Made by a program: the position numbers and the translations under genes
NCBI GenBank assembly: GCA_965603825.1
Contig: CBFDEM010000050.1
Coordinates: forward strand, 124,001 to 188,000
Length of the DNA: 64,000 nucleotides
From: Blepharisma stoltei ATCC 30299
Lineage: Eukaryota > Protista > Ciliophora
Reading direction: 5' to 3'
Notes under the pieces: model-generated
Seen by the model: the letters and a program-made list of their open reading frames with translations, nothing else
Told to the model about the DNA's origin: nothing
Databases searched by the model: none
Part shown: positions 1 through 64,000 of the stretch, in pieces
How positions within the stretch are numbered: position 1 is the stretch's first letter
How the letters are laid out: the number at the start of each line of letters is the position of its first letter

Positions 1-3000
1 TGTGTCAAAGGTGCTTCAGTTTTCATTTTTATAATAGAATCAAAACTTGAAGCCCCAAATAAGCTTTCTTCTCCGAATGCAAATGACGAAGACTCCTCAG
101 GTATTTCAACAATACTTTCTTTATGTATTTTAGGGGAGCCTATATAATTTTCTAATATATCAGATTTACTATGCCTAGGACTGCACATTAGCATTCTTGA
201 TTTAAATTCAGAAAACACTTGCTTTATAGAATCAGCCAGCTTGCTTGGGTCTGACTCAGCTATTTGTGGCTCAATTTTATCGACTAAACTTTTTAATCTT
301 TTATTTTCCCTTCTTATAATCCCGTTTTCTTTGGTCAAATTATCAATATTTGCAGTGAGCTCTTCATGCAAAAATTCATCTTGTTTTTGGATCTCTAAAT
401 TATCTTCAGACCTGCTTTCTTTAAGTGCAGCAATTTCTAGCTCAGCTTTTTCTTTATATTCTGTATGCTCCTCACGCAGTTTTTGTAGCTCTAAACTTGA
501 AATTTCCAGCTCTTTTGTAATTGAGTCAACTATTGTTTCCAATTGAGATTTTTCAAATTCTAATCTATTTATTTCTTTTTTAAATTTTTTTATGTCCTCA
601 AACATTTGTTTGATGCTTTCAGTGTATTCTTGCTCAATTTTTATGATTTTTTCGTTATTTTTTTCTTCCTCTTCTTGGATTTTATTATAAAGTTCTGCAT
701 TTAATGCCTTGATTTTTTCCAGCTCTTCTTTTAAGCTAGCCTCTTGATTTTCACTTGTTAAGTTATTGATTTTGTTTTTAAGTTTTGCGTTTTCTTCAAT
801 TAGGCTTGAGACTTGGTTCATTTTGTTGTCCATTGAGGACTTCATAAGCCTTTCACGACTTTCATATTTTGTAGAAATTTCGTCAAATTGCAGCTTTAAT
901 TTTTCAGCTTCTTCTTCATGCCTTTGGTTTGATTTGTGTGCTTCATCAGTAAGACGAATATTTTCTATCATTAGCTCTTCACATTTTTTTTGGAGTGATG
1001 CGACGCTTGCTATTTGAGATTTTAGATCATCAATTTCATCTTGATGCTTATTACACTGCATTATTAATTTATCTCTGGTTTCCAATAGCTTAGCTTTTTC
1101 AGTCTCTAAAGATGACTTAACTTTATTTAAATCATCTTTTTCTGATAGCAATTTTTCATGGTCAGCTGAAATTTTTGCTATTATAAAGCCTAGGTCTGCT
1201 TTTTCTTTTTCAAGTTTAGAGATTTTTTGAGGTAACTCTTCGACTTTGCTTAGCATTAAGTTTAAATCAGATTTTTCTTTTTCTAGCTTCGCTATTTTTT
1301 GTGGATATTCTTCAGCTGATATTTTATTTAGAGTTGAAGCAAGCTCAGATTTTTCTTTTTCAAGCTTGGATATCCTTTGAGGATATTCTTCATTTGAAAA
1401 TTTATTCACGATAGAACCAAGCTCTGATTTTTCTTTTTCAAGTTTTGCGATTCTCTGAGGAAAATCTTCAGATGACAAATTTTTGATTACTGATTTTAAA
1501 TCAGAATTTTCTTTTTCAAGTCTTGCAATTTTTTGAGGATATTCTTCAGCTGAAAAGTTGTTTATGACTAAATTAAGGTCAGATTTTTCTTTTTCAAATT
1601 TCATAAGTTTTTGGAGAAGCTCCTGTGAAGGAGCCTCAGTCTTTCGGCAATTTTCTAATTGGGATTTTATGGATTCTATTTGGTCTTTTAAAGCATTTAT
1701 TTGAAGCTTTAGACTGTTATTTTCTGATTCTAAGCCGATTGATTTTTCTTTAAGCTGAAGGAAAGAAGAGACATTGCTGTTTCTAATTGACCAAGCTGTT
1801 TGAAATTTTAAAAATTTGGCCAGCAATTTGTTTGGAGCGGATAATAATTTCTCACTTTTTAATAAAATCAGTTTTAGTTGATTTTCAAAGTGACTTTGAA
1901 CTGAAAGGATTTGGTTTTGGATCTGAGTTACGGTATATTCACCAACAGCCAAAACTTTTAAATTTTTTATTTTTTCTTTTTGTTTTGCAACCTTAATTGA
2001 TAACACCTTTGAGCTATCCTCTTGCAAAGGAGCTGGATTTTCGCTTTCGACATCATTTTCAATCATGAGCTCATTTTTTTCAAACTCCAAGATCCCAAGC
2101 CTTTCTTTCAGCTCAAAAACTTCATCTGATAAGTGCTTATTTTGATTCTCATAGTTTTGCAATTGGATTTCTAATTCTTGACTAGGCTTCAATAACTCCT
2201 CTTGTTGCTTATTTCTCCTTTCAGAGTTTTGTAGTTCAATACTTAGCTGCTGGATCTGATTTAGCAGCTCATCTTGAATTTTCCCATTTCTTTCAGAATT
2301 CTTAAGCCTTGCTTCTAGGTCCTGATTTTGCTTTTGAGTATCTTCTAGCTGCTTTTTAATTCTTTCGAAAATTTTCAGTTTAGCTTCTAAGTCTTGATTT
2401 TGCCTCTGAATATCACCAGTTTGTTTATTAAGCCTTTCAGCAGACTGTAGCTTAGCTTCTAATTCTTGATTTTGCCTTTGTAGATCATCAAGCTGTTTAC
2501 TACGCTTTTCATAGTTCTGCAGTCGTGCTGCCTGCTCTTGGTTTTGCTTTTGAAAATCATCGAATTGTTTTATGAGTTTCTCATAATTTTGAATTCTGGT
2601 TTCCAGTTCTTGATTCTGCTTGGCAAGGTCAGACTTTTCCTTTTCAGATTTTTTTGACTTGTTTTCTAGGTCTTTAATCCGTTTTTGGGCTTCTTCATTA
2701 GATTGACCCAATCCTTTCACTCTTTCACTATATTCTTCAAATACATTTTCAAGCTCTTTTTTTTCTTTAAAAATTTTCTTTACCCCTTCTTTAGAATCAG
2801 AAATCTCTTTTTTAAGTTTTGAGGTTAATTTTGTTGCATCTTCTTTATCATCTTCAAGTTTTTCCACTTTTTCTGCAAGCACTTTTGAAAGGTCTTCATA
2901 TCCTAAAATCTCATCAGCCATTTTTTTGATTTTTTCTTCAGATTGTTGCAGTTTTCTTGATAAAAGCTCTTTTTCTCTTTTAACAATACTGATTTCTGTT

Positions 3001-5522
3001 GATTTATCTTCGAATATTTCTTTTTCTTTTCCTATGCTTTCTATAACAGCCATTCTGTCTTCTAATCTTTTATTTTCTTGTTTTTCTTCTTGCAGCTCTT
3101 TAGCAATATAATCTTTTTCTTTTTTTAAATTTTCTATTTCTTTTTCAGCAAAGCTAAAAAGTGACTGTTTTTCTTCAAGCTCGTTTTCTAGAGATTTAAT
3201 TTTTTTTTCATTTTGAGCTTTTAAAGTCTCTTTTTCTTTTAAAACCTTTTCCAATTTTAATTTTTCTTCTTGAAGCTTTTCACAAGCATCAGCTTTTTCG
3301 TCAAGCTCCTTGTTTAGATCATTTATTATTTGTTCGTATCTTTCTTTTAAGACTTGAATTGCTTTATTTTTATTATTCTGCTCTTTTACTAGCTGATCAT
3401 TTTTGTGATTTAGCTCGATTTTAAGCTTTTCAATCTGAATATTAAGATCATTGAATTCTTCTATTTTATAAGGAATGCCTGCTTCTTTTTCTGCTGCTTG
3501 GATTTTTTCTATTTTTGATTTTGGCTGCAGATTGACAGATTTTTTTTCATTTTCTAAATTTTGAATGATTATTTCATACTGCTGAATCCCTCTCATTAGT
3601 TCGACTATCTGTCTCTTTAAATCTTTATTTTCAGTTTCCAGTGAAATAGCTTTTCCTTTCCAAATTTCTGTTTCCTCCACTGCTTTAATCCTATCTTTTT
3701 CAACAGCATTTTTTTCTTTTTCCATATCACGTCTCTCTTGGTCTAAGCAATTAATTTTTTGAGTAAGCCCTAAATTTTCTTCATCAAATTCATTAGTAAC
3801 TGGTGTTTTCTTTCTTTGTAAGCCACCAATTCTATATAGTTTCTCTTCAACTTGATTTTGCATGTTGGTAATTTGGTCTTGCTTTAGCTTTATTATTGTT
3901 TCATTGGAGAATGATATTGTCTGGTCTTTTTCTAATAAAAGCTTCTCTAAATCTTGAATTTTATTTTCAGCTAATTTTATTTCTAAAATATAATCATTAA
4001 GGATTCTTTCTTTTTCTGTAAGCTGGCGATTAAGCTCCTTAATAATTTCTTGAGATATGTCGGATTGCTCAATAAAAACGCTTTCAACTTGTATAAGACT
4101 TAGAACTGGATCCTTTGGTTTTTGGCTTTTTAGTTCTTCAATTGTTCTCTGCAGCTCTTTAATTTCAAAATCTTTTAATTGGCTACTAATATCATTATCT
4201 TTTATCTCAAATTGTCTTGTCACATTATTTCCTCCTTTTTCTAAGCTTTCTTCAAGACTTTTTCTGTACATTTCAATTTGACTTTGCAGTACATTATTAG
4301 CCCCATTTATCGCAATTATTTTGCTCTGAAGTTCTTCAATTTCATTTGACAACCTTTTAGAAAATTTTGCTTCTTTTTGGTATTTTTCATTAATTTGGTC
4401 TCTCTGAACAATTAAATTATCGTTTTCTTCGCTTAGACTTCTATTAGTGTCAAGGATCAGCTTATACTCATTCATCATATTTTCTAATGCAGTTATGTGT
4501 TCTTTTTTGACTTCGTCTAATTGCCGCTGCTGTATTGTAAAAATATTTCTGCAGTCTTTATTTTCAGCTGCTAAGGCTTCTTTTTCTTGATTTAAGTTTC
4601 TTACCATGTCTTCTAAAGTTTCAATTTTTATAGTAAGACTTTCTACAGTTTCTGTATAATAGTGGCTTAGCTGCTCAACTTCTTGTTTTTTCTTAGAAAG
4701 TTTATGCATTAGTTTTTCTGGAGATCTTCTTCGATTTGACCTTTCACTTTGTCCAGCAATTTCCGAAATGGCACTCTCCAACTCCAATTTTTCTTCATAA
4801 AATGCATTTATTGACTTTTTTACAGCTGGGTCCGAAGTGTTCAACAAAGCTTGTAGCTGAGTCCCTTTAGCTGTGAAACTTTTTAAAGCTCTCCCAACTC
4901 TTCTCAATTTTGACTTAAGCCCTAATACATAATTTTCTAATTCCTGGGTTTCTTTAATATGATTTTCTTTTCATGCTCTATAGTTATCCCTTTCCCTTGT
5001 AACAATTACAAGTTTTTCTTTGAGCACGTCCACTTCTTTTTGAAACTCCTGAGATTTTCAATCAGCGAACTCTGCAGGCGATTGTATTATTGGAGAGACT
5101 AATAAACTGCCACTTGTGAGCCTTAAATTAGCGTTTTGAGGAGAGTATTCAGACTCATTTGAATTCACCCCTTTGATAAGGGAAATGTCTATATTGTAGT
5201 TAGTTAATTGGTCTTTTATGTTTTGCAGGTTATCATTATGCTGCTCTCTAAGCTTCTCTATTTTTTCAGAAAGGGCGTAGAAGTCGTCATCTCGAGAAAT
5301 TAGCTTGGAGGAAAGCTCAGCGACCTTGTTTTGGTACTGCTTCATGGTTTCTGCAGATTTTTTGAGCTCTTCTTGGGTCAACTGTAGCTCAATGTCTCGT
5401 CTTTGGAGTTCTGCTTGAAGGTCTCTAACTTTGAGACGGGATGCTGATGTTTCTGGGTTGGAAAGGGATTTTAGGTACCTTTCGCTGTTTTTTAGATTTA
5501 GGCCAATAGAATCTGAACTCAT
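1..5522 (-). CDS. Giant coiled-coil protein (>1800 aa, 3' end outside window)
   Basis: ATG at 5522. Frame continues through TGA(W) at 5058 and ~4971 (..FADWKSQEF..YRAWKENH..) as E/K/L/Q-rich heptad sequence and is still in frame at the window edge (..MKTEAPLT). The antisense Ser/Phe/Leu ORFs in the track are its shadow. Not every codon was checked. Confidence 0.8.
1170..1620 (-). repeat. Six ~26-aa (78-nt) internal repeats, SAEEYPQKIAKLEKEKSDL-type
   Basis: EKE[KN][SA][DE]L cores at ~1195, 1268, 1345, 1423, 1501 and 1580. Confidence 0.85.
2300..2625 (-). repeat. Five ~24-aa (72-nt) internal repeats with a QNQ[DE]LEA[KR]L core
   Basis: cttgattttgc-like cores at ~2324, 2393, 2463, 2536 and 2607. 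Confidence 0.75.
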
Positions 5523-6000
5523 TTCTTATTATTTTGAGGAGCTTTAATAGAGTGCAAAAAGATGTTAGTTAAGGATTTGATATAAAATAGTTTTAAGTTT
5601 ATATTTGAACTCAAACCTGTGAAGAGCTATTAATAGAGTTAAGGACTCTCTTTAGATAAACAGAATCATTATTTTAGCTTGACTAAATATTTTTTAAGGG
5701 AGCTAAATCTTTTTTATATAAAAATTCTTTAGATCAGGGCAAGATTTTTAAGAATAATTTAGAGTGTGTGCTACGTTTGTTAAAAGCGGCATTATGCCAA
5801 TGTACTCAATAATAAAGGCTTATCCATAAAATTCTAGCATCGATTTTATGAAAATAATTTATTTATTATCATTAAATCTATTAGATATCTAAAGGCTAGA
5901 AATTTAAAATTTTAGCTTATAAACGTGTCAACCTAAATAACTATAATATCAACTGATTTTAGACCTGATAATATGGACAAATATCCGTGGTGAAATAAAT

Positions 6001-7739
6001 ATGTGACAAAGATTAAGCATATTTATTATTTGGCTAGAGCTTTCAATTCAATCTGTAGCATCACATGATGATGAAATTACAAAATTCTTCTTAAGTGAAA
6101 TTGAAGATTATGTAAAAAGCAACACGTTTGAAGGCATACCAAAACTCTCAGCTTCAGGTTGCAATCCTCCAATAAGCAATTGTGTCTCTTGTATTACACC
6201 TTCAAAATGCGCAAGCTGTTCAGCCAGCTATCTTCCAAATGCAGATAATACTCAGTGGCTCATTTTGTGAAACTTGCAATAATGGATTTCAGTGCGATTC
6301 TTGCGTTGAGAATTATATTTTTTATAATGGAGAATGTCACTCATGCCCCCAAAACTGCGCACAATGCAATAAGACAGCCTGCGTAGAATGTGATCCTGGA
6401 TTTTATGCAGAAGAAGGAATTGCCTGTTTGCCACTCTTAGTTATCAAAAAAAAATAGACATTTATAAGTTTTTCACTTCTATTCAGCGGCAGCAACCGAG
6501 CCTTTAGTCATCGAATGGTGCCAAGGTTAAATAGGTATCGCATTCAAGAGATGCTTGCATATTTATAACCTTATCAAGGTTTAAAAAACACTACTTCATA
6601 AATAAGATTGTAGGCATATGTAGTCTATTCCCTTTATGTGTGAAGCCTCCATATTTAAATGACTACACGTATAGTATGCCCTTCTGTAAAAAGGCAACAG
6701 ATGTGTAAAAATGGCGGGAGATCTATTGTCAACAGCCCTTCAGTAGACGTTAAACGATGCATTATTTTAAGTTAATTTGCCATGCTCTACAGGATGTGAA
6801 GCATGCAACCCTGGTCCTTCGAGTGGCTCAATATGCACTCAATGTTATGATCTAGACCATTCACAACTAAAAAATGGCGAGTGTTCTTGCACAAAGGCTA
6901 ATCAAATATATAATCAAAACAATATCTGTGCTTGCCAGCCTGGATATTACCTTGACTCTAATGGTGTTTGCCAACAATGCAATATTGGCTGCCAAACTTG
7001 TGCATCTCCAAATCAGTGCACAGCTTGCTTTGATAGCGATTTTATGGTTTTTAATACAGATGGAATTTGTTCATGCAAGACTAACGAGCTTACTTATAAT
7101 ACAACTACTCATACCTGCAATTGCCCTTATGGAGAATACCCTGACCAGCAAACCGGACTTTGCAGCCCATGCCAAGATACTTGTGCAGACTGTGTCTCCT
7201 ATAATATTTGCCTTTCTTGCATTGACAATAGTATTTTATATAATACTGGTAAAGGAAATTGCATATGCCAAGACGGGAGCAAGGTATATAACAATGTATC
7301 GAAGTCTTGTGTTCCATGTCCTAATGGAAATTATCCTTCTTTTGGAGTATGCTACCCATGTGGATCTGGCTGTAATTCCTGCTCATATTATAATGAATGT
7401 AATCAATGCTACACAGGTATGCATTTATCATCAGATAACACAGGCTGCATATGTAATAATGCTTATACGCTGTTTAATCCTGTTACAAATACTTGTGAGG
7501 ATTGTGATCCTGCTCAGCCTGCTTGTGATGGAAACTGCCTTGAAGGATGCAAAATATGCACATCTCCTGGAACGTGCCAAACCTGTTATGATGCTGAGAA
7601 TATGGTCAGTAAAAATGGAGAATGTAGCTGCATAAATACAGATCAAAAGTACAGCTTTACAAAGAGAAAATGCGTGGACAATAGCTCAGCACAAGAGCTA
7701 GCTTTGGTTTGGGTTTTGGCGCTTTATGCGGCCATTTAA
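6001..7739 (+). pseudogene. Cys-rich surface protein paralog 1, disrupted (N-domain deletion, 8-nt deletion frameshift, 342-bp insertion)
   Basis: ATG TGA CAA AGA = MWQR as in paralog 3 (ATG TGG CAA AGA). KFFL joins directly to SEIEDY, so ~150 aa present in the paralogs are missing. Frameshift near 6257 gives TAA at 6280. Insertion at 6434-6775. The 3' part (6777-7739) is intact to ..LALYAAI. Confidence 0.85.
6434..6775. mobile_element. 342-bp insertion flanked by 7-bp direct repeat TTTGCCA (TE remnant or IES-like sequence)
   Basis: TTTGCCA at 6427-6433 and 6776-6782. Removing the insert plus one copy restores ACLPCSTG, colinear with paralogs MCLFCSTG and MCMWCSTG. No TIRs or long ORF seen. 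Confidence 0.75.
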
Positions 7740-8373
7740 TCTAACTAAAGTTTATCAAATAAATTGTTTGTGAGAAAATAACAGTTTTAAAGTTCTGATT
7801 TTATTAGAGGTCTAAGTTTGCAGCAGGTATCCTCACTACCTTTAGGCTCATTCCAATAGAGCCTGTTCTCATTTCTTATTATTTGATTGGTTTAATAGGC
7901 TGTTATTATATAATAAGTCTGTAAGTTTAATGCAATTTTTATGGAAAAAGCTGGATTTAAAAAATTTAATAAGTGAAGCCAATATTTTATTTCTAAAGCA
8001 TTTGAATAATAAAGAATTTTTAAGAAATATTTTTACAATACTTAAAAAAGCTGAAATACACTCGAGAGCAGGCATGATCCCACCTTAAAGCCAAGCTATT
8101 ATAGTGCTCTCTCTATATATATTTTTAATTATCATTCTAATTTAATAAAAAGTTTTTCTTCATAAAGCAGTTATTTATTCAAGATTTAAAATTATTTAAT
8201 TTTTAGAAATAATTAAATTTTAGAAAGTTTTCGCTCCTACTATTAAATTATTTAAAATAATATTTTAAGGATTCAACTATAATTAGATGCGCTTCATCTG
8301 ATGTAAAAAATATCTAAAATGCATCACATTTTATTAATCTAAAATTATGGCTTAATGTGCTGGTGAAATAAAT

Positions 8374-10221
8374 ATGTGGAAAAGATTAGGTATTTCTCTT
8401 ATTTTGGTAGGACTTTCTTTAGCATCGTCTAATGATAATGAAACTCCAAAATACTTCTTAAAAAGCTTGGCTGATCCTAGCAAGGGAAACTACTACCCTC
8501 TTAGAATTTCATATGAGGTCGATGAAAGTTCATTCAGAACTGCTCTTTTAAATAAAACTGTAAAAGCAGCTGCTGATATATCGATAAGAGTTTTATCAGA
8601 TTTAGTTCTTTTTTCTCCTTCAAAAGCTGGTTTTAAGTTTGGAGAGAGAATTCAGTGTGATGACTTTTTGATTCGCCAAATAGTAAAAAGCCAAGCAATT
8701 GATGCAGATTTTGGTTTATACATCAATTTAAGCGACGATTTCAAAGATGACTTAATCACCACAAAGAAATGTAAAAATGAGAATCAATTTTTGACCGCCT
8801 TAGTCACAATGAATTCTAAGAAATTCTTATCACTTGAAAAGATCATCCAAGTGAAAGCACTATCCTCAAGTATAGTAAATATTATTTTTGAGGATAATTT
8901 ACTTGGAAAACAATTGCTGAAAGAAATAGATAATTACTTAAGCACTCACAGCTTTGAAGACTCAAAAATTATCACTGCTTCAGGCTGCAATCCTCCAATA
9001 AACAATTGCGTTACTTGTAAAACACCAACAATTTGCTCAAATTGTTCTGCCAGCTATCTTCCAAACGAAGATGGCACTCAATGTTGTGCTGGGGAATATT
9101 GCAAAACTTGTAATGATGGATTTGGTTGCGATTCTTGCATTGATAATTACATTTTCCACAATGGACAATGTCTTCCATGTCCTCAAAATTGTGCTCTATG
9201 TAACACAACAGCCTGTGTAGAGTGCGACCCTGGATACTTTGTATTAGATGATACCATGTGTTTGTTCTGCTCTACAGGATGTGAAATTTGCCATGCTGGT
9301 CCTTTAAGTGATTCAATATGCACTCAGTGCTATGATCCGACAAATTCAGTGCTTACAAATGGAGAATGCTCTTGCATAAAAGCTAACCAAATATATAGCC
9401 AAAATAATATATGCGTTTGTGCTCCAGGTTATTATGAAGACACTAATGGAATTTGCCAACCATGCAATACTGGCTGTCAAACTTGTACTTCTCCAAGCCA
9501 ATGCATAACTTGTTTTGATAAAACTTTTACAATTGTTAATGCAGATGGAAGCTGCTCATGCAAAACTAATGAGCTAACTTATAATACAACGACTCATACT
9601 TGTGATTGCCCTAGAGGTGAATACCCTGACTCTAAAACTGCACTTTGTGACCCATGCCAAGATAGTTGTGCATTATGTATCGCATATGATATTTGCTTTG
9701 AATGCATAAATAACAGTATTTTATATAATACTGGAGATGGAAATTGCACCTGCGCTGATGCATCAAAAATTTACGACCCTACTACAAATACTTGTGTCTC
9801 TTGCCCAATCGGAAAATATGCTTTTCAGGGAAATTGTTATAAATGCCAAGTCGGTTGCTCTGACTGTGAATTTTGAAACGAATGCACAGAATGCTATCCA
9901 GGCATGCATTTGGCAACATCTAATGAATATTGTGAATGTGATGATCCTAAAAAAACATTCAATCCGAGCACTAATACCTGTGGAGATTGCGAGAAAGAAG
10001 GAGGTTGTGGAAATGGCTGTGCAGAAGGATGCAATTTATGTGCGTCCCCTGAGGTATGTGAAACTTGCTATGATTCTGAGAATATGGTTAATAAAAATGG
10101 TGTATGCAGCTGTGCAAATCCAAATCAAAAGTTCAGCGTTTCTGAGAAAAAATGTGTGGACAATAGCTCAGCAAAGGGGCTAGTTTTGGCTTGGATTTTG
10201 GCACTTTATGCAGCTATTTAA
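8374..10221 (+). CDS. Cys-rich (furin-like/CxxC repeat) surface protein paralog 2, 615 aa, predicted GPI anchor
   Basis: Signal peptide, ~180-aa N-domain, CxxC repeats and hydrophobic C-terminus (SSAKGLVLAWILALYAAI). TGA at 9874 joins two track ORFs in frame (EFWNEC vs paralog SYYNEC). Confidence 0.9.
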
Positions 10222-10813
10222 TCTAACTAAGGTCTTTAAAATAAATTAGGTGTATATCATAAATAATGGTTTTGGCTATATTTGTCTGCTTATAAAGAAT
10301 ATAATATATTACTGCTAGCTCTTCACTGTTGGTCTGGATTTCTTGTTTTTATTGATATCAGTGCTCATAGGACTTGCGTATTGCGATTCCTTCTTATCAG
10401 GCAGAAAAATTATTTATTTTTAGAACGCGTTTTCATAACTCTGAATCGTTCCTAAATAAATTAGCCAGCAATTTTTATTTATTCTAATTAAAGTAAAAAT
10501 TTACCCTATATGAGAATGGCCATTATTTATTATTTTACGCATCTTAAAATAGCTCTGCAGTCAAACTAAATATTTAATGCATTTAATTACTATCCTTTGT
10601 TTACTATTTTTGCTAGTCTTAAAGTATTCTCGTCTTGAACTCATCGAGTCAATTTTCATTAATTAAAAAACTTAATTAGTTCGAATCATTTCATCCTGTT
10701 TAAAATTTACATTTAAAGCAATCTATAAATGCCAAAATAAGTTTTATTTAAGTATTATGACCTATTATGAGCAAGTAGGTTAAATTTTAATTAAAATATT
10801 TTAGAGTTTTATA

Positions 10814-10869
10814 TATACAAATTGCCCGAGGATGGCGCTATTTTGAACCATCCTCGGGCAATTTGTATA
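10814..10869. repeat. Perfect 22-bp inverted repeat with 12-nt spacer and TA ends (MITE/IES-like hairpin)
   Basis: TATACAAATTGCCCGAGGATGG-cgctattttgaa-CCATCCTCGGGCAATTTGTATA. Confidence 0.9.
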
Positions 10870-10975
10870 ATTCATATTGATCTTATATTACTTCATTTAT
10901 TTTAATTTAATTCAATTCAAAAGTCCATGATACTTTGGTTTAAATACCAAAACCCTAATTCTGTTCGATCTAAAG

Positions 10976-11050
10976 AATATGGCTAAATGAGCTGGTGAAA
11001 TAAATATCTGATAGAGATTAAGTGCAAATCTTAATAAACCTTTAGCATCG
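10976..11050 (+). pseudogene. 5' relic of a fourth surface-protein paralog
   Basis: aatatggctaaatgagcTGGTGAAATAAATatctgatagagattaagt matches the upstream and start region of the three paralogs, with ATG changed to ATC. Confidence 0.65.
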
Positions 11051-11440
11051 CAGAGTTAATTAATTTCAAAATTGCTCTTTTTTCATATATTTTTATTAAG
11101 GAAAATATTATATAAATTATTGATTTTTTAAATATTTTGATGCAAACTTTTACGTAAGATTTAAGCTATATAAGTTATTCTTTAAAGCAGATTAAAACGT
11201 TATGAATGAATTTTTAATATAGATAATTAAGTCCTAGCCTAATTATAAGATTGTTTTAGTTATAAAAATTCTAATCTTTCAAACAAAAGATTTTTAAAAT
11301 CCTTTGAATAATTCTCCTGTAAAAATAAATTTTGTTACAACAAATAAATAAATTTCTTTCCATATTGCAAATGTTTAGAAAATTTTAGCTTAGGATTTAC
11401 AACGATAAGAATATGGTTAATTCCATATGGTGAAATAAAT

Positions 11441-13792
11441 ATGTGGCAAAGATTAAGTATTGCTCTTCTTTGGCTGTTACTCTCGACCCAGTCTTTGGCG
11501 TCTAAAGATATTCACGAAACTCCAAAATTCTCCTTAAAAAGCTTAACTGACCCTCATTTAACGGATTACTACCCATTAAGAATTTCATTAGAGGTTGACG
11601 ACGATTTCCTTCAAAACACCCAGTTGAATAAGACTGTAAAATCAGCTGCTGACACTACAATGAAAATTTTATCATATTTAGTCCTTTCTAAAGCTTCAAA
11701 ATCTGGCTTTAAGTTTGGAGAGAAAATTCAGTGTGATGACTTTTTGATTCACCAGATAGTAAAAAGTCAAGGTATTGATGCAGACTTTGGCTTATTTATC
11801 AAATCAAGTAGTGATTTCGAAGATGACTTGATTACGATAAAGAAATGTGAAAGCGGAAGCCAACTTTTTGTCATCTCAATGGCAATAAACCCAGAGAAAT
11901 TCTTGGCTCTTGGAGAGGTCTCACAAATTAAATCAATATCCTCAGCAATTTCAAGCATCATTTTTGAGGATAATTTGTATAGAAATCAGCTACTGAGCGA
12001 AGTCGAAGACTACTTAACCGTCCACGCCTTTGAATATATGCCAGCAATCGCTGATACAGGTTGCAATCCTCCAATAAGCAATTGTGTTACTTGTAAAACG
12101 CCAACAGTTTGCTTTAATTGTTCTGCCAGCTATCTTCCAAATGAAGATGGCACTCAATGTTGTGCTGGGGAATATTGCAAAACTTGTAATGGCGGATTTA
12201 ACTGTGATTCGTGCATTGATGATTACATTTACTACAATGGAGAATGTCATCCATGCCCTTCATATTGTGCTCTATGTAACACAACAGCCTGTGTAGAATG
12301 TGACCCTGGCTATTATCCATTAGAAGGTATTATGTGTATGTGGTGCTCTACAGGATGTGAAATTTGCCATGCTGGTCCTTCAAGTCTCTCAATATGTACT
12401 CAATGTTATGATATAGACAACTCAGTACTTATAGATGGTGAATGTTCTTGCAAAAAAGCGAATCAAATATATAACCAAAATAATATATGTGTTTGCGCTC
12501 CAGGCTATTATGAAGATACAAATGGAATTTGCCAACCATGTAATACTGGCTGTGAAACCTGCACTTCTCCAAGCCAATGTATAACTTGTTTTGATAAAAA
12601 TCTTACAATTGCTAATGCAGATGGAAGCTGCTCATGCAAAACTAATGAGCTAACTTATAATACAACTACTCATACTTGTGATTGCCCAAGAGGTGAATAC
12701 CCTGACCTTGTAAGTGGACTTTGTGACCCATGCCAAGATAGTTGTGCATGGTGTATCGCATATGATATTTGCTTTGAGTGCATAAATAACAGCATTTTAT
12801 ATAATAGTGGAAATGGTAATTGCACGTGCTTAGATGGATCAAAAATCTATGATCCTACTACAAATACTTGTGTACCTTGCCCTGATGGGAAATACGCTTT
12901 CGATGGAAATTGCTATAACTGCATTTCTCCTTGCGCTGCATGCTCTTATTATGATCATTGCACAGAGTGCTTCCCAGGCATGCATTTATCCTCATCTAAT
13001 GCTAGTTGTGTCTGCAATGACCCTACTCAAACCTTCAATTCAAGTACAAACACCTGTGGAGACTGCACCGAGGGAAGTTGCAAATGCACAGATTCACAAG
13101 TTTACGATCCCACAACAAAAACTTGTGTTTCTTGTCCTACTGGAAAATATGCATCTGATGGAGTATGCTCCCCATGCCAGTCAACTTGCTTAGCATGCTC
13201 ATCTTCTAGTGAGTGCACACAATGCTACCAAGGCATGGATTTATCATCCAATGGTGCTTGTGAATGCACAGGCACTAATGAAGTATTTGACCCAACTTCA
13301 AAAACTTGTCAAGCCTCATGCTCAGATCCATCCAAGGTTTATGACCCTTTAACGAAGTCCTGCGACAATTGTCCTAATGGAAAATATGCTTCTGACGGAG
13401 TATGCCTTCCGTGTCAGTCGAATTGTCTTACCTGTACAAACAATAATGGATGCACAGAATGCTACTCAGGCATGACTTTGTTGTCAAATAACACTTGTGT
13501 GTGTAGTGATTCTGAAAAAATATTTGACCCAAGTGCAAAGAGTTGTAAAGATTGCAGCGATACCCAAAATGGCTGTGAAAATAATAGCTGCGCAGAAGGA
13601 TGCATTTTATGTGCGTCCCCTGAGGTTTGTGAAACTTGCTATGATTCTGAGAATATGGTTAATAATAATGGAGTATGCAGCTGTGCAAAGCCAAATCAAA
13701 AGTTCAGCGTTTCTGAGAAAAAATGTGTGGACAGTAGCTCAGCAAAGGGGCTAGTTTTGGCTTGGATTTTGGCACTTTATGCAGCTATTTAA
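11441..13792 (+). CDS. Cys-rich surface protein paralog 3, 783 aa, predicted GPI anchor
   Basis: Uninterrupted ORF with the same architecture as paralog 2 plus extra Cys-repeat units. Confidence 0.92.
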   Translation: MWQRLSIALLWLLLSTQSLASKDIHETPKFSLKSLTDPHLTDYYPLRISLEVDDDFLQNTQLNKTVKSAADTTMKILSYLVLSKASKSGFKFGEKIQCDDFLIHQIVKSQGIDADFGLFIKSSSDFEDDLITIKKCESGSQLFVISMAINPEKFLALGEVSQIKSISSAISSIIFEDNLYRNQLLSEVEDYLTVHAFEYMPAIADTGCNPPISNCVTCKTPTVCFNCSASYLPNEDGTQCCAGEYCKTCNGGFNCDSCIDDYIYYNGECHPCPSYCALCNTTACVECDPGYYPLEGIMCMWCSTGCEICHAGPSSLSICTQCYDIDNSVLIDGECSCKKANQIYNQNNICVCAPGYYEDTNGICQPCNTGCETCTSPSQCITCFDKNLTIANADGSCSCKTNELTYNTTTHTCDCPRGEYPDLVSGLCDPCQDSCAWCIAYDICFECINNSILYNSGNGNCTCLDGSKIYDPTTNTCVPCPDGKYAFDGNCYNCISPCAACSYYDHCTECFPGMHLSSSNASCVCNDPTQTFNSSTNTCGDCTEGSCKCTDSQVYDPTTKTCVSCPTGKYASDGVCSPCQSTCLACSSSSECTQCYQGMDLSSNGACECTGTNEVFDPTSKTCQASCSDPSKVYDPLTKSCDNCPNGKYASDGVCLPCQSNCLTCTNNNGCTECYSGMTLLSNNTCVCSDSEKIFDPSAKSCKDCSDTQNGCENNSCAEGCILCASPEVCETCYDSENMVNNNGVCSCAKPNQKFSVSEKKCVDSSSAKGLVLAWILALYAAI

Positions 13793-14099
13793 TCTAACTA
13801 AGATCTTCAAGCTTAATTAGACGTTAATAAATAGTCTATTTATGGTAACAATAGTAATCTTATAAAAAATTATTTTAAATTTGCGAAATGTCTATTTATA
13901 TCTTTCTTGTCTATAAAATAACTGACGAAAATACTCTGTAAATGAGAAATTGAAAGTAATCGAAATGCAATAAAACTTAAGTTCAAGAGACAAAACAGCG
14001 GTCTACTTTATTTAAAGGCAGAAAAACGATTTAGTCTATTTATTTTGATTAGATATAATTAAGTATTTTCAGAATGAAAATATTATAGAGTTCTAATTT

Positions 14100-14905
14100 G
14101 CTTAGCCTACTCAAATATTTTTCCTGATCCTTTATTATAGAAAAGCACAGAAGCGCAAGCCAAATAAAGCCATTCTTTTTTCATTTATTAATATTTCTTA
14201 TAAGTGCAGCTAGTTTTCTTTCAAAATTTGCTGTCTGATATGGAAAAAGGCTCCAGGTCTCGATACATTTGAACAGATAAGTCAAGCTAAATAAGGAAAT
14301 TGCGAATTCGATAAAGCAATTTAAGGCTCACCAAGTGTTAAAAATTAAATGGCAAACTAGAAACAAAAAATTAAGCAAAGGCCATAAAAAATATCAAAAT
14401 ACCTAAAACCATATCAGCATCATTGACATCGTTTCCATCTTCGTAAAAAATATGAGTAGCATCATGCACAAGCGAAGTAAATCCTATAAAAACTGTTGGG
14501 GAAAAGATCAAAAATGTAGCATATCATTCTCCATAATAGGAAGCAGCTATATATTCTACCAATAGAAGTCCTCCATAGTTTATAAGTATTAAAAATCAAA
14601 AGCTTCCTTAGCCTTTTAAAGCAACTGCTATCCCTTGTAAAGCAAGAAATAAAAGCAGCAGCCACAGCATATGGGTGTATAAAGGATACAATAATAACCG
14701 AAGTCACTGAGGTTTTCAGGTGAGATATAAGCAATGTTGAATATTAATTCTGAATGAACTGAATAGTAAAAAAAATTTGATAAAATTAAGTAAAAAAGTA
14801 GAATAAAAGCCTATCCTTTTTCTAACGTCTGATTAAAAGCTAAACTGCACAATGAAAATCCCAGTATGAAAAAGAAGAACTCGACTACGTAAAATATTGC
14901 GTCCT
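14100..14905 (-). pseudogene. Possible decayed membrane-protein gene
   Basis: Hydrophobic coding-like fragments (FYVVEFFFFILGFSLC; YGGLLLVEYIAASYYGEWYATFLIF; MVLGILIFFMAFA) broken by TAG/TAA and frame changes. Confidence 0.3.
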
Positions 14906-15099
14906 TTTATATTAAATTAATTTGCCTAGCCTAATAAATATTATCTCTCAAACACTTCAATTTGATAATAATGGACTTCTCCTAATGGCTTCAGATAAAT
15001 TTGATAGTTTATAAATCTAATAATAAATCCATCAGATAACTATTAAATAAATAAATTTTGCTGTTTTATTTCATAATCAACTCTCAGTTATAGATTAAT

Positions 15100-16368
15100 A
15101 TGGGTGAAAATTTATTGAAAGAGAATCACCTAAAACTATTTGACGCAAGGACAAATCAATCACTATCAACATATCAGGAGCATAAAATTAGCATTTCTAA
15201 CCCCATTACAGATTTGATTAAAGGACAGCTCGAAAGTCTGCTAAACAAAATCCAAAAAATTAATTCAAAAATATCTTGTTTAGATGCGCAGAATAAACTT
15301 AAGTGTCATTATTGTTTTGCCTTGCCGCTTTATGATTACATTATTCCCTGTTATCAAGAAATTGAAAAATGAGCTAGAGAAGTTGAAAACGAACTCAATT
15401 TAGCCTTATTTATATATCAAAGCGAAGATATGTCAAAATCATTATACGACTCAAATATTGAAATCCAAAACTATTTTGCTATTTATTGCAGTTTATGTCA
15501 AGAATTTTTAAAGAAATCTATTGACATAGAAACTAAGTTTGCTCAAGAGCTGGAAAAAGAATTTGATATTTATAAATCAAATATTATTACGTTAGTTAAT
15601 AGAAAAAGCAATCAAACAAGGATTTCTTTTTATAATATAGAAAATCAATCATTTTTATGCAAGCTTATAAATACCCCTGAGCCACTAAGTGAGTTTACAT
15701 GCATTACTCAGCTTCCAAATAATGAAATATTTTGCTTTGGAAATAATTACCCTGTTTCTGGAGTTACTTGTATAATTAATACGAATTTACTTACATGTAG
15801 GGCATTAGTGGATGGAAAACCTTGCTATAATTCATCATCTATCTATTATAATAGATTTGTATATGTTTTTGGAGGATGTGATGACTATGATTGCCTTCAG
15901 CATGCAGCAAAATATGATCTCTCCGAAAATAGATGAATAAACCTTACACAGCTTCCAGGACTAGCTCTAATTTGTTCATGCATCCAATTTAAACATAAAA
16001 TTCTTTTGTCAGGACTAGGTTTAAGATCTATTTACAGCTATGACCCAATAATCAACAGCTATTCAGTGGTGACAAATTTTTATCTTGATGAGAATGCTTT
16101 GAAAATTCTTATATTAGTAGATTCCAGAATTTATTTAATCACCCAGAAAAACCTTTATCAAAGTGAATTTTTGGATGAATTTAACTGAACTCGTATCTCA
16201 GATATATATATGCCACATTATGTTCAGATTTTTAAAGTATATGGTAATGAAGGTGTGTATGTTGGTCTGAATTATTTTGGAATTAATGAAGGAAATTTTT
16301 ATCATTATTGCTTGTTTAATATAAAAAAGAAGACGTTTGATTCTGTTAATTTATATAAAATTCTTTAA
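15100..16368 (+). CDS. Kelch-repeat beta-propeller protein, copy A (422 aa)
   Basis: Three TGA=Trp codons join the track ORFs. Kelch motif VYVFGG..KYDLSENRW has TGA at the conserved Trp. Ends with TAA at 16368. Confidence 0.85.
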
Positions 16369-16687
16369 AGAGTTATCTAATAATAATTAGGAAAGATCTA
16401 TCTTAAACTACATGATAGTTGACTTAATTACTAGGCACTTTCCTCTTATTAATATTCAAATAATAGTTTCAAAATTTAAATTTTTGCTCTCAGGCTATTC
16501 CACTTAGCCTAATAAATATATTTTTCGAGTACTTCAATTTCATAATAATGGGCCCGTCCTAATTGTTGCAGATATATTTCATATATTTTTGATAGTTTAT
16601 AAAGCGAATAATAAATTCATCAGATAGCTATTAAATAAATAAATTTTGCTGTTATATTTTATAATCAAGCCTAAGTTATAGTTTAAT

Positions 16688-17955
16688 ATGGATGAAAATC
16701 TATTGAAAGAGAATCACCTAAAATTATTTGGCGCAAGCACAAATCAATCACTATCAACATGTCAGGAAAATAATGTCAGCATTTCTAACCCCATTACAGA
16801 TTTGATCAAAGGACAGCTCGAAAGTCTGCTAAACAAAATCCAAAAAATTAATTCAAAAATATCTTGTTTAGATGCACAAAATAAACTTAAGCATCATTAT
16901 TGCTTTACCTTGCCGCTTTATGATTACATTATTCCCTGTTATCAAGAAATTGAAAAATGAGCTAAAGAAGTGGAAAACGAACTTAACTTAACCTTATTTA
17001 TATATCAAAGTGAAGATATGTCAAAATCATTATACGATTCAAATATTGAAATCCAAAATTACTTTGCTATTTATTGCAGCTTTTGTCAAGAATTTTTAAA
17101 GAAATCTATTGACATTAAAACTAAGTTTGCTCAAGAGCTGGAAAAAGAATTTGATATTTATAAATCAAATTTTATAACTTTATTGATAGAAAAAGCAGCC
17201 AAACAAGGATTTCTTTTTATAATATAGAAAATCAATCATTTTTATGCAGGCTTATAAATACCCCTGAGCCACTGAGTGACTATACATGCATTACTCAGCT
17301 TCCAAATAATGAATTATTTTGCTTTGGAAATAATTACCCGGTTTCTGGTGTTACTTGTATAATTAATACAGATTTGCTTACATGCAGAGCATTGATAGAT
17401 GGGAAACCTTGCTATAATTCATCATCTATTTATTATAATAGATTTGTATATGTTTTTGGAGGATGTGATGACTATGATTGCATTTTGCATGCAGCAAAAT
17501 ATGATCTCTCCGAAAATAGATGAATAAACCTTACGCAGCTTCCAGGACTAGCTCTAATTTGTTCATGCATCCAATTTAATCATAAAATTCTTTTTTCAGG
17601 TCGAGGTTCAAGATATATTTACAGCTATGACCCAATAATCAACAGCTATTCAGCGTTGTGATATTTTTTTCTCGATGGGCATAGTTCAAAAGTTCTTATA
17701 TTAGCAGATTCCAGAATTTATTTAATCACCCAGAAAAACCTTTATCAAAGTGAATTTTTGGATGAATTTAACTGAACTCGTATCTCAGATATATATATGT
17801 CACATTATCAGCAAATGTTTAAAGTGTATGGTAATGAAGGTGTGTATGCTGGTCTGAGTTATAATGGGATAAATGAAGGAAATTTTTATGAGTATTACTT
17901 GTTTAATATAAAAAAGAAGACGTTTGATTCTGTTAATTTATATAAAATTCTTTAA
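16688..17955 (+). pseudogene. Kelch-repeat protein copy B with 1-nt frameshift
   Basis: Near-identical tandem copy, 1268 nt vs 1269 nt. One base is missing near 17183 (tta gtt aat aga vs tta -tt gat aga), giving TAG at 17225. Confidence 0.75.
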
Positions 17956-18200
17956 AGAGTATCTAATAATAATTCGGAAAGATCTATCTTAAACTACATG
18001 ATAGTTGACTTAATTACTAGGCACTTTCCTCTTATTAATATTCAAATAATAGTTTCAAAATTTAAATTTTTGCACTCAGGCTATTCCACTTAGCTATAAA
18101 AAAATTTTGTGGAAATACAACTTGCTCTATAATATAACTTATTAATTTACTAATTTAGAGAATTATAGCGTTATTATTTCTGATTTCTCCCTATATAATT

Positions 18201-18575
18201 ATGAGAAGAACAAAACGGTTTGGCATACACTCAAATAGAACTATAAAAAGATGCTATGGAAGAAGATGCTGTGAACACGATCTAGCAAGAGTTGTAGAAT
18301 GGTCATGCTCTAGATATACTAATGTTGCTAATTTTGAAGAAGCTAAGCAGAATTGAGTTAAGTCAAAGCTTCATAAACATTTTTTTGGAAATACGATATA
18401 TGGGAAAGGAAAAGTTCCATTCGATAGAACAACTCATAGAATAAGTCAACATCGCCGCCATTTTCTGTGGGATAGGATTGCCAATAATGAAGAAGATGTG
18501 TATATAGAAAAAGACATAGAATATGCTAAATTTCTTTGGAGTTTCAGGGGCATTTTAAAGGCTAAATATGCATAA
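18201..18575 (+). CDS. Small basic orphan protein, copy A (124 aa)
   Basis: MRRTKRFGIHS..CYGRRCCEHDL..QNW(TGA)VKSKLHKH..KAKYA*. Frame is preserved in the duplicate, with only 3n indels. Confidence 0.6.
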
Positions 18576-18686
18576 AATCCTATTAAACAAATTATAATGA
18601 CTTTTTTAATTGAAATTCTTTATAGCAGTAGAAGTAATTTTATGAGAATTATAGCGTTATTATTTCTGATTTCTCCCTATATAATT

Positions 18687-19028
18687 ATGAGAAGAACAAA
18701 ACGGTTTGGCATACACTCAAATAGAACTATAAAAAGATGCTATGGAAGAGGATGCTGTGAACACGATCTAGCAAGAGTTGTAGAATGGTCATGCTCTAGA
18801 TATACTAATGTTGCTAATTTTGAAGAAGCTAAGCAGAATTGAGTTAAGTCTAGCCTTCATAAACATTTTTTTGGAAATACGATATACGGGAAAGGAAAAG
18901 TTCCATTCAACAGAGCAACTCATAGAAAAAGTAAATATAGACGCAACAGCATTGCCAATAATGAAGATATGAATATAGAAAAAGACATAGATGATGCTAA
19001 ATTTCTTTGGAGTTTCAGGGATATTTAA
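18687..19028 (+). CDS. Small basic orphan protein, copy B (113 aa)
   Basis: Tandem duplicate (unit ~18158-18589 / 18644-19060) with -12 and -3 nt indels and TTA->TAA six codons early. Confidence 0.55.
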
Positions 19029-19108
19029 AAGGGTAAATATGCATAAAATCCTATTAAACATTTATCTATAAATTCAAGCTTTCCATTAGATTTATTTACT
19101 TTGAGCAT

Positions 19109-21853
19109 CTAAAAATCATAATCCCAGTCCTTTGAAATCATTGATTTTCCAAAAATATCTCCAGTTGTCAAAGCTCTCTCCATAGATTCATGACTCTACA
19201 TAAAAATTACAAGTAGTCCATTTAAAATATCTTCTTTTGATCTAAGTGCATTATTAATTTCCTCAGTCCAGTTTTCATGTGGAGGGATATAAGGAGGGAG
19301 GATTGATTTTCTTAAAAGTGCATCTCAATCAGTGCTGCTTACCCAATGATGTGATTTTAATACATCTATATTTCCTCTTGCTGCCGGAGTTGACTTATTA
19401 AGGAGCTTTTCAATAAAATTTTTTATTTTTTCAAAATGGGGCGGGGTTGAGCTTGGAAAAATAATAGGATCTTTTAGAACTATTTCATATATTTCAGTAG
19501 GATCATTTGATTCTTCTCCAAAAGGGAGATTTCCAAATGCAATTTGGAAAATCATGACCCCTAAACTTCAGTAATCACAGTATTGATTATACCCTTTGCC
19601 TAATATTACTTCAGGTGCCATATAATGAGGTGAGCCGATAATTGTGTAAGTTCTTCCATATAAAATAGTAGATGATCCAAAATCAACGAGCTTTGGATAG
19701 CCTTTTTCATCAATAATTATATTATCAGGATTTAAATCTCGATAAATAATTTTATTTTCATGTAAGTACTCTAGCATCATCAGAAAGCAGCATGCGTAAA
19801 ATTTTGTTGTGGAGTTAGATAGTTTTTTAAGGCGCTTTAGGACACTATAAAAGTCTTGGCCTTGTATGTATTCTAGTAAGAAATAGATTCGAGCCTGATC
19901 CTTCATAGTTTTCACAAGATTGATCATGAATGCGTGGTCTAGAATCATCATGATTTTTCTTTCCATGATAAGATTATCATGTAGTCGATAATTATTTATT
20001 TGTTTTCGGCTTATTGTTTTTAGTACATACAGGATTTTTCGTTTTTTGTGAACGACTAAATAGAAATTATAATATAAATCCTGACATATATAGCTAACAA
20101 TAGATAAATCATCCAATGTAATGAAATCGTTTCTTAAATCTATATGTCTCATAAGCTGTTTGTGCAAAGCTTTGTTAACTAGTTCTAAAAAATCAGTTTG
20201 ATTTAAAGTTCAGCATATTGTTTTGCCGACAGTTACAATTGTGGCACCTCTTTTTTCATTTAAAACAATTGCTCTTTCCCCAAAATATTCAAACTGATTA
20301 AGAGTTCTCATAACAATATTATTTTTTAAAACCTGAACTTGACCTCTCTTGATTACATAAAACTTGTCCCCAGGGTCACCTTGATGAAAAATGCACTCAT
20401 TTCCTTCAAATTCTTCAATTTTCAGCAAAGAAGACAAGTGTCTAAGTTTTTCATGAGATAAATCCCTGAATAGCTGAACTTTCCTTAGCACTGTAGCAAC
20501 TTGATTCTTTTCAAGTGCATCTATAAGGCTGCTCCCCAATACATTTTCAATATCTCTTATAGAGAATTCAGCTACTATCACCTTTACCCCAGCCTTCCAA
20601 ACTGTAGAATATTTTTCATCCCTCGGGTTCATAATATCTTCAGCTCCAATCACAGTTTGGTATGGGATCTCATCTTCTTTATTTTGTTCAGATACCAATT
20701 TACCGTCTAATAAAATCCACATCTTTGATCCTTTGTCTATTTCTGATCCGATTACGACATTTCCCTCATCATAAATTTTTATCTCTCCAATATCAATTAG
20801 TTTCTCAATTTGATTCTTCTTCAGGTTCCTTAAAACTGGATTTTTCTCAATAGCGAACTTCTGAGAATTTCTATAGGCAATACTTTGAAGTTTGTCACCA
20901 AATATTCTCACTAATTTATCTCTGGTAATTGCTAGCAGCTTAGCAACCCCGTCAGCAACTACCATTGCAGTTCTTTTTGTATCATACAGAAGTGCTTGAT
21001 CGCCAAAGAACTCTCCTTTTCCCATTAATCTAATATTAACACAGCCTTTGGAGCACATTACTTTTCCTCCAGTTATTATGTAAAATAAAATACCTTCATC
21101 TCCTTCACATATTATTTTTTCTCCATCTGCATACATAAGAGGTACTGATTCATTGAGCAATGCTTCCTTTTGCTCAGGTTCTAAATATTTAAAAATCTGG
21201 ATGCTCTCAAGAAATTTTTTGTTTTCATTATACTTTTCATTATATATAGATAGCATTGCAGCTTTAAATTGCTCTCGGTCTATTCCTCACATAGAAGTCC
21301 TTTCTATCGTTTTCACTGTAGCTGTTCTAGTTGAATTAAGCATAAGTGCAATTTCTCCTACGCAGCATCCTTTACTAATAATTCTTTTATGTTTTCCATT
21401 AATTATGACTTCTAGTTTTCCAGAAGTGACTACGAAGAAATTATTTCCGATTTCTCCTTGATAGAAAATTGTTTCTCCTGGCTTGCTGATAGTATAATAC
21501 TTCATTTGAGGAATAAAAACCTTTAGGCTTTCTTCTGATAGGCTTGAGAAAAGATAATGATTTTTTAAGGCTTTCCTTATGGTTTCCATTTCCTTCAAGT
21601 TTGGTGGCCTATCAATAACTATTGCTGATGGAACGTCAGCTTCGTCAGAATTTTTTTTATTTATTGAAGTTAATTTTCTCATAACGACACTTGACCTTCT
21701 TGACATTCCAACAACACTTGACCTTCTTGACATTCCGCTTTTTGGGGTTTCTGAAATGGTGTTATCGGCGAAGAGCAAATTTGGACTACTAATTTGCATA
21801 GACAAGCTGCGAGTATTCTTTTTCGCTCTACAGTTTGACGCACAATTACCCAT
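19109..21853 (-). CDS. PKG: cGMP-dependent protein kinase-like (multiple cNMP-binding domains plus AGC kinase)
   Basis: MGNC N-terminus and cNMP-binding repeats (FFGDQAL..RTA, YFGERAI..RGA). Four TGA=W including YCDYWSLG. A 15-nt intron at 19196-19210 restores the AGC-type end KDWDYDF*. Confidence 0.9.
19196..19210 (-). other. 15-nt spliceosomal intron GTAATTTTTATGTAG
   Basis: Contains an in-frame TAG; removal restores the PKG C-terminus. Confidence 0.9.
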
Positions 21854-22197
21854 GCTTTGATTACTTTTATTATAAAACGTAACTCTTTCAATTTTTTTCG
21901 ATTAAGATAGGCATTTTATTATAATTATCTTTTATAGCAATAAAATTTTCATTTGTCATAATCATTATCTTTTTACCTTAAGGAGCAAATTTATTTAAGA
22001 CGAATGTGGTGATACTAGGCTAGCATACTAGCTTATTTATATTTACTATTCAATTTTCTTTTATTAATAAAGGATAAATCGCATATTAATATTATCTAGC
22101 CTATTAATCCCCTATAATTAAAAATTTATATTTTAAAACCCAAATAATTGCTCTTATAGGAACTTCTTTTAGATTAAAAAGGTTGCAAAAATTAATA

Positions 22198-22845
22198 ATG
22201 TCTGCTCAAGAGATTCAATCAAGTATTCAATTTAAGCTCCTCATTATTGGAAGCTCTGGAGTTGGCAAGTCATGCTTTTTGCTGCAATTTACAGAAGGAG
22301 TTTTTAAGCAAGATCACATAGTAACTATAGGAGTTGAGTATGGTGCGAAAAATATAACAATAAACAACACTCTAGTCAAACTCCAAATCTGGGATACAGC
22401 TGGGCAGGAAGAATATCGCTCAATCACAAGAACATTTTATAGGAACGCTCATGGTATTATCATTATGTATGATATTACTAATCTCGAGACTTTTGAAGAT
22501 ATCGATTCATGAATCAACGAAGCCAAACAAAATGCAGGACCTGATGTTTCTCTATTTTTAGTAGGAAATGTTTTAGATTTATCACCAGAAGAACGAGAAG
22601 TTGACACAGATATTGCTGAAAAATATGCTGCAGAGAATAAATTAGACGGGTTTATGGAAACCTCTGCAAAAACAGCGGAAAACGTAACTGAGTAAGAATA
22701 ATTCAGAGTTTTTACAAAATTTGGGGAAATTTTGTATAAAAAGCACAGAAGTGAAATAACTGCCTTAAATCCAGAGGTACGACCAAATGATCCAGGAGTT
22801 ATTATAAGACCTACAGATGCCAAGAAAAAGAAAGGATGCTGCTAA
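22198..22845 (+). CDS. Rab GTPase (Rab2/4/14-like)
   Basis: GSSGVGKS, TIGVEYG, WDTAGQE and ETSAK motifs; TGA at the conserved W (EDIDSWINE); intron 22692-22706; ends KKKKGCC*. Confidence 0.93.
22692..22706 (+). other. 15-nt intron GTAAGAATAATTCAG
   Basis: Contains in-frame TAA; removal gives ENVTEVF. Confidence 0.9.
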
Positions 22846-22912
22846 TTTAATTATATCATTCAATTATTTTCTGTTTGGAAAATCTAAATTACAGCGTTCA
22901 TTATAAATAACC

Positions 22913-24334
22913 TTATGTATTAACTACTTGAGCTTGCCCACCAAATTTTAAGCTCTCTCTTGTCTCAGAAAAATTATCAGGAGATATAGCTACCAACATC
23001 ACAACTTTGCCACTATTTAAGGAATCTTGAAGCAGCCTAGTTAATTTAGATTCGCGATATGGAGGAATTTGACTGTTTCCGCTTCTTCTGGCTAGGAGTG
23101 CTAAAATGACTCTCCTCAAGCAAGATAAGCTTGTGTTGATATATTTGGCTTCTGACAAAATTACTTTCATAGCTTCAATTTCATTTTGGGATTTATCTGA
23201 GTATGATTCCACATTGGCCCTTTCTGATCCAGCTAAGTCAATAACGCTTAATTTCCCCTTGATCTCATTACCATACATTGTCAGTCCTTCAATCCTTATT
23301 TGGTAAATTGTGTGCCCTCGGGAAGAGCCATTATTTAAATGTGTAGATCTTGTCATTCTTCCATTAGAAGCAATTCCTATTAGCCTTAATAACCCTTCAA
23401 AAGATTCAGCTTGATGCCATGATATTCCTTCAACTTCTAAGCTGCCTTTGCTATTTGCTTTTAGCTTTAATACGTTGTAGTGGTCACTTAGTAAATCAGT
23501 TACCTGCTCCATATAAACTTCTATGCACGATAATTTGATCTGAAGACTTGACTGGACTCCGCATTTTTCTAAATATTTATAAATTCAAGATGCAGCTCTT
23601 GGCAGAATCCCAGCGTTTTCTTCAAAATCTGAGCCTTCAAGAGTATAGGTTTTCCCACTTCCAGTCTGTCCATATGAAAAAATACTGACATGTTCTCCGT
23701 CAATAGCACTTTGTAAAAATGGAATAATTTCTTCAAATATTTCATTTTGGGTTGTGCTTTCACGAAAAACCCGATCAAAAGTAAAAGTTTGAGCAATGCC
23801 ATCCTTTTCTATTGTTATGGTCCTCAAATAGTTTTCTTGAAGTTTAGCTTCTGGATAGCTTACATAATTTTTATTAGTAAACGGCTTAACACGACAAAAA
23901 ACTCTGATCGGTCCTCGAAGTTCTTGCAGCTGAGCATGCAATAATTTTCGGTATGATTCTGACTGTGATAGTAGCTCTTTTAGAGAAGAATTTTCTAACG
24001 ACATTTCTTTCAAAGAATTTTGTAAAAATTGCAGTGTCAATTTTGCTTGTTCTAATTCTTTGTTTAATCTTTCGATTTGGTCGCTGTTTGTAAAGCTGGA
24101 AGTTGGAGAAATGCTTAGGTTTTCTTGATCTTCTGTAAAAGTTGAAGAGTTTTGGTCAGATGATGAAAAATTAAATTCCTTTTTAAGCGGACCCCATTTT
24201 GCTCTATGAACAGTTTGAAGTTTGGTTTTTTTACTTGGTCGACTTGTTGGTACTAATTTTCTCTTCTGGAAGTTTTCAATCCTATTTAAAGCAATTTGTG
24301 TTATATTTTGAATTTGACTTGATAGAGAATTCAT
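22913..24334 (-). CDS. C-terminal-motor kinesin (kinesin-14/KAR3-like)
   Basis: Coiled coil followed by LQELRGPIRVFCRVKP neck, GQTGSGKT, SSRGH and DLAGSE. TGA at 23585 is in frame. Confidence 0.9.
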
Positions 24335-24413
24335 TTTTATTTGAAACTTAACTGCCTTATACAGTCTCAAAGAAAACTAAAATTTGTGATAAAAATGAAT
24401 TGGAGTTATTTTA

Positions 24414-25868
24414 ATGAAAAATACTTATAAACAAAGTAGACTTAGCGCAACGTATTTGGAAGGCTTTAATTATGACTTTAATAAAAGAACTATCTTAAGA
24501 AATACGTTCGAGCTTCCTCAAATCAATACAAGCTATGCTGCTCCCAGCATATTAAAAAGAAACATTACAAGATTTAAAGGGACTGATACACAGAGGTTCT
24601 ATAACGATAATTCATTGCAGAAAAACCTAAAAGACAGAGAAAAAATTCAAAAAATTATTAATGAAGAAAAAGAATTAATAAAAAAATTAGAAAAAGCTCA
24701 TCAGAAAAGGATACTTATGGAAGGTGCTCATAAAGCACAGATAGAAAGGGCTAGGGTTCTTGATAGATATAGGGATCAGCAGAAAGCGATAGAGATTAAG
24801 GCTGCAACTACAATTCAAAGGCATTTCAGAGGATATTTTACTCGACAAAAATATAATCGTCTCTTAAGGTCAAAAAATAAGCAGGTGTTAAAGACAAAAC
24901 TTAGCCAGGTCAATGAGGAATTAAATAAATTTTATTTGTTCCTTGGAAGTGAAAAGACAAAGGAAATAGTCAAAATTCAGCAAAATATTAGGCTATGGCT
25001 TTTTAGGAGAAGATTAAAAGACAAACAGCATATAAATGAAGCTGCTCTAAAAATACAAAGATCTATTAAAGCATTTTTGTATAGAAGAAGATTTAAGAAA
25101 GGATTAGAGAATCTAAGGAGAAAAGAGCTCCGACGAAGAAGAAGGACAAAAAAGCGAAATAAAAGTATTTCTGTAAAGGTCGTGGAACAGGCTACCCCAA
25201 CGGTTACACTTTCATCTTCTATTGAAGATACCAAAAATTTAAACGTACCTAATCGTGAAAAAACACCAGAAAGAACTGACGCCATTTTAAGTGAATCTGA
25301 AGAGTCATTTATTTCAACAGATAATAGGTGAAGTATTGAAGAACCCAAAATCAGTCAAGAAATTCCTTTAAATCAGCCAAGCCTAATATCAAAAACACTA
25401 AGGCGAAAGTTAAACTTGACTTATCTGAAGCCAACTGAAGTATTTCTCAACAAAAGAGACACTCCAATTCCTCATGCTCAATCTCCAATCCCAAAAGTAT
25501 CAAAAAATAGAAATTTTTTAAGGCCAACTATCACGCACCAAATATATACTTCCCAAACCCACAGGTATACATCTTCAAGTCCAGTATGAAAATACACACT
25601 CAACAATAATATAGCTCCAACCCCACCTTTACCAAAGTTGGTAAAGAGAAATAAAAGCAAATTCGGGCACAAAAAGTCAAAATCTCACATAGAAACTACT
25701 CGGATTAATTATGAAGAATCCAGCTCATCAGAAAATTCAAATTCTTCATTTGAATATTTCCAGCCTGAGCACAAATCAGTTAGACTTAAGGATGCCCTGC
25801 CCGATTTGTGGACAATCGTCAATAAATTCGGAAAGAATGAGTTAACTGATGCCAAAAAATCTCAATAA
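24414..25868 (+). CDS. IQ-motif (calmodulin-binding) protein
   Basis: IQRHFRGYFTR, IQQNIRLWLFR and IQRSIKAFLYR motifs; two TGA=W link to ORF 25638-25868. Confidence 0.8.
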
Positions 25869-25922
25869 AATTAATTTAATTTATTAGTTTGATTGTTGAC
25901 GTAAATGGTAATTATTAAGAAG

Positions 25923-28900
25923 ATGCTTAAAAAGCATCAGGTCACTGAGGAGTCTGGAGAATATGTACAACTTACCTTTCTTAAAGCAAGCAAAGTAAAG
26001 AAATTATTATTTTATCTTTGCTATATACTGTCCCTTGGTGTCTTTTACCTGTTTGTTCAGTGATTTATAAAGCTGAAAATATTGCGTTATAATTCTTCGA
26101 CAGTTGGTTCTGCAACCCATGTCATGGTCAGAAACAAGGAAAACTTCGAAGAGATTGTTCCATTGAGGACCATTTTTGTCCCGCTGTCATCCTTGGGATA
26201 TTCTGATTCTCTTCAAGAAATTAAACTCAAAACTTTTGTCTACAGGTTTATCCGTTATTACGCCACAGAAGAGAATTTTACAGCGCTGCAGTTCCCTTAC
26301 ACGTTAATTTATAATAAAATTCATGAGAGCCTAGGAAAAGGAATTCAAGATAAATCTATTATTACAGGCAGACAAGCTTTATTTGGTCCTTGTCTGGTAG
26401 ACGTTCCCATGCCTTCAATTTGGAAGCTATTGGTGACTGAGGTAATCCATCCTTTTTTTGTGTTCCAAATTTTTTCTATAATATTGTGGGTTATCGAGCT
26501 TTACTATTTCTATTCAGGAATCATATTTTTCATGTCAATGCTGTCTCTCTGCACAAATCTCTATGAAACCAGAAGAAATATCAAGAGTGTAAGAGAGATG
26601 GCCCTCTATGAGTGTAAAGTCAACGTTTGTAGAGAAAATCAATGAAATGTCCTCAATTCGAGAGAAATAGTTCCAGGTGACTTAATTGAAATTCCTGAAA
26701 ACTGCCCTCTTCCATGCGATTTAGTATTAATAAAAGGCGTCTGCTTAGTAGACGAAAGTATGCTTACTGGTGAGTCTCAACCTATCCTAAAAGATGCCCT
26801 CCCAATGTCTTCTCACTTAGTATACACTTTAGACAAAAAATATTCTTTAAGCTCTGGTACAATTCCTTTAACATGCAGAGGAGGTGCAATTGGTGTTGCA
26901 ACATCTACAGGGTTTTCTACAGCTAAAGGTGAGCTAGTTAGATCTATTTTATTTCCAAAGCCAAATAGATTTAATTTCTATGTAGACTCTTTCAAATTTG
27001 TCGGATTCATGGGAATTATTGGTCTTACAGGCGCACTATATTATCTGGTGTGGTATATTGTAAATGCAGAAGACCCTATTGAGATGCTCCTTAGCTGTGG
27101 CGACTTAGTTACCACCGTTATACCACCTGTTTTACCATTAGCTACCACAATGAGCACATCTTTTGCTATAAAAAGACTAAAAGATAAAAAAATCAGCTGC
27201 ATTTCTCCACCTGCAGTAAACTCGTCAGGCAGAGTTACAATTATTTGCTTTGACAAGACTGGAACTCTCACAGAGGATTCTATGACATTAAAAGGGGCTT
27301 GGGACGTCAGCACACAAAAAATAGAAGACGAATTAGAAAGATGCAACCCTGAGCTGCAAGAAAATATGGCTTCTTGCCACTCTTTAACAATGCTTGATGG
27401 AGAGCTCCTAGGTGATCCTCAAGAAATTGAAATTTTTAATAAGATTGGTTGGAGGTTTTACCAATCTGATGACGAAAACACTCGTTTTATTATAGAAAAA
27501 GCTCAATCTCAGATCTTTGTAAGGTTCATTTATCACTTTTCCCCAATTTTAAAAAGAATGGCTGTTGTCACAGAAAATGAAGGAAAATTAAGATTACACC
27601 TAAAAGGAGCGCCTGAAAAAATTTCCCCATCATGCATAAACCTTCCTGAAGACTACAACAAGCAGCTTCTACATCTTACAAGGGCTGGATATCGAGTCTT
27701 AGCCTGCGCCTATAAAGATATCCCTGAGTTTGACCCAAAAACCCCTATAGAAGATATTGAAAAAGAAGCCACATTTCTTGGTTTTCTTGTCCTCCAAAAC
27801 CAATTAAAGACAGAAACCCACGGAATCCTAAAAACCCTTGAAGACGCAAATATAAGATGCTATATCTCAACTGGGGACGCATTACTAACAGGGGCAGCTG
27901 TTGGGAAAGAATGCGAAATTATCCCAGCAGAAAATACAGTTTACTATGGAGATATCATTCATGAAGAAGTGGAATGGAGAAATGAAGAAGGAGACTTGGT
28001 TAGCAGCTTTGAAGATAAGCTGGCTGGGACAAATGTGTCTTTAGCATTGACAGGAAGCTTACTTGAGCATTTAGCGAATAATAAGTCAAGAATGATACCT
28101 GATATTGTTAAGAAAGGAGCTGTTTTTGGCAGAATGTCTCCACAACAAAAAGTCATCCTTATTGAGCAGCTACAAACGAGCGAAGCATTAGTTGCTATGG
28201 TCGGAGATGGAGCTAATGACTGTGGAGCTCTCAAAGCAGCTGACGTTGGGCTTAGTTTAAGTGATCTTGAAGCTTCAATTGCAGCTCCTTTTACAGGTAA
28301 AAAGCTTGAATGCATTTTAGAAATCCTCAAAGAAGGCAGAGCGTCGTTAACTACAAGTTTCCAATGCTTTAAATTTATTACAATGTACAGCATCACTGAG
28401 TTTGTATGTGAAAATTTCTTGTTCCTTAACCACACCAATTACACTGAGCGCCAGTTCTTATATATGGACATTTTCTTGATTTTGCCTTTTTCAATCTTTA
28501 TGGCTTCAACTCCTGCCCATACAAAACTATCCAACTATCTGCCACCAACCGCTTTATTTTCTGTTGACGTTTTGGTATCAATATGGGGCCATTTGATTTT
28601 GATGACAACTACACAAGGTTTTGTATTTATGGCGATGATTACAAGTGATTGGTATACCCCAACCACAGGTGGGTATGTAGGCGCAGCCGAACCTTGTGTC
28701 GAAAACACGGCAATGTTTTATGTTTCAGCCACAATTATCTGGTATATGTGCATTGTGTTTAGCACTGGCCCGCCGTTCAGAAAAAGCACATGGAAAAATT
28801 ATTGATTTACTGGATTTGCCGCTGTATCATTAGCATGTACTTTGTATTTAATCTTGATCCCTGCAAAATGGGCTCGGGATTTTATGCAAATGGACTATAT

Positions 28901-29036
28901 TCCAGTAAGTTTTCGATTTATTTTGCTAATAATTCTGGGGTCTGGATATGTGGCTAGCTATTTCTATGAGAAATTTGGAGTCAAGATCGTGGCGAGATGG
29001 ATGAGAAAAATGAAGCCATTTAGAAAAAGCAAATAG
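25923..29036 (+). CDS. P5B-type ATPase (ATP13A2-5 family)
   Basis: LTGES, PPVLP, DKTGTLT and GDGANDC motifs; three in-frame TGA; ends with TAG. Confidence 0.93.
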
Positions 29037-29081
29037 GCTTAATTATCATAACCATTTAAATCGAATTAGTAATTTTAATAT

Positions 29082-29840
29082 ATGGAATGGCCCGAATGAT
29101 GGAACCAAAAAGCAGTGACGATTTCTGTGTGTAATTTAGCTGAGCTTGGAGATGATAGGTTTGTTAAGACAAATATTGGGGAGTTTGATCAGTTTATAGG
29201 TGGAGGGTTTTTACCTGGATCAATATATGAGCTTGTAGGAGAATCTGCAAGCGGGAAAACTAATTTGGCTTTAGCAATATCTAAAGAAATAGTGATGCAG
29301 CATTATAAAGTCTGCTATTTTTCAACACAAAAGCCTTTAAGTGTTGCTCGCTTGCAGAGCATGAACTTAGACTCTAATTGTTTTGTATATAGAAATGCAG
29401 TTTCCCAAGATGATAAGTGCAGATACTTTATACAAGAGCTTAAATCTGTTATAGACTGTTTAGAAGATGTAAAATTAATTGTGCTTGATAATATTCCTGA
29501 ACTGTTTAGTGATTATGAAAATACTCCTAATGGGATAAAACTAAGAAATACTGCAATAACCAAAATCAGTGTGTTGCTCAAGCACCTTTCACACAACTAT
29601 GGCTTTGGAATTTTAATAATCAACAACGTAACATCTGACATGCATGGAGCTTTAAACCCAAAACTTGGCTTAATTTGAACCAATATGGTTACACATAGGA
29701 TGTTTTTATCAAAACAAAACACTTTAAGAACTTTAAAAATCCAATACAGCTCTATAGTTGGCCCAGAAAATGAGCTGCATTTTCTCATTAACGACCAAGG
29801 TATCGAGCTTTGCCAAGGATTAAGTCAACAATTCTCATAA
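29082..29840 (+). CDS. RAD51 paralog (XRCC3-like)
   Basis: ELVGESASGKT Walker A, LIVLD Walker B, PKLGLIW(TGA)TNMVTHR. Confidence 0.8.
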
Positions 29841-29865
29841 ATATTTTTGGTATTTATATTAATTT

Positions 29866-31950
29866 TTAATTCATTTTTCCAAGCAGACTTTCTTTGATTC
29901 TTAGCATATGCTCATGATACTCCACGTTTTCAGCGAACTCTCTTTCATTTTCTACAGTATCTTTTTCAGCTTCTTCTTCACTCCATACGTCATTGTCTTC
30001 AATATCTGTGTTGCTTTCAGAGCTTGGCATTCTAATTCCTTCCAAGTTTGGGCTTTCTCCTCTCTTTAGTTTTTCATTGTTGTCAACTTCTTTTTGCTTT
30101 TGGATTAGGCTGGTTTCCCAGTACTCTTTTTCAGTCATTCTATAGTTATAATCTGATGGCATTTTTAGCCAAGGGTGATCTAAAGCTTGCTGAGCTGTGC
30201 AGCGCTTATCTGGCTCATAGTTTAGCATGGGTAATAGAAAATCAGATAGCATTCTTGCTTCATGCTCTTTTATACGGTATTTTTCCATTAATACATCTTT
30301 AAGAGGCCACAGTTTAAGCTTAGAAATTCGGCGAAGCTTCCCTCGGTGGTCAAAAAATTTTTTGGAATTTACCCCAGAAAGAGCAAACGATTTCGGGAAA
30401 AATCCTAAGGTTTCTACCATTTGGGCTAAATGGTCGTCTTCTTTGTCGAAATCTGGCCCTGTGCGAGGGTCAAATAGAAAATCTCCTGTGATGAGTTCAA
30501 ATAGCATGCATGCAAAGCTTCAGACATCAGCAGTGTAATTATAAGAAATCCCTAAAATTACTTCAGGACCTCGGTATTGCCTTGTTTGGATTTCTGTTGA
30601 AAAATGCTTGTGGATCCAGCAGGCGTTTCCGAGGTCAGCGATTTTTACTTTGATATTTTCGTTTACTACTGGGGCTGATTTTGAATCTATTGAGCTGTCT
30701 TCTGGAAGCTGCAATAGGCTGAGATCACTTTCATCTCTGCTATCATTGATGCTGTTTTTGCGTTCCTCTATATGAAGCAGATCACTTTTTATTTCTTTTC
30801 CAGCTTCTTGGGAACCTTCAATATCATTTTTTTCAGAGCTATCTTGAGGCTCTTTAACTTCAATGTCCAATTCTGATTTTTTAATTTCCACTTTATCGAT
30901 GTTTTCAAACTCGTCAAATTTTGGAATTTCTTTGTCAATATTTGCCTCTACTTTATTATCTTCATTTACTTCCTTTTCATTTTTCTGTCCTTTTTTCTTC
31001 TTATTTCTTTTTCTTTTCTTTTTCACCACAGTTGTTGCATCCTCATTAGCTTTCTCTTGCTGCTGCTGCTCTTTTAACTGTTTTTCCTTTTCTTTTTTTC
31101 TTTGTCTATATTTTTTCCTTTTTTCTTTTATCTTCAATGCTTTTTCATCTACTTCTTTTTCCTTCACAATATTTCCTAGCTCCTTCACCATTTCTGCCTG
31201 TGGAGTTTCTATAGGTCGTGCAGCAGGCATCGCTGGGCAGTCAATTTTATTTTTCAAAATCCCAAATTTAATTATTTCATTAATTTGTGCTTTAGTAAGT
31301 TGCAGAAGTACATTTTCAGGCTTGAGATCAGTATGAATGATCCCACAAATTCTATGCAAATAATCCAAAGCAATCAGCACTTGTTTGCTAATAGCTCTGC
31401 ATATTGGTATAGGAATTCCTTTATAGTTGTACACCTTAATGATTTCTAATAAATTCACGCCTAGAATCTCGAAAACCATACAAATATGCTTCCCATTCGG
31501 TCCTGCATGCATAAAGCTGTTAAGCAGCTGGACTACAAAGCAGTGGTCTCGCACTCCTTCTTCAGAGAGTGCGTTTTGATACTCATTTGTCCCATCATAA
31601 TAATGCCTTAAGGATTTTAGCCATACTGGGTCATTATAGCTTGTACTTATTTTCAGCAAAATATCGATTTCATCATAAGCAGCTTCAGTATAGTGAGACG
31701 CGCTTTTCTGGACTTTTAAAGCTACATATGTGTTATATTTTAGGTCTTTGCAGAGCCACACTGTGGAAAAATGCCCCCAGCCGACTTTTTGGACGACTTC
31801 ATACCGGTTCAAAAAAATATCTCCAAGCATTATTGGATGATATCCGCCAGGACGGTAATCTTGGCTGGGTTCTTCTTCGTCATCGTATACAACTGAGCTG
31901 GAATCGTCAGGAATTTCGCCACTCTCGGCTGATAGAGGAGATTCGGCCAT
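29866..31950 (-). CDS. SRPK: SR protein kinase
   Basis: YRPGGYHP, GWGHFSTVWL, HTDLKPEN, spacer insert, ADLGNACW, IQTRQYR and ADVW(TGA)SFAC. Confidence 0.95.
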
Positions 31951-32254
31951 TTAATTTATCTTAAGTGCTTGGCGCAAATGGAGTTATGATGGATTGGAGC
32001 AAAAGTCTCTTGTTTTTAAATATAAATTTATAGAGAATAATTATATTTTTTATAATGAGAGACAGAATAGCTCAAGTGTTTTTATAAGGATTTATAGAAA
32101 GTAAGATGAATTTGTTTTGAAATAATTTTAAATGAATGCTTAGCTTTGAAAAAGCGCATTATAGACCAATTTGGCTTATTCATTTAATCTCCAAATAACT
32201 CATTCAACAGATAGTATCATAAATGTCGTTAGTCTATTATAATTATCAGTTAAA

Positions 32255-32953
32255 ATGTCATTCGAATTTGAAGGCCAAATTATCGAAGAAGTCGATCACA
32301 ACGTATTCTGTGAAGCCAAGCAAATGAGAAAAAGAGCAGAAGAAGACGCAAAGCTCCTCGCAAACCGCATTGCTTTATTAAAAGCTGAAGAGGCCAAAGC
32401 TCTCAAGAAACTTGAAGAAACTCGCCAACAAGCCTCAAAAATCATTGAGTCTAAAGCAAAAATCCAAGAAGCACAGCAAAAAAGAGAAGAAGAACGCAAA
32501 GCCAAAGAGGAAGAAGAAAGAATTAGAGCTTTAGAAAAACGAAACCAAAAAAGCCTTGAAAGGCAGTTAAAAGACTTCAAAACAATGTCGCTTAAAAGCC
32601 GTGTTCAAAATGAAGTAAAAGTACTCAAGCTAAAAAAACAAGAAAATTTGGAAAATATTGAAAGCCAAAAGCAAGAAGAAAAAGCATATAAAATGTCTAT
32701 AAAGCAGAGGGTCATTGAAAAGAAAAGAGAAGCGGAAGAGAAAAAACGCAGAAAAGAAGAAGAAAAAAGAGAAGCACAAAAAATGGAGCTTGCTAAGAAA
32801 ATTGATGAAGAAAACGAGATAAGAAGATTTAAAGAAGATGAAATCAAACAAATGGAGCAAGAAGAGCTTGAGCTTATCCAGAAGTTACAAAACACCCAGC
32901 AGATGCAAAGAAGCGCTTATGATGAGCTTGAAGTCGCTCTTACAGGAAGATAA
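32255..32953 (+). CDS. Charged coiled-coil protein of unknown function
   Basis: Intact 232-aa E/K/R-rich ORF. Confidence 0.8.
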   Translation: MSFEFEGQIIEEVDHNVFCEAKQMRKRAEEDAKLLANRIALLKAEEAKALKKLEETRQQASKIIESKAKIQEAQQKREEERKAKEEEERIRALEKRNQKSLERQLKDFKTMSLKSRVQNEVKVLKLKKQENLENIESQKQEEKAYKMSIKQRVIEKKREAEEKKRRKEEEKREAQKMELAKKIDEENEIRRFKEDEIKQMEQEELELIQKLQNTQQMQRSAYDELEVALTGR

Positions 32954-32979
32954 TTGTTAAAATATAACCATTAGAATAT

Positions 32980-34809
32980 TTACTTCTTCAATGGAGCCTG
33001 CTGTCCGTTTTGCCCATTTTCCTTTTGAGCTTTAAGCAAATGCTCAAGTAGGTCTTTTTCACGCTTCTGTAAAAATTCAATTCGTTTCTGCAGCTGTGTA
33101 TTCATTTGTTTCAGCTGGAAGGCGTCATTCATTTCACTAAATGACTGTGCTGACCTTGGCGTTGGATTTCTGAATAATTCTTACCCACTGTCATTTAATT
33201 TATTCCTCATTTCAGCTTTTTCATACTCCATTTTTGAAATTTGTCGCTTAATATTGGCATTATCGTTTAATAAATTGGTGATCGTATATTGATTACTTGT
33301 CCTTTCAGCGCCTTGATCATTAGGATTTGTATATCCAGTGAAAACATGTTCTAAATTGTTCAATTTCCCAGCTAAAACTTGGTTTTCAGCTACTACAGAC
33401 TTAGCTAGCTTTTCCAGGACTTCTTTGCCGTTATTTAGCTGGATGTTTTCTTCTTTAATTCGGTTCATTTCTTTTTGGTATTCGTCAATAATAGCTGCAC
33501 TGCTTTGCATGTGGGGAGGATTTGGAATAGGAGGGAGCTTGCTATTTGCACTTTTGGCTGAGGGTGACCGGTTTCTTGCAAAATCAACCATTAAGGGTGG
33601 CATTCCTCCAGTGACCCTATAAAGCTGCTCTTTTAAATATTCATTTTCCATCCTTAGTAGCTGGATTTCTCGCTTTATGCTGAATATGATTTGTTCCTTG
33701 CTATCCATTTGGATTACAGGCTTGTTCTTAATATTCATTGCTCTTCCAGCGTAGTTTAAAGTGCTAGCTGTTTCTTCAGCATAAGCACTTGCAGGAGAAA
33801 CACAAGCTATCATTAAGGCTTTAGAAGTCCCTCCTAAAGAGTCCATTAGCAGCATTGTAAGCTTGGAGTCTCTATAAGGGATATGTGACTTGGATTTATT
33901 TTTCTTATCTCCTAAGGCTGATATCACTTTTCCTAGTGTAAACAAGCTTCTGTTAATATTTCCTGTTTCCTTTACCATGATCCCTTGAGATTTCGTTTCT
34001 TTTAATCTTTCACTGCCAGCTAAATCAACAAAACAAATTTTTCCGAATTTTTTAAAAGAATGCCCATCTTCTCCTTTGGTTTCGCTAATTAAATAAATTA
34101 GCATGATCGAGTGGCTTCTTGAAGAGTCCTTATTAAGCTCATGGCTGCCAGTTTTTCTATTTCGGATCCCTTCATGCAGAACTGCAATTAAATCGTCAAT
34201 ATTTGTGCAGTCAACAATTAGCAAGTCTTCGACGAAGAATCCTGATTTGATATTTCACCTACAGTGAAGCACACCACTTGCAGGATTTAATAGATCTCTG
34301 ACCTGCTCATTATAGATTTCCATGAACGCTGCTTTAACGTAATATTGTTCTTGCCTATTAGCCATACTTTGCCACATGTAGCTGATCCCTCTCGGAATTA
34401 TCCCATCAGTTTCATCAGACCGATAGTCTTGTCTTCCTAGGTTTTCCTCTATTCCTGCCATTGTATAAGTTTTTCCACTTCCAGTTTGTCCATACGCGAA
34501 AACACTTGCAGAATACCCTTCTAAGGCAGAATCTAGCAAAACGTGGACCCCGCTTTCAGAAAACATCTGGCCTTGTGTGTAATCTTCGCCCATAACTTGA
34601 TGGAAACGGTAAGATTTGGCTGAGCCTTTAAAGTTCATTTGAAGAGCTTGGGGATTCACAACAGTTATGCATGAAGTGTCGCCTATTGAGATTTCTTTTT
34701 CGTTCATTGGCCTTGAGCGGACACATACTCTGATGCTTTCTCCTGTTTCTTGGTCTGTAAGAGTTGAGCCAGACACGTGACTTCGAGGAGTTGCTTTTCG
34801 CATTACCAT
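32980..34809 (-). CDS. N-terminal-motor kinesin (KIF12-like)
   Basis: GQTGSGKT, CRW(TGA)NIKSGFFVE, SSRSH, DLAGSE and HIPYRDSKLT; intron 33170-33184 extends the coiled-coil tail to TAA at 32980. Confidence 0.88.
33170..33184 (-). other. 15-nt intron GTAAGAATTATTCAG
   Basis: In-frame TAA; the coding frame resumes after AG. Confidence 0.85.
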
Positions 34810-34842
34810 ATTCTAATTTCAAATTAAGATATTACAGAGCTA

Positions 34843-36579
34843 TTAATTTATTTCTGCCTCAATTAAAAAACCTGGAGAGTTGTCTGTGCTTTCTCGTCCT
34901 AAAGCTTGTGCGACGACGTTGCCGATACTTGTAATAGTTTTGGTTTTCCTTACGATTTTCTTAATCATCTGGTTTTCTGTCTGCAGTTTTCTTTTTTTAT
35001 AATTAGTCATCCAATGCTTCAGTCTTTTGCTTTTTTTATCAAAAAGTTCTCTTCCTTCAATAGCTACATAATCCACATTTAATGCATCTAAAAGTGCTTT
35101 TTCCTATATAAAACTTACAGATTCGTGGCTTTCTTTGATTTCTTTTAATAGTCTCTGTTGGAGATCTTCTTTGCTGGGCATTTCAATGCTTTTCATCTCA
35201 TTTAATCTCATAACATCTCTACTAGAAAACACTTCGAAAAATTGTTTTTTATTAATAGTGAGACAAATGGTTTGGGTCACACACACAGCTCGGGTTTTTC
35301 GAGGGCAGCCATCAATCATATCAGTTTCTCCAAAAAAGCAGCCTTTGCCAATGGTACTAAGAGTTATAATGTACTTTCTGTTTATTTGTAATAAGTCTCA
35401 CTCTTGAGATGAGGTCGGCCATCTATTCTGTTTTTCTAAGTCAACGTAAGCTTGGACTTCTACTTGTCCTTGCTTGATAATATAAAAGGTATTACTTGGG
35501 TCGTTTCGGTCATAAAGAACTTGTCCAGCTGGGAATGTTTTTATGATCATAAAGCTGGAGAGCCTATGCACTTTGAGAAAGCTCCAGCTTTTAAAATACT
35601 CAATGCTCATTAAAAATTTGGTATTTTCATATCTTTCAAGCTTTTTGATGTTCAGCAGCATACGGTCGTAGTCTTCTTTTTTTAACACAAAAGTGATTGT
35701 AGGCTCTTCAGCAATAACATCAGCACTCCTAGGGGACGCTGTGTCAAGCCCGATTTCTCCTATGACTTCTTTTTTTCCTCTTGAGCCGACTTTTTCTCCA
35801 CTATGAAGATAGATTCCTACAACTCCTTTATAAATGATGTACATGCAGTCAGCAACAGCGCCTTTGTGAATTATATATTTATCAATTTCAAAATCAAGCC
35901 TTGTCAGCTTATCGCAGGTATCTTTTACAATCAGTTTAGGAATTTTTGCAAAAAATGCAGTGCTGACTATTCAGTCAAATAATGCAGCTTTTTCTTCTTC
36001 GGTTCTGTGATTGGGGTAGATAGAAACGATGGACCCAACGTCGATTTCGTCGCCTTTCATCATACGCTTGTAGGTCTGCTGGAATCCGGTTCTGGACATC
36101 AGTCACTCTGGGATAAAATTCTTGATGTCACTTTCTTTTTGGATTGGACTGATTGCTCTAGCGGTTGCGGTTTGGGAAAATTGCTTTGTTTGGACTGGCT
36201 CGTTTTTTGGAATGTCAGAGAGTTTTTCTTTGCGTCGAGTTCCTGAAGCGGTAGTTTTTATTCTATCAGTTTGACTTCGAGAATTTGTAGCTTTAAAATT
36301 TTCGGTCTTCTGAAGGTACTCTGCACGTGCTTGTTCAATATAATAAGAAGGAGGCTTTGGGGTTTCAATATTAATAGTTTGTATTAAAATTTTAGGCCTT
36401 GTTAACTCTTTTATCAACCTCTCCTTATTAATTTCTTTTATTTCTTTAAAAAAGTCACTTTTTCTAGTAGAAGGCGTGCTTGTCTTGATCCTTGATAATT
36501 GCTTTGTAGAAAAGAAAGGGTTCATTTGTGGAGTCAAACTATCAGCTCTCTTAAAATCAGCATCTGTGCAAGATTTCAT
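34843..36579 (-). CDS. Cyclic-nucleotide-binding domain protein (two cNMP domains)
   Basis: IGEIGL..PRSADV and FFGETDM..PRKTRA motifs; three TGA=W; intron 35104-35118. Confidence 0.85.
35104..35118 (-). other. 15-nt intron GTAAGTTTTATATAG
   Basis: In-frame TAG at the acceptor; the frame continues EKALLDAL. Confidence 0.88.
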
Positions 36580-36666
36580 TATAATAATCTATTTAAATAT
36601 TTATGTTGCCGTAAATGCTGGCTTTCATAACATATTTATTAAGCATGATAAGCAGCTAATAAATAA

Positions 36667-37104
36667 ATGGTATCAAGCAATATCACTTTAATTACAGGAA
36701 ATTTGTTTGATGTACCAGAAGCTTACTCATTAGCCCACTGTATCTCAAAAGACCTAAAAATGAGTAAAGGAATCGCAGTGGAATTTAGAAACCGCTTTGG
36801 AGGAATCAATGATCTCCAATCACAGTCTCCTGAAATTGGAAAAAGTCTTTTCTTGAATATTGGGAACAATAGATTTGCTTTTTATTTGATCACTAAGGAT
36901 AAATATTTTCAAAAGCCCACTTATTCAGATTTGGAGAGATCTCTTGTAGACCTTTGCAATAAATGTGCAATGCTTCGCGTAAACAAGTTAGCAATGCCAA
37001 AAATAGGGTGTGGCCTTGATAAGCTGAACTGAGATCAAGTGTACCAGACTATTAATCATGTGTTTTGTAGAACAAACATTGAAATCCTGATTTACTCTTT
37101 ATAA
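36667..37104 (+). CDS. OARD1: Macrodomain ADP-ribose glycohydrolase (TARG1/OARD1-like)
   Basis: GNLF, SLAHCISKD..MSKGIA, YLITK..KPTY and MPKIGCGLDKLNW(TGA). Confidence 0.88.
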
Positions 37105-37302
37105 GATGCAAAGTCAATTGCTTAGTTAAAAACAATTTATTAGTTAACTTCTTAATTGATACAGGAAATAATAAACTCTATTAAGCTGTCCTTTTACGCA
37201 AATCGTGTTTAAAAATTAATAGATTTTAAAGTTAAAAATATCATTAGCAAGAATCAGACATTTATATTTCTATGTTTAAATGAAATGAGATTATTTATAG
37301 CT

Positions 37303-37575
37303 CTATTTAGTTTCCCCTTCAAGTTGTTGAGCAGCATCGTCAGTTTTCATTCTTTTAGAAGTTTTATCACCCTTTTTTGTGGTAATATTCAACTTTTCAG
37401 TAAGAAATCTGAATAAATTTTACTTTTTCTCTCTCAGTAAACCATTCACAGCTTTCATTGCTAAATCAAGTTGAGCAGATAATTTTAGATGGTCCTTCAT
37501 AACAATTACAACTTGTGCAGCCTTGAACTTGCTCTTTAAAGCCTTATATTTATCTCTATAGCTTTCTTCTTCCAT
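37303..37575 (-). CDS. 80-aa INO80E/TFPT-like coiled-coil protein with two 15-nt introns
   Basis: Spliced product MEEESYRDKYKALKSKFKAAQVDHLKLSAQLDLAMKAVNGLLREKKFLTEKL..; introns 37495-37509 and 37409-37423. Absent from the ORF track. Confidence 0.7.
37409..37423 (-). other. 15-nt intron GTAAAATTTATTCAG
   Basis: In-frame TAA; A at position 10. Confidence 0.85.
37495..37509 (-). other. Stop-free 15-nt intron GTAATTGTTATGAAG
   Basis: Matches the intron consensus; removal gives a gap-free match to the INO80E-type motif as recalled. Confidence 0.6.
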
Positions 37576-37839
37576 TTTTAATATCAATTAGCATGCCCCG
37601 AACAAATTTTTAATCTCACATTTTCCTTTCCAAATTCTTATTATTTTATATGAATTTTTGTCTATTAAATTCAAGTATACAGTTTAAGTAAAATAAATAA
37701 TTTTTTATAAAATAGAATTTGCAATCTATAGTTAGGCAATACCAAGATCTGAAAGACAAATACATCCCTGCACTTCAAACATAATGGCTAATCTTCCATA
37801 AAATAGAGCAATATTATACCTGAGATTATAATAGTAAAA

Positions 37840-40347
37840 ATGCTACGAGCATTAAATAGATTCAAAGGAGCAATCCAGAAAAGATACTTTTCAGATGATT
37901 TCATATTAGATGAGATAGAAGAGCCCCCTAATAAGCCTGAGAAACCTTCAGAGGTTGTTAGGCTTCTTCCTATTTCTAAGCATCCAATTTTCCCTAAACA
38001 TTTTATTAGATTCCGCCTATCTCCAGAAAACTTCAAATTCATGGTCTCAGACCAATCATCTACCTTGGTCAGTGCATTTATATTAAAGCCAAAAGACGAC
38101 GTAAAAGAATTGGAAAGTCAGCTATCTTTAAAGTAATCCCTATATAGTTCAATTTTTCCATTAAAAGGAATTGATAGCGTATACACAATAGGATCAATCT
38201 GCACAACGAGCTTTAACAAGTTCGATAGAACAATCACTCTTAAGCCTGTTAACCGAACCAAGCTGATCGAAGTAATCGAGCCATCAACAGCCGAAATTCC
38301 TTTCCCTCTGGTCAAGCTTCAGCATTATGATGAGACGCCTCAACAAGCACGTTCTGAAGAAGACAAAGCCATTCTCAAACTCCTTGCCCAGCAGCTAGAC
38401 GAGCTTAGAACTCTCCTTAGCCCTCAAGAACTGACAACTTTAGAATTATTTGCCCAAAGATTCAATATGAAGTACGAAGAAGATTTTCTTAACTACGTAG
38501 GTGTTATTTTATCCTATATGTGTGATACTGCCAAAGTCCAAAACATTTTTGAGCCTGATACATTTTCAATGAGACTTAAACTTACCTATGAGCTGGTTCA
38601 AGAACACGTACAAATGAGGAACTCGATGAGAAAACTTCAAGACGAGGCACAAGCCAAAATGCAAAAAGCAAGCGAAGAGCATATGTATAAAGAAATTTTG
38701 AGCCTTATTAAAAATAAGCTCGGGTATGATAAAGATGAAAAAGAAACTTTGAAAATAAAATACAGCAAAAATTTGGAAGGAAAAAATGTCCCTCAGCATA
38801 TTCAAAAAATCATTGATGAAGAAATGGGGAGACTGATGATGACTGATAAAAATTCTTCTGAATTTCATGTAATCAGGACTTATTTAGATTGGCTGACATG
38901 TTTGCCTTATGGGGTACAAACTGAAGAAACTATTGACCTGAAAAAAGCAAGAGAAGTTTTGGATAGAGATCATTATGGTATGAAAGACGTAAAAGAGAGG
39001 ATTCTGGAATTCATTGCAGTTAGCAAGCTAAAAGGTAGCTCGACTGGCAAAATTTTATGCTTCGTGGGACCTCCTGGGGTGGGTAAAACTTCAATTGCAA
39101 AATCTATTGCTGAAGCGCTCAATAGAAAATATCATAGAATTTCACTTGGAGGATTAGATGATGTTGCTGAATTAAAAGGACACAGAAGAACTTATATAGG
39201 AGCTCAGCCTGGGAAGCTTATAACTGCTTTAAAGCAGGCAGGATCAGAGAACCCTGTGATTTTGATTGACGAAATTGACAAAGTTGGGAGACGTAATTTC
39301 CAAGGTAGCCCTGAAAACGCACTGTTAGAAATTCTTGACCCTCAGCAAAATTTTTCATTTAATGACCATTATCTTGACACAACAGTCGACTTAAGTAAAG
39401 TTCTATTTTTATGCACTGCAAACTTTCCTGATGACATTAATCCAGTCCTATTAGACAGAATGGACGTAATTCGAGTCCAAGGATACACAGCTGAAGAAAA
39501 ATCAAATATTTTAAATAGGCATCTTCTACCAGAAATCATTAATAAATGCTCTCTAAGTGACAAATCTGAAAAATATGAAATCACAGAGCCAGCTAAAGAA
39601 GTGCTTATAAGGGATTATTGCAGAGAAGCAGGGGTTAGAAGCTTGCAGAAAATTGTGACGAGAATTTTGGAAAAAATTACAAAGAAAATTGTAGAAGGAG
39701 TTGAAGAAAAAATTGTGGTGACGCCTGAAAATTTGATTACGTTTGCAGGAAGACCAGAGCATGCACATTCAAAGATTTATGATATAACACCTAGTGGCGT
39801 TGTGATGGGCTTGGCTTATACTTCGATGGGAGGATCGACACTATACATAGAAGTTGCTAAGTCGAAATTCACAGGAGACGAAACTGAAGGAAAAGTGCAA
39901 ATTACAGGAAACTTAAAACAAGTCATGTCTGAAAGTGTGCATATTGCTTATACGTTTGCCAAAAAACTAGCATCAGAAAAAGGAAATAATTTCTTGGATA
40001 AACACAGCATACATATTCACGTCCCTGAGGGAGCAACACCTAAAGATGGTCCTTCTGCAGGCATCACCATTACAACGGCTCTCCTTTCTCTTGCATTTGA
40101 TAAGCCAGTTATTCCTGACTTAGCAATGACTGGAGAAATTTCTTTGACAGGCAAAGTTCTTCCAATTGGAGGACTCAAAGAAAAAATTGTTGCAGCGAAG
40201 CGAGATGGGGTAAAAAGAGTGATCATACCAAAGCAAAACAAATATCACTGGGATGAGCTAGCTGATATATTGAAAGAAGGGATCGAGGTCAGCTTTGTAG
40301 AAGAATATTCCGAAGTATTCAAAATAGCATTTAATAATTCTTTATAA
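37840..40347 (+). CDS. LONP1: Mitochondrial-type Lon protease
   Basis: Arg-rich targeting-like N-terminus, GPPGVGKT, HRRTYIGA, PKDGPSAG (catalytic Ser) and IGGLKEK; intron 38133-38147. Confidence 0.95.
38133..38147 (+). other. 15-nt intron GTAATCCCTATATAG
   Basis: In-frame TAA; removal joins the N-terminal ORF to the Lon ORF. Confidence 0.9.
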
Positions 40348-40367
40348 GTTAATTTTATAGATAGAAG

Positions 40368-41822
40368 ATGGAGAATATCGCTGAGCGTGATTTGATTTTC
40401 GGTGACGTTCTATATATGACTGATATAGTAGAAGTTTATAAAGCCCTGATGAAAGCTACAGGCGAATATGTCGCTGTTAAAAAGCTCAAGGTAAACTCAA
40501 TATCTGATGCCACGTTCTATACAAATGAGGCATTGCAAATGGCTGCTTTAGGGAACCACCCTAATATCGTTAAGCTAAGAGCATGCTTTATGAGCGGAAG
40601 AGGACAACAGATAGAGTATGTGCTGTTTGTCATGAAGTTTTATTCGAAGGGAGACTTGCAAAATGAAATTGAGAGAAGGGCAAAGTACCAGCAGAGATGA
40701 AATGAAGCAGAACTATGGAACCATATGAAATCGCTCATTGAAGTATTTTCATTTTTACAAGAAAAAAACATTGCTCACAGAGATATAAAGCCTCAAAACA
40801 TCTTCATTGGAGATAATGATGAGCTCTTAGTTGCAGATCTAGGATGTGCAGTAAAGAAAAAAACTACAGGATTAGAAGAAATGACGCTTGCAGGGACTCC
40901 ATTATATCTGAGCCCTCTCCTAAGAAGAGCTTATGATAATAATCCTAGTGGAGGCATAGATCATAACCCATTTAAATCAGATGTTTACTCTCTTGGCCTT
41001 ACCTTTTATTATATGGCCACTTTGACAGATATCTTTGACTTTACAAATTTAAATCAACTTCAAGCTAGAATAAATATCCGAGTCAACTCTATAAATTGCT
41101 ATTCAGAGCGGATAAAGAATATTTTGCATGATATGCTATTTGTTGAAGAGTCAGAAAGGCTCGATTTTTTAGATCTTTCAAAAAAGTACAGCATGAATGC
41201 ACCTTTATTTAAAATTATTCCAAATTTCCAAGCGCCTATTAGATCTAAGAAAATAAATTCATGCAAAGTATATCATTTAGTGCCAGCTTGGGGAAATCCG
41301 AGAATTGTTAATAAAGTAAGATTGAAAAAGGCAAAAAGTAAAAGTGTATTGGAAAGCACTTTTCAACATATTTACAAAGGATCAGACTGAAGCCGTTTTG
41401 GCGAATATTTATCCGTTTTGTGCGCACCAAAACTTATAATAAAAATATCTAAATTGGCTATTTATTGTTACATGTGTAGATGTCCTATTGATAACGATCT
41501 AGATATTATTAAAAGCCATGACTGTTGAATTCATTTGAGATGCATTAAACAATATACTATTAAAGTTAATGATGGCATATGAACTGTATTTCAGGAAGGA
41601 TTTAATTGCTATTATAATAATCAAAGTCATTTTCATCCAATAAAAGAATTTAAATCACTTAGTTGCTTCACTTGTGGCCAATATTTTAAACCTCTATTAC
41701 AAGACAACCCTAATATTAAAAATTCCTGCTTACATTGCTTTTGCGATCAATGCCTTGCCAAAAATCCACTAGGCCCAAATAAAGAGTGCCCAGAATGCCC
41801 TGTCCAATGATATCCAATTTAA
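40368..41822 (+). CDS. Divergent Ser/Thr kinase with C-terminal RING finger(s)
   Basis: VAVK, HRDIKPQN, DLG and GTPLYLSP. With TGA=W the frame extends to CFTC..CLHCFCDQC..CPEC and TAA at 41822. Confidence 0.82.
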
Positions 41823-41953
41823 GTTAACTCAACTTTAAGCTAATTGCCAGAACATTAATATATACTAACAAATAGATTATTTTAAATACTATCAATTTTT
41901 CAATTTCCACTATAATAATCATTAGTATTTTTAATTTAAATGTAAATTGTAAG

Positions 41954-43639
41954 ATGAGTAGACCAATGAAGAAATGGGAACTTCAACAAAAACAAAAAAT
42001 CCACAACTCAAAAATCAAAAATGCGAAACCCACAATAAAAACCCCAAGCACAGTCACTGTCGAAATTGATTCTAAAATTTCAAGTGAAAGTGACTATGCT
42101 AATGCCGGTTTATACAGCATTTTAAAATCATTCAATCTCCAGCAATACACAAAGCGGCTTTCTGAAATTGGTTTTGAGAATGACCTGAAGCGCCTTGCAT
42201 ATCTCACTACTAAAGAGATAGATGAGATAGCAAATATCATCAAAATGATGCCAGGCCACAAATTGAAATTTATTGCTATGATTGAGACATTAAAATTTCC
42301 TAAATCAGAAGCAAGCCTTGCAAGAAGCAACAGCAACTTATCAAAGCCAAGAAAAAGCTTGCCAGGGATGAAAAGAAAAACATCTGCAGGGGCAGTTTCT
42401 AAAGGGTCAAGAAATAGCATAAGACATGAATCTGAACAATTTGAATACCCGTATTCAGCTCAATATGAGACTGCAGACAGCACTATTGTGAATGAGTTAG
42501 AAGAACAAAAGCTTAAAGAAGAGCTTCAAAAAGCTAAAGAAAAAATAGAAGAACTCACAAGAGCTTTGTCATTACAACAGCAGCAGCAAAATTCGTTAGA
42601 AATGATGAGGGAAGATTCAACAAAGTGCACTGAAGTAGAGTCACCAAAGCCGTCGATGAGAATTGACCCGCTAGAGCCTTTACCTGAAATTCAACCGAAA
42701 AATGAAGTTGGGGTTTCGCTTGATTCATCAAAAATGAGGTCAACTCTTCATCATATTGATATTGAAGAAATGTGCAAAAGCTTGGCAAAGGCTATAAGAG
42801 TGCTTATTTTCCATGGGATGAGTGTTGAAAAAAATAGAGAAATTGAGCCGAGCTTAAGAGAGTCATTGTCATATATGCCTGATTTTAATGACGAAACTCC
42901 AAGAAGAGACATTATGAAGCCTAGATATTCTTTTGTGTCAGATAATATTCCAGGTTCCGCAAGTGGGACTTCATTAGACTACTCCCAAGACTCTTGCATA
43001 CATCTAAATCCTATAGAGCTTGATGAAATTTCTGAAAGAAGTCAAGAATATTCCCCACAGAAAAAAATGAGAAAAGAAGCTGGAGATATAAATGTCCCTC
43101 AAACAATCAATGATATGTTTAAAACTGAATTTGACGACATAACAGCAACTCAGGCTCCTTGTGAAGAGGAAATTTATAATTTCAGCAAAAATATGATAAT
43201 AAGATGCAGGATGGAAAAAGAGTGCAGTATAATCTGTTTAATTTATCTAGAAAGGCTGATTGAGAAAACAGGTCTGTACATCACTGAAAAAAACTGAAAA
43301 AGGTTAGTAATTTTATGCTTGATTTTAGCAAGTAAAGTATGGGATGACGAATCATATGAAAATAAGCACTTTTCTCAAGCATTTACTGTAGTTACTTTGA
43401 GAGAGCTAAATAGCATGGAAATGATATTTTTAGGGCTAATTGACTATGATGTTGGGATAAAAAATAGCGATTATGCCAAGTATTATTTTATTTTAAGGAC
43501 TTATTGTGAAAAAAGCAATAGGAGTTTTCCATTAAAACCCATGGATGTAGATACAGTCATGAAGCTGCAAAAAAACGCAGATAAAGTAGAAAACGAGCTG
43601 AGAGAAATCCATAATCAAGCCCTCTATCAAACCTTATAG
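41954..43639 (+). CDS. Cyclin-Y-like protein with N-terminal SAM-like domain
   Basis: IYLERL..NW(TGA)KRLVILCLILASKVWDD..YAKYYF cyclin-Y signature; SAM-like LKSFNLQQY..PGHKLKF. Confidence 0.85.
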
Positions 43640-43680
43640 CTACTGAACTAACACTAAATTAAAAAATTATTTATTTACTA

Positions 43681-45078
43681 TTATATATTTTCTAATTTTT
43701 CCACAACAAAAGAGCCTCTTCTTGGATCTCTCACCTCAATTTCAGGTAAAGATGTGATTTTCAATGTATTATCATCCAATAAATTACTTATCGGTGTAAA
43801 TGTATCAGGAATTTTCCCATGCTCTTTAAGATCAATATTAAATTTGCTTTGGTTTAATTCAATAATCACACATGAAATATCGTCTATCATTACATCTTCT
43901 TCCTCCACAATTGTATGCCACCTAACCCTTGCTTCTTCACAAAGCAGCTGTGCAATACAAGCATTTTCTGGGTTTACAATTTTTTGATCTGTATGTGTAT
44001 CTACCCCTTTTACGCATTTTCCTCTATAAAATTCCACAAAATGAGCGACATCGTCATTTTCAAGCACATCTCATACCCCATCTGAAGCAGCTACTATAAA
44101 ATAATCTAATTCTCCAAAAAGGTCATATTTTGTACAAACTGGGGTTGATATAACCCCAACTCTTTGTCCTCTGAGATCTCCTATTGATCGGCTCATAGCA
44201 AGCCCAGGCCCATTTGAGTTCATTTCCCAGACTCTATATGGGCCGATTTTATTGCCATATTCGTCTACAAGCTGCTGGACCCTGCCTCCGCATTTAGTAA
44301 TTCTTGCTAGTTCGTCAGGGTCGTCTGGCTTTTGGTCTCTTGTAAGCTGCACAGCTTGTAGCAGTGGAGACACAAAGCTTCTTCGCCTTTCTTTGACTTC
44401 TTCTAATAATTTTCTGTCTTCCCCAATTATTGCAGGTGGTGCTGGTAGAATTTCTGGTGGATGTGATGTAGCAACAATAGCCCGAGAATCCCCAACACTA
44501 GCACAATAAAGTGACCCATTAAAAAAGCAGACAAAAACAGCTGTACTAATTATACATTACCATCCCGAGTTCTGAGCATTTATGCCTCTAGCAGAATTTC
44601 GAATTTCATGATCGCATTGTTTTGTTAATTCCGTCAAAAATAGGTTAGGATTTTTTACAAAGTCACTCTTATGAGCTTCATAAAAGTCCTCCACTGTCTC
44701 TGAGCACACATCGACAACTCTTTCGCCTTCAGCTCCATGACCATCGAACAAAGCAACAATAAAGCTGTTTTCATCATTTAAAAACAAACAAAAATCTTGG
44801 CACTTTTTATTTATTTCTCCATGAGGGTCGAGACCTGGAATCACACATGCTGAGGCTCAATATGACTTTGGGCCTACTTCAAGTTTTTGCGATGACGTAA
44901 GAATAGGCTCAGTACAGTCAAATTTTATGGTTTCAGTTGCCACAACTACACCTTTCGTGTTTCTTTGCTTGATCTTTAAGGTAGCATTTCGTAAATATTC
45001 TCGATTTAGAATGCCATTAGTTGAGTCTTTTGTGATTAAATCTTTCTTACTATTTGTTGTTATGGTACCGCAGCCCAT
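43681..45078 (-). CDS. Protein phosphatase 2C
   Basis: MGC N-terminus, CQD, FDGHG, SGCTA (after intron), VGDSR, GLAMSRSIGD, ASDGVW(TGA)D and DDIS. Confidence 0.93.
44546..44560 (-). other. 15-nt intron GTAATGTATAATTAG
   Basis: Removal restores the PP2C motif SGCTA. Confidence 0.92.
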
Positions 45079-45477
45079 TATTTTTTTTTGTGAACAGTTA
45101 AATGAGATATTAAAAATTTGAAATAATACAGATAATGAGATTAAAAAATGTGAAATTATTGTAATTTGTATTAGATTAATAATAAAGTATTAAATATATG
45201 CAGTCTAATTATCTTGCAAATTTAAAAATAATATGATTAAACTGCATTGGGCATCAGAATATTTTTTTAAGTTTTGGAAAATCAAATTTTGGTTATTTTT
45301 ATAATTTATGCCTTGCTAAATAATTTAATTCAGTTATTTGAGTGCAAGCTTTATTATAAATAAAATCTACCTTACCTATTGACTTTCAAAATAATTTAAA
45401 GCAAATATATCGATCTTATTAGTAAATTAATTAAAGAGCTTTCTTAATTTATTTCGAATAAATTCTTGCTATGATTA

Positions 45478-46827
45478 TTAACCTCTTACTTTTTCTATTA
45501 AAGTTGAGTTGATTGATCGAAGATTTCTCGTCCATTTCTTGAACGCCTCTTCTCTTCTAGTTGTTGCGTCACTTATTGCAGAGGTAAGTTCTACAATTCC
45601 ATCAACCTGATCAATTTTTGCATCAATTTTCCCATCCATAATCAGTTCAATAAGCAAGCTAAACACACTATCCGGCGAAATCTGCAACTCCTGTGCCAGA
45701 AAACCAACTCTGACTGCTTTATATGGCTTGATTTTAGCTTGCAGAACGCTTAATCTAACTCCTCTCAAGAAATCATCCATATATTGAGAAATATAAGAAT
45801 CATCAAGCAATTTTATGCTTTTGTCAAATAAAATTCTTTGGACTTCAACCATATCATTTGTCTCATAAGCTGACCTCAGCCTCATCATCGCAATAATTTC
45901 TGGATCATCTTTATATACCTTAGCTTCCAATGAGTGGAAAGGATTAATATTAGAGTTCGCCATAATGCTGGCTAACGTGACATATTTCAAAATAGTTTTC
46001 GCACGAGGGTTTCCTACCTCTTGATAACACTTAAAAGCTTCAAAAAGCTCAGTAAGGGCTTTATCCCATGATTTCTCACTCATATACATCCTGCTGCCGC
46101 TTTCTCTGATTACTCCAATAATTCTAGGATCAGTCACATCAGCATTGAGGGATTCTGTTTTCTTAAAAATCTCTTTCATCCTTTTCGAGTTTTTAGTAAC
46201 TGTGCATAATTGAATTTCCAGCGCATAAGCTTCTAATAAGCTCTGAGACTTTGAATTATCAACCTGTCCATTAGGCAGATGGCAAGAACTGACTAGCTCT
46301 GATATAGTGCTTTCTGCGTTTTCGACGTCATTTCTTTCGAGATAGAGCTTTGCAAGCTTGGTTTGAGTGTTGAAGACAAGACGAGATTTTCCGCTTTCTT
46401 TGAGCTTTTCAAGAATCATACTTAAGACTCGCATAGAGTAGGTTGGGTCAGTGATTTTGCTAGAGACGTCGATGATGGAGTTGATAGCGTCTGTTGCGTC
46501 GTTGCTAGCCACTGTGTCGATCAGGCCGATAAGTTCTGCGAGGTGAGAACACATTGGCTCATAAAAACCTAGAGTGCACTCGAGAACTACAACATTTTTT
46601 AAAGCTTTGAATCGCCATTGCTGCTCTGACTCAGGCCTGTTGCCTTCAAGCTCAAGAACTTTGAGAAAGCCTGTTAAAGCATCTTCTGGATTTGTCTTTT
46701 TGATGTCGTCGGCTTCGTAGAAAGTGTTTTCAATTGTGACAAGCTCTTCGTCAACGTCTTCTTCATCTGACCACCCTTCTTTGTCACTGTCGTATTCGTA
46801 TTCTTCAAACTCACTTCCAGATGACAT
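45478..46827 (-). CDS. CSN2: COP9 signalosome subunit 2 (PCI domain)
   Basis: IENTFYEA, WRFKALK, LLEAYALEIQ, FEAFKCYQEVG and NPFHSLEAKVY. Confidence 0.9.
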   Translation of the reverse strand: MSSGSEFEEYEYDSDKEGWSDEEDVDEELVTIENTFYEADDIKKTNPEDALTGFLKVLELEGNRPESEQQWRFKALKNVVVLECTLGFYEPMCSHLAELIGLIDTVASNDATDAINSIIDVSSKITDPTYSMRVLSMILEKLKESGKSRLVFNTQTKLAKLYLERNDVENAESTISELVSSCHLPNGQVDNSKSQSLLEAYALEIQLCTVTKNSKRMKEIFKKTESLNADVTDPRIIGVIRESGSRMYMSEKSWDKALTELFEAFKCYQEVGNPRAKTILKYVTLASIMANSNINPFHSLEAKVYKDDPEIIAMMRLRSAYETNDMVEVQRILFDKSIKLLDDSYISQYMDDFLRGVRLSVLQAKIKPYKAVRVGFLAQELQISPDSVFSLLIELIMDGKIDAKIDQVDGIVELTSAISDATTRREEAFKKWTRNLRSINSTLIEKVRG

Positions 46828-47209
46828 TTATATAGAATGTCTTAGTGATTGGCTCGGTTTATGTTAGGCAATATATACATTAGCGAAATTAGATAGAAAT
46901 TTAAAGGTGATCTTAAAATAATTTACTTTTAGCAGCTCTTTCAATTTTAATTCTAATCAATCTGCCTTTTTTCATTCAAAAGATTTATTTATAATAAGAT
47001 TTAGAATTAAAGCATCAAAAAAAACCAAATTTTATTAATTATTTTATGCATTTACTTGAAAAGCAGATATCAATTATGATTATCGTTTTTCCCACATTAT
47101 TAGACCTTTTAATTGTTAAATTTTTATTTGTTGGCAAATAGAGAGAAAATTTATCAAAAATTGAATATTGCGAAGATTCTAATAAAAGTATTCCTATTAA
47201 AGTGTTAGG

Positions 47210-47542
47210 TTAAACATGCACAGCATAAATTGTGACTAAGCAGTTCAGATTTGCAAACTCTCCTGTAACTGAAATAAGGCCATCAGTCTTTGTATCCCAA
47301 AAGCATGTTGAACCAGATTGAAAACCTGCTCCTGTCCTTTGCATAATGAAGCAAGTAACTATATACTTAAATGGTTTGTTCATTTTATTAAACTCTTTTA
47401 AGCATTGATCCATAACCTGCTGGCACCAAGAATTCACTCGTTCAGGCTGAAAATAAAGGTCTTGAGTAATTACATTTTCCATTGCATTCTTAGCTATTGT
47501 TCCAAGCTCATCAATAAGGATTTCATCATCTTCTAATGACAT
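47210..47542 (-). CDS. Dynein light chain, Tctex-1 family
   Basis: KPFKYIVTCFIMQRTGAG..CFWDTKTDG. Confidence 0.92.
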   Translation of the reverse strand: MSLEDDEILIDELGTIAKNAMENVITQDLYFQPERVNSWCQQVMDQCLKEFNKMNKPFKYIVTCFIMQRTGAGFQSGSTCFWDTKTDGLISVTGEFANLNCLVTIYAVHV

Positions 47543-47755
47543 TTTATAAATCTTTATGAATTAGCTAAAATTATTTTTTGTAAAATAAAATGTATTTGCA
47601 CTATAATATAAATTTATCAGTTATAGGAGTTTTAAATTACGAATAATAATAGTGATAAATATTTATTAATTTCTTTGAAAATACCCTTTGGAAACTTTAT
47701 ATGAATTTCTAGTAATTTAAATGCATTTAATCCCAATAATTTAATCCCAATATTT

Positions 47756-48625
47756 TTATCTAAATGATTTAACTGAATTATATCTTCGAATTGTCTCTGG
47801 GTCAGGACATAATTTCCCTCCAGAAATCGAAGTGTGAAAATCAGGAGGTGGCGCCCTTTGATATTTGTTAAAATGAGTTGTAAAAGTTTCTTGATAATTC
47901 GTAATATTTGGATTCACAGGAATAACTACCCATTTACCTACAACCCCACTCCCTTGTATTAGAGCTTGTTTTCTTTTCTTTAAGTCTTCTTTTGTAAAAG
48001 TCAAAGGATTAATATTTGTATCTACAGCTTGAGTAGTTTGAGGTCTCGACCATGCTTTATGCTCAGTAGTCCTTTGGCCTATTAATGCTGTGCTTACTTG
48101 GTCTAATCTATGAGACGTAAAATTTTTTGATGGATCATTTCATCTATACGACGCTTGGGTTTCTGTTCTGCCAGTTTCATTGGATTTGAAAACTGCATTC
48201 AAAGATCTCAAACATTGCAAAATTAAGTTTTGGTATACAATGTCGTCTTTAAGCTCAACCCAATTTTCAATAAACATAACAGTGACTGGGGTTAATATAT
48301 CACTTGCTGAGATATCTGATAACTTTCTATAGGAAAATATATTTGTTTCGTGATAGGCTTTGGAACCTCCGAATTCAAGCTCATAAGTTGATTGGAGTTG
48401 ACGTTTTCTGAGCTCTGATTCATAAGAGTTTATGTTAGGTAGAGAAGCTCGATGGCTGTCTGAACGTGTTTTGAATTTCTTTTTGCCTTTGTGAGTGAAA
48501 ATTGCACCGATTAATTTTAAGCCTTTTATCTCATTTTTGCTGGCTGATTGGAGTCAGCTGCTTGATTTGCTTTTGAATTGGGGCTTTAGGATCACTTCTA
48601 ATATATCTTGAGAACTAGAAAACAT
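47756..48625 (-). CDS. Hypothetical protein (289 aa)
   Basis: ATG at 48625; open frame with two TGA=W into track ORF 47756-48004. Confidence 0.7.
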
Positions 48626-48875
48626 TTTTCTAAAATGATTAAATTAGCAGTTTTATCTCTATATAATAAAATAGTTAAATTTAGCAGGGATAAAATATAA
48701 TTTTATTTTTTTGGATAAATACTTTTCTTGGCTTTATTGAAAATTTTATCTAAATTGTGTAATATGATTTTTATAATAAATTTTTAAGTCGTACGTTTAA
48801 TGTAATAAAAGCACTTGCATGCTATATAGAGCATCAAATCTATGAACTTTAAGATAAAATCTTGAAATACGTAAA

Positions 48876-49178
48876 ATGGAAATACCTGATGATAAAGGCA
48901 AAAGCACTCCTGAAAATTCGACAATAGATACCAAAAAAATCAGATGATCACACAAGCCACAAATAATGACTTGCAAGCATTGTGACTATAAAGGACTAAG
49001 TAAATGTGAGTATGATAGTGGATTTATTGCATGACTAATGTGTGGAGCATGCATTATGGTCGGATGTGTATTTTGTTGCTGCTTATGCCCATTTTGTATT
49101 GAAGGCCTCAAAATTTGTCATCATATATGTCCACACTGCAATAAACTTGTAGGATCACACCATCCAGGTAAGCTATAA
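48876..49178 (+). CDS. LITAF-domain zinc-binding membrane protein (100 aa)
   Basis: CKHC..GFIAW(TGA)LMCGACIMVGCVFCCCLCPFC..HICPHCNKLVG; not in the ORF track. Confidence 0.9.
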
Positions 49179-49457
49179 CTATATGTTGGTATCTATTTCT
49201 CGTAATTTTAGTTCGCGTGAATTATTATTGATGAGAATTGCTTAGCTAAGCTAATAAAATTTACATGAATTATAAGTTGAATTCAATATTAAATATATTT
49301 TTACTATAGATTTTCTTATATTTTTATAATATCTTCTACATAAATTTATATAGGAATTCATTCATGAAAGAAAAATAGATGAATATAATTATGGTAAAAT
49401 CTGAGATTTAGTATTATTTATGAAATCTATTATTTTAATAAAATGGCGTGTATTAGG

Positions 49458-49856
49458 CTATTTCATTACTTTCAAGAGAGTATATTTCCATCCCTCATCA
49501 CATTCAGGCGGCATTTCATTTCCAACAGGCACATATGTAACCCATCTCCAGCCTGGCCCCCTTGCCCCTCGTGCTCCTTTATCTCCTTGAGGGCCTTGCT
49601 CTCCTCTTGGCCCTTGATCTCCTTGTTCTCCTTGCTCACCCTGTGGCCCTTGCTCTCCTTTTTCCCCTTGTTGACCTTTTTCCCCTTTTTCTCCTTGGTC
49701 ACCTTGGGGTCCTTGCTCACCTCTTGGTCCAGCGTTTCATTCAGCTTCTTCAAGGCCGCATCCACAGTTTGAATCATCTACATCCCCTTCTAAAACCTTT
49801 AGTTTTGAAGCGATAACAACGAATGCTAACGTCATCAGAATCAGAATCTTCACCAT
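49458..49856 (-). CDS. Secreted mini-collagen-like protein (132 aa, 20 Gly-X-Y triplets)
   Basis: MVKILILMTLAFVVIAS signal, CGC, EW(TGA)NA, GPR-GEQ-GPQ..GAR-GPG, short aromatic tail, TAG. Confidence 0.85.
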
Positions 49857-50238
49857 ATTTAAATATAGTAAAGCAAATTGCAACTTAAATTAGCCAATAA
49901 ATCATAATAGATGCCATATATATAATAGTGTATATTCCAAATGGATCAACACAGTGGAATTGGTATCAAATTAGAACGGCACAATATAAAATTATTATAT
50001 TTTAAGTATTTCAGCTGAATGTTTGATTAGTGATCAAGTTTTGATTATGCATTTATCTTATTGAATCATAGTTTATTATATATATTAATTTCGGCCACAA
50101 AGCAAAGAAAGCTATTTAATTATTTAATTCTAGAACATCAATTTTTCTTCCATTTTAATTATCTGATTACTTACTATATGATTATTATAAATAAAAACTT
50201 GGCATTTTAATTATGTTTAATGACAATTGCCTTTATTT

Positions 50239-52692
50239 CTAAAATACAATGCATTTTTCTTTTCCCGAAGAAGATGATGATGATAGATCATTGGGATCAA
50301 TTTCAGTCGAACTATCATTTTTGCTTTTATCTGCTTTCTTTATAGCATCCAGCATTTGCAAAGTTGCAAATGATCTTCTGGTTATTCCTGGACCTCCCCC
50401 TCCTGTCATTCTGGCCACTCCTGGGCCTCCTGTTATTCTGGCCACTCCTTGGCCTCCTGTTATGGTCTTTTTTATGTTATAATTCATCATAGGTGCATTC
50501 AAAGAGGTTTTCAAAACAGGCTTTTGATGCAAATACTTTGGATCCAATAAGTTTTTGGCTGCTATTTCTACAGTTTTGACTTTTATTTTATCCTTTGAAG
50601 TTTCTTGTTTGCAAAGACTTTGCAATTCTTTGATTTTCTTAAGCTCTTCTTCTGCAATTTTTGCTCTTTTGGCAATCTTCGTCATTTTCCTTTCCAATGA
50701 TTTCTTTTCTATGACTAGTTCAGCTTTTTCCTTAGAGATTTGATTATAACTAGCTGAAACTAACTCTAAATTTTTCCCCAGACTAACTGAAATATCTTTT
50801 AAATAATTAAATTCCTTTTTCCAAGTTGATTCCAAATTTCTATAATTTTGTTTTGATTCATCAAGTTCGCATTCAAGCTTGACAATTTTTTCAGATTTTT
50901 TTTGCAGTTCTTTTATTAATTCTTGTTTGTCACCGTTCAATTTTTCTTTGTCTAATTCTACTTCTGATTTAGCTTCAAGCAAATTTTCAAACTCATTGAT
51001 CTTCATTAATAAATTCTCATTTTTAGACATCTCTTCTTCGAGCTGTTCTTTCAAAGCTGATTTAGAAGGAGTGGTATCTCCTAAGAATGGGCTTTGGTCG
51101 TTAAATTCAGACTTTGAATGCAATGCTTCTATTTCACAAAATGACTGCTCCAGATCAAATTTTGTATCACACATATTTCTCATTTCATTCTTTAAATCTT
51201 GGATTTCAGCTGAAAGAATTTCAATTTGTTCATCTTTTTCTTTCAGTAACTCCTCATTTATTGTATTTTTATCTCTAACTTCATTAGTTCTTGATATCAA
51301 AAAATTATAATCCCCTCTAAGTTCTTCAATTTCCTTTTGATTTTCAGCAATGATAGCTCTTAATTTCATATTTTTTTCTACTTCATTAGTCAATCTGGTT
51401 CTGGCTTCTTCTAGCTCTATGACAATATCATCTAAAACAGAAACTTTTGAAATTTCTACTTCACTTTCTTCCTTAGTGTCTTCCTTAAAGTCTTCTTTCG
51501 AATCAGACTTTGTATATGACTCTTCTTTTGAGTCACATTTTGTGTCTGCCTCTTCATAAACAAAAGGTTTCCCTAATTTTTGCTCAAGCATCTCAATTTT
51601 TTTATCTCTCATATGAATATCCTCTTTAGCCTTAGCCAGCATAAGCTTTAATTCTGCAACAGTATACTCTTTATTAACTTTTGCTTTATTTTTAATCGAC
51701 TTTGCTCTGATTCCAAAACGTAGTGTACTAACCGTCTCTGCTTCATTATAAGCAGACGGCGAACATGTAATAATTAACGCAGTTTTTGAATTCCCACCAA
51801 GCGAATCCTGCAGCACTCTCGTTAGCTTTGAATCTCGATAAGGCACATGAGAGCTTTTCCCATCAGTTAATGCATTTATGACCTGTCCCAGGGCAGTCAA
51901 GCTTTTATTGATATTTTTAGCTTCTTCTAATCTCTTTCCTTCAGCCCCCGTTTTTCCAACTTTCTCAGACCCAGCCAAATCCACTAAATACAATTTCCCA
52001 GTTTTTGTTGAAAAATCTAAAGAATTTGTCTGAGATAAAGTCACACAAAATATAGAATGCGACCTTGATGATCCAGCGTTCATATGTGTGTACCCCACTT
52101 CTCTATTGCTTGTACCAATATTCATCAGCTCAAAAACTTCTTCTTCACTTGACACATACCTTTCAGTCAAGTCCTCAATAAAAACTCCTCTTATTTTATC
52201 TTCGTGAATTTTTAAGTTATTCTTAGACGGTTCAAGGAGATCTTTGATTTTTTCCATATAAATTTCGCAATAGCCGACTTTCACTGAAAACTCGATATGG
52301 GAATCTGAATTAAGGATCTTTGAAAAGACGTCGCCAACCATTCTTGGAATGATGCCCATCAAATTCTTATCGCCCAAAACTCCTGTCATAGTAAAAGTTT
52401 TTCCTGAAGAAGTCTGCCCATAAGCAAAGACGGTTCCATTGAATCCTTGCATGATAGCGTCTATAATAGGTCTTGCACCGATTTGGTAGATTTGAGCTTG
52501 AGGAGTTGAAGGGTTAAATACGTAATCATATGAAAACCTTTGCGGCTCTCCTTCGGATTTTATAGCGACAGTTCGATTATCTGGGTCAAAAGTCACACAA
52601 ACTGACTCTTCGATGAGTTTCTCTTTTTCGTTGAGTGGCCGAAAGCGACAAACCACTCGTATATTACCTGAAGATTCATCAGATGGATCCAT
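50239..52692 (-). CDS. Kinesin-1 heavy chain-like protein with C-terminal CaaX
   Basis: GQTSSGKT, LVDLAGSEKVGKTGAEG, HVPYRDSKLTR, coiled-coil stalk; ends KEKCIVF*. Confidence 0.92.
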   Translation of the reverse strand: MDPSDESSGNIRVVCRFRPLNEKEKLIEESVCVTFDPDNRTVAIKSEGEPQRFSYDYVFNPSTPQAQIYQIGARPIIDAIMQGFNGTVFAYGQTSSGKTFTMTGVLGDKNLMGIIPRMVGDVFSKILNSDSHIEFSVKVGYCEIYMEKIKDLLEPSKNNLKIHEDKIRGVFIEDLTERYVSSEEEVFELMNIGTSNREVGYTHMNAGSSRSHSIFCVTLSQTNSLDFSTKTGKLYLVDLAGSEKVGKTGAEGKRLEEAKNINKSLTALGQVINALTDGKSSHVPYRDSKLTRVLQDSLGGNSKTALIITCSPSAYNEAETVSTLRFGIRAKSIKNKAKVNKEYTVAELKLMLAKAKEDIHMRDKKIEMLEQKLGKPFVYEEADTKCDSKEESYTKSDSKEDFKEDTKEESEVEISKVSVLDDIVIELEEARTRLTNEVEKNMKLRAIIAENQKEIEELRGDYNFLISRTNEVRDKNTINEELLKEKDEQIEILSAEIQDLKNEMRNMCDTKFDLEQSFCEIEALHSKSEFNDQSPFLGDTTPSKSALKEQLEEEMSKNENLLMKINEFENLLEAKSEVELDKEKLNGDKQELIKELQKKSEKIVKLECELDESKQNYRNLESTWKKEFNYLKDISVSLGKNLELVSASYNQISKEKAELVIEKKSLERKMTKIAKRAKIAEEELKKIKELQSLCKQETSKDKIKVKTVEIAAKNLLDPKYLHQKPVLKTSLNAPMMNYNIKKTITGGQGVARITGGPGVARMTGGGGPGITRRSFATLQMLDAIKKADKSKNDSSTEIDPNDLSSSSSSGKEKCIVF

Positions 52693-53226
52693 TTTTGAAA
52701 GAATAAGGTCAACATTAAAGATTTAGCAATTGGTGTATTCTTTTAAGGCATTTATGATTATGTAGATTTTGGTATGGATCAGTAAATTAATGTCAAGATT
52801 TTTAAAAGAAGGCTAAGCTGGGAAATATACTACCTGCAATTATTATAAAGAAGGAGAAACTATAATGATAGAGAAATTAATTGTATTTGTTTATATAGAG
52901 AGCATCGCAAATATAAATAAATTATGTGCGAACAAGAAGATCAAAATTTAAAATAAGCTTTAGTTGGTGAAAAAGCTATAAGAAATATGAAATTTCGCAA
53001 GAATTATTGAGAGTTGCGCATTGAGGAATCTAGAGTCTAGTATTTTAAAATTAACTCAATTATAAAATAAAGATTTTAAATTAAAGGCTATTTTTCCAAT
53101 GAAGTATTATTTATGACAAAAATTTTTGAAATCCAAGAATTTAATACCTCATTTTTTTCAATAATCTCTCAACTAATATTCGAATTATTCCATATAAGTT
53201 AAAAAACATTTTTTAAATAGAAACTT

Positions 53227-54417
53227 ATGTCAAAAAGAGTTGATTTTTCTTCCAAATCTTACTTTAACTCATCAGACTCAGATAAAGTTATAAGTAGAGA
53301 AGATTCCATGGATCAATTACGAAATTTTGAGGAAAAAGGTTACACCCCCAAAAGCACAACAATTAAAACAGAATTTCTTGAAAAGTTCAGAAGCGATATG
53401 AAAGAAGCTTCTCGAACAATCAAAAAGCTGCGTACAGAAAACGCAAAGCTAAAAGAAGCTCTCTCAGAATCAGTTGAAAAGTGCAATGACCTTTATCAAC
53501 AATCAATAAAATATCACAAAGCATTTACACAAGAACTTGAAAGGAACAAAAAGCTTGAAGAATCTGCGATTGAATATAATTATTCAAAGCAGCAATTTAA
53601 AGAGTACGAAGGAGTCATAAGTGAAAAAGACAGAAAAATAGGAGACTTACAAAAAAAGAATGAGGAATTAGTTAGGAATATTGAAAAACTGAACCTAGAA
53701 AATGATAAATTTTTCAGTGAACTTTTAAATGCAAATAAATCATTAGAAGGAGAATTGTATTTAGCCAACCCAGCTTTGCATGATGCAAAGAGCTGACAGG
53801 AAATTTATATTCAGTTTGAGACTTTGATTTCAGAAATTAATGACCAAAACGAGTTTTGCAGCATTTTAAAAAAAAATTTAGGACCTTTTGGGCTGTTTAA
53901 AGAGCTTATTAAAGCTCAAAAAAGTGATGAAATAATTACCAAACTTATAAAGTTCATAAGAGAGGCTAATAAGGCAGGGGAAAATAACTCAAACTCCTTA
54001 TATTCCCCAATTTTCACAAATTCTATGCATAAATCAAGAGCTTCTCTCTGCCTAAATATACATAATTGCAATGAATCCTCGTATCGCTTGGCATCCGAAG
54101 AGTCAGGACTAAATTCAAAAAATCAAAGGAATGCCAGTACCAGCATAATAGGAGAAGACTCCTCCCTCCAACTCAGCAGATTTGCCAAGCTAAACCAAGA
54201 GATCTCTGATCTTGTCACAAACAACACTTCTCACGTATCCTTTCTCAAATCTAAAGGACAAGACAAAGCCTTGTCATTCACAAAATCCCTTAGTTCAAGC
54301 ACTTTACCAATAAAAGAACCCCCTCATCGAATTATTTCCCAAGCTTCCTTAGTGAACCACAAATCCAACCTCTCAAATCACGAGAGAAAAAGCCTTATCC
54401 AGACAAAATTTAAATAA
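53227..54417 (+). CDS. Hypothetical coiled-coil protein
   Basis: Two track ORFs joined in frame by TGA at 53794. Confidence 0.75.
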
Positions 54418-54442
54418 TTATAAAAATCGTTCCATAATTAGA

Positions 54443-55312
54443 TTATGCCTTGCCAATCCGGTTCCCCGTTCTTGACATCAAGGAAAACTTCATTAGCCTC
54501 GGATCTTTATACTCCGGCTTCACATTTTTGAAAAATGACCCTGAGGTAGTCCTGAAATGGGTGGACACTGCTTTTACTTGAGTCGGATCTTCAGCTTTTA
54601 CAATGATTTTTGAATTCAATGGGGAGCATGAGTAAAATCTCATATGGTCTCCATATGTAGTGTTTGCATTTAATTTATCTTTTGGTGCAATTGATATTGT
54701 TGAGTTGAATGCTTGAGAAACTGTATAGTCAGTTCTGTAAATGTCAGCTTCGTCTCTTGATACAGGCCGATAGTAGTCGCTGTATGAACTTCTGCCTCTA
54801 AAAGGGATCTCACATGACCTCACAGGGGGGTGGAACCGCTTTTCGTAAACTGGCACTTGGGTTCCCCAATTAGGAAATTCGCTTGCATAGGCTGTTCTGC
54901 AGGAAAAGTTTGCTTTAACTGGAGACACAGGAGACTCTTCAGTTTGTTTTGGAGTGACTGTAAACGGCTTGAAATCATGCTGGTTTGTTGTTTGGAAGTC
55001 CATTTTCAGCTTGTTAGGGCGAAATCTTTTAGGCTCATGCTTTATTGGAGAGTCGAAGCCTAAATGCTGATAATCGTGGCTGTATTTGGTTTTAAAGGTC
55101 GATCTAAGATAAAGATCTTGCTTGTTGCCTGGACAAGCATGTTGCCCACATTCACAATATTTGCAAAGACACAAACCAACTTTGTGGTCGTTTTCTGATA
55201 CTATTCCAATTGATGGGTCTGACAATGGACAGTTCTTCATATCTACCATCATTTCAGCTTGTGGAGAGGAAAAGGATCGCCTTTTAGATGGGTTTGCAGT
55301 GCTTGGAGGCAT
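54443..55312 (-). CDS. SAXO/MAP6-like microtubule-stabilising protein
   Basis: CLCKYCECGQHACP motif and repeated T.Y..DY/F units. Confidence 0.75.
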   Translation of the reverse strand: MPPSTANPSKRRSFSSPQAEMMVDMKNCPLSDPSIGIVSENDHKVGLCLCKYCECGQHACPGNKQDLYLRSTFKTKYSHDYQHLGFDSPIKHEPKRFRPNKLKMDFQTTNQHDFKPFTVTPKQTEESPVSPVKANFSCRTAYASEFPNWGTQVPVYEKRFHPPVRSCEIPFRGRSSYSDYYRPVSRDEADIYRTDYTVSQAFNSTISIAPKDKLNANTTYGDHMRFYSCSPLNSKIIVKAEDPTQVKAVSTHFRTTSGSFFKNVKPEYKDPRLMKFSLMSRTGNRIGKA

Positions 55313-55382
55313 TTTAGATAATAATTATAAGGCAGTTATTAATAAAACACTACAGAGAATTATTCCTTAACTTTTAAAGTTT

Positions 55383-56615
55383 TTATTTAATCCATTGCAT
55401 GATTGCTGCGGCTTGATCCATTGAAGTACTTACAAAGCCACTAATACGTTGCGAGTTGTTTATATATGACGAAAGCGATGTGACACGTTGCTTGAATAAA
55501 TGGACAGGAGAAATATATTTCGCTTCTGTACCTTGAAGAGCAAAGATGTGAATTTTCCCGTTTGCGTCTCCTAATAATAAATGCAGCTCATTTCTTAAGT
55601 TTGACATAATAAGTAAAGATGATATTTCTGAACGTGCTTTTCCAGTATTTGCTAACTCCCATCCAGAAAAATTGTTTTCAGAATCCCAACATAGAACTCT
55701 TCCATCTTGTCCGCCACTTAAAACATAACGATCAAAAGTAATTAGACAATTTGCGGTGCCATTGTGAATTGGATCTAGGACTCCGAGATAACTAGCACTA
55801 TTTTGTTTGAAATCGTATGTTCATCCAATTACATAACCTAAGTTAGTTGCTGCTAATAATGTTTCTCCTATGACTTTTACTGATGTGATAAAGTTCTGGT
55901 TGATTATAGATGGATCGGGCCTTATTAAGGTCCCAAAATTATATTGCGTTCCATTATAATACCAAACTCCTACCGAACAATCTAAAGAGCCTGTGAAAAT
56001 TAGCCCACATGACTCTGTAATATCTGTAATTCCTCCTGCATGCCCTTGAGGAAATAATTCCGGGTTCCCAGATTGTGTATTGATTCCTCCTAGCAATTGG
56101 GACCCGTCCTGGCTGACTCCTCCAAACAATAAATAATTAAAATTCTGTGGCATATTATTGATGACAATATTTGCTGTGTAGTAGAGTTTTTGGATCTGCC
56201 CACTCACTGGAAACTCCAAAACTTGGCTGCCAGTATAGACGTTAATGATTTTGATTGAACCATTTACGAGAGCCACAGCAATCTGCTCTTCATTAATGAC
56301 TACAGCCGAAGCAATAGGAGCGTTCACTGTGAAGCGCTGAACTCCTGTTATGCTGTCATTGTATGAGTACTTGTGAACAAATCCACAATTTGGCTTGTTG
56401 CATATACCTTGCTGGAAAAATTTGCATAACTTTTGGTTTCCTTGGGGCTTATTTCTGTCGTCACGTCTTGGTCGATAATCAGAATGTCCTCTTCCTCTGC
56501 CTGAACCTTGGTCTCCTCCTCGTCCTCTGCCAAATCCTCCTCTTTGATTCTTAAATCCTCCTCTGCCACCTGAAGGATAGTTATTATAGTTACCTTGATT
56601 TGGGAAAGAGCTCAT
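55383..56615 (-). CDS. RGG plus CCCH zinc finger plus WD40 protein
   Basis: RGG tract, CKFFQQGICNKPNCGFVH, TGSLDCSVGVW and SGGQDGRVLCWD; TGA at 55821 is in frame. Confidence 0.85.
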
Positions 56616-56718
56616 TTTATTATTAGCATAGACATTAAAAACACATTTATGCTCAAAGTTTATAAAAATCAGATTTTTATTGTTTTTTGGTTTTTTTGTA
56701 GTTAAAAAAATTCATTGA

Positions 56719-57792
56719 TTAGTGTTGTTTTCGGTACAGCTCAAGCTCTTTTCTCAAAGATTTTTGTAGCTCGGGCTCTGGCTTAGGCTGTTGGCTTAAA
56801 ACTTCAAGCTGCTTTTCCAAGGCTTCGATGAGTAAACTTTGAAGCTCTTTTTTAGATTTCTTAAAATAAAAATCAAAACATGGACAAGTCTCAGCAGGCC
56901 TTAAATCGTGGATTTTCCCTAAATGAGTCATATATAATCCTGGGTAACCAGGGACTTCTTTTACCTTTTCTAAGCCATCAACTTCAATAGACTCGATGCT
57001 CCAATTTTCTTTGCTGACAAGCCTCAGATTATTTTGCCTTAGTCCTGGATTATAATTATAATTTGCGGGTGGCCAATCTTCATTAATATACCACCATCTT
57101 ACTAATATTTTTGTCACGATTTCTGCCTTTTCTCTATCTTCTCTTGACGAATATTCTTTGAACTGTATATATTTTTTAGAATTATCAACACTTTTTGTTT
57201 TCTTTTTCTTCTCAACTATTTCTTCGTATTTTTCTTGTATTTTCTTTTCCTTTTTCTCATGCTTTTTCTCATGCTTTTTGCTGTGCTTTTTTGACTTTTT
57301 TTCTTTATCTGTTTTTTCTTTTTTGGGGACTTCAGGGATCAGTCCTCGTGCCCTTTTCTCTTCTAATGCTTGTTTGCCGACTAAGATTTTTTTGGGCTCT
57401 TCGTTTTCATTACGATCTTCATTTTCAGAGGCAAATCTGGATGACTCTGATATGCTGCTGGTATCTGAAGCACTTTCTTCACTACTACTTGAAGGCTTGC
57501 GCTTACGGGCTTTGCGTGCCTCGCCTTCTTCATCGGTGGAATGTGCAGACTCTGAGGAACTAACTGGAGGTCCATATTTGTCATATTCTACTTTGTCAGT
57601 GATTCAATCTTCTAAGGAGGAATCGTCTTCATGTAGTGGTTTTGCATTCGGAGATCCCATTATCTTGCCGATGCTATCTTTAGATAAGGAAGCTCCAGAT
57701 TTTTTTGGAATGAAATCTTCTTTAAATGTAGGAGATTCATCCTTTCCACGTACAAGCTTTTTTAATCTTTTGCGAGGTTTGGAATCTGCCAT
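56719..57792 (-). CDS. Hypothetical protein with Lys/Glu-rich N-half and ILVRWWY..DWP C-domain
   Basis: TGA at 57604 links ORF 57604-57792 to ORF 56719-57117 in one frame. Confidence 0.75.
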
Positions 57793-58530
57793 TGATAAGA
57801 TTGTGGCAAATTTTATTATTGATATGTATCCATTTGCGGGAAATAACTAAATTAATTTTAAATTTTGCAAGTGAGTAAAACTAAATCAAAATTTAAGACA
57901 AGTTTATTTCAATAAATGAAATTTTTGATTTTAGTGCTGATTCGTACAAAATAATTTCTTCAATTATTTTGATTATAGATCATAGCAATTTTAAAGTAAA
58001 TCTGTGCAATTTTAATAATCTATGGTCATAAGATTTTTCAGCCGAAAATCAAACTTTAATTCTAAATTTCTAAATTTTCTGTTCAAGATTTCGATATGGA
58101 ATAAGTAATTTTAATTATATTTTTAAAGTTTCATATTTATTCTAAAAATAAAGCAGCTATCACTACTATAATTTTTTATTGATTTCTATACTGTTTAGCT
58201 TGCATGCAGCATTCTAGGATAGTAACTTTTTCATTATTTAAGAGAATGAGCATTCAATATTCTAATCTCAAATCATATAAATCATATGAAAATGTATATC
58301 AAAAATTAAACTGTCGAAACAAATTCGGGAGTCAATAGATATTAACAGCTGGACCTAAACAATAAAAATTTTTCATAAAATGGACACCATTTTGTAATCC
58401 CAAGGCACGACCTTTTACCTTAATTCTTTACCATTTTATGTTCTAAGGCTATATATCAGATTATTCTTAGCTGCTAATGTAAAAGACACTTAAATTAAAA
58501 TTTAATTTAGATATAGATTTAAGATATATA

Positions 58531-61500
58531 ATGAATTTCTCGATACCAAAGCCTCACATCAGCCCTTTATCTCCCAACCTGAACTTCACCCCAGAGCAGA
58601 TCCATCAGCTTCACCAGCAAATTCAAGCATTCAAGACCCTAAACAACAGCCAAACCTTATCCTCTAGCCAAATCACGCACATAAAAAGACTCAGCTCAGA
58701 AGAGTGAGAAAAATTCAATTTTGCCCACTCAAGGCTGCTGACTCAATCCAAAGCTCGCCAGGTCCAAGAAACCTATGACACATCCAACCGCCAAGTTCCA
58801 GGTAAAATTGAGCCTAAAACAGTTTCGTTTTACTACGAACTTCGCCTAAAAGAGCTTGATCGTCTTTTACTGGGAGAGATGGATCCTGAAATTCGAGATG
58901 AGATCATGAAAGAAAAATACATGATCAAGCTGAGGGACCTTCAGAACAAGCTCAGGAAAAAAGTCCTTGAAGAGTGGCACATGAGAGGGGAAACCCAAAA
59001 AGATCAGAGCCACAAAGCATTGGAGCTAAGTCTTCTAGATAGAGATTTCTATATGAGAGTTGGGCAGAGACCAGATATCCGAGCTAAACAAGAAGCAAAA
59101 ATCATCAGCAGATATGAGCAATCTATGAGAAATGGCCTTGAGCATAAGAAAAAAACCCGCGAAAGAGAGTTTTTGTGTGAGCTTATGAATCATCATCGCG
59201 AGTTTTTTGAGTTCCATAAAAAGAAACACTCTATTTATAGGAAAAATATTTATGGAAGCAAAAGCCAGTTAGATTTAGCTGACAGAAAAGAAATGGCTGA
59301 GCAAGAAAAAGCAGACAGGGAAAGGCTTAGGATTTTGAGAGAAAATGATATGTCCACTTATATTGATATGCTTGCGACTGCTAAGAATGAAAGACTGCTG
59401 AAGATTCTTGAACAGACTGACGGGTTCTTGAGGAAATTAGGCGCAAAAGTGCTAGTACAAAAAGGAGAGACAAAAGAAGATGATTTGATCCCTGAAGAAC
59501 AGCAAACTGAAAGCATCACAGATAAACTTAAAAAGTCGTCCAGCATGTATTATGAAATCACACACACGATTAATGAAGAAATCAAAGAGCAGCCTAAAGG
59601 AATTGAAGGGGGCCAGCTGAAGTCTTATCAGCTTATAGGCTTACAATGGCTGATATCACTTTATAACAATAAGCTCCATGGAATTTTGGCAGATGAAATG
59701 GGGCTGGGGAAAACTATACAAACAATTTCGCTTTTCCAATATTTGATTGATAGTAAAAACAACCATGGGCCATTCTTAGTCGTGACACCTTTGTCGACTG
59801 TCTCAAACTGGGTTTTAGAGTTCAAAAGATGGACGCCAAAAATCAAAGTCGTGATATACAAAGGCCCTCCTGCTCATAGAAAACAAATCATTAATACTGC
59901 ATTAACTTCACGCAAGTTCAACGTCTTGTTAACTACATATGAGTATATAATTAAAGACAAGCAGCAGCTCAGCAAAGTCCACTGGTCTTATATTGTGGTC
60001 GATGAAGGCCACAGAATGAAAAACGCCAAATCAAAATTTGCACAGATTTTAGGACTCCAGTACCAGTCTGACCATAGACTCTTACTGACTGGGACGCCTC
60101 TTCAAAACAACTTAGCTGAGCTGTGGGCATTGCTTAACTTTTTGCTTCCCAGCATTTTTAATTCATTGGACGATTTTGAAAAATTCTTTAACCAGCCTTT
60201 TTCGAAAATTCCTGGAGAAAAGAGTCTTGAGCTGAATGAAGAAGAAAGCTTGCTGGTCATTAACCGTCTCCACCAAGTCCTCAGACCCTTTTTGCTGAGA
60301 AGAGTCAAAAAAGAAGTCGAAGCTGAGCTGCCAGATAAAGTTGAATTCGTGCTCAAAGTAGAGCTCAGTTCCTGGCAGAAAAGGCTTTACAAAGATATTC
60401 AGGACAAAGAGTTCATCAGCAGAGAAAGCAGCTCATGGAAATGCAAAACTCTTAATAACTCTGTGATGCAGCTTAGAAAAGTCTGCAACCATCCTTACTT
60501 GTTTTTGAACCCTGATCAGATAAATGTCATAGATGATGAAATTTGGCGATGCTCAGGTAAATTTGAACTTCTAGACAGAATGCTGCCGAAATTCATAGCA
60601 TGTGGACACAAAATTCTGATTTTCACACAAATGACTCAATTAATGGATATCATGGCTCTTTATTTTGACTACAGAGGATTTCGATATCTCCGCTTAGATG
60701 GGTCTACCAAAGTAGAAGACCGTGACGCACGAATGTCGCTTTTTAACGCTCCCAATTCCGAATACCGCATTTTCTTGCTGTCAACCAGAGCTGGCGGTTT
60801 AGGTTTAAATTTGCAGACAGCTGACACAGTAATTATATATGACTCTGACTGGAATCCAATGATGGATTTACAAGCTCAAGACCGAGCTCACAGAATTGGC
60901 CAAAAACAAGTGGTGAGGGTCTATAGACTAGTCACAAACACAAAAATCGAAGAAACTATCCTTACCAAGGCAGCTTATAAAAAAGACGTCGATGCCAAAG
61001 TTATCCAAGCTGGGCTTTTTAACACCAAAGCAACTGATAAAGAAAGAAACGAAAGACTAAGAAATTTATTAAGAAGCGAAGAAAGCGACGATAGCAACGA
61101 CGAAGACGAATTCCTCGATGACGCCACTTTAAATAAAAATATTTCAAGAAATGAAGACGAGTTGAATATATTCGAACAGATGGACTATGAAAGACGGCAA
61201 AAAGAGCCTTATAAAGTCAGACTTATACAAGATGAAAAACTCCCTGAGTGGCTAACTATTCAGGAAACTTATAGAAAAGACATTTTTGAGTATGGTAGAG
61301 GAATGAGGCAGAGGAAAAATATTGTATATACTGACTTCGGAGATTACGATATACCAAGAGAAGGCAGAAAAAGAAATGGCTCACCGCTGGAAGACACAGG
61401 AAGCAAAAGGTCGAAGTATTCGGAGTCTGAAGAAGGATCTGAAGTAGGGTCAGAGGTTTCTGAAGGAGCAAGCTCAGGGATGAAAATTACAATATCCAAT

Positions 61501-61632
61501 GGAAAATTAATGAACGAGACTGAATCGGACCTGAGTGGCATTGAAGAAGGACTGATAGAAGAAGATGAAATATATGAACCAATGGATAATGATAGCAATA
61601 TGGACACTGATACGAATCAAGCAATGGCTTAA
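58531..61632 (+). CDS. SNF2: SNF2/BRG1-type chromatin-remodelling ATPase (QLQ, HSA, ATPase; no bromodomain)
   Basis: True start at 58531 adds the QLQ motif FTPEQIHQLHQQIQAFKTL via one TGA; ILADEMGLGKT, DEGHRMKN, QAQDRAHRIGQ and YGRGMRQRK. Confidence 0.93.
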
Positions 61633-61709
61633 TACATAATAATAGTCTTTACTTGAGGTTAAAATTGCATATAATTAAATGATAAATCATCAAATATTTT
61701 TTGTGTAAT

Positions 61710-62567
61710 TTAAGTTAAAATAGTGGATGGGTCCCAAGAGACGTGAAAATTTTGATTCAATGAGTCAATTCTTGCCAAATCTTCTGCGTTTAAGCTGAAA
61801 AAATCCAGGTTTATATTTTCTTTCATTCTAGATAGATTCACACTTTTTGGGATTATCACAAAGTCTTTTTGTGCAGCCCATTTCAGAGCCACTTGGGCAA
61901 CTGTAGCCTTTTTGTCTTCTGCGATGCTTTTTAGGGTTTCATTATTGAATAACGATTCATTTCCTTTCGCTAAAGGTGAAGACGCTACTATTTGTATGCT
62001 ATTTTCTCTACAAAAATCGATTAATCCTCCGTTTTGGCAATAAGGGTGGTGCTCAATTTGATTTACATCAGGCTTTGTCTTAGCTCGTTCCAATAATTGT
62101 TCTAAATGGTTTATCAAAAAATTGCTGACCCCAATACTTTTTACTTTCCCTTCTTCTTTCAAAACTTCTAATGCCTCCCAGCTATGCAACCTCATCTTAG
62201 GCATTCTAGGGTCATCAGGCCTAAATCCATCAACTCCTGGCCAATGAAGAAGCACCATATCAAAATATTTGCAATGCATTGCTTCTAAAGACTTCAGAAC
62301 TTTTATATAAGTAAATTGAAATCCTTTGCTGGAAGGGATAATTTTGGTAGAAATAAAAACATTTTCCCTCGGGACTCGATTTACAGCGAGTTTTAGGACA
62401 TTTTCATTCTTATATGCAAGTGCTGTATCTATATGTCTGTATCCAAGTTTAAGTGCGCTTGAAACCGCACTTGTACAATCAGTGCCTCTCATGTCAAAAG
62501 TTCCTATTCCTATCTGTGGGATCTGCACTCCTGAAGCAAGTTTGATTGCTTTATTAAGTATAGCCAT
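61710..62567 (-). CDS. Aldo-keto reductase
   Basis: GYRHIDTA..Y, LLHWP, IGVSNF, NQIEHHP and IPKS; first ATG at 62567. Confidence 0.92.
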   Translation of the reverse strand: MAILNKAIKLASGVQIPQIGIGTFDMRGTDCTSAVSSALKLGYRHIDTALAYKNENVLKLAVNRVPRENVFISTKIIPSSKGFQFTYIKVLKSLEAMHCKYFDMVLLHWPGVDGFRPDDPRMPKMRLHSWEALEVLKEEGKVKSIGVSNFLINHLEQLLERAKTKPDVNQIEHHPYCQNGGLIDFCRENSIQIVASSPLAKGNESLFNNETLKSIAEDKKATVAQVALKWAAQKDFVIIPKSVNLSRMKENINLDFFSLNAEDLARIDSLNQNFHVSWDPSTILT

Positions 62568-62580
62568 ATTATTAAAAAAA

Positions 62581-63588
62581 TTACACAATAGATACTTGAA
62601 ACAAGGTATGATTGGATTTAAACATCATCCCATTGGACAGCTCGTGGTTTTCATTCAAGTAAAGCCAGGTCCCATTTGTGCTTGTTCTGTCATTTTCTAG
62701 GTCTCCGTCTACTAAAATCCATCCTTCTAAGGAATAATAAATAGTGCATTGCACCTTGGAAATCAAAGAATCTTCTATTTGAATTTCACATTTTGTGGTC
62801 CTTCCTATCCTTATGACGCTTTCATTGTAATCTGAAGCGTTAAAATAAAAAACGTCCCCAGAGCATGGGGCGCCAAATAGTTTGAGCCTTAACCTTGGGG
62901 AGTTATGATCAGGACTTGCCACAAGATTCACCAAAATGAAGTTATCTCCCATATGCAGCAAATAATTTTCCTTCAAAATAAGCTGAGATGCAAGCCTCAA
63001 GAACGTCCCAAACCCGACCCCTAAATCTTTTACATAATAAGCGTCCTTAATAAGATCATAATAAATCTGGAAATGCTGCCCTCTGTGTTTTTCTGCCAAA
63101 TATTTGTCTTGGGAAGGGATTACAAAATCATTGATAACTGGTCCTTTTCCTATCCCTTGAGACTTTGCTCTTTTTTTGCACCCAAAATAAGTAATCCCGT
63201 CCTTCACATCTCTTAACGAATTTTCATGTCCCAACGCATTGATAGAAATGACCAAATTCTTCGGAAGTGTCGCCGAGCTTAATACTTTTAATCTCAATAA
63301 TTTCGCATAATGCATAGCGCTTTCTAATTTCTGTATTCTTGACCTGTCAAAACTTGTGTCTCGGTATTGTGAGTCCAGCATAATAGACTCTCTAATAGCT
63401 GACATTTGTTCTTTTAAAGGCTCAGCTTCTTGAAGATCATTTTTGTTCCTTTTTGTTAACGCTGTTTCAGGATTTTGAGCAGGCAGGTTTTCACGATCTG
63501 ACACATAAATTTCGAACTGAGGCGCACACAAGCTGTTTCCGCAGCACGTCTATATAGAAAATACTCTCATTGCTGTATAGTTTCCCAT
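62581..63588 (-). CDS. Tandem-FHA domain protein with N-acylation motif
   Basis: MGNYTAMR/TCCGN after intron 63550-63564; DLGVGFGTF and IGR..IS..STNGTW. Confidence 0.85.
63550..63564 (-). other. 15-nt intron GTATTTTCTATATAG
   Basis: In-frame TAG; links the ATG at 63588 to the FHA ORF. Confidence 0.85.
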
Positions 63589-63663
63589 ATTAAAATTTAC
63601 ATTTCAAAAAACATAGTATTGAGAGTTATTTTATCTGATTAAAATTAAAGCAAATTCATATAA

Positions 63664-64000
63664 ATGTCAGTTCAAGATTTTGAAATTTTGTCAAAGCTTG
63701 GAGAAGGAGCATTCTCAACTGTATATAAGGTCCGTCGAAAATCTGATGGCCAAGTATACGCGCTGAAAAAAGTCAAATTCTCATCACTTAATCAGAAAGA
63801 AAAAGAAAACGCTGTAAATGAAATCAGAATTATGGCTTCGTTTAGTCATCCTAATATTATCAGCTATAAAGAAGCTTTTATTGATGAAGAAACTAATACT
63901 TTATGCATTGTTATGGAACTAGCTGAGCACGGAGACTTGCTGAATAAAATAAAGGCTCATAAAGAAGAAGGGACGCATTTTCCAGAAACAGAAATTTGGG
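63664..64000 (+). CDS. NEK: NIMA-related kinase (partial, 5' end)
   Basis: LGEGAFSTVYKVRR..YALKKV..EKENAVNEIRIMAS..HPNIISYKEAF. Confidence 0.9.
   Translation, partial: MSVQDFEILSKLGEGAFSTVYKVRRKSDGQVYALKKVKFSSLNQKEKENAVNEIRIMASFSHPNIISYKEAFIDEETNTLCIVMELAEHGDLLNKIKAHKEEGTHFPETEIW

Follow-up and report, generated by a model that had tools for sequence, protein, structure and literature searches.

A Blepharisma stoltei gene encoding a short, secreted collagen-like protein, the outlier of a ciliate mini-collagen family

Non-animal collagen repeats have been catalogued and are rarely tied to a structure. A minus-strand stretch of a Blepharisma stoltei contig, described from its letters as encoding a secreted mini-collagen, raises the question whether it is a real gene, whether it is native to the ciliate and what its product does. 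The genome searched was the 41.46-Mb, 64-contig B. stoltei assembly, and the window, i.e. the whole 64,000-nucleotide stretch that was analysed, is C50:124001-188000 of that assembly. The published B. stoltei macronuclear genome is 41-Mb, and UGA codes for Trp in it (PMC9942806). Read in this way, an open frame extends from an ATG at 49856 to a TAG at 49458 (399 nt, 132 aa), with the following features:

49458..49856, minus strand: whole coding sequence, 132 aa, intron-free as seen, one TGA read as Trp (open reading frame, public annotation and RNA-run contigs).
49809..49856, minus strand: predicted signal peptide, aa 1-16 (hydropathy; M1, L7 and A16 invariant in 13 of 13 family members).
49788..49799, minus strand: KVLE, aa 20-23, an x-hydrophobic-hydrophobic-E/Q motif and candidate pro-peptide processing site (motif comparison).
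49758..49766, minus strand: C-G-C motif of the acidic linker, aa 31-33, whose Cys are candidates for inter-chain disulfides (sequence; alignment to the CGC in the paralog at L009:2083-2544).
49737..49739, minus strand: in-frame TGA, codon 40 (Trp40), which contig record 21 in run X4 crosses joint-free.
49551..49730, minus strand: 20 uninterrupted Gly-X-Y triplets, aa 43-102 (sequence and Pfam).
49461..49550, minus strand: 30-aa Trp/Tyr-rich tail with Cys119, aa 103-132, private to this gene (no relative in searches).

The layout claimed in the preliminary description for a minus-strand frame with TGA as Trp was recovered in full, from signal peptide, acidic CGC linker and 20 triplets to a tail of about 30 residues rich in Trp and Tyr with one Cys. 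Within the window, TGA occupies the conserved Trp of motifs in two kinases and one PP2C, and TGA read-through is needed before the long genes join up. Cys and Gln codes were rejected on account of these conserved Trp sites and because read-through of TAA and TAG yields overlapping junk frames. A tiny intron excising the TGA was also rejected, as a GT..AG pair is absent around it and one contig crosses it without a joint. The gene had been called hidden, but it was missed solely by a table-11 ORF track; the public B. stoltei annotation (GCA_914767885.1, contig CAJZBQ010000050.1) calls the identical 132-aa protein. It lies between a LITAF-like gene on one side and a kinesin gene on the other. 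The GC-richer island reported there is real (47.6% GC), but its source is the amino-acid content of the protein, since GC3 is a host-like 0.32 (0.27-0.41 across seven neighbours) and GGA leads among the Gly codons, as it does in the host. The locus is confirmed to be a real Blepharisma gene whose product is small, secreted and collagen-like.

Four runs of one study cover the region; their type was guessed to be RNA, and they are kept as strandless contigs. These contigs sit on genes and skip intergenic gaps, and two of the four probable RNA runs (X2 and X4) have contigs over the gene. The X2 contig covers 49469-49728 with zero differences. The X4 contig covers 49566-49767 including the TGA, and both are free of gaps and joints. 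X4 carries seven differences, three of them synonymous, four conservative changes in X or Y and none at Gly, although this sparing of Gly falls short of significance, being expected by chance in about 25% of cases. Transcription is likely, and is graded so rather than proven because strand and level are unreadable from contigs. The proposed check by RNA-seq was thus answered in part, by the contigs of two probable RNA runs on the gene; the supplement of the B. stoltei genome paper holds no collagen expression data. With strandless contigs, translation of a 179-aa plus-strand frame or of a 103-aa second minus frame, both open over the repeat, has to be weighed. Such shadow frames likewise overlie several members of the gene family treated below, and signal peptide, Pfam match, family conservation and gene call occur only in the Gly-X-Y frame, making another coding frame extremely improbable.

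The Pfam Collagen family (PF01391) matches the protein with 42.7 bits, above its cut-off of 27.2. The second-longest Gly-X-Y run in six frames of the window has four triplets, and in 100,000 shuffles of the protein no run exceeded eight. The triplets carry E8 P6 D3 A2 Q1 in X and Q11 R4 K4 G1 in Y; all six Pro are thus in X, Cys is absent, 19 of the 40 X/Y positions are charged, and KGE and RGE motifs occur twice each beside the four Arg in Y. The likeness to bacterial and phage collagen-like repeats noted earlier (Pro in X; Gln, Lys or Arg in Y) holds, restricted to repeat composition. The absence of Pro from Y supports a composition that, on sequence grounds, is independent of hydroxyproline. 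Helices free of hydroxyproline are stable in sawfly silk and bacteria, with Arg in Y and ion pairs cited as stabilisers (PMC3790195). No secreted prolyl 4-hydroxylase was found in the genome, where at least one 2OG-Fe(II) match lacks a signal peptide, and no match to P4Ha_N exceeded the cut-off, both counts being lower bounds; prolyl hydroxylation is irrelevant to this chain. The AlphaFold monomer (pLDDT 42) was uninformative and too poor for a fold search.

Genome-wide, 13 genes are built as signal peptide, linker, single Gly-X-Y run and short tail. The triplet count is exactly 27 in eleven of them, 28 in one and 20 in the window gene. Contig C3 carries one pair, C4 one trio and one pair, and C53 one trio; tandem clusters on these three contigs comprise 9 to 10 of the genes. 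C34, C48 and C50 (the window gene) each carry a singleton. The helices of eleven paralogs contain 3-10 Cys, whereas those of L002 and the window gene contain none. Diverged paralog pairs differ by 12-20 synonymous Gly-codon changes per pair with every Gly retained, which argues for selection on triple-helix register.

Family membership of the window gene rests on the N-terminus, because helix and tail show no kinship. Its N-terminus aligns with that of L009, CGC included, at a score of 67, with 0 of 2000 shuffles as good, compared with a best score of 36 for 41 non-ciliate signal-bearing collagens. The family N-terminus profile gave 10.5 bits (7 of 500 shuffles as good), weaker than the L009 alignment, and the P19 of the paralogs is lost. 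Helix X/Y identity is at most 18/40 with paralogs and at most 21/40 with unrelated prokaryotic repeats. The tail (3 Trp, 2 Tyr, 1 Cys) scored -2.4 bits with the paralog tail profile, 1901 of 2000 shuffles being equally good, and shares a short ECDE likeness and nothing more with three paralogs. The wider search that had been suggested for this non-collagen tail was run on its own genome, on PHROGs and on 1.84 billion representative proteins and returned no relative; four weak matches are unrelated repeat proteins without collagen. The window gene is the divergent outlier of a 13-gene secreted mini-collagen family. No description of a Blepharisma mini-collagen family was found in the literature, of which few subscription papers were covered, and the family is apparently undescribed.

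Such divergence could also mean a drifting paralog, a shortened and weakly transcribed copy that no longer forms a useful triple helix. The gene is seven triplets below the family norm, has lost P19 and has an unrecognisable tail, and its contig depth is low, with contigs in only two of four runs. On the other hand, all 20 Gly are intact and neither stop nor frameshift is present despite deep divergence from all the paralogs; the gene retains its signal peptide and CGC, and the X4 variants are synonymous or conservative. Decay of this kind is therefore quite improbable.

Some further sequences touch on the family. Five Pro/Cys-rich paralogs, L123-L126 and L130 among them, have a 16-nt element, CCATTT...CATAT, 30-35 nt upstream of their ATG; it has 11 matches in the genome, five of them before paralogs, against 0 for the reversed control, and is absent before the window gene. 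Its use as a regulon guide was dropped, as the matches beyond the five paralogs were uninformative. Two secreted proteins have the family N-terminus. One, of 343 aa (L030:1501-2529, plus strand; C56 from 185873; 32 bits), has at its centre 63 Asp-Asp-X triplets (X = His, Arg, Cys, Asn, Trp or Lys) in place of Gly-X-Y, and a tail with weak likeness to the family tail (equalled by 57 of 2000 shuffles); it is possibly a metal-binding partner, or its repeat may derive from Gly-Asp-X. The other, of 136 aa (L031:1204-1611, minus strand; C12 near 355266), is repeat-free and has two FLQ motifs.

At the N-terminus of the window protein, aa 4-14 are hydrophobic (Kyte-Doolittle 11-mer value 3.1, against a maximum of 0.24 elsewhere) and are followed by a cleavage-like site between V-I-A and S. 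The linker (aa 17-42) is acidic and contains C31-G-C33. Its interpretation as seven decayed triplets, with G34, E37 and W40 in register, is unsupportable, acidic-linker codons being mostly one step from Gly. An x-hydrophobic-hydrophobic-E/Q motif lies inside aa 16-40 in 13 of 13 collagens and in two non-collagen kin, at an identical position in four paralogs; its background is 11.5% per 25-aa stretch, and the 15 copies are not independent. Toxoplasma rhoptry pro-proteins are cut by ASP3 at an S-phi-X-E site (PMC5595437), which the KVLE motif resembles but for the missing Ser. Tetrahymena granule pro-proteins require the aspartyl protease CTH3, which groups with the apicomplexan enzymes (PMC4142616). 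The pepsin-type aspartyl protease family has 84 matches in the Blepharisma genome, many as tandem runs on C13, C26, C36 and C20. The motif hints, from sequence comparison, that the collagen kin may be packaged into regulated granules, although it may also be a general mark of ciliate secreted proteins.

A further question is whether the gene is native. The best database and PHROGs matches to the protein are prokaryotic or phage and cover the repeat and little beyond, and in the covered part of a collagen survey Stentor coeruleus has no listed collagen domain. Both points would fit a recent transfer from a bacterium or phage, lateral acquisition having been suggested as possible. Against it stand the confinement of matches largely to the repeat, with zero PHROGs matches to the N-terminal and tail pieces and no relative of the tail anywhere searched; the host-like GC3, GGA-led Gly codons and in-frame TGA; and an N-terminus from a host family that includes non-collagen members. 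A recent transfer is thus very improbable, and the suggestion is not upheld in that form; the repeat is too low in complexity to bear on an older foreign origin. In three word searches for relatives, prokaryotic repeats crowded out the results, so that absence is well tested for the tail only; among the 360 proteins returned, signal peptide and Cys in the helix were combined in Blepharisma proteins only. Atlas matches were generic collagen clusters. Among the matches listed by a metagenome scan, none of the 78 loci read encodes a protein built in this way; two human-gut-metagenome records (L055 and L074), not taken to be human DNA, were left out.

The native gene was compared with known collagen systems. 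With the cnidarian minicollagens (nematocyst/polar-capsule Ncol) it shares a short uninterrupted helix, flanking Cys and a multigene family; the signal peptide predicted from hydropathy, the candidate pro-piece suggested by the motif and a putative disulfide network would be further likenesses. Cnidarian minicollagens have a six-Cys domain (CRD) at both ends, polyproline (or Gly/Ser-rich) flanks, a KR pro-site and usually 12-16 triplets, whereas the window protein has no such domain and instead two Cys before and one after the helix, an acidic linker and an aromatic tail, no KR and 20 triplets (PMC7981951). No sequence relationship to cnidarian minicollagens was found. The minicollagen likeness proposed earlier therefore stands as an analogy of short Cys-flanked helices and fails as a class assignment, six-Cys domains and polyproline being absent. 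Prokaryotic and phage collagens (Scl1/Scl2, phage tail fibres) have in common with the window protein Pro only in X, Gln, Lys or Arg in Y and high charge, but the window gene lacks homologous flanks, an anchor and a V domain and has host codon usage and a eukaryotic family context. The sawfly cocoon-silk collagens SfC A-C are likewise small, secreted and free of hydroxyproline, with Pro biased to X and Arg in Y, and serve in a protective case; they are of independent origin and unrelated sequence and form animal silk-gland fibres without covalent cross-links (PMC3790195).

Within ciliates, the covered part of Linden and King (2021, bioRxiv 10.1101/2021.10.08.463732) lists collagen domains in five of seven species (Paramecium, Tetrahymena, Ichthyophthirius, Oxytricha and Stylonychia) and none in Pseudocohnilembus; in Oxytricha and Stylonychia the listed domains include Pro-rich ones, and Stentor coeruleus has none (Data File 3), and the median repeat length of SAR collagens is 85.5 aa. 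That part of the catalogue includes short Gly-X-Y domains in alveolates, as here, and describes no secreted fixed-length Cys-rich family; no Blepharisma entry was found in its table. Collagen repeats in ciliates are thus already catalogued and not new in themselves. A Gly-Lys-Lys run of 10 in B. stoltei (L014, C12:527316-527399) falls just below the collagen cut-off, and runs of this type may explain some of the Pro-free 'collagens' listed for ciliates.

As to function, a native gene with a structural extracellular role in a secreted matrix is the reading we consider probable, in agreement with the structural component proposed in the preliminary description, and it is strengthened by the 12 paralogs of the same build. 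The chain would enter the ER by its signal peptide, and a short pro-piece might be cut at the KVLE motif within a secretory granule. With the collagen helix rise of 0.29 nm per residue, three chains winding their 20 triplets would give a rod of about 17 nm, which could be stabilised without hydroxyproline by X-position Pro, Y-position Arg and ion pairs of the Lys/Arg-Gly-Glu type. CGC and Cys119 could fasten the three chains together or, through disulfides, join them to the Cys-rich paralogs of 27 triplets. As a helix of 20 triplets is out of the 27-triplet register, a homotrimeric minor part, such as a cap or adaptor, is likelier than membership in the main rods. The aromatic tail might nucleate the trimer or bind wall polysaccharide, and the end product would be a cross-linked extracellular matrix.

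Alternatively, the product may be a soluble stalk-and-head protein, in which the collagen rod displays the aromatic tail as a binding head for recognition of prey, mate or surface, apart from the structural network of the paralogs. The 20 triplets and the private Trp/Tyr tail are unique to this gene, its helix lacks Cys as otherwise only that of L002 does, and it is a singleton between housekeeping genes without the paralogs' upstream element. Yet the N-terminus retains the CGC of the family, and the 30-aa tail matches no family; the heads of C1q or C-type lectins are far larger than 30 aa. A role of this kind appears unlikely.

Under the structural reading, the resting-cyst wall is given somewhat less than an even chance. 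A plausible though still minority candidate, only slightly behind it, is the extrusome or pigment-granule matrix, and a surface coat is a minor possibility. The cyst wall of B. stoltei is structured (PMC8891572), and Blepharisma pigment granules are discharged into a capsule (PMC2106926). There is a weak tilt to the cyst wall, because Pro-rich collagens are listed for the encysting Oxytricha and Stylonychia and, in the covered part of the catalogue, none for Stentor coeruleus. The correlation is a weak one, since Pseudocohnilembus, a genus with cyst-forming species, has no collagen listed in that part. More speculatively, and with well under an even chance, Blepharisma may have independently evolved a minicollagen-like system of about a dozen length-matched disulfide-linked rods, with the window gene as a shorter capping chain and the Asp-Asp-X protein as a sister, whose pro-proteins would be held in regulated granules and polymerise at discharge into a capsule or cyst wall. 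If true, this would be a single-cell counterpart of the nematocyst wall.

The window gene alone is an annotated outlying family member. A family of secreted, cysteine-linked proteins of fixed length, in a ciliate that can be cultured, would permit a direct test of whether protist architecture is built from true triple helices. No list of cyst-wall or granule-matrix proteins of Blepharisma was found in the literature, and the family supplies named candidates for either structure. With no Pro in Y and only 60 helix residues, the window chain is the family member that lends itself most simply to expression and melting.

Two other features of the window were observed. Before 48801, at the LITAF-like gene, contigs of runs X3 and X4 bear 49-77 extra letters with no counterpart in the neighbouring DNA. 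They probably stem from an exon further upstream that is joined by splicing; the annotation gives this gene as 100 aa spread over 700 nt. Window positions 6771-13792 hold three Cys-rich surface-protein-like open reading frames (48-96 Cys), two of which are paralogs with signal peptides.
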